A stretch of DNA of 31,691 bases from Fidelibacterota bacterium (GTDB taxonomy: Bacteria > Fidelibacterota > Marinisomatia > Marinisomatales > TCS56): positions 1 through 31,691 of the forward strand of contig JBDRBK010000005.1 of assembly GCA_043822705.1 (NCBI GenBank). The letters are read 5' to 3'. Below are positions 1-31,691 of this stretch, piece by piece. The number at the start of each line of letters is the position of its first letter. Within the stretch, counting starts at the first letter, position 1. The translations under genes were made by a program, and so were the position numbers. Under the pieces are notes generated by a model that was given only the letters and a program-made list of their open reading frames with translations, did no database searches and was not told the DNA's origin.

Positions 1-1133
1 GAGTTGGGAACATGCCGCCACTGCAGGCTGCTGGTATAATTACCCCAATCCATATCCAGTACGAAGCCCTGCTCCTCATCATCCAGATCAAAATAGAATA
101 CATCACGACCGTAATAAGCCGACAGGGTCAGGCGATCCACCGGCGACAGGTTGTAAATCAGTTTGCCCTGCGTATCCCAGAGATAATAGGCCCCTAACGG
201 TTCACCATCGCCCTTGACGCTGTAATACAGCCGTGCCAAAGTATCGTAATAACTGCGGCGCCAGGCCCACATCCAGGAACCATTTTTAATCGGGCCTTCC
301 GCCAGAAATTTGCTGCTGAGCAGACTGATTTCACCCTGCAGTTGGCTCAGATCCCAATACTCCCCCACTTTGGAATTCGGAAACAGGCGATGGTTCTTGG
401 AATCGCCTTCCTTGGAGGTAATCGACAGCACCGATGAATTCCGGTTGCCGTATTTGGCGGGAAAGCCACCGGCCAGAAATTCGGCATCGGCCAGCGCCTC
501 GGCATTGAAAGTGGAAAACACGCCCCCAAGGTGATAGGGATTGTAGACTTCGATCCCGTCCAGCAGGATCAGGTTCTCGTCCGTGCTGCCGCCGCGGACT
601 ACCAGGGCCGAGGAAAAATCGTTATGCGACTGCACCCCGGGCATCAGTTGCAGGGCTCGGAATAAATCGGCTTCCACCAGGGCCGGGGTAGCCTTGATTT
701 CACGGGTCGTCAGGTTGATTCGGCTGACTTCGACCTGTTCCTCGAAGCGGGTCCGGTCGGCGGTGACCGTCACCTCCTGCCCTTCCAGAATCATCAAGGG
801 CAACTCCAGATCGATCCGCTGATCGGATTGCCGGGTCACGTTCACCGGTCGTTGAACCGACTCGTAACCCATCATCATCGCCTTAAGATTGTAAGCACCC
901 GACGGGATATTGATGATGACGTAATGGCCATGAACATCGGTGGCGGCACCGAGATCGGTGCCCTCTAAAATTACATTGGCAAACAGCAGTGGTTCGCCAC
1001 TGTCGCCGGCCCGTAGATAGCCAGATATCCGGCCGCCGGTCTGCGCCAGCGCCAACTGCATGAATATAGCCATGGTCAGGATAATCTTGATGGGTCTAAC
1101 CAGGGACTTCAGCTCCATTCGATTCGATTTCAT
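1..1133 (-). CDS. TonB-dependent receptor, N-terminal part (signal peptide, carboxypeptidase-regulatory-like domain, plug); runs off the left edge
   Basis: Absent from the ORF track; translated by hand: MKSNRMELKSLVRPIKIILTMAIFMQLALAQTGGRISGYLRAGDSGEPLLFANVILEGTDLGAATDVHGHYVIINIPSGAY...DLFRALQLMPGVQSHNDFSSALVVRGGSTDENLILLDGIEVYNPYHLGGVFSTFN...GGFPAKYGNRNSSV, typical TBDR plug motifs. Alternative in-frame ATGs at 1145 and 1118. Confidence 0.9.
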   Translation of the reverse strand, partial: MKSNRMELKSLVRPIKIILTMAIFMQLALAQTGGRISGYLRAGDSGEPLLFANVILEGTDLGAATDVHGHYVIINIPSGAYNLKAMMMGYESVQRPVNVTRQSDQRIDLELPLMILEGQEVTVTADRTRFEEQVEVSRINLTTREIKATPALVEADLFRALQLMPGVQSHNDFSSALVVRGGSTDENLILLDGIEVYNPYHLGGVFSTFNAEALADAEFLAGGFPAKYGNRNSSVLSITSKEGDSKNHRLFPNSKVGEYWDLSQLQGEISLLSSKFLAEGPIKNGSWMWAWRRSYYDTLARLYYSVKGDGEPLGAYYLWDTQGKLIYNLSPVDRLTLSAYYGRDVFYFDLDDEEQGFVLDMDWGNYTSSLQWRHVPN

Positions 1134-1343
1134 TTTAGTTTCCATAATCTGAATTGACAGTGCGAGGCTACGTTGGTTGTCAGATAATTCAGCAGGCGGG
1201 ATATATTCTGCGTTCGTATCTTTTTTTATCTATAAACCGGTAAATACTGACGGGGAATTTCCATACGATTCGGTCATGGTCAGCGTGACAAAACTCACAG
1301 AATCGCATGGGTGCCAAGCGGTTCCAGAACGGTGGTAATGAAA

Positions 1344-1847
1344 TCAGGATTTACCGCTGTGACGACTGATTTCACCTCGTACCATGTACATGACATCCTC
1401 GGCGATATTGGTGGCATGGTCGGCAATCCGTTCCAGATGCCGTGAAATACCCACCAGGTGAATCAGGTCGCCGGCCTGTTCCGGATTCATTTTAATATGT
1501 TCCTCAAGATAGCTGAAAGTCTTATTGTGCAACTGGTCGACTTCCTGATCGTCTTCACAGACCTTGGCCGCGATATTTAAATCCAGCCTGATCAGGGCAT
1601 CAAGGCTGTTTTTCAACATCTGCTGGGCCTTGCGGGTCATTACGGTAATATCATCGGGAATCACCAGTGGCGGACGCTTGTCCAGACGCCGGGCCCGCTT
1701 GGCAATATTGACCGCCAGATCGCCAATCCGTTCCAGATCGCTGTTGATCTTCAAAACCGATACGATATATCGCAGATCGGCCGCCACCGGCTGATGCAGC
1801 ACCAGCACTTTCAGACATTCCTCTTCCAGATTGACTTCCATATACAT
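1344..1847 (-). pseudogene. phoU: Phosphate signalling protein PhoU, N-terminally truncated (167 aa)
   Basis: PhoU motifs EEECLKVLVLHQPVAADLR, DLERIGDLAVNIA and LERIADHATNIAEDV. The first ~50 residues of a typical ~220-aa PhoU are missing, and an in-frame TGA lies 6 codons upstream of the ATG. Confidence 0.75.
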
Positions 1848-2100
1848 CTGAACCTTCTTTTTTCACCTTAGAATCCAGCTGAAAGTGTCCGAGAGGATCT
1901 GAAGTATCATACCTGGAGATTTTATGAAACCAGCTCCAGAATATCAATTTAAGCATCCACAGCCAGAATTGTTACGGGCAATGATTCTGTACATCTATTT
2001 ATCATCAGTCGAAATTACTTATCGATTGTTAGAGTTTTATTAGGCCTGGTTTTAACATGATAAACAGCGTAAAATTAGATAACTATAGAAGGTGGGAAAA

Positions 2101-2673
2101 ATGAAAACACGCTGCGCCTGGCCCGGCACAAACACATTGATGGTTGAATATCACGATCAGGAATGGGGTACGCCGCTCCACGATGATCGCAAATTGTTCG
2201 AGTTCCTGGTGCTGGATGCCTTCCAGGCCGGATTGAGCTGGTCGACGATCCTGAACAAGCGGGAAAATTTCCGGGCGGCCCTGGACAATTTCGATCCGGA
2301 GAAAATCGCCCGCTACGATGAAAATAAAATTCAGGAATTACTGAATAACCCCGGTATTATCCGTAATAAATTGAAGGTGCGCAGCACTGTTTCCAACGCC
2401 CGCGGTTTTCTGGATATTCAGTCTGAATATGGTAGCTTTGATAAATATATCTGGCAATTTACTGGTGGAAAGCCCATTATAAATCACTGGCAGACAATGC
2501 GGGAGATTCCGGTCAGCACGGCGGAATCGGATGCCATGAGCAAGGACCTGATCAAACGCGGCTTCAAATTCGTCGGCACCACCATCTGCTACGCCTTCAT
2601 GCAGGCGGCGGGAATGGTGAATGACCACACCGTGGATTGCTTCCGCCACCGGGAGCTGGCCAAATTAATCTGA
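2101..2673 (+). CDS. tag: DNA-3-methyladenine glycosylase I
   Basis: RCAW...YHDQEWG...LFEFLVLDAFQAGLSWSTILNKRENFR...GIIRNKLK...GFKFVGTTICYAFMQAAGMVNDHTVDC. ATG at 2101 preferred over GTG at 2092. Confidence 0.95.
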   Translation: MKTRCAWPGTNTLMVEYHDQEWGTPLHDDRKLFEFLVLDAFQAGLSWSTILNKRENFRAALDNFDPEKIARYDENKIQELLNNPGIIRNKLKVRSTVSNARGFLDIQSEYGSFDKYIWQFTGGKPIINHWQTMREIPVSTAESDAMSKDLIKRGFKFVGTTICYAFMQAAGMVNDHTVDCFRHRELAKLI

Positions 2674-3624
2674 TCAGGCGTTCAGCAGGCGTTGAATTTC
2701 CGGCATTTTTTCCAGCGTCCGATTGTACCCCTCGTTAATCGCCCTTTCCGCTTCATCGAAATCGAACATGTTCAGATCGCCCAGCCGGGGCCGGATCAGT
2801 ATATCGGGCGGATTCAGCGTCAGGTTGACGCGGGCGATCTGTTCCTCCATGATGTCGATCGTCATGCCCATGATTTCCAGAATATTGGGTTTGGGATCCT
2901 CGCGGTCGAACCAGGAGCCAATCTTGTCGCGAATCATTTTTTCGGCACCGCCGTAACTGCGGGCCAGCTTGGCGACCAGCTCATTGCTGCTGTGCTGGAG
3001 TTCCTCGATAAAACCATCGCCATCCTCATCATCCTGGATCACCGGTCGTTCCTGTTTTCGTCGCCCCACCAGACCGGTATTCAGATCAACGGCAATCACC
3101 ACCTCCGCCCCCATTGCCCGAGCCACATCCACCGGCACCGGATTGACCAGTCCGCCGTCCACCAGTAATTGTTTTCCGCGACGCACCGGCGTGAAAACGC
3201 CGGGCACGGATACGCTGGCGCGGATCGACTCGATAATGTTGCCGGAATCAAGGATCACCGCCCGGCCGGTATTCAGGTCGGTTGAGACCATCCGCAACGG
3301 TATCCGGAAATCGGCAAAAGTACGGGCATTGGTATGCATCGAAAACAGCTCGTGGACTTTCTTACCGTCCAGAAAACCGGATTTGGGGAAAACCACATCA
3401 AAGTACGACAGCACCATTTTCCAGTTCATTCCCAGGGCGAATTCCCGCAGACTTTCGATACCACCGGTGGCGTAAACCGCCCCGACAAAAGCGCCGATGC
3501 TGGTGCCGGCGATACAGTCGATCGGAACCCGGTGCTCCTCCAGGGCCTGAATCACGCCGATATGCGACCAGCCGCGGGCCGAACCGCTGCCCCGGGCCAG
3601 ACCGATTTTCCTGCGTCCGGCCAT
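2674..3624 (-). CDS. Patatin-like phospholipase (RssA/NTE family)
   Basis: GSGSARGWSHIGV glycine loop, GTSIG nucleophile motif, ASVSVPGVF and LVDGG. Start overlaps the upstream stop (TGATG). Confidence 0.92.
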   Translation of the reverse strand: MAGRRKIGLARGSGSARGWSHIGVIQALEEHRVPIDCIAGTSIGAFVGAVYATGGIESLREFALGMNWKMVLSYFDVVFPKSGFLDGKKVHELFSMHTNARTFADFRIPLRMVSTDLNTGRAVILDSGNIIESIRASVSVPGVFTPVRRGKQLLVDGGLVNPVPVDVARAMGAEVVIAVDLNTGLVGRRKQERPVIQDDEDGDGFIEELQHSSNELVAKLARSYGGAEKMIRDKIGSWFDREDPKPNILEIMGMTIDIMEEQIARVNLTLNPPDILIRPRLGDLNMFDFDEAERAINEGYNRTLEKMPEIQRLLNA

Positions 3625-4205
3625 CAGCGCCGGCCCAGGCGGGTGATTTCCAGCTCCCGCGAGATATAGGTCCGGGAATCAGGATCGGCCGACAGATAAT
3701 TGTTACTTCCCAGGTACAGGGCAAAATCGATTTTGGTCGGGTCCAGAAGCCCGTCATCCAACACCAGTTTTTCGTCGCAGTGGGCCGCCACGACTTCGCC
3801 GACAAATAAGGTATGGTCGCCGGCCGGATACTGGTGCACTACCCGGCATTCGTAGGCGGCGTAAGCTGAAGCAATGATCGGGCAGGCGATTTCCAGCGAA
3901 TCTGCCAGCGGAATATTGAGTTGTTTGACTTTATCGCCATCATGGCCGGACAAAGTGCCGGTCCCATGGATCATTTTCAGGTGGCGGATATCCAGGAAAT
4001 TGCAGGTGAATTCCCCCGACTCGGCAATCAGGTCGTGGGTAAACCGTTTCGGTGCGATTGACACCAGGTACAACGGCGGTTTATGACTGACACCGCTGTG
4101 CCAGGCGGCGGCCATGAAATTGGTTTTATCGCCCAGGCGCGCCCCAACCAGATTCACTACGGCGGGATAAAAATGATAAAACTGTTCGATCGAAGTTGTT
4201 TTCAT
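3624..4205 (-). CDS. Flavin reductase family protein (DIM6/NTAB-like)
   Basis: NFMAAAW...PPLYLVSI...RFTHDLI..SGEFTCNFL...ECRV...GDHTLFVGEV. RBS GGAGG upstream. Confidence 0.9.
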   Translation of the reverse strand: MKTTSIEQFYHFYPAVVNLVGARLGDKTNFMAAAWHSGVSHKPPLYLVSIAPKRFTHDLIAESGEFTCNFLDIRHLKMIHGTGTLSGHDGDKVKQLNIPLADSLEIACPIIASAYAAYECRVVHQYPAGDHTLFVGEVVAAHCDEKLVLDDGLLDPTKIDFALYLGSNNYLSADPDSRTYISRELEITRLGRR

Positions 4206-4267
4206 AGGACAATACCTCCGGAATTTGGACTGAATTTACTTACCAGGGAAGTAAGCCGCGCAACCGG

Positions 4268-5797
4268 TTACAGGCGACAGGTGATTCCGCCGTAGAGATA
4301 GGCACCGGAGAAACTGTCATCCCGGAACATATCGGCTGACAAGGAACCGGTCCAGCGTGAGCGAATCCGCCAGTTGAGACTGAATGCCAGATTATGCCGG
4401 AAATAATCGGCGGTCCGATTGCCGTAACCGTAAGCGAATATTTCGTAATCGCCGGACAGCGATCCCAGTTCGCCGAAAACCAGGTTGATCCCGCTACGCA
4501 AGCGCAGTCCGTTCAACAACTGGTTTTTCAGGTAATCGGCGCCCAGGTCGAAATTCCAATGCCGCGAACGGCCCGGTGATGAATAATTGACGGCCACAAA
4601 ATTGGCCGAACTACGCTGACCGGTTTCGGTTTTGATGTTGGCGGATAGCTGCAAAGCGCCAAAGCGCTCCGACCGCAGATGCAGGGCATTGTACCAGCCG
4701 GTGCGCAGTACATCACTGAAGAGCGAATCGGCCCGGTCACCGTAAACGCTGCGGTAAATTACCCGCTGGCGCGAGCTCAGGCGCGAGGTGATTGTAACCG
4801 CCCGGTGGGGTTTCAGGCGGAGCGACGCCTGCAGCGAAGTCCATTCCAGCGAATTACGGTAGGCCAGATTATCGGAACGGTCCAGATCGATCGTCTGGTT
4901 GAACGACAGGTCCAGCCAACGCCTGGTCTCCCAGCGCAGGTTATGATAAATATACTCGCGGTCGATACCACCACCGTAATACTGCCCGACCGTCGCCAGA
5001 CTGGTGGCGAATCGACGCTGGCTGTGGTTGCGGCGGTAACTGCCGTACGCGCCGAATTTGCTGACATCGGTGGAATAGTCCAGACTGCCCGGCAGCGGTT
5101 GCAGACCCGCCAGGGCGCCGACGGACCAGTTTTCAGCCAGACGCAGGCCCAGGTGGGCGCCATCGGTGATACCAATACCGGCCAGTTCCGGAGCATAGAC
5201 CCGTCCCAGTTGTGCCTGCAGCCGGTCACGGCCGCTTCCTAATGCCAGTTGGAACTGATAAATGTTCCAGCGTTGATCGCTGAAATTGCGGTTGCCGTAA
5301 AACGACAGTCGCAGCGTCCGGGGCCGATCGATCGAGATACTGTAATTCAGGGCGGCCACCGATCGCGAATACGAAGTGGCGGAAAACCGCGAATCGGAAT
5401 AACGCCAGGACAGGCTGCCCTGGTGCCGCAACACCGGCCGTGCTGATTGCGGTGCCGCGATTGACTGTTGTGGTTTATCCGGTGCCGGCAGCGCGACCGG
5501 TGCTAGTTTCTCAAGCACGACGCGGTCGCCAAGCAGTAGCTGGTCGATCGGCAACTGCGGCTGACAGACTGAATAATTACCGGACAGGTTGGTCACTACC
5601 AGCAGGCCGACCAGATCATCGCGGCGCATAACCGTCAAAGTATCGCCCACCGCCACGCCGGCCGACGAGCCGAGATCGCAATAGACCAGTTCGGCGGTGA
5701 GATAAGTAATCCGTCCCTGGGCACTGATGACCGGCCGGGCGCCGATCCCGGCGCAGATCGCCAGCAGAATGAGCAGCAAAAGTTTCAGTTTAATCAC
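4268..5797 (-). CDS. Probable outer-membrane beta-barrel protein with small N-terminal periplasmic domain (putative porin partner of the cytochromes)
   Basis: Signal peptide, small domain (VYCDLGSSAGVAVGDTL), Pro-rich linker, then ~370 aa of alternating aromatic/hydrophobic strands ending YLYGGITCRL. Overlaps the cytochrome gene by 8 bp. Confidence 0.65.
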   Translation of the reverse strand: MIKLKLLLLILLAICAGIGARPVISAQGRITYLTAELVYCDLGSSAGVAVGDTLTVMRRDDLVGLLVVTNLSGNYSVCQPQLPIDQLLLGDRVVLEKLAPVALPAPDKPQQSIAAPQSARPVLRHQGSLSWRYSDSRFSATSYSRSVAALNYSISIDRPRTLRLSFYGNRNFSDQRWNIYQFQLALGSGRDRLQAQLGRVYAPELAGIGITDGAHLGLRLAENWSVGALAGLQPLPGSLDYSTDVSKFGAYGSYRRNHSQRRFATSLATVGQYYGGGIDREYIYHNLRWETRRWLDLSFNQTIDLDRSDNLAYRNSLEWTSLQASLRLKPHRAVTITSRLSSRQRVIYRSVYGDRADSLFSDVLRTGWYNALHLRSERFGALQLSANIKTETGQRSSANFVAVNYSSPGRSRHWNFDLGADYLKNQLLNGLRLRSGINLVFGELGSLSGDYEIFAYGYGNRTADYFRHNLAFSLNWRIRSRWTGSLSADMFRDDSFSGAYLYGGITCRL

Positions 5798-6581
5798 TTT
5801 TACCTCGCAAGTGGCAGTCGAAGCAGGCGCTGCTCAGGTAAACATAGTTGCGGGCTTCGCCGCGGTGTTTGGAATCCATCGCCGATTGACGGTGGGCATG
5901 GCAGACACCATTAAGGCCGCATTCGAAGCGGGTATAATCGGGCGCATAAACATGGCATTCGACCTCGCAGGAATTCCACTTGCCGTTATGTGCACCGGAA
6001 TAGATCGGGAACAGCAGATCATGATTGGACATATCCACCGGCGACCAGTGCCGGGTATTGTGGCAGATCAGGCAATCGTCGTTCTGCGGGTGTCCGCCGG
6101 CCAGTGCCTGCTGAAAATCCGTTTGATGGCAGGTCCGGCACTCCGTCGTCAGATTGCCGCGCAGGGTATAGAAATCCTGGCTGTGACAATCGCGGCAGGG
6201 CGTTACCTGATGTGTACCACTCAACGGAAACAGGGTAAGATCGTGGTTCCGCCGCCAGCCGGACATTTCCCAAGTGGCGGGACTGTGACAAACGGCGCAA
6301 TCGCCATTGAAATCGCCCTGGTGAATATCCAGGTGGCAGTCACGACATTCGGGTGAGAGCCGGGCAAAATCGTGCAGTTCATCGACGTTGCCATCATGGC
6401 ATTGGGTGCAGCGCGCCAGGCGATGCCGGCCCTCCAGGGGAAAGACGGTCTCATCGTGATTAAATGTCGGCACTTCCGCCAGCGGCAGCCAGCCTTCCGG
6501 GGAGTGGCAATCCTCACAGGGTCGCTGATCAGTCTGCGCCCACAAAATAGAGGTCAAACCGAATATCAGCAACAGTTTCAT
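5790..6581 (-). CDS. Multiheme c-type cytochrome (8 CxxCH plus CX3CH and CX5CH)
   Basis: Signal peptide; CEDCH, CTQCH, CRDCH, CAVCH, CRDCH, CRTCH, CLICH, CFDCH, plus CEVECH and CGLNGVCH; HxxTxFPLxGxH repeats. Confidence 0.93.
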   Translation of the reverse strand: MKLLLIFGLTSILWAQTDQRPCEDCHSPEGWLPLAEVPTFNHDETVFPLEGRHRLARCTQCHDGNVDELHDFARLSPECRDCHLDIHQGDFNGDCAVCHSPATWEMSGWRRNHDLTLFPLSGTHQVTPCRDCHSQDFYTLRGNLTTECRTCHQTDFQQALAGGHPQNDDCLICHNTRHWSPVDMSNHDLLFPIYSGAHNGKWNSCEVECHVYAPDYTRFECGLNGVCHAHRQSAMDSKHRGEARNYVYLSSACFDCHLRGKSD

Positions 6582-8632
6582 CGTTTATCGCCCTTGAACG
6601 GGTGCAAGCGGTCCGGCAAACGGATGTTGCGATCGCCGCCACCGCAGTCATTTTCATCACCATTGGGGTGGCAGCGGGCACACTGGGGATTGTCGGCCGC
6701 AGTCGGATTGTAAGTATAGGTCGTGCCGCCAATCGAGCAGGTTTTCCAGCTGCCATCATCACTGTGCTGATTGTCCACGCCGCTGTGGCAGGAGCTCAGG
6801 GTACAGGAATAATCCGGCGCCAGGTAGGGGGCGGCATGGCAGCTCTGGCAGGTTTCCGTTCGCTCGTGCTGATGCGTGGAAGGGGCGATGGGGAAACGGT
6901 GGCTGAAGGTAGCGGCGTGCCAGTCGGTCGTGGAACTGTGGCAGGATTCGCAATTCTGGCCGAAGCCGGACACGGCGTGACTGGGATCGCTGGTGGTATT
7001 GTATTCATCCAGGTGGCAGGTCGCACAGGCCGCAGTCACCGCGCCATGGTCGAAACTGGCGTCGGTCCAATCGGCGGTGGAATTATGACAATATTCACAG
7101 ACGGTGGTAAAACCCTGGACGGCGCTGTGGACCGGGTCGCCGGCCGCCTCATAATCGGGCCGGTGACAGCCATAGCAGGCCAGACTCAGGCCATGTTGAA
7201 AAATATCGGGCTGCCAGCCCAGTTCCTGATGGCAGAGATCGCAGTATTCGACCGGGTAGCCGTAAGCCGCATGATCGGGATCGGTAGTGGACTGGTAGTC
7301 CGGGTAGTGACAGGCGGCAGCGGAACAGGTCACGGGCGTCCCATTATAGTTACCGTTAACATGACATTTTTCGCAATCGGCCAAAACATGCAGACCCAGC
7401 AGATCGTAACCGGTCTGGCCGGTTGTGTGGGTAAAACCGCCGATTTCCCAGGCCGTGGTCTGATGACAGCGAGCGCAGTCGATACCAATATTGCCGTAAC
7501 CGTGGGCTGGATCGATAGAATTCGTATGTTCGACCTGATGACAAAATACGCATGTCAGGGCGGAGAAATTGGCATGTTGAAAGAATATCTGGCTCCAGCT
7601 TTGCGATTCATGGCAGGATCCGCAGTCGTCCGGCAGACGGTGGGTGACGTGATCGAAGGCCGCCGACAGGTAATCGGTGACAGCCAATCCACCCGGCAGA
7701 TGGCAGCCGGAACAGGTGATCGGCAGATTATAACCCTGTTGATGGCAGGCCTGGCAAGTGACGCCGGCATGAGCGCCGATCAGCGGGAAGGCCGTCAGGT
7801 CATGATTGATTTCGGCCCCGGCCCAAACGGTAGTGTTATGGCAGTATTGACAGTCCATAACGTATTGTGTATCCTGTGAATGGTCGGGCGAACCGGGATA
7901 GGCGGCGCTGCCGGTGAGATCGTACTGGGTGCGATGGCAGGACCAGCAGTCCTGATTGATGCCGTCGAATTTCCCGTCATGGCAGCCGGAACACTGGGCC
8001 GTCCGGTGGGCGCCGGTCAGCAGAAAATCGGTCATGCTGTCGTGATTGAAAGCAGCCGGGCGCCAGGTCGGGCGGGCCAGCGGGTGGCAATCGCGGCATT
8101 CGACCGGCAGACCGGCGGCGGCGTGGGCCGGATCGGTGCTTTGCTCGTAATCTTCACGATGGCAGGAAAAACAGTCCTGGGGAGTGGTGGCATAATCATT
8201 ATTTTGCACCCCGCCGTGACATTGCTTACAATCCACCACCCGGTGCGCTCCCAGCAGGGCAAAGGCGGTGCGGCTGTGATCGAAATCGGTGGCGGTCAAC
8301 TGCCAGACGGCGGTGCCGTGGCAATCGTTGCAATCAACGCCGAGCCGACCCTGATGAATATCGATATGGCAGGCGTCGCAAGCAATCGGCGCAGCCCGGA
8401 AATCATGTTGCTCCGCCACCGTTTCGCCACCATGACAGGCGTTGCAGTAGCGACCGCGATGGGCGCCGGTCAGAGCGAAATCAGTGGTAGCATGGCTGAA
8501 ACCGGAAAAAGTGGGATTTTTCCAATTGGTTTCGACATGGCAATCGCCGCAATCCCGGTCAAGCCCGACCGGCAGGTCATCCTGGGCGAATAATATTGCT
8601 GCGACAAGTAAAATGGCAGGCCCGGCTTTCAT
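6578..8632 (-). CDS. Large multiheme c-type cytochrome (684 aa; 23 CxxCH plus 2 CX4CH)
   Basis: Start moved to ATG 8632 (MKAGPAILLVAAILFAQ, signal peptide; ATGA overlap with the upstream stop). 23 CxxCH counted by hand plus CSAAACH and CTLSSCH. Confidence 0.93.
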   Translation of the reverse strand: MKAGPAILLVAAILFAQDDLPVGLDRDCGDCHVETNWKNPTFSGFSHATTDFALTGAHRGRYCNACHGGETVAEQHDFRAAPIACDACHIDIHQGRLGVDCNDCHGTAVWQLTATDFDHSRTAFALLGAHRVVDCKQCHGGVQNNDYATTPQDCFSCHREDYEQSTDPAHAAAGLPVECRDCHPLARPTWRPAAFNHDSMTDFLLTGAHRTAQCSGCHDGKFDGINQDCWSCHRTQYDLTGSAAYPGSPDHSQDTQYVMDCQYCHNTTVWAGAEINHDLTAFPLIGAHAGVTCQACHQQGYNLPITCSGCHLPGGLAVTDYLSAAFDHVTHRLPDDCGSCHESQSWSQIFFQHANFSALTCVFCHQVEHTNSIDPAHGYGNIGIDCARCHQTTAWEIGGFTHTTGQTGYDLLGLHVLADCEKCHVNGNYNGTPVTCSAAACHYPDYQSTTDPDHAAYGYPVEYCDLCHQELGWQPDIFQHGLSLACYGCHRPDYEAAGDPVHSAVQGFTTVCEYCHNSTADWTDASFDHGAVTAACATCHLDEYNTTSDPSHAVSGFGQNCESCHSSTTDWHAATFSHRFPIAPSTHQHERTETCQSCHAAPYLAPDYSCTLSSCHSGVDNQHSDDGSWKTCSIGGTTYTYNPTAADNPQCARCHPNGDENDCGGGDRNIRLPDRLHPFKGDKR

Positions 8633-10044
8633 CTGATCTGTTCGGTGAGGGTATGGCAGTCTACGCAGCGGTGCGGCAGCGGACTGTATTGAACCGGCAC
8701 AACGGCGGCGGGTCCGGGATCGAGGTGACATTGATTACAGGGTACATTGCGATGTTTGCCATCCAGCGGAAAATTCGTTTTTTGATGATCGAAATCTAAT
8801 ACCTTGAAGCTGGCCGAGTTGTGACAGCTTTCACAACGATTGGCATAGCGCGCGCGGAACTGTCCGCGGTGACGATCTTCGTGGCAGGTTTCGCAAGCCA
8901 GGGTCGGCCAGGTGTAGCGAACGGTGGCGGTGTCCGGCTGCGGCTGGAAGGGCTGGTGACAGAGGTTGCAGGGCACCGCCCGGTGGGCACCATCCAGGAC
9001 AAACCGGGACCGGTTATGTTCGGTTGGACCATACATAGCCGGCCGGAAACCATTGACCGTATGACAGGCGGCGCAGTCGCCGCGATCGTTACGACCGGCA
9101 AATTGCCGGAAATGACGGTCTTCGTGACAATCGAGGCAGGTCGTATAGCGCGGCTGACTGCCGGACAATTGCACCGTGTGGCACTGGTTGCAGGTCAGTT
9201 GCCCATGCCGGCCGAGCAACGGATATTTGGTCCGGGAATGGTCGAAGGGTTGAAGTTCTTTTTTCCAATTGCCGGTGGTATGGCAGGTTTCGCAGGTCGC
9301 GCCATAGGCGCTTTTATGAATATCTTCATGGCAGCGGCCGCAGCGATCGAAAGCCATGCCCGTCAGTTGCCAGACCCGCGGTGTCTGCAACTCGCTGGCC
9401 GGGTGGCACTTGACGCAGTCGACGCGCTGGTGCGCACCGGTAAGCAGGAAGCGGGCACGGTTGTGATCGTATTCCTTTTGAGCTAGTTTCCAGTCGCTGG
9501 TGTTGTGGCAGGTGGCGCAGTCTTTTGCCACCTGACCGCGATGAATATCCTCGTGGCAGGTAAGGCAGTCCGGCGACAGGCCCAGAAAGGTGCGATCCAG
9601 AACAGGAAAGACGGTATTCTCCCCGGCCCAGGCGATCACTGCCTGATCGACAATAAACCGGTTGGTGTGACACTGGGCGCATTTCAGGGCGGCGTGTTTA
9701 CCGGTGAGGGTGTAGCCGGTCTCATTATGGTCGAACCGGTTGATGTCGCGGGGCCAGTAGACCAGCTCGAAATCGCGGCCGTTGTGGTCGGAGTGGCAGT
9801 CGCCGCAAGCACTGGTTTTATCCTTGTGGTAACCCAGACCGGCAGCAATGCGTTGCTGCAGGGGCTGGTGGCATTCGACACAGCCACCGGATAACTCCTT
9901 ACGACGCACCACATGACATTTATCACAGTTATCATTACCTTCCAGCTCGGCATGGTACTTGGACAACAATCCGGGCGAGAATTGGGCCGGCAGCCGGTCC
10001 ACCAGACAGATCAGAAGTAAAATCACCGTCAGTACACTTCTCAT
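8629..10044 (-). CDS. Multiheme c-type cytochrome (17 CxxCH)
   Basis: Signal peptide, SPGLLSKYHAELEG N-terminus, 17 CxxCH arranged in triheme repeats FDHxxTxF/YxLxGxH-CxxCH...CxxCHEDxH...CxxCH. Confidence 0.95.
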   Translation of the reverse strand: MRSVLTVILLLICLVDRLPAQFSPGLLSKYHAELEGNDNCDKCHVVRRKELSGGCVECHQPLQQRIAAGLGYHKDKTSACGDCHSDHNGRDFELVYWPRDINRFDHNETGYTLTGKHAALKCAQCHTNRFIVDQAVIAWAGENTVFPVLDRTFLGLSPDCLTCHEDIHRGQVAKDCATCHNTSDWKLAQKEYDHNRARFLLTGAHQRVDCVKCHPASELQTPRVWQLTGMAFDRCGRCHEDIHKSAYGATCETCHTTGNWKKELQPFDHSRTKYPLLGRHGQLTCNQCHTVQLSGSQPRYTTCLDCHEDRHFRQFAGRNDRGDCAACHTVNGFRPAMYGPTEHNRSRFVLDGAHRAVPCNLCHQPFQPQPDTATVRYTWPTLACETCHEDRHRGQFRARYANRCESCHNSASFKVLDFDHQKTNFPLDGKHRNVPCNQCHLDPGPAAVVPVQYSPLPHRCVDCHTLTEQIR

Positions 10045-11357
10045 TCGCCAGCCGCCTCGACCCGGGCGCCGAAGGCGATTCCCATGGAATTTAGTAATGG
10101 GAACGGCAATTCGCCCCCGGCGAAAATGAACACGTAATCATTGTCTATTTCCAGTATGCGGCCCTGCTGTTCCAGTCTGACGCGGTCCGGTTCGATGGCA
10201 GTCAGATTGGAATTAAACAGGACTTCGATCCCACCCTCAGCCCGCAGTTTGGCGATATTTTGCTCGTTGCGGGACTTGAGCCGGAAGAAATCGGCCTTGC
10301 GGTAAGACAGCGTCACCTGGTTACCCAATTGACGGGCCAGACCGATCGCCGCCTCGACGGCACTGTCGCCGCCGCCCACCACCAGTAGGCGGCAGTCACG
10401 GTAGGTTTCGGCGTCGATCAGCTTGTACATCACCTTAGCGGAGTTTTCTCCAGGCACCCCCAGCTTCCGTGGCGTTCCGCGGCGGCCCAGCGCTAAAATC
10501 ACTTTCCGGGCCAGTTCCTCCCCCTGGCTGGTACTGACCCGCAGCACCGAATTTTCACTGGTCACACCCAGCAATTTATGATCGGTCCGCAGGTTGATAG
10601 CATATTTTGCGATCATTTTTTCCCAGATCGCCAGCAATTCTTCCTTACTGTACTCGTACTTTTTCAATTCGCCGTACAGCGGCAGGGTGACTTTCTGGAC
10701 CAGAGTGATTTTCTTGCGCGGATAATTTAAAATCGTACCACCCGGCCGGTCCTGATCCAAAAGCAGATAATTCAGGTCCTGTTCCCGGGCGCGCAGGGCA
10801 GCCGCCAGACCGGCCGGTCCGGCGCCAATGATAACCACGTCCCACTCGGCCGAGGCCCGTGCGATGCGCGTCGCAGCAATATGATCGACGGCGGTAACGC
10901 CATGGTGAATGGCGTTTCGGATCAGCGCCAGGCCGCTCAATTCACCGATGATATACAACCCGGGGATATTGGTTTCGAAGTGATCCGAAAGATAGGGTAT
11001 ATCCTCGCGCTGGCTGATATCACCCAGCCCGACTTCGATCCCGCCCACGGGACAGGCCTCGGCGCAGCGGCCGTGACCGACACAGTGACTGCCATGAATG
11101 ATTGTGGCCTTACCGCCGATCAGGCCCAGAACGTCGCCTTCGGGACAGGCCGCGACGCAGATGCCGCAGCCGATACAGACCGACCGGTTGATGATCGGAT
11201 GTTGCATCAGTGCCTGGTCCTGCCCCTTGGCCCGGGTCTCCGAAAGACGCGAGCGGGCCAGCCGTTCCTTGCGTCGCATATTCCAGATGTACGGCACCAG
11301 AAACAGCAGGGCGATCAGCAGCCCCAATCCCCAGGAAATCAGCGTGTCGCCGTTCAT
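10041..11357 (-). CDS. Membrane-anchored ferredoxin-fused FAD/NAD(P)H oxidoreductase (TrxR/YpdA/FNR-like)
   Basis: N-terminal TM helix; CIGCGICVAACP and CVGHGRCAEACP; IIGAGPAG (FAD); VVGGGDSAVEAA and YRK (NAD(P)H). No TrxR CxxC. Confidence 0.88.
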   Translation of the reverse strand: MNGDTLISWGLGLLIALLFLVPYIWNMRRKERLARSRLSETRAKGQDQALMQHPIINRSVCIGCGICVAACPEGDVLGLIGGKATIIHGSHCVGHGRCAEACPVGGIEVGLGDISQREDIPYLSDHFETNIPGLYIIGELSGLALIRNAIHHGVTAVDHIAATRIARASAEWDVVIIGAGPAGLAAALRAREQDLNYLLLDQDRPGGTILNYPRKKITLVQKVTLPLYGELKKYEYSKEELLAIWEKMIAKYAINLRTDHKLLGVTSENSVLRVSTSQGEELARKVILALGRRGTPRKLGVPGENSAKVMYKLIDAETYRDCRLLVVGGGDSAVEAAIGLARQLGNQVTLSYRKADFFRLKSRNEQNIAKLRAEGGIEVLFNSNLTAIEPDRVRLEQQGRILEIDNDYVFIFAGGELPFPLLNSMGIAFGARVEAAGE

Positions 11358-12227
11358 TTACCCGATCCAGTTGTAGCCGTATTGCAGGGCGATATAAATA
11401 TGAATGGTTACGATCACGATCATGGTGTAGGCGAACGGCCGATGAATCACATGCCAGTAGTGAAATAGTTGCTGGGCGCTCTCCCAGAAAGCAATCCGGC
11501 GGCTGAGTTGAATCCGGTTGCGCAGCAGGCGTCGCAGCGACCGTACTTCTTTAGCCGGCACCTGCGAACCGCGGACCACCGGCCGCAGGGCCCGGTTGAT
11601 CGTAAACGGCCGGCTCAGGTCCATCAGCAACAGCGTGAAGATTCCCATCAGCCCGCGCCTTTTCAACTTGGCGACCCCGGCGATAGCGTCGAGCGCCGCC
11701 AACGCCGCGCCGGATAACCGGTACTCCTGTTCCAGTCGCTGCTGTAACTGCGTTTGCCGTTCAGCCAGTTCGCGGGCCGTTAATTCATCACCATTGATAT
11801 GGCGCGGTATCTTGATATAAATATAGCGGCCGACAAAACCGCTGATCGCCACCGCCAGCATTGACCAGTAAGCCACGGAAATCAGTCCGCCGAATTTCAG
11901 GCTGGTGTGCAAGGTGATCAGGACCGGTCCTGCAATGCCCAGAAAAATATGATAATTGAGCCAGGTTGCCAATCGGCCCCAACCGCGGAACAGGCCGATC
12001 CGCTTCCGCAGCGAGTACCCCAACATGATAACGATCATCGTGGTGCCGGCGACGCCCAATCCGTGACCGTTACTGCCGCCTGGTTTCCACAATTTATGAT
12101 CCGCCAGATGCGGGCGCTCGACCTGGGACAGCAAATAATAGTCACCGGCTTCGTTCAAAATCCTGGCGACGGCAAATATCAGCAGGAGGACCGAAATTCC
12201 GAAAATGATGCGATGCACGAATTTCAT
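11358..12227 (-). CDS. Integral membrane protein, probable di-heme cytochrome b (ferric-reductase-like transmembrane domain)
   Basis: Several hydrophobic helices, two of which carry H-x13-H pairs: YHIFLGIAGPVLITLHT and IHRPFAYTMIVIVTIHI. Confidence 0.7.
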   Translation of the reverse strand: MKFVHRIIFGISVLLLIFAVARILNEAGDYYLLSQVERPHLADHKLWKPGGSNGHGLGVAGTTMIVIMLGYSLRKRIGLFRGWGRLATWLNYHIFLGIAGPVLITLHTSLKFGGLISVAYWSMLAVAISGFVGRYIYIKIPRHINGDELTARELAERQTQLQQRLEQEYRLSGAALAALDAIAGVAKLKRRGLMGIFTLLLMDLSRPFTINRALRPVVRGSQVPAKEVRSLRRLLRNRIQLSRRIAFWESAQQLFHYWHVIHRPFAYTMIVIVTIHIYIALQYGYNWIG

Positions 12228-12350
12228 GTGGTTCCAATCAGATAGTTCAACTCCCCCCGGTGATTCGCCCGCAATCGGATACTTGGGCGAAGATTAAAAT
12301 AATTAATCACCGGCGATAAAAAAAAGTGAATTATTACTACAGTATAAATA

Positions 12351-12378
12351 ATAAAGGGGCGGTTACCCGCCCCTTTAT
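12351..12378 (-). terminator. Rho-independent terminator after the Spy/CpxP-like gene
   Basis: ATAAAGGGGCGG-TTAC-CCGCCCCTTTAT perfect 12-bp stem, followed on the minus strand by TATTTAT; 17 bp after the stop. Confidence 0.8.
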
Positions 12379-12395
12379 AACAACCGGTGCCGCTG

Positions 12396-12869
12396 CTACC
12401 AGCGACCGCCGCCCTGCTTTTTCATTCCTTTGGGACCGCTGCCGTCACAGACACCATCGTGGCGACCCTGCCCTTTTTGACCCATTCCCCGCCCCAGCGG
12501 CTGCTGGTCAAACAGTACTTTCTGTTCTTCGGTCAAGAGTCCGCGCACCTGCAAACGATGCTCTACGCGCAGCTTCTCCAGCGCTAATTCCCGGGTGCTG
12601 ATTTTTTCCAGAACGGCATTGATCGCCTTCTGGTTCGGATCGTCAGCGCGGGTCAATTCCCGCAGTTCGATACGCAGCTTGGCGACATCGGCCTGCAGGT
12701 CGATCCGATCCTTTTGAAATCCGCTCCGGAACTGATCGATCTGTTTGATCTGTTCGGTGGTCAGATTCAATTCCGGATCCCAGCCCATGCCGGGATCGTG
12801 ATGACCGCGCATCTGGGCGGATGCCAGGGCGGTCATTAATACCATTGCGATTATGATTTGCTTTTTCAT
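12396..12869 (-). CDS. Spy/CpxP/ZraP family periplasmic protein
   Basis: Signal peptide, LNLTTEQ and LLTEEQ (LTxxQ) motifs, helical core, Gly/Met/His-rich termini. RBS AAGGAG. Confidence 0.85.
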   Translation of the reverse strand: MKKQIIIAMVLMTALASAQMRGHHDPGMGWDPELNLTTEQIKQIDQFRSGFQKDRIDLQADVAKLRIELRELTRADDPNQKAINAVLEKISTRELALEKLRVEHRLQVRGLLTEEQKVLFDQQPLGRGMGQKGQGRHDGVCDGSGPKGMKKQGGGRW

Positions 12870-12886
12870 GATTAACTCCTTACTTG

Positions 12887-14047
12887 TTAATGTGTCAAAT
12901 ACAATCCCAGAGACAATGAATTACCACTGTAATCGTACAACGGATCATTGGATTGATTTTTTCCCTGTTCGATCGTCATTGTAGTACCGAAAATCGGCAG
13001 CCCCGGGAGATTCCATTCTCTGCTGATTACTAAATCAACATAAGTCTTTTGATCCTGGCGGTCGTAGCCGCTGATGACATATTCATCACCAATCAGGATA
13101 TATTCCCCGGCCGCAAAATCAAATTCATAAATCGGCAGCTCAAGATAGGCGCGCTGCTCGTGGCTGATTCCGGCACTGATCTGCCAGTAGACACCGGGAC
13201 GGTAATTCAGCCGGGCCGAGCCCGACCAGCCGTCCCAGCGAAAAATATCGACGAAGGGACTGACGACCGGATCGGGAACGGTCGGATCTGTTTCCGCACG
13301 GTTCAGGCGGTACTGCCCCGCGGTTTGAATGACCAATCCTAGGCGTGGATGCAGGGAATGGGTCAGGCGCAGTCCGGCACCGCTCAGGTAATTGGTCGGC
13401 AATTCCTCATATTCGGGTATGGTCGCTGCATACCGGCCTTGATAATCGATTGGCGGTGGCAGGAAATCCTGAATTGCCGTCCAGGCCTGCAGGTTCACAC
13501 TGGTCCCGGTTTTAAAGGACCGGTTCAAAGTGCCGGAAAAATTGTGCACGACATTCGAAGCCTGATCAACGGCAGGGTAATACCGATTTTCCAGTTCATA
13601 ACCGGCAGTAGCCACCATCTGTTGTTTGAAAAAATATTTTCCGGTCAGGTAGCCGCCCACCTGCCAACTGTCATAATCAGCATAGACCGGCGCATAAAAT
13701 GACGCGTCCAGGGACAGACCGGCATACAATTGCCATTTTGAAAAATCCAGGTTCCGGTACTGCAACCCCAGATCCAAAGCACTGGTCGATAAATCAGCGT
13801 CGGTCAGCACTTCGGAGCGTGTAATAGTACCGATTAACCTGATGTCGTCCGTCGGAATGATCGCCGCAGTCGCTTCGCCCACAAAAATGGTCTGCTCCCC
13901 CGCCAGCGGAGAATTGAAGATATTATCAGCGCGGCCGATATTGCCGGAGACATTAAATGTCAAATTTTGACCGGATAATAAAGTCGCCAGCACTATTATC
14001 ATTCCGGCTATATGGTCGGCTGTTCGGTGGTTGTTTCTGATTTTCAT
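12887..14047 (-). CDS. Probable outer-membrane beta-barrel / exported protein
   Basis: Signal-like N-terminus, amphipathic strands, C-terminal NQSNDPLYDYSGNSLSLGLYLTH. Start uncertain (14062, 14047 or 14002). Confidence 0.6.
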   Translation of the reverse strand: MKIRNNHRTADHIAGMIIVLATLLSGQNLTFNVSGNIGRADNIFNSPLAGEQTIFVGEATAAIIPTDDIRLIGTITRSEVLTDADLSTSALDLGLQYRNLDFSKWQLYAGLSLDASFYAPVYADYDSWQVGGYLTGKYFFKQQMVATAGYELENRYYPAVDQASNVVHNFSGTLNRSFKTGTSVNLQAWTAIQDFLPPPIDYQGRYAATIPEYEELPTNYLSGAGLRLTHSLHPRLGLVIQTAGQYRLNRAETDPTVPDPVVSPFVDIFRWDGWSGSARLNYRPGVYWQISAGISHEQRAYLELPIYEFDFAAGEYILIGDEYVISGYDRQDQKTYVDLVISREWNLPGLPIFGTTMTIEQGKNQSNDPLYDYSGNSLSLGLYLTH

Positions 14048-14108
14048 CTGGGTTTTAATCAATCTGTTTTCGATTTCTTCTGGATTATTGAGTATCTGGT
14101 TCGCTATA

Positions 14109-14124
14109 AACGAATGCCGTGCCA
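14109..14124 (-). promoter_or_regulatory. Putative sigma-54 (-24/-12) promoter for the barrel and Spy-like genes
   Basis: Minus strand TGGCACG-GCAT-TCGTT versus consensus TGGCACG-N4-TTGCW: perfect -24, imperfect -12. Adjacent to a sigma-54 activator gene. Confidence 0.65.
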
Positions 14125-14200
14125 GATTTCGCGGGAAAACGGAGAGATTTTTATATATTAATGTTTACTAATGCGTTATTGATATACGGATGATATCGTG

Positions 14201-14258
14201 CGACAAATAATCGTCGAATAAAATTCGACAAATTTGTCGAAACGGATCAGGATTGTCG
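14201..14258. promoter_or_regulatory. Putative enhancer (UAS) sites for the NtrC-family regulator
   Basis: Perfect 18-bp palindrome TTCGACAAATTTGTCGAA (14224-14241), flanked by related CGACAAATAATCGTCG (14201-14216) and a TTGTCG half site; ~100-120 bp upstream of the -24 element. Confidence 0.6.
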
Positions 14259-14262
14259 AGAA

Positions 14263-15576
14263 TCAGCGCAAATTATACTTCTGAAGCTTATACCGCAGGA
14301 CCCGCTCACTGATATTCAGGCGGCGTGCGCATTCACTTTGGTTACCCCGGGTTTCTGCCAGGGTTTTGACAATCAGATCGCGCTCCAGCGCCTGCACCGT
14401 GCCGCTTAAACCGGAGCTGCCGTCGGATCGTGCGGGCAGACTACGCAATTCCAGGTCGTCTGCCGCGATCTTGTCAGCGGCCAGCACCAGCGCCCGTTCG
14501 ATAATATTCCGCAGCTCACGCACATTCCCCGGAAAGGTGTAGCTCAGCAGCGCCTGCCGGGCGGTTTCGTCGAGGGCGACATTTTTCCGTCCATGCTTTT
14601 CACTGAATTCCGCCAAAAACACATCCGTCAGCAGGGCCACATCCGCGGGACGCTCCCGTAGCGGCGGAATCTGAAACCGGATAACGTCCAAGCGGTAGTA
14701 CAGATCCTCGCGGAAATCGCCCTGTTCCACCGCCAGTTGCAGATCCACATTGGTGGCGGCAATTATCCGAACGTCGGCACGGCGGAGTTCGTCGGAACCG
14801 ACCGGTTGGAATTCACCATTCTGCAGAAAACGCAGTAATTTAACCTGCATTTCCCGGGGAAGATCACCGATTTCATCCAGCAACAGGGTACTGCCATCAG
14901 CAATTTCAAAATGACCTTTGCGATCCGCCACCGCCCCGGTGAAAGCGCCTTTTTTATGGCCGAACAGTTCGCTTTCGATCAGGTTGGCCGGCAGGGCGGC
15001 ACAATTAACGGCATGGAGATTTTTTTTCCGGCGCCGGGAATGGGCATGGATATAGCGGGCCAGCTCCTCCTTGCCGGTACCGGTTTCACCGGTAAGCAGG
15101 ACCGTCGCTTCGCTGGCAGCCACTTTGCGGGCTTTCACCAGCAATTCCAGCATAACCGGATCGCGGGCGATCAGGCTGCTTTCGACAGAATCCGTTTTCG
15201 CTGCCCGGACCGATTGATCCTGATAATTGCGAACTTCCGTCAACTGGCGTTCCAGTTGGTCCAGGTCCACCGGCTTGGCGACAAAATCCCAAGCGCCGGC
15301 TTTCATCGCCTCGACCGCCGCTTCCACCGTCCCGTAGGCGGTCATTATGAAAACCACCGTACCGGGATAGCGGGCCCGGATTTCCTTCAACAGGTCGTTG
15401 CCGGTCAGGTAGGGCATCTTGAAATCCGATAGCACCACATCCACCGGATTGCGGTGCAGAAACGCCAGGGCGGTCTGGGCGGAATCGGCGGTATGCGTCT
15501 CGTAATTCAGGGTCCGCAAAAAGCCCGCCAACGCCTCGCGCTGGGCCCGTTCGTCATCGACCACCAGAATTTTCAT
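14263..15576 (-). CDS. Sigma-54-dependent response regulator (NtrC/ZraR/AtoC family)
   Basis: Receiver (ILVVDDE, DFKMP, MTAYG, KP), GETGTGKE, ESELFGHKKGAFTGA, LLDEIGD, FREDLYYRL, PGNVRELRN, Fis-type HTH. Confidence 0.96.
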   Translation of the reverse strand: MKILVVDDERAQREALAGFLRTLNYETHTADSAQTALAFLHRNPVDVVLSDFKMPYLTGNDLLKEIRARYPGTVVFIMTAYGTVEAAVEAMKAGAWDFVAKPVDLDQLERQLTEVRNYQDQSVRAAKTDSVESSLIARDPVMLELLVKARKVAASEATVLLTGETGTGKEELARYIHAHSRRRKKNLHAVNCAALPANLIESELFGHKKGAFTGAVADRKGHFEIADGSTLLLDEIGDLPREMQVKLLRFLQNGEFQPVGSDELRRADVRIIAATNVDLQLAVEQGDFREDLYYRLDVIRFQIPPLRERPADVALLTDVFLAEFSEKHGRKNVALDETARQALLSYTFPGNVRELRNIIERALVLAADKIAADDLELRSLPARSDGSSGLSGTVQALERDLIVKTLAETRGNQSECARRLNISERVLRYKLQKYNLR

Positions 15577-17291
15577 CGGCGTCTCCGCGGCAGCGTCAGA
15601 ATGAACTCGGTGCCGATTCCCGGCGAGCTGTTCACCTCGATCGTGCCACCATGATCGGAAATGATTTTATGGGTAATTGCCAGACCGATACCGGTACCAT
15701 TTTCGCGCGTGGTGTAGAAAATATCGAAGATACGATTCAGGTCCGCCGGTGCAATCCCGCTGCCGGTATCTTTGACGCGGATAATGATCTGGTCACGATC
15801 ACCGCTGGCGGACAGGCGAATCTCACCGGAACCAGCGATCGCCTCGATTCCGTTTTTCACAACATTAGCCAGGGCCTGCTGCAGGTATTCCGGGTCGGCT
15901 TCCAGTTCCAATCCGGGTGGGGCCGTCGAACTCAGGTCAATCTGCAGTGCACGGGCCTGGTCCCGGAACAGATTGACGGTCTGCTCGAACAGCAAGCCGA
16001 CGGCTACCGGCACCGGTTTCAGTGGTGTCGGCCGGGCATAGTTCAGGAAATTATCCAGGATGCGGTTAAGCCGGGATATCTCAGAGATCATCGTACCGGA
16101 CATTTCATTGAATTCCGGTTGGGCGTCATCCGGCTGAAATTCCCGCTTCAGACGCTGGGCGATGATCCCGATGGCATTCAACGGATTACGAATTTCGTGG
16201 GCCACGCCCGCCGCCAGGGTGCCGACCGCCGCCTGTTTCTCCTGAATCCGGTTAAGCTGTTCCAGACGCTGCACTTCCTGCTCGATCCGCTGTTTTTCGG
16301 CCTGCAGCAACATTGTATTCTGCCGCGACAGAATCAGGAAAAATGACACGATTACTACCAGGGTCAGCAGTCCGCTGCGCAGCAATATCTGGATGATCAC
16401 GCCGCGACGCATTTCCTGCATCCGGTCGGTGCTGAATCCGACATGAATCTTGCCGGCGCCCCAGTCGAACCTGATGTCTGCCACCACCTCGATAAATTCT
16501 CGTTCTCCACCGGTAAGGTAGAACATATTCTCCTGCAACCGTTCGCGGCGCAGGACCAATAGTTGTTCGGGTACGATTTCCGGCGGCCCGACGAACAGGG
16601 GCGGATATTGAGGTATCCCCAGATTGATATAGGCGACCCCTTCGATTTCCAGCATTTCGCGCAGCAACTGCTCCAGGTCGGTCCGGGCCTTAAACAGGTT
16701 TTCCGCGGCAACGGTCATGTGGCTGACAATCGCACCGCCACGGCTGCGCCGGATGCCCACCAAGAACCGGGCGTCCGGTTCCTGACTGGTACGGTGCCAG
16801 CGCGGCCCACCACCGGGCAGTCCGACGATCAGCGTATCCAGTTCCCCCGTCAACAACGGCTGTAGGTGGCGCTGCCCCATGCCCGGTCCCCGACCGTGAA
16901 ATTCGCCGATACCGGCCAGCAGGCGACCCTGCGAATCAAGTATCGAAATCTGGAAAATATTGCGGTCGTTGATCAAAGTTCGCAGACGTTCGGAAGTAAT
17001 GATTTCTTCCTGATCGATCCGGTCGATGGTGTTCAGCAGATCGAGGGCGCGATCGAGATAGGCTGACCGCAGGTCTTCGGTCAATTCGACCTGCCGGGTG
17101 CCACTGTGCGATATGGCCGTCACGGTGGCGTAGGCATGATCCTGAAACAGATTCAGAATATCACGATAGCGGGAGCGATATTCCAGTAAACCGGCGAGCA
17201 GTACCAGCAGCAAAAGCAGAACGTACAGCAGGATATGCCAGAATTTGACTTGTCGATACCAGGGTGTTGTGCTGTTAGTCTGTGTCGTCAT
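15573..17291 (-). CDS. Membrane sensor histidine kinase (ZraS-like)
   Basis: Two TM helices flanking a periplasmic domain; AAGVAHEIRNPL H-box, NVVKNG, DTGSGI, F-box and GTGIGL. ATG at 17291 (track start TTG 17297). Confidence 0.93.
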   Translation of the reverse strand: MTTQTNSTTPWYRQVKFWHILLYVLLLLLVLLAGLLEYRSRYRDILNLFQDHAYATVTAISHSGTRQVELTEDLRSAYLDRALDLLNTIDRIDQEEIITSERLRTLINDRNIFQISILDSQGRLLAGIGEFHGRGPGMGQRHLQPLLTGELDTLIVGLPGGGPRWHRTSQEPDARFLVGIRRSRGGAIVSHMTVAAENLFKARTDLEQLLREMLEIEGVAYINLGIPQYPPLFVGPPEIVPEQLLVLRRERLQENMFYLTGGEREFIEVVADIRFDWGAGKIHVGFSTDRMQEMRRGVIIQILLRSGLLTLVVIVSFFLILSRQNTMLLQAEKQRIEQEVQRLEQLNRIQEKQAAVGTLAAGVAHEIRNPLNAIGIIAQRLKREFQPDDAQPEFNEMSGTMISEISRLNRILDNFLNYARPTPLKPVPVAVGLLFEQTVNLFRDQARALQIDLSSTAPPGLELEADPEYLQQALANVVKNGIEAIAGSGEIRLSASGDRDQIIIRVKDTGSGIAPADLNRIFDIFYTTRENGTGIGLAITHKIISDHGGTIEVNSSPGIGTEFILTLPRRRR

Positions 17292-17495
17292 ATACAATTC
17301 CGACGGTTAAATTACAAAAAGCATGCTATACCTGATAACAATCATACTGGGCGCTGTCGTTACCGGAAATATTCGACCGAAAACAGCAGATTTTGACTCA
17401 AGTTGGTTTTGTTGCTTAAGTTACTTGGCGATTTTGCTGGTATTTAACGGCGAGGGCTTCATGGATAGTTTGTTTAATCAGGATCTGATACTAAT

Positions 17496-18746
17496 ATGAA
17501 ACATGAATTCGGTTTCATCCCGGTGGCTTCATCACTGCTGACCGAAAGTAATCTCAACCAAATGTTGCGGGACTTCCGACCCGCGCTGGAAAATATCGGT
17601 GGCCAGCTCTTGACCGAAAAACAGATCAATCAGGCCAAGCCCTTGGTATTCCTTATTCCCACCGGCGGAACCGAACGGAAGATACTCGATCTGTTGGAAC
17701 AGCGCCACCAGAAAGCACCCCGTCAACCGGCGTTGTTGATAACCCATCCGGGGAATAATTCCCTGCCGGCCGGCCTGGAAGTCATGGCCAGCCTGCAGCA
17801 GAACCACACCAAAGGCCGGATATTCCATCTGCATGATCCCAACGATCAGGCCAGTTTGCAGGAAGTGCAGGATGTCAGCCACGATTTAGCCGTCCATTTG
17901 GAACTGACCAAATCCAGGATCGGTATCGTCGGCACGCCGTCGGACTGGCTGGTGGCCAGCAGTCCGGGGCCACAGATCGTCCGTCGGACCTGGGGGCCGG
18001 AAGTCGTGTCGATCAGTATAGACCGGATGATCGAAAACATGGACACTGCCGATAAATCATCGATCGATTTCCTGGTTGATGAACTGACCGGCGCTGCCCT
18101 CGGCATTCATGAACCGGCGAAGAAGGAATTGGCTGACTCCGCCCGCGTGTATCTGGCATTGAAACAGGTCGTCGAACGGTACAAGGTCGATGCCATCACT
18201 CTGCGCTGTTTCGATCTGGTGCAACTGCATTTAATGACCGGCTGTTTCGCCCTGTCGCATTTGAACGATGCCGGTATCATGGCCGGCTGTGAAGGTGATC
18301 TGGTCAGTACGATCGGCATGCTGTGGGTCAATAAACTGTTTGATCAGATTCCCTGGATGGCGAATCCGGCACATATCGATCAGAAAACCAACCGCGTGTT
18401 GCTGGCCCATTGCACGGTCGCCCGCAATCTGGTGCACAAATACCGGCTCCGCTCCCACTTCGAATCCGGTCTGGGCATGGCTATTCAGGGACAGCTTGAG
18501 CATGGTCCGGTAACGCTGCTGCGGATCGGCGGCCGATCGTTAAATAAAATCTGGCTGGCGGAAGGCAATATCATCGAAACCAGTGAAGTCGAGTACCTGT
18601 GCCGGACCCAGGCGACAATTGAGCTGACTGACGATTCAAACGTCGGCGAGCTGTTGAAAAATCCGCTGGGTAATCACATCGTTTTAATCAACGGGCATCG
18701 GGCGGATCGCCTGCGCCGCTGGTGGCAATTACTGATCGCTGATTAA
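17496..18746 (+). CDS. L-fucose/L-arabinose isomerase-like protein
   Basis: TGGTE, AITLRCFD, CFALSHLNDAGIMAGCEGD, LAHCT, CRTQ and LGNH motifs typical of FucI-like uncharacterised proteins. Confidence 0.75.
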   Translation: MKHEFGFIPVASSLLTESNLNQMLRDFRPALENIGGQLLTEKQINQAKPLVFLIPTGGTERKILDLLEQRHQKAPRQPALLITHPGNNSLPAGLEVMASLQQNHTKGRIFHLHDPNDQASLQEVQDVSHDLAVHLELTKSRIGIVGTPSDWLVASSPGPQIVRRTWGPEVVSISIDRMIENMDTADKSSIDFLVDELTGAALGIHEPAKKELADSARVYLALKQVVERYKVDAITLRCFDLVQLHLMTGCFALSHLNDAGIMAGCEGDLVSTIGMLWVNKLFDQIPWMANPAHIDQKTNRVLLAHCTVARNLVHKYRLRSHFESGLGMAIQGQLEHGPVTLLRIGGRSLNKIWLAEGNIIETSEVEYLCRTQATIELTDDSNVGELLKNPLGNHIVLINGHRADRLRRWWQLLIAD

Positions 18747-18755
18747 CCGGCTGCT

Positions 18756-19439
18756 TTATACCAGAAATCTGAACACGGCAAAAACATGACAGACGCTGCC
18801 GCCGATCACAAACAGGTGCCAGATGGCATGATTATACGGCAGGCGCTCCCAGGCATAGAATATTAATCCCACGATATAACAGGCGCCGCCGACCAGCAAC
18901 CAGATGGTCATCCCCAGCGGTACCATTTCCAGTAGCGGCTTGATGGCAAACAGAATCAGGGCGCCCATCAATACATAATAAGGGACCGAAAACCAGTTCA
19001 TTTTACTGAAAAAGAATATTTCATGAATCACGCCGGCCACGGCCATGACCCAAACGATTCCCAGCAGCGCCCAGCCCAGGGGATTCCGCAGGGCGACCAG
19101 AATTATCGGCGTGTAGGTACCGGCGATCAAAAAATAGATAGCCGCATGATCCAAAATCCGAAATACCTGTTTTACGCGCGGTTTGGTTATCCCATGATAC
19201 AATGAGGAAGTCAGGTATACTAGAAACAGTGAAAATCCGAAGACCACGAAACCGGCAATCCGCCAGGGGTCGCCGCTCCAGGTCGCGAATATGATTAGCG
19301 GTATCAGCGTCAGAAAGCTGAGAATGGCACCGATCCCGTGAGTGACACTATTCGCAATATCCTCTTTCAGCGTGTAGAAGATTTCGACCGGTTTAGAGTT
19401 TTTAAATGCGTTTATTTGTTTTTTTATTTTCTCGGCCAT
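18756..19439 (-). CDS. Hemolysin III / PAQR family membrane protein (YqfA/TrhA-like)
   Basis: EDIANSVTHGIG, SSLYH, DHAAIYFLIAGTYTP, HAIWHLFV...H; seven TM segments. Confidence 0.93.
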   Translation of the reverse strand: MAEKIKKQINAFKNSKPVEIFYTLKEDIANSVTHGIGAILSFLTLIPLIIFATWSGDPWRIAGFVVFGFSLFLVYLTSSLYHGITKPRVKQVFRILDHAAIYFLIAGTYTPIILVALRNPLGWALLGIVWVMAVAGVIHEIFFFSKMNWFSVPYYVLMGALILFAIKPLLEMVPLGMTIWLLVGGACYIVGLIFYAWERLPYNHAIWHLFVIGGSVCHVFAVFRFLV

Positions 19440-19448
19440 TTTTATTGA

Positions 19449-20570
19449 TCAGGCACAGGCCCGTAACCGGGCCGCCAGTTTATATTCCACAGCCAGCGTG
19501 TTCATCAAATCGGCCACCGGGATGATTTCCGCAACCCGATGGACATTGGCTCCAGCGAAGGTGAAACCATGCCGCAGGTTGCCTTTCCGGGCATTGATCA
19601 GCGCCGAGGCAATGCAATAGGGTGCTTTCTCCAGATCACAGGTGCGCAGGCATTTCCAGGAACATTTGAACGGCTTTTTTTCACCGGCGGCCACCTCGGT
19701 CAGAAAGGAATTGCGGATGGCCCGACCCGGCAGTCCGACCGGACTTTCGATAATCATGATATCCTCCGGTTTAGCCTCGAGGTACGATTGCTTGAAATTG
19801 TCATGGGCGTCGCATTCCCGGGTCGCAACAAAGCGCGTTCCCATTTGTACGCCGGCAGCACCCAATTCAATGAAGCGATAAATATCACCGCCGTCGAAGA
19901 TACCCCCGGCAGCGATCACCGGGACGGCCTGGCCATAACGCTGTTCAAAATCGGCTACAGTGGCAGTGATGGCAGGGACCAGCCGTTCCAGGGCCTGGGC
20001 CGGATCGGACAGAGCAGCCTTAGTGAAGCCCAGATGACCGCCGGCTAAAGGTCCCTCCACCACCACCGCGTCGGGAATGCGACCGAATTTACGGTCCCAA
20101 TGCTGAAAAATAATCCGGGCCGCCCTGTCCGAAGAAACGATCGGTGCGAAGCGAGTGGGTACTCCGCGTAACCGATCGGGTGGCAAGTGCGGTGAAAAAC
20201 GCAACGGCAGGCCGGCCCCTAAAAATAAAATATCTGCTGATTCAGCTACGGCACAATCGACCAGCGTTTCGTAATCCGAGAGTGCCACCATTATGTTAAC
20301 ACCGACGATACCATCGCTTATAGAACGGGCTTTGCATATCTCCTGCTTCAGTGCCCGCTCGTTGGCAGTCGCCAGATCGGTGTCCAATTGCGGTTGCCCC
20401 AACCCCAGTCCGATAGCGGAAATGACACCAATTCCACCGGCGTGGGCGACTGCGGTTGCAAGTCCTGCCAGTGAGACCCCGACGCCCATGCCACCCTGGA
20501 TAATCTGTAGGCGCGCCACAAGTTCACCAATTCGTAACTCAGGCATTTTAAAGATTTCGGACAATGTCAA
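19449..20570 (-). CDS. Nitronate monooxygenase / FabK-like FMN-dependent oxidoreductase
   Basis: IIQGGMGVGVS, EGPLAGGHLG, VIAAGGI, GAAGVQMGTRF, SPVGLPGRA, C-terminal CxxxCLxxC...YCI. Start may be ATG 20546. Confidence 0.88.
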   Translation of the reverse strand: MTLSEIFKMPELRIGELVARLQIIQGGMGVGVSLAGLATAVAHAGGIGVISAIGLGLGQPQLDTDLATANERALKQEICKARSISDGIVGVNIMVALSDYETLVDCAVAESADILFLGAGLPLRFSPHLPPDRLRGVPTRFAPIVSSDRAARIIFQHWDRKFGRIPDAVVVEGPLAGGHLGFTKAALSDPAQALERLVPAITATVADFEQRYGQAVPVIAAGGIFDGGDIYRFIELGAAGVQMGTRFVATRECDAHDNFKQSYLEAKPEDIMIIESPVGLPGRAIRNSFLTEVAAGEKKPFKCSWKCLRTCDLEKAPYCIASALINARKGNLRHGFTFAGANVHRVAEIIPVADLMNTLAVEYKLAARLRACA

Positions 20571-20594
20571 ATCCTTTCGCTGATTGTTGTGTCT

Positions 20595-20621
20595 TTCGAC
20601 TATTTCCGTATTTTGGTCGAA
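20595..20621. promoter_or_regulatory. Candidate TetR operator A
   Basis: TTCGAC-N15-GTCGAA inverted repeat upstream of the FabK-like gene; matches site B. Confidence 0.55.
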
Positions 20622-20637
20622 TCAATTCCAAAATTTT

Positions 20638-21210
20638 TTACCTGATTTCGATCCCCTTGAACAGGATATTGAGCATTTGCCCGCATTCCTGGGCAATATC
20701 GCCGTTCACCGCTTTGAGCAGCAGCGGATACTCCAGTCCCTTCAGGGCGATGGCAAAATTGCGGGCGGTCGCGGCGGCATCATCCACTTCGAAGACACCC
20801 TGGTCGATGCCTTCCCTGATCAGGTCGGTCAGAGTGGCGATTTCATATTCGGTGAAATCCCGGCGCGCTCGTTCCACAAACGCATACTGTTCCAGGTATT
20901 CGTCAGTCAGTGTGGTATAATAATTACTCAATTCCTGCAGATGCTGCATCCTGGTCAGCACATAAGCACCGATTTTTTCCTGTGGCGTCGACGCCCGGGT
21001 CATAGCTTCCTGCAGACGTTGCTTGAAATAGATAGAATCTTTGCTGATCACTTCGGCGAATATTTCATCCTTGCTTTTGAAATAATAATACAGGGTGGAT
21101 TTCCCCATCCGGGCCGCCCTGGCGATTTCGTCCATCGTCGTTTTGCGGATGCCAAACCGGGTGAATATCTTTTCCGCTGCGACTAATATTCGTTCTTTTT
21201 TTTCATCCAT
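20638..21210 (-). CDS. TetR/AcrR family transcriptional regulator
   Basis: ILVAAEKIFTRFGIRKTTMDEIARAARMGKSTLYYYFKSKDEIF HTH. Confidence 0.95.
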   Translation of the reverse strand: MDEKKERILVAAEKIFTRFGIRKTTMDEIARAARMGKSTLYYYFKSKDEIFAEVISKDSIYFKQRLQEAMTRASTPQEKIGAYVLTRMQHLQELSNYYTTLTDEYLEQYAFVERARRDFTEYEIATLTDLIREGIDQGVFEVDDAAATARNFAIALKGLEYPLLLKAVNGDIAQECGQMLNILFKGIEIR

Positions 21211-21231
21211 AATGATTAAGTTTTTAAACTA

Positions 21232-21258
21232 TTCGACTTTTTTAGTTTTTTGGTCCAT
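21232..21258. promoter_or_regulatory. Candidate TetR operator B
   Basis: TTCGAC-N15-GTCCAT, 21 bp upstream of the tetR start; same spacer length and the same T-rich TTTTG spacer end as site A. Confidence 0.5.
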
Positions 21259-21381
21259 CTAATGTACATCGAATTCACCATTATTGACACGATTTTTATG
21301 GCAGTACATACGATTATTGCCGAAAACGGTGGGTCGCACGATCTAAATTCCGTCAATGCAGATAATTAAAAAAGAGCGCGT

Positions 21382-21999
21382 ATGAGCAGTACAACCGTTG
21401 CCCACTCCAGACCTGTAGTCGGAATTATTCCCTATTTACTCGGCCGTTTTGGTCTGTGGATCGCCGGCTGGAAGCTTGAAGGCAGAATTCCAGCAGGCAG
21501 AAAATTTGTTCTGATTGCCGCACCCCATACCAGCAACTGGGATTTTCCGCTGCTGATAGCGGCCACCTTCAGCCTGCGCCTGAAAATATCCTGGTTCGGC
21601 AAGGATTCCCTGTTCAAGAAACCGTTCGGCTGGTTCATGCGCGGTCTGGGCGGAATCGCCGTGGACCGCTCCGCGCCACAGGGACTGGTCGAACAGTTGG
21701 TGGAACAATTCCAGCGGCATGATAAACTGGTGGTAGTAGTCCCGCCTTCCGGGACTCGCGCCAGACGGGAATACTGGAAATCCGGTTTTTACTGGATCGC
21801 CTTAAAAGCCCAGGTGCCGCTGCTGTGCGGCTTTCTGGATTTTAAACGTAAGGTGGCCGGCCTGGGACTGTCGTTCCTACCTACCGGCAATGTCAAGGCC
21901 GACATGGACCGCCTGCGGGAATTCTATTCCGGGATCAGTGGTAAATTCCCGGAAAAGGTCAGCGTCATCCGGCTGAAAGACGAATCCGATCCGGAGTAA
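21382..21999 (+). CDS. Lysophospholipid acyltransferase (PlsC superfamily)
   Basis: APHTSNWD (HX4D), GGIAVDR, PSGTR (usually PEGTR), WKSGFYWIA. Confidence 0.9.
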   Translation: MSSTTVAHSRPVVGIIPYLLGRFGLWIAGWKLEGRIPAGRKFVLIAAPHTSNWDFPLLIAATFSLRLKISWFGKDSLFKKPFGWFMRGLGGIAVDRSAPQGLVEQLVEQFQRHDKLVVVVPPSGTRARREYWKSGFYWIALKAQVPLLCGFLDFKRKVAGLGLSFLPTGNVKADMDRLREFYSGISGKFPEKVSVIRLKDESDPE

Positions 22000-22012
22000 T
22001 CGGTTTTTCCGG

Positions 22013-22741
22013 TTACTTCAAAAGAATCATTTTTATTGTCTGCGATCGGGCACCGAGCGACAATCGTGCCAGATACACTCCGCCTGAGGCGAAATGTCCC
22101 TGTTGGTCGCACCCATCCCAAACTACCGATTTCCACCCGGAATCTTCAAAACCTTCCAGCAGTTGCCGCACCAGGCGGCCCCGCAGATCGTAAACACCTA
22201 AACTGATCCGAGCCGGTTCTTCCACCATATATGTTATTGTGGTTGCCGGATTGAACGGATTGGGGTAATTCTGTTCCAAACCAAACCGGCGCGGAACGGC
22301 CGATCCGGTTGTCAGTCCGACGATCGTGTTAACAGCATCAAAGATATGGGGCGTTGCGACCGTACCGATTGCATCATCGGCGACAAACTGAATCTGGCTG
22401 ATCACCGCCAGTACCGTATCCTGATCCGCGTCCCAGACTCTGAATGTAACTATCTCCCCGCTGCCATTGGCCCGGACCATCAGAAAATAGCGCCAATCGG
22501 CAGCGGCGGCGCTGGCAAACCCCAGCCCCCGACACTGATCGCCGACAAATGCTGCCACCAGATCATTATTGTCAACCGAAAGTTGAGCATTAATGGTAAT
22601 GACTCCGGTAATGGTCATGAAATGCTCAAAAGCGGCCGGATCGACCGTCCAATAGTCCGGTGGATCGGCCAGGGCAGCAACAACCGTTGTCAGGATCAGG
22701 ATGGCGGTGAGCAAACCACCGGACTGTTTACTGCTCTGCAT
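22013..22741 (-). CDS. Secreted protein with T9SS-type/FlgD Ig C-terminal sorting domain
   Basis: Signal peptide; one DLVAAFVGDQCRG domain also present twice in the upstream giant protein; QNYPNPFNPATTI...GGVYL...KMILLK. TAATG coupling. Confidence 0.85.
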   Translation of the reverse strand: MQSSKQSGGLLTAILILTTVVAALADPPDYWTVDPAAFEHFMTITGVITINAQLSVDNNDLVAAFVGDQCRGLGFASAAAADWRYFLMVRANGSGEIVTFRVWDADQDTVLAVISQIQFVADDAIGTVATPHIFDAVNTIVGLTTGSAVPRRFGLEQNYPNPFNPATTITYMVEEPARISLGVYDLRGRLVRQLLEGFEDSGWKSVVWDGCDQQGHFASGGVYLARLSLGARSQTIKMILLK

Positions 22742-25700
22742 TATTTTAACAAAACCATTTTCCGTACTTCACGGAAGTTTTTACTTTCCATTACCACGAT
22801 GTACACGCCGGAAGTGACGGGACGACCGCCTTCGTTGGTGCTGTTCCAGACTACGTAACGGTAACCTGCTGTCAAATTTTCGTCCACTAGTGTGCGCACC
22901 TCCTGCCCCAGCAGGTTGAAAATCCGAATTTTCACCCGGGCGTCTTCCGGAATCCCAAATCCCAGTTTGGTATTGGGATTGAATGGATTGGGGAAATTCT
23001 GGCTGAGCGAATACACGTCCGGCACGTAGCCGTAATCACCGACGCGCAGGGCGGCCCGAGTGAGCTCGACCGGCTGGGCCGGGTTACCGATTATGTCATC
23101 GGCCCTGAAGGTGAAAATTTCATTGGCCTGGTAGGTGATACCGCTTTCCGCCTCATGGATCTTCAGGCTGATAGTCTCGCCAGCAGTGCCGTATATCATC
23201 AGGAAGACCCGGTATTGTTCCAGTGCCGGGACATAAATCGGACGGGCTACACCGCGAACTTCATCGCCAACAAAAGCAGCCACTGCATCGGCAGGATCAT
23301 TTATGCCGACAGTGTCGCTTTCCAGCAGCAGCGTTGCCGTCATACTGGTCCGGAATTGGTTGGGATTGGCCTGCCAGCGCGTCTTCGGCAGTTCGCTGCC
23401 GTCGAATCTGGCCAACGGCGGCGGTTCGAAACTGCGGTAGGCGTCGGTGGGATAAACCAGTGTATCGATCGCCGCACTCCACAGCTTGTAGCCGTAGCCC
23501 GGCCGCAGCCAGCGCAGACTGCCGATCCAGCCGTAGCCTTCCAGATACTGGGCATAGGAAAATTGATCCTTCACCAGGTCGTCTGAACCACTATTCAGCG
23601 AATACAAGGCATCATTGATATTGAAATTCTTCGATGGCAGGTAGCCGACCCAGTTCCAGCCGTTGGCGATTGCGATATCGATCGTATCCGGTCCTACCGG
23701 AAATCCGACGTAGTCCAACGTATTGGCTGTGTCCAGGTCGCTATAGTACATCCGGCCCAGCTGCAATCCGGTTTCGGCCAGCGGTCCGGACCAGCTCTTG
23801 TCCAGCAGCGAATACTGGGCATACTTCTCCAAGCCGATCAAACGGTCGCCCTCCTGCAGTCGAAAATCACTGAAAAGGGAATCCAGGTTGCCAGCGAGTT
23901 CGCTCTCCAGATTGAAGGAGAACCAGGTGTAGCCCCGGGTCAACGCCAGTTCCTGGGCCACGGCACCATTGGCGTTCAATGCCAGCGGCGTCATGGGCGT
24001 ACCGGCGTAGGTATCGCCGGTGAAAATCAGGGTGGTATCCACCTGCCAGTATTCGGTGCAGCCGGTGCGGTCCCAGACATGGAAATCAACGATATCGCCG
24101 CTGTACTCATCGCTGTACACCGTCAGATAAGCGATGTAATCATCCAGCAAGACATTGTGCTCGATATTGATCAGACCACGACATTCGCCGTTGACAAAAG
24201 CACCCAGACGGTCGTACTCATCGAGAGATTGAGTTCCTTTGACAAAAATCCGGGCAGTAACATTCATACTGTACTGGTAGTCCCGCGGTTCAAACGCCCA
24301 GACCGGATACGGACACATCGACACGACATTGACTGCTAAAGGCTCCCTGCCATCCGGCGTAGCAGCATAAATCACTACGCTGAATTCACCTACATTCAGG
24401 TTAGGATCGATCGTAAATTGAATATTGAAGGAACCGCCGGGATTGATTTCCCCGACCTTGGGATTCGCCGTCAGCCATTCGGGCAGGTCGGTAATCTCAA
24501 AGGCCTTGGCGCTCGAACCAATGTTATTCAACGGAATCGAGAACTGATTGGTCTCACCGATAATGGCCATCAGGTCAGTGGCGGGGACATTCCACGCAAT
24601 TGGATTGCGGTTGACCTGGAATGACCAGTGTATTGTATCACCGGGATTGCCGTACATATCCTCGAAGCCGAAGATGGTCGCTTCCACAAAATGATTTTCA
24701 AGGAATGAATTGTGGATCTGTGGTATGATGACGATCCGTTCATTGGAAACGCTGACCTCAATATCGGTAATCTGGCCTCCGGCCTGGCCGTCATATAAGA
24801 TCACGTTGCTTCTTAATACCGTGGCCGGGTTGATTGCTTCCGTCAGGTTGACCGCAATTTCATCATTCATATTCAGCACCTGGTCCGTCGGCTCGGGAGC
24901 GCCAATGACGGTCGGCTTAACGCGATCAATCGTTCCGCGCAGGGGTGGCAGTTCATTGGTCAGCAATCCTTCCAGACAGATGGACCGTAGTCGTATGTCA
25001 TAGATGCCGTCCAGCAGGTCCCCGACCGGCCAGCGCAGGACGGCGGCCACCATGTTATAAAGCCGCAACGTATCGGCCTCCAGAATATCGTTGATCGTGA
25101 ACCAGGCATCACCACCCAAGGGGCGGTACTGGAGCCAAAGTTGATCAAAATGACTCTGCTTCAGATCAAAACCGGTAGTAACGATATCCAGGGTATCATT
25201 GTTATTGATATTAATCACCCAGTTATTAGAAGGGTCATAGATTTCGGCTTCGGTGCATGGTCGCGCAAAATTGACGGTAAAGGGCAGCGTGAAACCATCG
25301 GTAACACCGGCATAGTTCGCCTCACATTCCGGGGCGAATTTCAGTTGCAGATTTTCGTATTCATAATAATCATCCGGTCCGCACCAGACGGCGATCTGGG
25401 CGCTGTCGGCGGCATAGGCCGCCAGGGTATAGGGAATCGGGTCGCTGCCACCGTTAATTGATACATCTGCTCCCAGAGGATTGCTGGATTCGACAAAGGA
25501 CAGGAAGTAGGTCCGCTCTTCATCCTGATCGTTCCGGAGCAGGACCGACAACAGCGCTACATCGTCGGGCAGGATGTTGCTGATCGTTCCACCCGGTGCC
25601 TGCCATTCCATGTACGGTACATCCCGGGGGGTAGTTACGATGGTCCCTTCCTCATTATACCAGGTTTCGTAGGGGCAGGAGGAATTACCGGCGATCACAT

Positions 25701-28700
25701 GGAAAACCGGGGTACCATAGACAGGATCAGACCCGACGCTGACGCTATAATCATCACCGAAATCGTCGTCTTCCAGGGTGAATGACGAGGTATTAGAATT
25801 AGTCTGGGTACTAGAGGTATTAAAACCCATATTGAAACCGAAATTGAATTTTGTCGTAAACTCAAACCCTGCCGCATCATTCAATGAGAAACCAATTTTC
25901 TGGGCGAATTCAGTATTGATTTCCATCCCGATTTCAAAACTGGCGGCTTTTTCAACCTCGGAAGTCCGGGACATGCTGAATGCGCCCGCACCACCTTCGA
26001 AGGAATAGTTGACCGTATCCTCGGCGATCCAGCGCAGGGAATCTTCCCGGGCCAGAATATTATTCCAGCGTCGCACCGATTCCAGCATAGTGGAGTCGGT
26101 CATGGCCAAAAATTCCAGTTCCGGGACCAGGTAATCTTCGATATAGCCGCGTGTGTACACAAAGGTAGTGGCGAAACCGTCAGGCACGAAAATTACTTCG
26201 GATGTAAGCGCATACTGGTAAACATCATTAGCGTAGATCAGGTCCAGCACTTTCGTTTCACCGTAAAGCAGGTTCAGGGCGCCGCCGACAAATAAATCGC
26301 CGCGGTTGCCCAGCACTTCCTCAACATCACTGGTGGAATAGCTGGTCTCGCAACTCAGGCAGACTTTTTGCGATACATTACTGGAAGCACTGAAACTGGC
26401 TGAGATGCCTGATGTCATTTCATAGGTAGTTTCCATGTCAAGTTCGGTAGCTACGATCCAGCCGATCGAGGTCGTAACACCGACCCCCAGTTTGGCCGAA
26501 TATTCCTGGCTGTAGCCCATTGACGTACCCATGGTGAAACCAATTTCAGTACATTGCGATTGTGACGATGTAAACTCGGATACACTCTGATCCCCCGGTG
26601 GGCGACGCAGGATCAGGAAAGGAATATCCGGGGCGGTGGTAGTAAAATCCATCTGTTGCGGTTTATGCCCCAAAACAACGGCGCGGGCAGTCCTGACAAC
26701 CGCCGGACGCCCCAGGTTATCGGTGGCGATCACTTCGATTGACTTACTGTAGGGCGGACTTCCGGTCGGACTTATATTCGGCTGACCGGGTAAGAGTCCG
26801 TAGCGATACAGGCCATCACTGCTGAAAGTGGCGCTTACCGTATCCGACCGATCACTGATCAGATCGACAATCTTGTAAGTTCCACTGTCTACCGGACAAT
26901 CGAAATTGTCCCAATAGCGCTCGAATGCAAATAGATCCAGCGTATCGCGGACGTTCTGGCGGAATTGCTTGTGGCCCAATTCATTGATCGGGAAACCAGT
27001 GATCGAAGTCTGCATTGCCGTCCGGTAATTAAATACTATCGTATCTTCTTCGCCGATCCACAAAGAATCTATCTGTGAAAAGCTTTCTTCGGTGTTGACC
27101 GACTTGCCGCTATTGGCGAAATATTCATCCATTGCGATCAATTCCGGAACCGCAGGATTATAAGTACCGGTTTCATTGATATTAACCACCAACTGATAGG
27201 ACTGCGGCGGCAGGTTGAGGAAGAAATAATTACCCGAAGCGTCTACCGTGACCGATTTATTGAATAAACCGGAGCTTGGCCGCAACTCAACCTTGGCCAC
27301 TCCCCGTGGACCCAAGGGGCATTCGCAGATACCCCCGGTAACGGTTCCGCGAATAGTACGGGTTTTCAGGTCGATAAAATTGGCGGTACGATTGATTATC
27401 ACATTGGTGAAATCGGTGCTGTACGGGGAAAAGTCCACCATTTCGCGTGATACTTTATAGGGCTTGATATTGACATCGGCACCCGGCTCAACTTCCACGC
27501 GGTAAAAACCGTCTTTATCAGTCATGACGCCTTTGAATACGCCATTCACCCAGATCTGAACATTTGATTCACCACACTGGATGCCTTCGGTATTATCGGT
27601 ATCGTAGTAAACAAACCCGGTGATTGACATCAGGTTGGTAACAGTAAAATTCTGGCCGTTGGCCACCGGAGTGGCATCTGCCAGATAGACCAGTCGATAA
27701 GTCGGATTGAAGTCGTGGTATTCCTTAGTGGGCGTTAAAGTAAAATTGACCCCGCTGCCATAGTTTATATTATTGATCTGGTAATTACCGTCCAGATCGG
27801 TATAAGCGGTGGCATAGACCGGCGGTTTGGCGGTCGACCAGGTATCAACGGTAAGACTGGCAATCGTGCCATTCTTAGTCTGATCTACGGCATTAGTGAC
27901 AATCGAACCGGAGCCGCCATCCATATTAAACTGGGCGGTCATGTGCGGATAATTGACTTCACCCAGGGTCTGGTAGTACAAATAGCGGTTATAGTCACGG
28001 GCTAGATCTGTGGCCGACCGCGCTTCGTTCCAGAACAACAGATCATCGAGATTCCCCCGGAAAAACAGGCCGCTGGTTGATTTTCCAATTAATACTATAT
28101 CAGATACCTGGTCGCTATGGACCAGAGTATAAGCAGTCTGACCGGAATTGATTGTGGCAGCCTGACCGTTTATGAAGAATTTCAATACAGCATTACCGTC
28201 AGTGCCGACGGTTTTTACCAGGGCAATATGGGTCCATTCATCGACGCCGATAGTGGCATCGCTGGTCATTACGATGACTTCATTGACCTTGAATATCAGT
28301 TTACTGTAACCGGAAAGATTCAGCAGACCAATTTCCCAGTGACTGCCCTTGGAGATAAGCGCTTCATCAGCTACGCGGGTCGGCCGGAGCCAGAATTCCA
28401 CCGTTGCTTCAGGCAGGTCGGTGTTGTCGACAATTTCGAACTCATCCCCATCAGGTACCGTCGCATAATCATCCGTGCCGTTAAAATAGAGGGAAGTACC
28501 CCAATTGGGCGTAAGTGTCAGTTTGGCATTGGGAATTTTTGTCCCCAGCGAAGTAGCGATATTGCCCGAGACTGACCCCACCGTGGAAGTTTTACCGACC
28601 GCTGTCGTCGGTTCGACGGTCCAGCCAAACGAATTTTTCCCAAGGATTTTATAACTGTATTCAGTGCCTACATTCAACTCAACGGCATCATCGGTATAGC

Positions 28701-29151
28701 CGGTATTTTCAACGGGGTAATCATTGCGGATGATCACATCATTGCGATAAATATTATGCTTGATGGTAGCCGGTGGCGTGTTGGGGTCATAAGACCAGTC
28801 CAGGTCAATCCGGTCGGGAAATATTTCGTACGAGGCGGTCAGGTTAGCCCGACCCGGGGGGCGCAGCATCTGCGTCCAGAAACCCAGTTCCATACTGTAC
28901 CCACTACCAGTCATCGGGATAGCAGAAACAAACGGTTGTCCAACGATCACTGAAACCGATCCGACCAGGCGTTCCTCACCCACTTGAGCCGGTGCCAGGT
29001 AGCCGCTCATCAGTCCGGTACCACCGTTTATTATTACATGGTCCGACGTATACCCGGCAAAAGTCATTATCAGCAGCCAGGGAATCAACAGCACAGCCGA
29101 TCGCAACGGACTCCTGATGTGAGTAACCATATTACTTTTATTTGAATTCAT
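22741..29151 (-). CDS. 2136-aa secreted multidomain protein (FN3-like, LamG, CnaB/Ig-like, central Ser/Thr-rich domain, T9SS-type CTD)
   Basis: Signal-like N-terminus; LamG motifs SLYFNGTDDY, TVEFWLRP, WTHIALV, FRGNLDDLLFWN; TDxDGxY repeats; QNFPNPFNPNT...SGVY...KMVLLK. Confidence 0.88.
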   Translation of the reverse strand: MNSNKSNMVTHIRSPLRSAVLLIPWLLIMTFAGYTSDHVIINGGTGLMSGYLAPAQVGEERLVGSVSVIVGQPFVSAIPMTGSGYSMELGFWTQMLRPPGRANLTASYEIFPDRIDLDWSYDPNTPPATIKHNIYRNDVIIRNDYPVENTGYTDDAVELNVGTEYSYKILGKNSFGWTVEPTTAVGKTSTVGSVSGNIATSLGTKIPNAKLTLTPNWGTSLYFNGTDDYATVPDGDEFEIVDNTDLPEATVEFWLRPTRVADEALISKGSHWEIGLLNLSGYSKLIFKVNEVIVMTSDATIGVDEWTHIALVKTVGTDGNAVLKFFINGQAATINSGQTAYTLVHSDQVSDIVLIGKSTSGLFFRGNLDDLLFWNEARSATDLARDYNRYLYYQTLGEVNYPHMTAQFNMDGGSGSIVTNAVDQTKNGTIASLTVDTWSTAKPPVYATAYTDLDGNYQINNINYGSGVNFTLTPTKEYHDFNPTYRLVYLADATPVANGQNFTVTNLMSITGFVYYDTDNTEGIQCGESNVQIWVNGVFKGVMTDKDGFYRVEVEPGADVNIKPYKVSREMVDFSPYSTDFTNVIINRTANFIDLKTRTIRGTVTGGICECPLGPRGVAKVELRPSSGLFNKSVTVDASGNYFFLNLPPQSYQLVVNINETGTYNPAVPELIAMDEYFANSGKSVNTEESFSQIDSLWIGEEDTIVFNYRTAMQTSITGFPINELGHKQFRQNVRDTLDLFAFERYWDNFDCPVDSGTYKIVDLISDRSDTVSATFSSDGLYRYGLLPGQPNISPTGSPPYSKSIEVIATDNLGRPAVVRTARAVVLGHKPQQMDFTTTAPDIPFLILRRPPGDQSVSEFTSSQSQCTEIGFTMGTSMGYSQEYSAKLGVGVTTSIGWIVATELDMETTYEMTSGISASFSASSNVSQKVCLSCETSYSTSDVEEVLGNRGDLFVGGALNLLYGETKVLDLIYANDVYQYALTSEVIFVPDGFATTFVYTRGYIEDYLVPELEFLAMTDSTMLESVRRWNNILAREDSLRWIAEDTVNYSFEGGAGAFSMSRTSEVEKAASFEIGMEINTEFAQKIGFSLNDAAGFEFTTKFNFGFNMGFNTSSTQTNSNTSSFTLEDDDFGDDYSVSVGSDPVYGTPVFHVIAGNSSCPYETWYNEEGTIVTTPRDVPYMEWQAPGGTISNILPDDVALLSVLLRNDQDEERTYFLSFVESSNPLGADVSINGGSDPIPYTLAAYAADSAQIAVWCGPDDYYEYENLQLKFAPECEANYAGVTDGFTLPFTVNFARPCTEAEIYDPSNNWVININNNDTLDIVTTGFDLKQSHFDQLWLQYRPLGGDAWFTINDILEADTLRLYNMVAAVLRWPVGDLLDGIYDIRLRSICLEGLLTNELPPLRGTIDRVKPTVIGAPEPTDQVLNMNDEIAVNLTEAINPATVLRSNVILYDGQAGGQITDIEVSVSNERIVIIPQIHNSFLENHFVEATIFGFEDMYGNPGDTIHWSFQVNRNPIAWNVPATDLMAIIGETNQFSIPLNNIGSSAKAFEITDLPEWLTANPKVGEINPGGSFNIQFTIDPNLNVGEFSVVIYAATPDGREPLAVNVVSMCPYPVWAFEPRDYQYSMNVTARIFVKGTQSLDEYDRLGAFVNGECRGLINIEHNVLLDDYIAYLTVYSDEYSGDIVDFHVWDRTGCTEYWQVDTTLIFTGDTYAGTPMTPLALNANGAVAQELALTRGYTWFSFNLESELAGNLDSLFSDFRLQEGDRLIGLEKYAQYSLLDKSWSGPLAETGLQLGRMYYSDLDTANTLDYVGFPVGPDTIDIAIANGWNWVGYLPSKNFNINDALYSLNSGSDDLVKDQFSYAQYLEGYGWIGSLRWLRPGYGYKLWSAAIDTLVYPTDAYRSFEPPPLARFDGSELPKTRWQANPNQFRTSMTATLLLESDTVGINDPADAVAAFVGDEVRGVARPIYVPALEQYRVFLMIYGTAGETISLKIHEAESGITYQANEIFTFRADDIIGNPAQPVELTRAALRVGDYGYVPDVYSLSQNFPNPFNPNTKLGFGIPEDARVKIRIFNLLGQEVRTLVDENLTAGYRYVVWNSTNEGGRPVTSGVYIVVMESKNFREVRKMVLLK

Positions 29152-29208
29152 CAGGTTATCCTTTCAATCCAAAGTTTATTTCCTAAAAAACGTTTCGGAT
29201 AAAGGAAC

Positions 29209-30888
29209 CTAATTATTCACCTGTTTTTCAAGGGCTTCAAGTCGTTTGACTAAATCATCAATGGCAATTTGTTGCCGATCGATCAGTTGTTGCTGCTCCT
29301 GAATAGCAGCAATCGCCAGGACCGAAAAATCTTCATATGTTAATCCAAGATAATCCTCATTTGCTTTCACAATATCAAGATCGGGAAATACTTCCTGGAC
29401 ATCCTGGGCAATGAAACCAATTGATTTTGGTTCGGAATCATCTTCGGTTTTCATATGATAAGTACTTGGCTTTAAGCCCAGCACTTTCGGTAAAACACTG
29501 CCGAGTGGCTCAATATTCTTCTTCAACCGGCGATCGCTGGAATGACCATAGGCGCCATCATCATCGTCGATCCAGCCTTCACCGCCAACACTGCAATGGA
29601 ATACCAGATCCTCATCCCCGGACTCATTATCGATACCAAAATCCCAATAGTCGGTACCGGCTTCCGAGCCGGAAGGTAGTTGAAGTCGTAGACTATAGGA
29701 ATTGGCATTGTCTGCTACCTTAGGGCCAATAATATGCATACTGCGCCCCGGGCTGGACGTACCAATGCCAACATTACCATTTGAAATAACCATATCAGCA
29801 ATGGAGCCAGTACGGTAAAAGGCAAACTGTGAACTGGTATTAAACCACATAGTGCTGCTGGAGATACCAAGACCATAGGAAGCAGCTGCCGTGCCACTTT
29901 TATATAGCAGAATTTGATACTCATCATAGGTGTTCACCGGAAGTTCAGCGACATTATTCACTATTTGCAGGTTACTCACCGGTGTTGTCGTTCCGACGGC
30001 CAGTTTGGATTGAATTGCAGTGCCGTTGGTATATTCCCCACCCCAGTTCAATATCAACTGATCCCATGATGTATTACCAAGTATTGCCAGGTTGCGATCA
30101 TCGCCGGAACTAGCTGACCCACCCTGTATCCAGACATCATAAATGTCGTCGGGATAATCATTCCGTATTTTTCCGCGGACATCAAGCGTGTTTGTTGGTG
30201 CAGCGGTGCCGATACCAATTGTACCATTGGCCCGTACATGGAAAATTGTTGAATAGTCTGCCGTGGCACTTTGACGGCCGACCACCGAATAACTATCCTG
30301 GGAATCGTTACCATCGATGCCAAACATCAGATGGGCGCTGGCGGGACCCTTGATAAAAGTACCGGACGTACTGCCGCCGGCCAGATTTATCGGATGGAGG
30401 CTACCGGTAAGGACCTGATGCGTTGCATTCGCAATTTGAGCGGAAAAACCTCCCACATCCAGCTTAAAGCTGGGTGAAGCCGTGCCGATACCCACATTAC
30501 CATCCTGCGGAAAAACATTGGTGATACCATTCATGCCGGCCATGACCGCATACGGGGATAGCGTCAGCTTGGTGCGCGGGCTTAATTCCGCGGCTCCATC
30601 TATGGAAATCCCCAGCCAGTAGCTGAGATTGTAATCCAGGCCGGCCAAACTGTTAACCGACCCTAGCAAAGCCGAATAGACACCATTGGTGACAGTCAGT
30701 GTCTGGGTTTCATTCCAGACGGCCGTGCCGCTGGTGGAAACAGTGTACAACTTGAATTGAATATTATAACTACCCTGAATAGACGCACCCGTATCATCGC
30801 GGATTACGCCCTGGATACTGAGTGTTTGCCCGAAAGACAGTGAAATGGCTATTAATAAAATTCCGGTCGCTAGTATGAATTGACGCAT
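29209..30888 (-). CDS. Secreted tail-fibre-like trimeric protein with C-terminal peptidase S74 intramolecular chaperone
   Basis: Sec signal peptide; N-domain SIQGVIRD...VWNETQ...NGVYSALLG...SPYA; four GNVGIGTxxP-type repeats; SSDRRLKKNI...GFIAQDV...coiled coil. RBS AAGGAGG. Confidence 0.9.
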   Translation of the reverse strand: MRQFILATGILLIAISLSFGQTLSIQGVIRDDTGASIQGSYNIQFKLYTVSTSGTAVWNETQTLTVTNGVYSALLGSVNSLAGLDYNLSYWLGISIDGAAELSPRTKLTLSPYAVMAGMNGITNVFPQDGNVGIGTASPSFKLDVGGFSAQIANATHQVLTGSLHPINLAGGSTSGTFIKGPASAHLMFGIDGNDSQDSYSVVGRQSATADYSTIFHVRANGTIGIGTAAPTNTLDVRGKIRNDYPDDIYDVWIQGGSASSGDDRNLAILGNTSWDQLILNWGGEYTNGTAIQSKLAVGTTTPVSNLQIVNNVAELPVNTYDEYQILLYKSGTAAASYGLGISSSTMWFNTSSQFAFYRTGSIADMVISNGNVGIGTSSPGRSMHIIGPKVADNANSYSLRLQLPSGSEAGTDYWDFGIDNESGDEDLVFHCSVGGEGWIDDDDGAYGHSSDRRLKKNIEPLGSVLPKVLGLKPSTYHMKTEDDSEPKSIGFIAQDVQEVFPDLDIVKANEDYLGLTYEDFSVLAIAAIQEQQQLIDRQQIAIDDLVKRLEALEKQVNN

Positions 30889-31184
30889 GATGGCCTCCTT
30901 GGTAGCATTACGCTTGATTTAACAATGGTCGTTATTCATGATAGAATTTTAAGGTGGTGCTGGCGATATAAGAATTCAGAAGTAAATATACCTACTGGTA
31001 CATGCAGGTACCGGTACAGCCAAACGCTGGTATCGGGCAGGGGGCGCCTGCAAAAATGATAAGTTAAGTTATCCAACTGTTCCCTGATTGGTTACTTAAA
31101 TTTGGTCCGATACTGCCAATATATCAAATTATTTTGATTGGTGGATATAAAGAAATATTCACTGTTCTGATAGCCCCGGCTGCA

Positions 31185-31200
31185 TTCGCCCGCGGGCGAA
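31185..31200. repeat. Perfect 16-bp palindrome at the distal end of the GIY-YIG array
   Basis: TTCGCCCGCGGGCGAA is self-complementary. Confidence 0.7.
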
Positions 31201-31248
31201 CTTTCACGTTGTCGACTGCACTCCTGCGAGACAAAGTCGAGTGAATAA

Positions 31249-31311
31249 GTGGCGTCCGCCCCAGGCGGATAAAAGTCGAACTTTACGCACCTATGGCGCG
31301 TCCCGTCCGAA
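31249..31311 (-). pseudogene. ssrA: Degenerate tmRNA 3'-end fragment, copy 1 (two 19-nt insertions; acceptor strand partly deleted)
   Basis: Identical to copy 2 from 31254 onward, but GTGGAGGCGGGGAG is reduced to GTGGCG. Confidence 0.55.
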
Positions 31312-31542
31312 TTGTTGATCCAACCACGCCCGACCCTTCCCGCTTTTCAGGAATTTCTCTCGTTCCCTGGCCGATCGATAATCGGAATATTCTTCGGTGA
31401 GCAATACATGAAAATCCCCGAGTATTTTCTGCACAGTTGATTTTGCCGACTGGTGCTCTTTTATCCTGCGGGCAAGATTATTGGTAATACCCACGTATCT
31501 TTTGTTCTTGGTTTTACCAGTTAACACATAGACCGTAATCAT
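31291..31542 (-). CDS. Small stand-alone GIY-YIG nuclease (UPF0213/SLX1-like), 83 aa
   Basis: VYVL...RYVGITNNLARRIKEH...AREREKFLKSG with the catalytic Tyr/Arg/His/Glu pattern. Confidence 0.92.
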   Translation of the reverse strand: MITVYVLTGKTKNKRYVGITNNLARRIKEHQSAKSTVQKILGDFHVLLTEEYSDYRSAREREKFLKSGKGRAWLDQQFGRDAP

Positions 31543-31560
31543 ATATAATCAATTCTTTCA

Positions 31561-31631
31561 GTGGAGGCGGGGAGTCCGCCCCAGGCGGATAAAAGTCGAA
31601 CTTTACGCACCTATGGCGCGTCCCGTCCGAA
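31561..31631 (-). pseudogene. ssrA: tmRNA 3'-end fragment, copy 2, interrupted by two 19-nt hairpin insertions
   Basis: Minus strand TTCGGACGGGA[19]GTTCGACT[19]CTCCCCGCCTCCAC. Without the inserts it reads GGAC-GGGAG-TTCGACT-CTCCC-CGCCTCC-AC: T-arm plus Ala-type acceptor strand, preceded by the tmRNA-typical GGAC. Confidence 0.75.
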
Positions 31632-31691
31632 TTGTTGATCCAACCACGCCCGACCCTTCCCGCTTTTCAGGAATTTCTCTCGTTCCCTGGC
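31611..31691 (-). CDS. Second GIY-YIG nuclease copy, 3' end only
   Basis: Identical to 31291-31371 (AREREKFLKSGKGRAWLDQQFGRDAP*). Confidence 0.85.
   Translation of the reverse strand, partial: AREREKFLKSGKGRAWLDQQFGRDAP

Follow-up and report, generated by a model that had tools for sequence, protein, structure and literature searches.

The right-hand end of the 31,691-nt window analysed here, which is the whole of contig C5 of a Fidelibacterota genome, carries a 320-bp unit whose make-up suggests a selfish DNA element of very small size, and we consider it probable (roughly 0.6) that the unit is a homing-type selfish cassette, similar to phage T4 SegB in its target and to the Ssn nucleases in its hairpins. 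The unit consists of an 18-nt leader, a gene for an 83-aa single-domain GIY-YIG protein and a 71-nt 3' module. We favour the selfish-element reading because the same kind of unit adjoins tRNA or tmRNA genes in many bacterial phyla, and the cassette of the window is probably one member of a large class, made up of minimal selfish cassettes that reside at such genes.

Repeat, gene and 3' module at the contig end

Sequence comparison revealed a direct repeat with a period of 320 nt, in which positions 31254-31371 are identical to positions 31574-31691 over the 118 nt given in the original prediction. By self-comparison the repeat covered 132 nt at 95%, and a second comparison gave 121 nt with one mismatch. 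The contig end at 31691 falls within the second unit, so that one full unit and 0.37 of another are visible; the repeat behind the predicted tandem array is thus real, but the array amounts here to at least 1.4 units because the contig ends inside it. The AT-rich leader and the GIY-YIG ORF were both recovered as predicted (Table 1), and each unit contains a single 83-aa ORF and, again as had been claimed, no integrase, transposase or reverse transcriptase. No promoter of its own was detected for the cassette, and ARAGORN reported no tRNA or tmRNA within the window. Logan contigs (from one run, at a depth of ~2) cover positions 30822-31034, 31126-31276 and 31283-31480, with zero coverage on 31488-31600 and none across the tandem junction. 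One read run contains 28% of the sampled words, and two others from the same sample or study contain next to none.

Table 1. Features at the right-hand end of the window, in order of position
Feature	Positions	Strand	Basis
559-aa gene with a Peptidase_S74 chaperone domain	29209..30888	-	Pfam; tblastx 78.6% over 117 aa to relative G004
Hairpin marking the ssrA-downstream flank	31211..31240	-	directly follows the tmRNA in relatives G004, G005 and G031
3' module of the distal unit	31241..31311	-	left part and hairpins the same, final 14 nt decayed
Intact 83-aa single-domain GIY-YIG gene of the distal unit	31291..31542	-	ORF and Pfam PF01541
AT-rich 18-nt leader, from tail copy to start codon	31543..31560	-	same leader behind the real tmRNA on contig C7
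Complete 71-nt 3' module of the proximal unit	31561..31631	-	compared with the tmRNA on contig C7
Proximal GIY-YIG gene, C-terminal 26 codons, cut by the contig end	31614..31691	-	tblastn, residues 58-83, 100% identity

The 83-aa protein matches the Pfam GIY-YIG family (PF01541) over residues 2-68 with an E-value of 1.7e-13 and a score of 51.1 bits against a cut-off of 22.6. This is the only domain found in it, and a separate DNA-binding domain is absent. Across 16 aligned sequences, residues Y5, Y16, R25/R26, H30 and E62 show little or no variation, and we take the conserved Tyr, Arg and Glu to be catalytic, partly from what is known of GIY-YIG enzymes. The assignment of these roles also leans on mutants of SsnA (PMC11893778), in which, by its published description, the two Tyr and the Glu stand at positions 6, 17 and 64, compared with 5, 16 and 62 here. 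An AlphaFold2 model of the protein (pLDDT 92.5) contains strands at residues 2-9, 15-20 and 44-52 together with four helices, in keeping with the three-strand sheet and flanking helices of GIY-YIG domains, and its nearest folds in Foldseek were UPF0213 and Slx1, with TM values of 0.56-0.65; a profile search gave an E-value of 1.2e-4 to PDB 1ZG2. PHROG homing-endonuclease models align with residues 1-34 only, searches of PHROGs and PADLOC returned weak, partial and generic GIY-YIG matches alone, and the sole match in NCBIfam was to TIGR01453 (group I intron endonuclease; E 8.8e-6), which at 25.9 bits lies below the cut-off of 56.

The 3' module is a second copy of the last ~25 nt of the tmRNA in which the T-loop has been swapped for three GC-rich hairpins. 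Its left part (31631-31621) consists of 11 nt identical to the tmRNA immediately before the T-stem, and the last sense codons of the ORF, from Phe-Gly-Arg onward, come from these 11 nt, as the original prediction had it. The insert that replaces the T-loop (31620-31575) comprises 46 nt, contains the stop codon and forms the three hairpins, and the right part (31574-31561) is made up of the tmRNA's last 13 nt and one further base. The predicted tmRNA-like 3' end of the unit is therefore indeed derived from tmRNA, but it is not contiguous. The 29-nt tmRNA terminus that had been placed within the units has no match in the window at up to three mismatches; it does occur in the genome, exactly and once, as the 3' end of ssrA at C7:19898-19926. 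Nor does each unit end in a copy of the tmRNA terminus, since of the last 14 nt of the distal module (31254-31241) only 8 agree with the tmRNA tail, and this stretch represents a decayed tail.

When folded as DNA, the module forms its three hairpins within a closing stem (z -2.6). Across nine modules from at least five lineages, 95.1% of the cells in the hairpin stems were paired, against 85.1 ± 1.6% after shuffling (0/500), and six pairs had changed on both sides (2/500 shuffles), compared with none in slid controls. The SRM motif of the Ssn system had no match in the window and two in the 432,688 nt of loci L001-L150, against 1-6 in 20 shuffles, and Rfam at E <= 1 detected tmRNA alone, and no intron, in the four loci L001, L026, L004 and L002. 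A 20-nt pattern based on the middle hairpin had two matches in metagenomes, both inside an unrelated gene, and these were rejected as cassettes.

The right end of the window appears to lie just downstream of ssrA, a placement that draws on synteny and on a hairpin common to the relatives. This flank hairpin is 82% identical, across 33 nt, to the sequence that begins right after the tmRNA in two of them (G004 and G005), and a homologue of the Peptidase_S74 gene is found ~1 kb downstream of the tmRNA in G004, which makes this gene a synteny anchor outside the cassette. The genome's only tmRNA gene is uninterrupted and resides on another contig, C7, where it is followed by the same 18-nt leader and by a third copy of the cassette, 97% identical and frameshifted, beyond which there is an acyltransferase gene and not contig C5. 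Because the assembled ssrA runs into a frameshifted copy and then into unrelated DNA, we infer the connection between C5 and ssrA rather than read it from the assembly, and the arrangement requires that there be two loci, two strains or a chimaera. The prediction of an ssrA gene beyond the right edge thus agrees with synteny and the shared hairpin, but the assembled ssrA is not continuous with C5. It is nevertheless probable that the right end of the window is the downstream border of a Fidelibacterota/Marinimicrobia ssrA locus, occupied by at least one full and one partial 320-bp cassette.

Related cassettes at other tRNA and tmRNA genes

In the same genome, two cassettes stand behind the tRNA-Ser(tga) gene on contig C94; they share 95.7% identity at a period of 302, and each of them terminates in the 3' part of tRNA-Ser(tga) with a hairpin in the T-loop, and further cassettes are found at tRNA-Asn (C211) and tRNA-Ser(cga) (C151). 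Matches in 25 of 41 genomes of relatives yielded 78 unique GIY ORFs, of which 57 lie directly behind a tRNA or tmRNA gene (44, with a same-strand RNA-gene 3' end at most 200 nt upstream) or behind another cassette (13); the chance expectation is ~0.13% per ORF (200 nt behind each of 43 RNA genes, in 2 x 3.34 Mb). The remaining ORFs are located at 200-800 nt from an RNA gene (2), at a contig edge (6) or near none (13). The last 12 nt of the RNA gene were repeated, with at most one mismatch, in 32 of the 44 RNA-gene-linked loci, mostly 300-320 nt per unit downstream, and each cassette has a tail that corresponds to the RNA gene beside it, for 14 kinds of such genes, namely tmRNA and 13 tRNA anticodon types. 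An independent sample of the phylum gave a match in 102 of 151 genomes, and its 25 new loci were distributed as follows: 18 directly behind a tRNA or tmRNA gene, two behind a cassette, one at 354 nt, three at a contig edge and one with none. In more than 12 phyla, RNA genes are accompanied by proteins that are ~60% identical; among 80 loci drawn from more than 12 phyla, 42 were behind a tRNA or tmRNA gene, 24 directly in front of one, seven at an edge and seven with none, and those of the 'in front' loci that were examined have a hairpin-disrupted 5' copy of that tRNA upstream. The expectation that homologues would sit beside tRNA or tmRNA genes whose 3' ends are duplicated was therefore borne out, frequently with tandem copies, in this genome and in many others.

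Tandem pairs whose units have diverged are present on C94 and in two relatives (G012 and G025), and four other pairs are 100% identical between units. For such identical pairs the copy number can be mis-set by short-read assemblers, and the unit junction could also be that of a circular form. In another relative (G035) the tmRNA is followed by two units with a period of 320 within an 84-kb contig, and these two units make up all the sequence that separates the tmRNA from the flanking gene.

The cassettes are present at some orthologous sites and absent from others. A GIY gene is found downstream of the tmRNA at 12 of 30 tmRNA loci and not at 15, each with at least 875 nt of flank, while three loci are not assessable. 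One family provides a filled and an unfilled site (G136 and G031, respectively), which have a downstream gene in common (65% identity over 457 nt) at an offset of 377 nt. A candidate empty ssrA site in G004 was ruled out by an HMM scan, which detected a GIY cassette of another lineage. Decay is also evident, since frameshifted copies, including that on C7, and truncated copies exist and solo modules that have no ORF are found in two relatives (G040 and G017). In a protein tree obtained by a quick search on 84 columns, in which 67 of 147 inner branches are unresolved, the labels of the target RNA gene switch across the tree. No movement event of the cassette was seen.

Known systems and a possible route of spread

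Phage T4 SegB, a protein of ~220 aa with a DNA-binding part, resembles the cassette protein in its GIY-YIG catalytic domain and in having a free-standing gene among tRNA genes. It differs in that the cassette protein, at 83 aa, is the catalytic domain alone, and in that SegB is a phage gene whereas the cassettes are chromosomal in many phyla. The recognition site of SegB contains a conserved tRNA TpsiC stem-loop motif, and SegB is described as spreading by break and repair without an integrase (PMC2330249), a mode that we infer for the cassette as well; the abstract of that paper mentions neither a hairpin module nor an interrupted duplicated RNA-gene end nor tandem arrays. When set beside Seg-type homing genes in general, the cassettes show presence and absence at orthologous sites but have no separate DNA-binding domain.

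SsnA from Neisseria meningitidis (cd10448) is a 94-aa single-domain GIY-YIG protein that binds an ssDNA hairpin and cuts beside it (PMC11893778). The cassette protein is likewise a single GIY-YIG domain, and its 83 aa fall within the ~80-100 aa expected of a protein of this type (~90 aa). The ssn gene is moreover flanked by cognate GC-rich inverted repeats, an arrangement that its authors likened to an insertion sequence (PMC11893778). In contrast, the hairpins of the cassette do not match the published SRM motif (inverted repeats of 20-50 nt), and the NTS/SRM hairpins are dispersed in hundreds of copies (PMC11893778) whereas the cassette has its hairpins within the duplicated end of an RNA gene. 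The main text of the Ssn paper uses none of the words tRNA, tmRNA and tandem (PMC11893778).

Tyrosine-integrase islands use the same target region, keep the gene intact by means of a duplicated 3' end and can stack in tandem, but the cassette has no integrase, measures 320 bp rather than kilobases and contains a repeat that is interrupted by a conserved hairpin module. The best matches in both sequence and fold are UPF0213/YhbQ-type proteins and the Slx1 nuclease domain (PDB 1ZG2, 1YWL, 7CQ2 and 6SEH); the YhbQ-like genes of the same genomes, however, form a separate, long-branched clade of seven rows in the protein tree, none of them labelled tRNA-adjacent. Slx1 itself requires Slx4 and acts on branched DNA. 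Integron cassettes, which are promoterless ORFs with a folded imperfect palindrome arranged head to tail behind one strong promoter, offer an analogy, although the cassettes described here have no integron integrase, all encode the same nuclease and have their site inside an RNA gene. A full-text literature search, judged by titles, found no published description of the cassette class, and the terms 'GIY' and 'tandem' have no occurrence in the passages searched of the 2025 tmRNA database paper (PMC11915505).

These comparisons suggest how a homing-type cassette might spread. Insertion would not disrupt the RNA gene, since the terminal part of that gene would then exist in two copies, and the spare terminal copy would be disabled by the hairpins. 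The nuclease gene is probably carried on the transcript of the RNA gene. Its product may recognise T-arm DNA and/or its own hairpins, possibly as ssDNA in the manner of SsnA, and then break the DNA, whereupon host recombination would copy the cassette into unoccupied alleles. Since each insertion would regenerate an intact RNA gene, tandem arrays could build, growing either by repeated events or by unequal recombination between tail copies, and the distal, older copies would decay. Against homing it must be said that an 83-aa hydrolytic nuclease lacks a separate DNA-binding domain and is unable to join DNA, and that cleavage of the T-arm would endanger the intact resident RNA gene as well. A bolder version, which we put forward only tentatively, is that the cassettes are autonomous mobile elements of ~300-450 bp, in which a sole 80-90-aa GIY-YIG nuclease reads a folded ssDNA signal and which copy themselves into the T-loop region of genes for tRNA and tmRNA across bacterial phyla. 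The signal would be the hairpins of the element itself and/or the hairpin formed by the T-arm of tRNA-type genes. Every insertion would restore the RNA gene, which would allow arrays to grow, and each protein lineage would have co-evolved with its hairpin and its target RNA gene.

Alternative readings and what a mobile cassette would mean

The alternative that survives best, though we consider it unlikely, is that of a resident domesticated host gene, i.e. a small Ssn/UPF0213-type nuclease that is retained in tRNA/tmRNA operons because it serves the cell, for example by controlling incoming ssDNA or recombination near RNA genes. The duplicated RNA-gene ends and the arrays would then have arisen by local duplication and gene conversion of the ordinary kind. 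For SsnA, its authors have proposed that the protein serves the host in transformation (PMC11893778), and both the copies in 102 of 151 genomes of the phylum and the invariance of catalytic-type residues across the 16 aligned sequences are compatible with such a role. The tRNA-Ser(tga) gene is occupied in two genera of the family, by a separate pair of copies in each, and the copies are more alike within than between genomes; this occupancy fits long residence or domestication as well as it fits mobility. A resident gene is, however, difficult to reconcile with the patchy occupancy of ssrA (12 of 30 loci with the gene and 15 without), with the filled and unfilled sites in one family, or with the frameshifted and truncated copies and the ORF-less modules. 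The ~60% identical proteins at RNA genes of more than 12 phyla, the switching of target labels on the tree and a tail that follows the local RNA gene in all its 14 kinds also argue against it.

It is less probable still that the tandem in the window is an effect of assembly, in which case there would be one chromosomal copy and the repeat would be a collapsed or unrolled one, a second strain or a circular excised form. The contig does stop inside the repeat at a junction that no Logan contig covers, the contamination estimate is 6%, and a near-identical third copy is located on another contig behind the only tmRNA. Yet the junction joins a hairpin module to a tail and leader, a combination that a single copy behind the tmRNA would lack, and the diverged tandem pairs on C94 (95.7%) and in G012 and G025 cannot be unrolling artefacts.

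The duplicated tmRNA ends could in principle be the att scars of a tyrosine-integrase island in ssrA whose integrase lies beyond the contig edge, as tmRNA genes are frequent island sites (PMC11915505) and the DNA to the right of the edge is unassembled. We regard this as very improbable, given that copies of the tail, spaced 320 nt apart, flank just one 83-aa gene, that the two-unit interval in G035 offers no space for an integrase, that the tail copies, unlike att repeats, contain a conserved hairpin insert and that the same pattern is seen at 13 tRNA anticodon types. It is just as improbable that the cassette descends from a group I intron that carried a homing-endonuclease gene within the TpsiC loop of tmRNA, for although group I introns use four subsites of this loop in 883 tmRNA sequences (PMC11915505) and the TIGR01453 match is of that kind, if weak, Rfam detected no intron in the four loci, the insert is only 46 nt long, the functional tmRNA copy is uninterrupted with the ORF outside it, and the homing-endonuclease genes reported in those introns are LAGLIDADG (PMC11915505).

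If the homing-type selfish cassette that we favour is mobile, it would define the minimum for a site-specific selfish element, namely one catalytic domain and a folded DNA signal, and it would be parked harmlessly because the RNA gene that it enters is rebuilt. As elements of ~300-450 bp, such cassettes might conceivably rank among the smallest self-encoded DNA elements known, and they would join islands, introns and permutation as a fourth type of DNA exploiting the TpsiC region of tmRNA. Pairs of nucleases and cognate hairpins of differing specificity could serve as ssDNA-cutting reagents. Mobile cassettes would also provide a natural genomic context for the newly characterised Ssn-like single-domain nucleases, would account for many of the broken tRNA-like fragments and of the unannotated 'GIY-YIG family protein' genes near tRNA genes, and would perhaps explain why contigs frequently break at tRNA genes.

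Anatomy of the repeat unit

A direct repeat with a period of 320 bp was detected by repeat search at the right end of the window, and sequence comparison established that positions 31574-31691 are identical to 31254-31371, the contig terminating at 31691. This contig, C5, is the window in full and belongs to an assembly of 218 contigs and 3.34 Mb, with 93% completeness and 6% contamination; judging by how the nearest protein relatives are named, it probably comes from Fidelibacterota/Marinimicrobia. The repeat of the original prediction is therefore real, whereas its description of the unit's end as tmRNA-like has to be revised: the end is an interrupted mimic of the tmRNA end and not a plain copy. 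The unit consists of a leader, a gene and a module, and the 83-aa product of the gene is a GIY-YIG domain alone (Pfam E 1.7e-13, residues 2-68).

Features of the window and cassettes elsewhere in the source genome
Feature	Location	Strand	Remarks
Leader, 18 nt, AT-rich	window 31560-31543	minus	sequence
83-aa ORF	window 31542-31291	minus	ORF call; Pfam GIY-YIG
71-nt module		minus	one of three parts of unit; overlaps ORF 3' end
Sigma-70-like site	window 31521-31549	plus	11/12 matches; -10 is the AT-rich leader
Hairpin past distal unit	window 31240-31211
16-nt palindrome	window 31185-31200		perfect, GC-rich
S74 protein gene	window 29209-30888	minus	559 aa; direct repeats at 29758, 30205, 30481
2136-aa protein gene	window 22741-29151	minus	Laminin_G_3, Big_5, FlgD_ig domains
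tmRNA 3' end (29 nt)	C7:19898-19926		sole tmRNA gene
Locus L026, with tmRNA, leader and third cassette copy	C7:19577-20196		leader and copy follow the sole tmRNA
Two tandem cassettes	C94:16294-16946	same as tRNA	behind tRNA-Ser(tga); period 302, units 95.7% identical
One cassette, preceded by 119-nt ORF-less unit	C211:2600-3041	same as tRNA	behind tRNA-Asn
One decayed cassette	C151:4484-4853	same as tRNA	behind tRNA-Ser(cga)

The 29-nt tmRNA-like end proposed earlier is absent from the window, even at 3 mismatches, and ARAGORN detected neither tRNA nor tmRNA genes within it; the 29-mer does correspond to the tmRNA 3' end of this genome, where it occurs once, on contig C7. Compared with the C7 tmRNA, the module comprises 11 nt identical to the tmRNA immediately ahead of the T-stem, from which, as had been noticed, the Phe-Gly-Arg codons are read, then a 46-nt insert containing the stop codon, and finally the last 13 nt of the tmRNA plus one base. 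Folded as either DNA or RNA, this insert gives three hairpins closed by a stem of the two T-stem halves (z -2.6). The tail of the distal unit is decayed (8/14 of its final positions identical by hand count).

Among nine modules, the outer two hairpins and the closing stem covary: 95.1% of cells are paired, compared to 85.1 ± 1.6% in shuffles (0/500 reaching 95.1%), and six pairs are altered on both sides, a number reached by 2/500 shuffles, with slid controls giving 0. Because nine related sequences are few, the covariation is supportive of a conserved fold and not decisive. Cassettes linked to tmRNA in Ignavibacteria, Sumerlaeota, Zixibacteria and two unclassified MAGs retain the three-hairpin plan. 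In the relatives' loci the hairpin type varies with protein lineage: one type is set in the T-loop at Ser, Leu and Glu tRNAs, another precedes a copied 3' part of 17-31 nt at Pro, Ala, Gly and Val tRNAs, and the three-hairpin type accompanies tmRNA.

No promoter-like site was found upstream of the ORF on its own strand, which suggests that the cassette gene would be transcribed from the tmRNA promoter. Opposite the beginning of the nuclease gene, on the other strand, is a strong sigma-70-like site, which may reflect chance or an antisense promoter in every unit.

The locus at the end of the contig

The hairpin immediately past the distal unit has 82% identity over 33 nt to sequence directly 3' of tmRNA in the related genomes G004 and G005, and such a hairpin is also present in a third relative, G031. 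The next window gene encodes a protein with a Peptidase_S74 domain, a homologue of which (78.6% over 117 aa) lies ~1 kb downstream of tmRNA in G004. The right end of the window is therefore, from hairpin and synteny, the region downstream of the tmRNA gene, ssrA, and in agreement with the original prediction ssrA is expected past the right edge and not on C5. Just past the hairpin lies a palindrome similar to the outer hairpins of tmRNA-type modules, which may be a solo remnant. The S74 protein, named for its endosialidase chaperone domain, contains a repeated short internal motif, and the gene for a 2136-aa protein follows.

On C7, the same leader follows the sole tmRNA of the genome, and next comes a third cassette copy, 97% identical, which lacks one base after roughly codon 10 and has a module that stops after the first hairpin; beyond it lie unrelated DNA and an acyltransferase gene on the other strand. 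C5 and C7 may come from different strains, be separate loci or reflect a mis-join. Low-depth Logan contigs from one run cover the distal junction (31126-31276), and none crosses the unit-to-unit junction. Touching on the same question, contigs C1 and C54 of one relative, G002, yield two tmRNA matches of full length, at 191 and 172 bits, and the pair may reflect a second locus or contamination.

Cassettes at tRNA and tmRNA genes

Searching the source genome by tblastn with the 83-aa protein revealed four further copies, each just behind an RNA gene on the same strand. Each C94 unit ends in the 3' part of tRNA-Ser(tga) with a 34-nt hairpin inside the T-loop, and since the units differ at 13 positions the tandem pair is not an unrolled assembly cycle. 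In the relative G035, tmRNA is followed by two identical 320-nt units and then the flanking gene, inside an 84-kb contig.

Homologues were present in 25 of 41 related genomes. All listed matches were fetched and ORFs were located with a profile built from them, giving 78 unique ORFs, of which 44 have a tRNA or tmRNA 3' end ≤200 nt upstream on the same strand; in half of these the distance is within 21 nt, and some overlap. Chance predicts about 0.13%, from 43 RNA genes with 200 nt each on the two strands of 3.34 Mb. A further 13 lie behind another cassette, 2 have a tRNA or tmRNA 200-800 nt upstream, 6 are at a contig edge and 13 have no RNA gene. Seven ORFs with no tRNA close by belong to a longer YhbQ-like subfamily, on a separate long branch of the tree: five are among the last 13, one is at a contig edge and one lies 765 nt behind a tRNA. 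At 32 of the 44 linked loci the last 12 nt of the locus's own RNA gene are repeated downstream (≤1 mismatch), typically once per 300-320-nt unit; homologues next to ssrA or tRNA genes with duplicated 3' ends, as originally envisaged, are thus a recurrent arrangement.

In a phylum-wide sample, 102 of 151 genomes had a match (E ≤ 1e-8); 18 of 25 new loci were directly behind a tRNA or tmRNA, 2 behind another cassette, 1 at 354 nt behind a tRNA, 3 at an edge and 1 without an RNA gene nearby. A cross-phylum scan (one genome per species, 16-protein alignment as query) gave 551 confirmed places, the best 80 of which come from more than 12 phyla: 42 are behind a tRNA or tmRNA (6 behind tmRNA), 24 immediately precede a tRNA, 7 are at an edge and 7 have no RNA gene. 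Several of eight inspected loci in front of a tRNA are mirror images, in which the 5' part or whole tRNA is copied, followed by the ORF and then the intact tRNA, with hairpins inside the D-loop or T-loop of the copy. Examples from other phyla are L072, L116, L128, L134 and L142, L128 having four hairpins in a row. Among 1.84 billion cluster representatives, 1214 matched the protein at E ≤ 1e-3 and 83 at ≤ 1e-10.

Full tmRNA was found in 35 of the 41 genomes (36 genes), and 30 loci were examined: 12 have a GIY gene within the available downstream sequence, 15 have none in at least 875 nt, and in 3 the sequence is too short for a call. Two of the 12 belong to other GIY lineages with other hairpins: L161 (G011:C7) has a duplicated tmRNA end with a 37-nt hairpin right after the T-stem, and L170 (G004:C50) a GIY gene with a hairpin-bearing segment, about 55 nt long, directly repeated on either side. 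In a same-family pair, filled in G136 and not in G031, the common downstream gene (65%/457 nt) is displaced by 377 nt. ORF-less modules lie behind tmRNA of G040 and tRNA-Leu of G017. The tmRNA contigs of G014, G021, G006, G005 and G020 stop 9-328 nt downstream of tmRNA, where repeats might break assemblies, or by coincidence.

Known systems and cassette lineages

An AlphaFold2 model of the 83-aa protein (16-row alignment) had a pLDDT of 92.5, and its top fold matches, at weak E-values and TM 0.55-0.65, were UPF0213 protein 1ZG2 (profile match E 1.2e-4), Slx1, HIGLE, the I-TevI catalytic domain and UvrC-N. Across the 16-protein alignment, little or no variation is seen at Tyr5, Tyr16, Arg25/26, His30 and Glu62.

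SegB of phage T4 is a free-standing GIY-YIG homing endonuclease within a tRNA cluster, whose site includes the TpsiC stem-loop motif (PMC2330249). The enzyme SsnA, 94 aa long, consists of one GIY-YIG domain, binds its hairpin only in single-stranded DNA and cleaves a few bases to the 5' side, and such hairpins flank its gene; tRNA, tmRNA and tandem are not mentioned in the main text (PMC11893778). The cassette is like SegB in its target, while its protein and hairpins are like those of Ssn. The published SRM motif of Ssn does not fit the cassette hairpins. The only two SRM matches among fetched loci, a total at chance level, are L076:1081 (+) and L087:2004 (-); both have the look of true NTS-type hairpins, and each is no more than about 0.5 kb from a cassette. 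In the 2025 tmRNA database paper (PMC11915505), gene forms are given as standard, intron or permuted, with islands in addition, and none is like these cassettes; nothing closer than SegB or Ssn was found in the literature searched on GIY-YIG genes at tRNA or tmRNA genes. On this likeness, membership of either family is at most putative. Overall, comparative anatomy favours a selfish cassette, the part of the original prediction that stands as the best-supported reading, with a probability of about 0.6; its account of the tmRNA end does not stand.

In a quick, low-resolution tree (154 proteins, 84 columns), RNA-gene labels were clustered, with 62 changes compared to 107 in shuffles (0/200 as low), and the tmRNA label still needed 2-5 changes. 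The window's protein clusters with other tmRNA-linked proteins of Fidelibacterota, and tmRNA-linked proteins from other phyla are placed among tRNA-linked ones. This pattern fits cassette lineages that mostly retain their target and sometimes switch it.

Follow-up and report, generated by a model that had tools for sequence, protein, structure and literature searches.

Results

A hairpin-split tmRNA tail at the contig end

The window analysed here is an entire contig, C5 (31691 nt), of a genome bin of 3.34 Mb in 218 contigs. Its genes (multihaem cytochromes, a sigma-54 two-component system and others) are those of an ordinary chromosome, and a reading of the window as a prophage or island was rejected. 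Close to the right end, a complete gene for a single-domain GIY-YIG nuclease of 83 aa (31291..31542, minus strand) was recognised as an open reading frame (ORF) with a match to Pfam PF01541. It is preceded by an 18-nt spacer, TGAAAGAATTGATTATAT (31543..31560, minus strand), which leads from a tmRNA-type end to the ATG. This end is a tmRNA tail split by two hairpins, hereafter the module. Read on the minus strand from 31631 to 31558, its order is TTCGGACGGGA / CGCGCC-ATA-GGTGCG-TAAA / GTTCGACT / TTTA-TCCGCC-TGG-GGCGGA / CTCCCCGCCTCCAC / TGA. The first piece (31621..31631, minus strand) copies the 3' region of tmRNA as far as the T-stem 5' strand, is the same as in the real tmRNA gene on contig C7, and also codes for the residues F-G-R-D of an upstream, partial GIY-YIG ORF. 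It is followed on the same strand by the hp1 unit (31602..31620), a hairpin with one G.T pair and a TAAA foot; by an 8-nt copy of the T-loop (31594..31601); by the hp2 unit, in which the foot precedes the hairpin (31575..31593); by the 3' strands of the T-stem and of the acceptor (31561..31574), identical to the C7 tmRNA end; and by the TGA (31558-31560). On the plus strand, the hp2 unit reads TCCGCC-CCA-GGCGGA-TAAA, that is, again a hairpin followed by TAAA. The T-loop copy and both 4-nt feet together form a third small hairpin, AAAGT-TCG-ACTTT.

An earlier, sequence-only reading of this DNA had described the two units as 19-nt insertions (insert A is the hp2 unit, insert B the hp1 unit), and we recovered both as it gave them: each has a 6-bp stem, a 3-nt loop and TAAA, and they lie inverted, 8 nt apart, at 31575-31593 on the plus strand and 31602-31620 on the minus strand, where they do split a duplicated tmRNA T-arm. 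It was also right that insert B supplies the current TAG stop of the upstream ORF copy, which falls in the hp1 loop (31611-31613, minus strand).

The module is present twice, a point that the earlier reading did not raise. A 118-nt perfect direct repeat (31254-31371 = 31574-31691, spacing 320 nt) carries a second, identical copy at 31255..31311 on the minus strand, with TTCGGACGGGA at 31301-31311, hp1 at 31282-31300, the T-loop at 31274-31281 and hp2 at 31255-31273; in place of CTCCCCGCCTCCAC, this distal end of the array has a decayed acceptor remnant, CGCCAC (31249..31254, minus strand). The final codons and the TAG stop of the complete nuclease gene lie inside the tmRNA-derived piece and hp1. 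At the other end, the 3' part of a further GIY-YIG gene copy (31611..31691, minus strand) is truncated by the contig end; its 26 residues are 100% identical to those of the complete gene (tblastn). Because the contig stops within this further copy, two units are the minimum for this tandem array. The sole content of the 320-nt unit is the 83-codon ORF, with no other gene. In the window, ARAGORN found no tRNA or tmRNA and Rfam gave no RNA family match; a scan for intrinsic terminators returned no terminator-like site at the hairpins, because they have no T-run.

The nuclease matches PF01541 over residues 2-68 of its 83 aa (E = 1.7e-13), with no other domain, and ends 15 residues past the GIY-YIG domain, those residues being coded by the tmRNA-derived piece. 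No separate DNA-binding domain was found in the protein. An NCBIfam search returned nothing specific (TIGR01453, group I intron endonuclease, reached 25.9 bits, the cut-off being 56), nor did a PDB sequence search (best match 1zg2, UPF0213, E = 0.21). Homologues were collected from 80 loci in many phyla. We built a quick version of the nuclease tree, which leaves 42 of its 72 inner branches open. Labels cluster on it (41 changes against a shuffled mean of 56.7), yet kin share labels, so that this clustering says little about transfer.

The unsplit counterpart on contig C7

ARAGORN located the genome's one tmRNA gene at C7:19577-19927, with a 3' end reading ...TTCGGACGGGAGTTCGACTCTCCCCGCCTCCAC. 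The window fragment minus both 19-nt units is this 3' end, letter for letter. The earlier proposal that removing the units restores the T-arm is thereby confirmed, and the unplugged allele that it had suggested looking for exists: it is the real tmRNA gene. The longer ORF ending in ...FGREFDSPRLH, taken there as the ancestral state, did not stand up; it arises simply because the 3' end of tmRNA can be translated in the same frame, and the ORFs of relatives stop within hp1 or beyond it.

The 18-nt spacer of the window recurs on C7 directly after the tmRNA gene, and next comes a nuclease gene copy 97% identical to that of the window. The C7 copy is one base shorter near codon 11 and is therefore frameshifted. 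The DNA 3' of this copy (C7:20189-21088) is 92.4% identical to window positions 22091-21192. Given this shared flank, we regard C7 and C5 as two strain versions of one locus; the contamination of the bin is 6%. The C7 version is without about 9.2 kb, corresponding to window positions 22092-31290 and to three genes for surface proteins (242 aa; 2136 aa, with Laminin_G_3 and FlgD_ig domains; and 559 aa, with an endosialidase chaperone domain). A CGCC-TNA-GGCGGA microhomology in the hp1 loop marks its deletion junction. The C7-type junction was also found in two groundwater runs, in fragmentary Logan contigs in which no joints were seen. Since C7 and C5 are strain versions, the working tmRNA gene of the C5 strain should lie just beyond the window end.

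Conservation of the module in relatives

We collected 11 distinct Fidelibacterota modules of the window type, defined by a T-loop between both units. Ten have both units, and the eleventh (L096) has hp1 and a mutated T-loop, without hp2; at its right end, this module runs into a 12-bp hairpin beginning TCGACTT, described below. The hp1 stems come in 8 variants among the 11 modules, 3 of them with one mismatch and 5 fully paired (CGCGCC/GGTGCG, CACGCC/GGCGTG, CCCGCC/GGCGGG, CCTGCC/GGCAGG and TCAGCC/GGCTGA). The hp2 stem TCCGCC/GGCGGA is constant across the 11, except in L132, where the 3' arm differs, and in L096, while its loops vary. In a 14-row alignment (A1), hp1 pairing reached 94%, against 33-48% in slid controls; hp2 is under-counted on this alignment because MAFFT shifted four rows. 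The two hairpins are separately conserved and orthologous, in hosts whose nucleases are 61-68% identical. An exact 22-nt pattern across the module gave 7 matches in 185,579 species genomes, all in Fidelibacterota/FCB metagenome-assembled genomes (MAGs) and several at contig ends. Five of the matches have sufficient flanking sequence, and every one of them neighbours a window-type GIY-YIG gene or a fragment of one; contig ends cut off the other two.

The two sides of the module differ in how they relate to the resident tmRNA gene. To the right, the T-stem 3' strand after hp2 tracks the resident tmRNA, being CCCCC in three loci and CTCCC in three, and the T-loop piece of one lineage (L112 and L002) is GTTCAACT, the same as the resident tmRNA T-loop. 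To the left, the GGGA before hp1 is independent of the resident gene and is still GGGA where the resident stem is GGGGG. With GGGA constant and the part from the T-loop rightward matched to the host, the left part travels with the cassette. The hairpins are a conserved right-end module of a selfish cassette of about 320 bp, not stray insertions.

A wider family of hairpin plugs

We assembled a wider set without requiring pairing, by extracting, in 56 loci, the 19 nt that lead up to the first T-loop motif downstream of the ORF. In 49 of these, the stretch is CTTG followed by a 6-bp stem, a 3-nt loop and the second 6-nt arm, abutting T54 and paired throughout; the 7 remaining loci turned out to be intact tRNA genes further downstream and were left out of the alignment. 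In the resulting 49 rows, 288 of 288 cells are paired; the stems come in 8 variants, and both partners have changed in 26 cells. None of 500 shuffles reached the observed pairing, and slid controls gave 24-43%. The GCC/GGC core of the stem, the 6+3+6 geometry and the 4-nt feet are kept across phyla. The alignments show that hairpin pairing is conserved with compensatory changes and is under selection.

The site of the plug varies: before T54 (the 49 loci above), on both sides of the T-loop (the window type), or between TTC and GAA (the tRNA-Ser cassettes of contig C94). Two near-identical cassettes, L026 and L042, carry the unit before and after the T-loop, respectively, and units are multiplied in tandem in L018, L021, L012 and L072. 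The C94 and C211 nucleases have one hairpin type in common at just 35% identity, and co-variation of nuclease clade with hairpin type is weak.

The units are concentrated behind the nuclease genes. Across 76 related loci, the density of hairpin+TAAA units is 2.95/kb in the 200 nt past the ORF end (46 units in 15.6 kb) and 0.10/kb elsewhere (21 in 202 kb), about 28-fold lower. The 46 units past the ORF end lie on the coding strand in 41 cases and on the other strand in 5. A stop codon falls within or right after the hairpin in 45 of 78 ORF ends; the stop supplied by hp1 in the window is thus a habit of the family.

In the genome of the window, we searched for 6-bp hairpins with a loop of 3-4, at most 1 G.T pair and a following TAAA, using five Markov-1 simulated genomes as control. 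There are 61 such units, against 43-63 in the simulations, and 12 GC-rich ones, against 7-15, of which 4 are the window's own. As these counts fall within the simulated range, the unit type is not enriched genome-wide. Two inverted pairs, each 8 nt apart, within 366 nt and recurring in independent assemblies are nevertheless not due to chance. An orphan tandem cluster lies at C100:36198-36260 (minus strand), with CCCGCC-TCT-GGTGGG-TTAG and CCCGCC-TGT-GGCGGG-TAAA; no nuclease or tRNA gene was detected nearby, and the cluster is near a contig end with a CCTGATC repeat.

These counts divide what the sequence-only reading had made of the units. The hairpin scan that it suggested found enrichment behind GIY-YIG genes and none genome-wide: the tie to the GIY-YIG gene is borne out, while the dispersed family of REP-like micro-elements is not, and two recent insertions of one element cannot be reconciled with hp1 and hp2 as separately conserved, orthologous parts of one module. 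It had also named co-location with a RAYT/IS200-type transposase as the contrary outcome; five Y1_Tnp (PF01797) matches in the genome lie elsewhere, on C115, C162, C176, C106 and C149.

Linkage to tRNA and tmRNA gene ends

Among the first 60 loci, 42 have the end of a tRNA or tmRNA gene at most 250 nt upstream on the same strand, 8 of them a tmRNA. Of the others, 2 have a downstream tRNA alone and 15 have none detected, 8 of these being shortened by contig ends. Each of the six small GIY-YIG loci in the genome of the window comes after an RNA gene: tmRNA, tRNA-Ser(tga) twice in tandem, tRNA-Ser(gga), tRNA-Ser(cga) and tRNA-Asn. Besides the window and C94 arrays, genes of this small type, or broken remnants of them, follow directly on tRNA-Asn at C211:2600-3100, on tRNA-Ser(gga) at C94:22421-22650 and on tRNA-Ser(cga) at C151:4450-4853. 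The nuclease family is strictly linked to the ends of tRNA and tmRNA genes in many phyla.

Two GIY-YIG genes with 34% identity to that of the window stand in tandem behind tRNA-Ser(tga) at C94:16298-16946 (minus strand). At the end of either gene is a T-arm copy that one long hairpin (CCCGACTGAC...GTCAGTCGGG) splits between TTC and GAA of the T-loop; the C94 cassettes have a different plug, with the same logic as the window module. Tandem arrays also occur elsewhere: L004 has two 320-nt units, and L107 is likewise tandem, as is C94. The working tmRNA gene of L001/L116 and L112 is separated from the nuclease gene by a plugged tmRNA-end copy that has no ORF; just before this plugged copy, L112 has what look like the final codons of a lost gene copy. 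These ORF-less copies suggest that arrays decay copy by copy.

In the same order, a window-type gene lies directly behind the tmRNA gene in 7 of 30 tmRNA loci; some of the other loci have scars or another type of GIY-YIG gene or hairpin, and many have no element at all. A second element type, which starts exactly at the tmRNA 3' end, was seen in L095, L097, L118 and L123. It has a 12-bp hairpin beginning TCGACTT, and a different small GIY-YIG gene comes next in three of these loci. Short scars stand behind tmRNA in L099 and L100, which belong to one genus; the L100 scar, GGCGGATAAACCCGCCTCCAC, combines a half-hairpin with a foot and another acceptor end, without a nuclease gene.

Predicted single-strand fold

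As single-stranded DNA (ssDNA), the module is predicted to fold into a four-way junction, in which the T-stem GGGA/TCCC closes three hairpins with triloops, hp1, AAAGT-TCG-ACTTT and hp2. The predicted fold has -17.3 kcal/mol (z -2.87) for the coding strand and -16.0 kcal/mol (z -2.19) for the other strand; the intact T-arm region, for comparison, has z -0.54. The module is close to two-fold symmetric, and hairpin-TAAA(A)G-T(T)CGA is shown by either strand.

Discussion

On balance, we lean towards reading the hairpins as ssDNA recognition sites of an Ssn-like nuclease, which would also split the duplicated target. They are read as binding sites because the protein has no DNA-binding domain and because the Ssn nucleases provide a precedent. 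On this model, heavy transcription or replication of the tRNA or tmRNA gene could expose ssDNA, in which the nuclease would bind the hairpins, as characterised single-domain Ssn nucleases do. Next to these it would cut each strand once, so that the two cuts flank the T-loop. As a GIY-YIG nuclease that acts by hydrolysis is unable to reseal DNA, the model has to rely on host repair: the break would lead the host to copy the cassette, with tandem growth and homing into an unoccupied gene end as the outcomes. Plugs cut the 33-nt tmRNA-end repeat into stretches of 11, 8 and 14 nt of uninterrupted identity, and a side effect may be that the displaced copy is neither a working T-arm nor a good partner for recombinational deletion. 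Several points count against recognition of the hairpins by the nuclease, among them the weak co-variation of nuclease clade with hairpin type, the poor resolution of the tree and the unspecific outcome of the NCBIfam and PDB searches. The published degenerate SRM pattern has 0 sites at the C5, C7, C94 and C211 cassettes and 9 genome-wide; the intact T-arm of the working gene adjoins the cassette; and unequal crossing-over alone can also make tandem arrays. A broader proposal, which we put forward tentatively and rate as possible rather than probable, is that the 320-bp unit represents a new kind of autonomous mobile element. Such an element would consist of an 83-codon structure-specific nuclease and a three-hairpin DNA junction around the T-loop; the hairpin pair would direct a single cut in each strand to the borders of the T-loop, and the cassette would then be copied by host repair into the ends of tRNA and tmRNA genes in many bacterial phyla.

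The hairpins could instead be passive plugs, not bound by the nuclease, that shield the duplicated end from recombinational deletion and from a duplex homing nuclease recognising the T-arm, the immunisation suggested in the sequence-only reading. The short stretches of identity left to the real gene would fit this, as would the insertion always at the borders or centre of the T-loop, and the C7 deletion allele, compared with the window, shows that recombination at the module end does occur. We nevertheless think this unlikely: any insertion would do as a plug, yet phylum after phylum keeps the GCC/GGC core, the geometry and the feet, with compensatory changes; a protein of 83 aa that lacks a DNA-binding domain is an improbable reader of a long duplex site; and with a plain T-arm as duplex target, the adjacent working gene and other tRNA genes would be cut as well. 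A role in RNA, in which read-through from the tmRNA or tRNA promoter yields an mRNA that the 3' hairpins stabilise or process, or in which they block tRNA-like behaviour of the duplicated end, would account for the ORF start 18 nt past the tmRNA-type end with no coding-strand promoter evident in the spacer, for the excess of coding-strand units and for the stops in or right after the hairpin. It leaves unexplained the two-fold symmetry of the window type, with hairpin+TAAA on both strands, and it is at odds with the lack of a T-run, of a terminator-like call at the hairpins and of an Rfam match; we judge it distinctly improbable.

If a REP-like mobile micro-element of 19 nt had inserted twice, independently, into a duplicated tmRNA end, this would agree with units that are discrete (4+15 nt), that stand before or after the T-loop (L026 vs L042) and that multiply in tandem, and with the one orphan cluster without a nuclease on C100. 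Against this stand the absence of a genome-wide excess, the consistent difference between hp1 and hp2, each orthologous across genomes, and the position of every exact-pattern match with sufficient flank beside a window-type GIY-YIG gene or fragment. For this genome, the REP-like insertion reading is largely refuted, and we give it very little weight. Even less, indeed next to none, goes to an assembly artefact or a chance resemblance: the contig ends inside a repeat and the bin mixes two strain versions, but assemblies made independently in other studies have this architecture as well.

Several known systems share features with the cassette. Genomic islands and prophages integrate in the 3' ends of tRNA and tmRNA genes and are bounded by attL/attR direct repeats. 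As there, an intact gene stands on one side and a displaced 3'-end copy on the other, and arrays build up in tandem at the same site; unlike there, the 320-nt unit has no gene for a tyrosine or serine recombinase or integrase, its displaced copy is split by conserved hairpins, and the whole element is one 83-codon gene. REP/REPIN elements with their RAYT enzymes and the subterminal hairpins of IS200/IS605 are likely read as ssDNA. The cassette resembles them in its short hairpins with a short foot, arranged in inverted pairs and probably read as ssDNA; these elements are also discussed in the paper on the Ssn system (PMC11893778). It differs from REP/REPIN-RAYT in that its enzyme is GIY-YIG, not HUH/Y1, and in that its units are not dispersed. 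Enzymes of the Seg and I-TevI type have a C-terminal DNA-binding domain and cut duplex DNA, whereas the window protein is the catalytic core alone, and the window cassette has in addition a hairpin module and a duplicated target end. SegB of phage T4 is described as encoded by a free-standing GIY-YIG homing endonuclease gene in a tRNA gene cluster (PMC2330249); the likeness is that of a selfish GIY-YIG gene with tRNA genes around or beside it, a gene that presumably spreads through copying induced by a break.

The closest likeness in protein size is to the Ssn family, the only characterised GIY-YIG proteins of such size. According to Chenal et al. 2025 (PMC11893778), SsnA of Neisseria meningitidis is a 94-aa single-domain GIY-YIG nuclease whose binding to hairpin repeats requires ssDNA and whose cuts fall upstream of the repeats, and the authors compare the NTS-ssnA-NTS gene layout to an insertion sequence. 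Both families are single-domain GIY-YIG proteins (about 90 aa there, 83 aa here), and in both the gene is adjoined by GC-rich hairpins with short loops and an oriented flank, which in arrays stand to either side of it. The published SRM search pattern, in contrast, is unmatched by the hairpins of the window family, which lie inside a duplicated T-arm and are not dispersed in hundreds of copies; tRNA and tmRNA have 0 occurrences in that paper (PMC11893778). Full-text literature searches, whose coverage stops short of subscription journals, found no paper describing GIY-YIG hairpin cassettes at tRNA or tmRNA ends. Small selfish GIY-YIG genes with hairpin repeats are known; the targeting of tRNA and tmRNA ends and the hairpin-bracketed T-loop are new.

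Even if the hairpins were only plugs, they would be a tidy means of keeping a duplicated target inert. If they are recognition sites, the nuclease would be a natural, minimal GIY-YIG enzyme that reads a defined ssDNA junction, and the Ssn class of programmable ssDNA cutters would be extended to new hairpin specificities. The cassettes would also account for many genes annotated as 'GIY-YIG nuclease family protein' beside tRNA genes and for assembly breaks at ssrA. Should the mobile-element reading be true, these units would be among the smallest protein-coding mobile DNAs, with a target unable to mutate away; and with the hairpins as recognition sites, they would represent a selfish gene that uses the T-loop, biology's most conserved loop, as its landing place.
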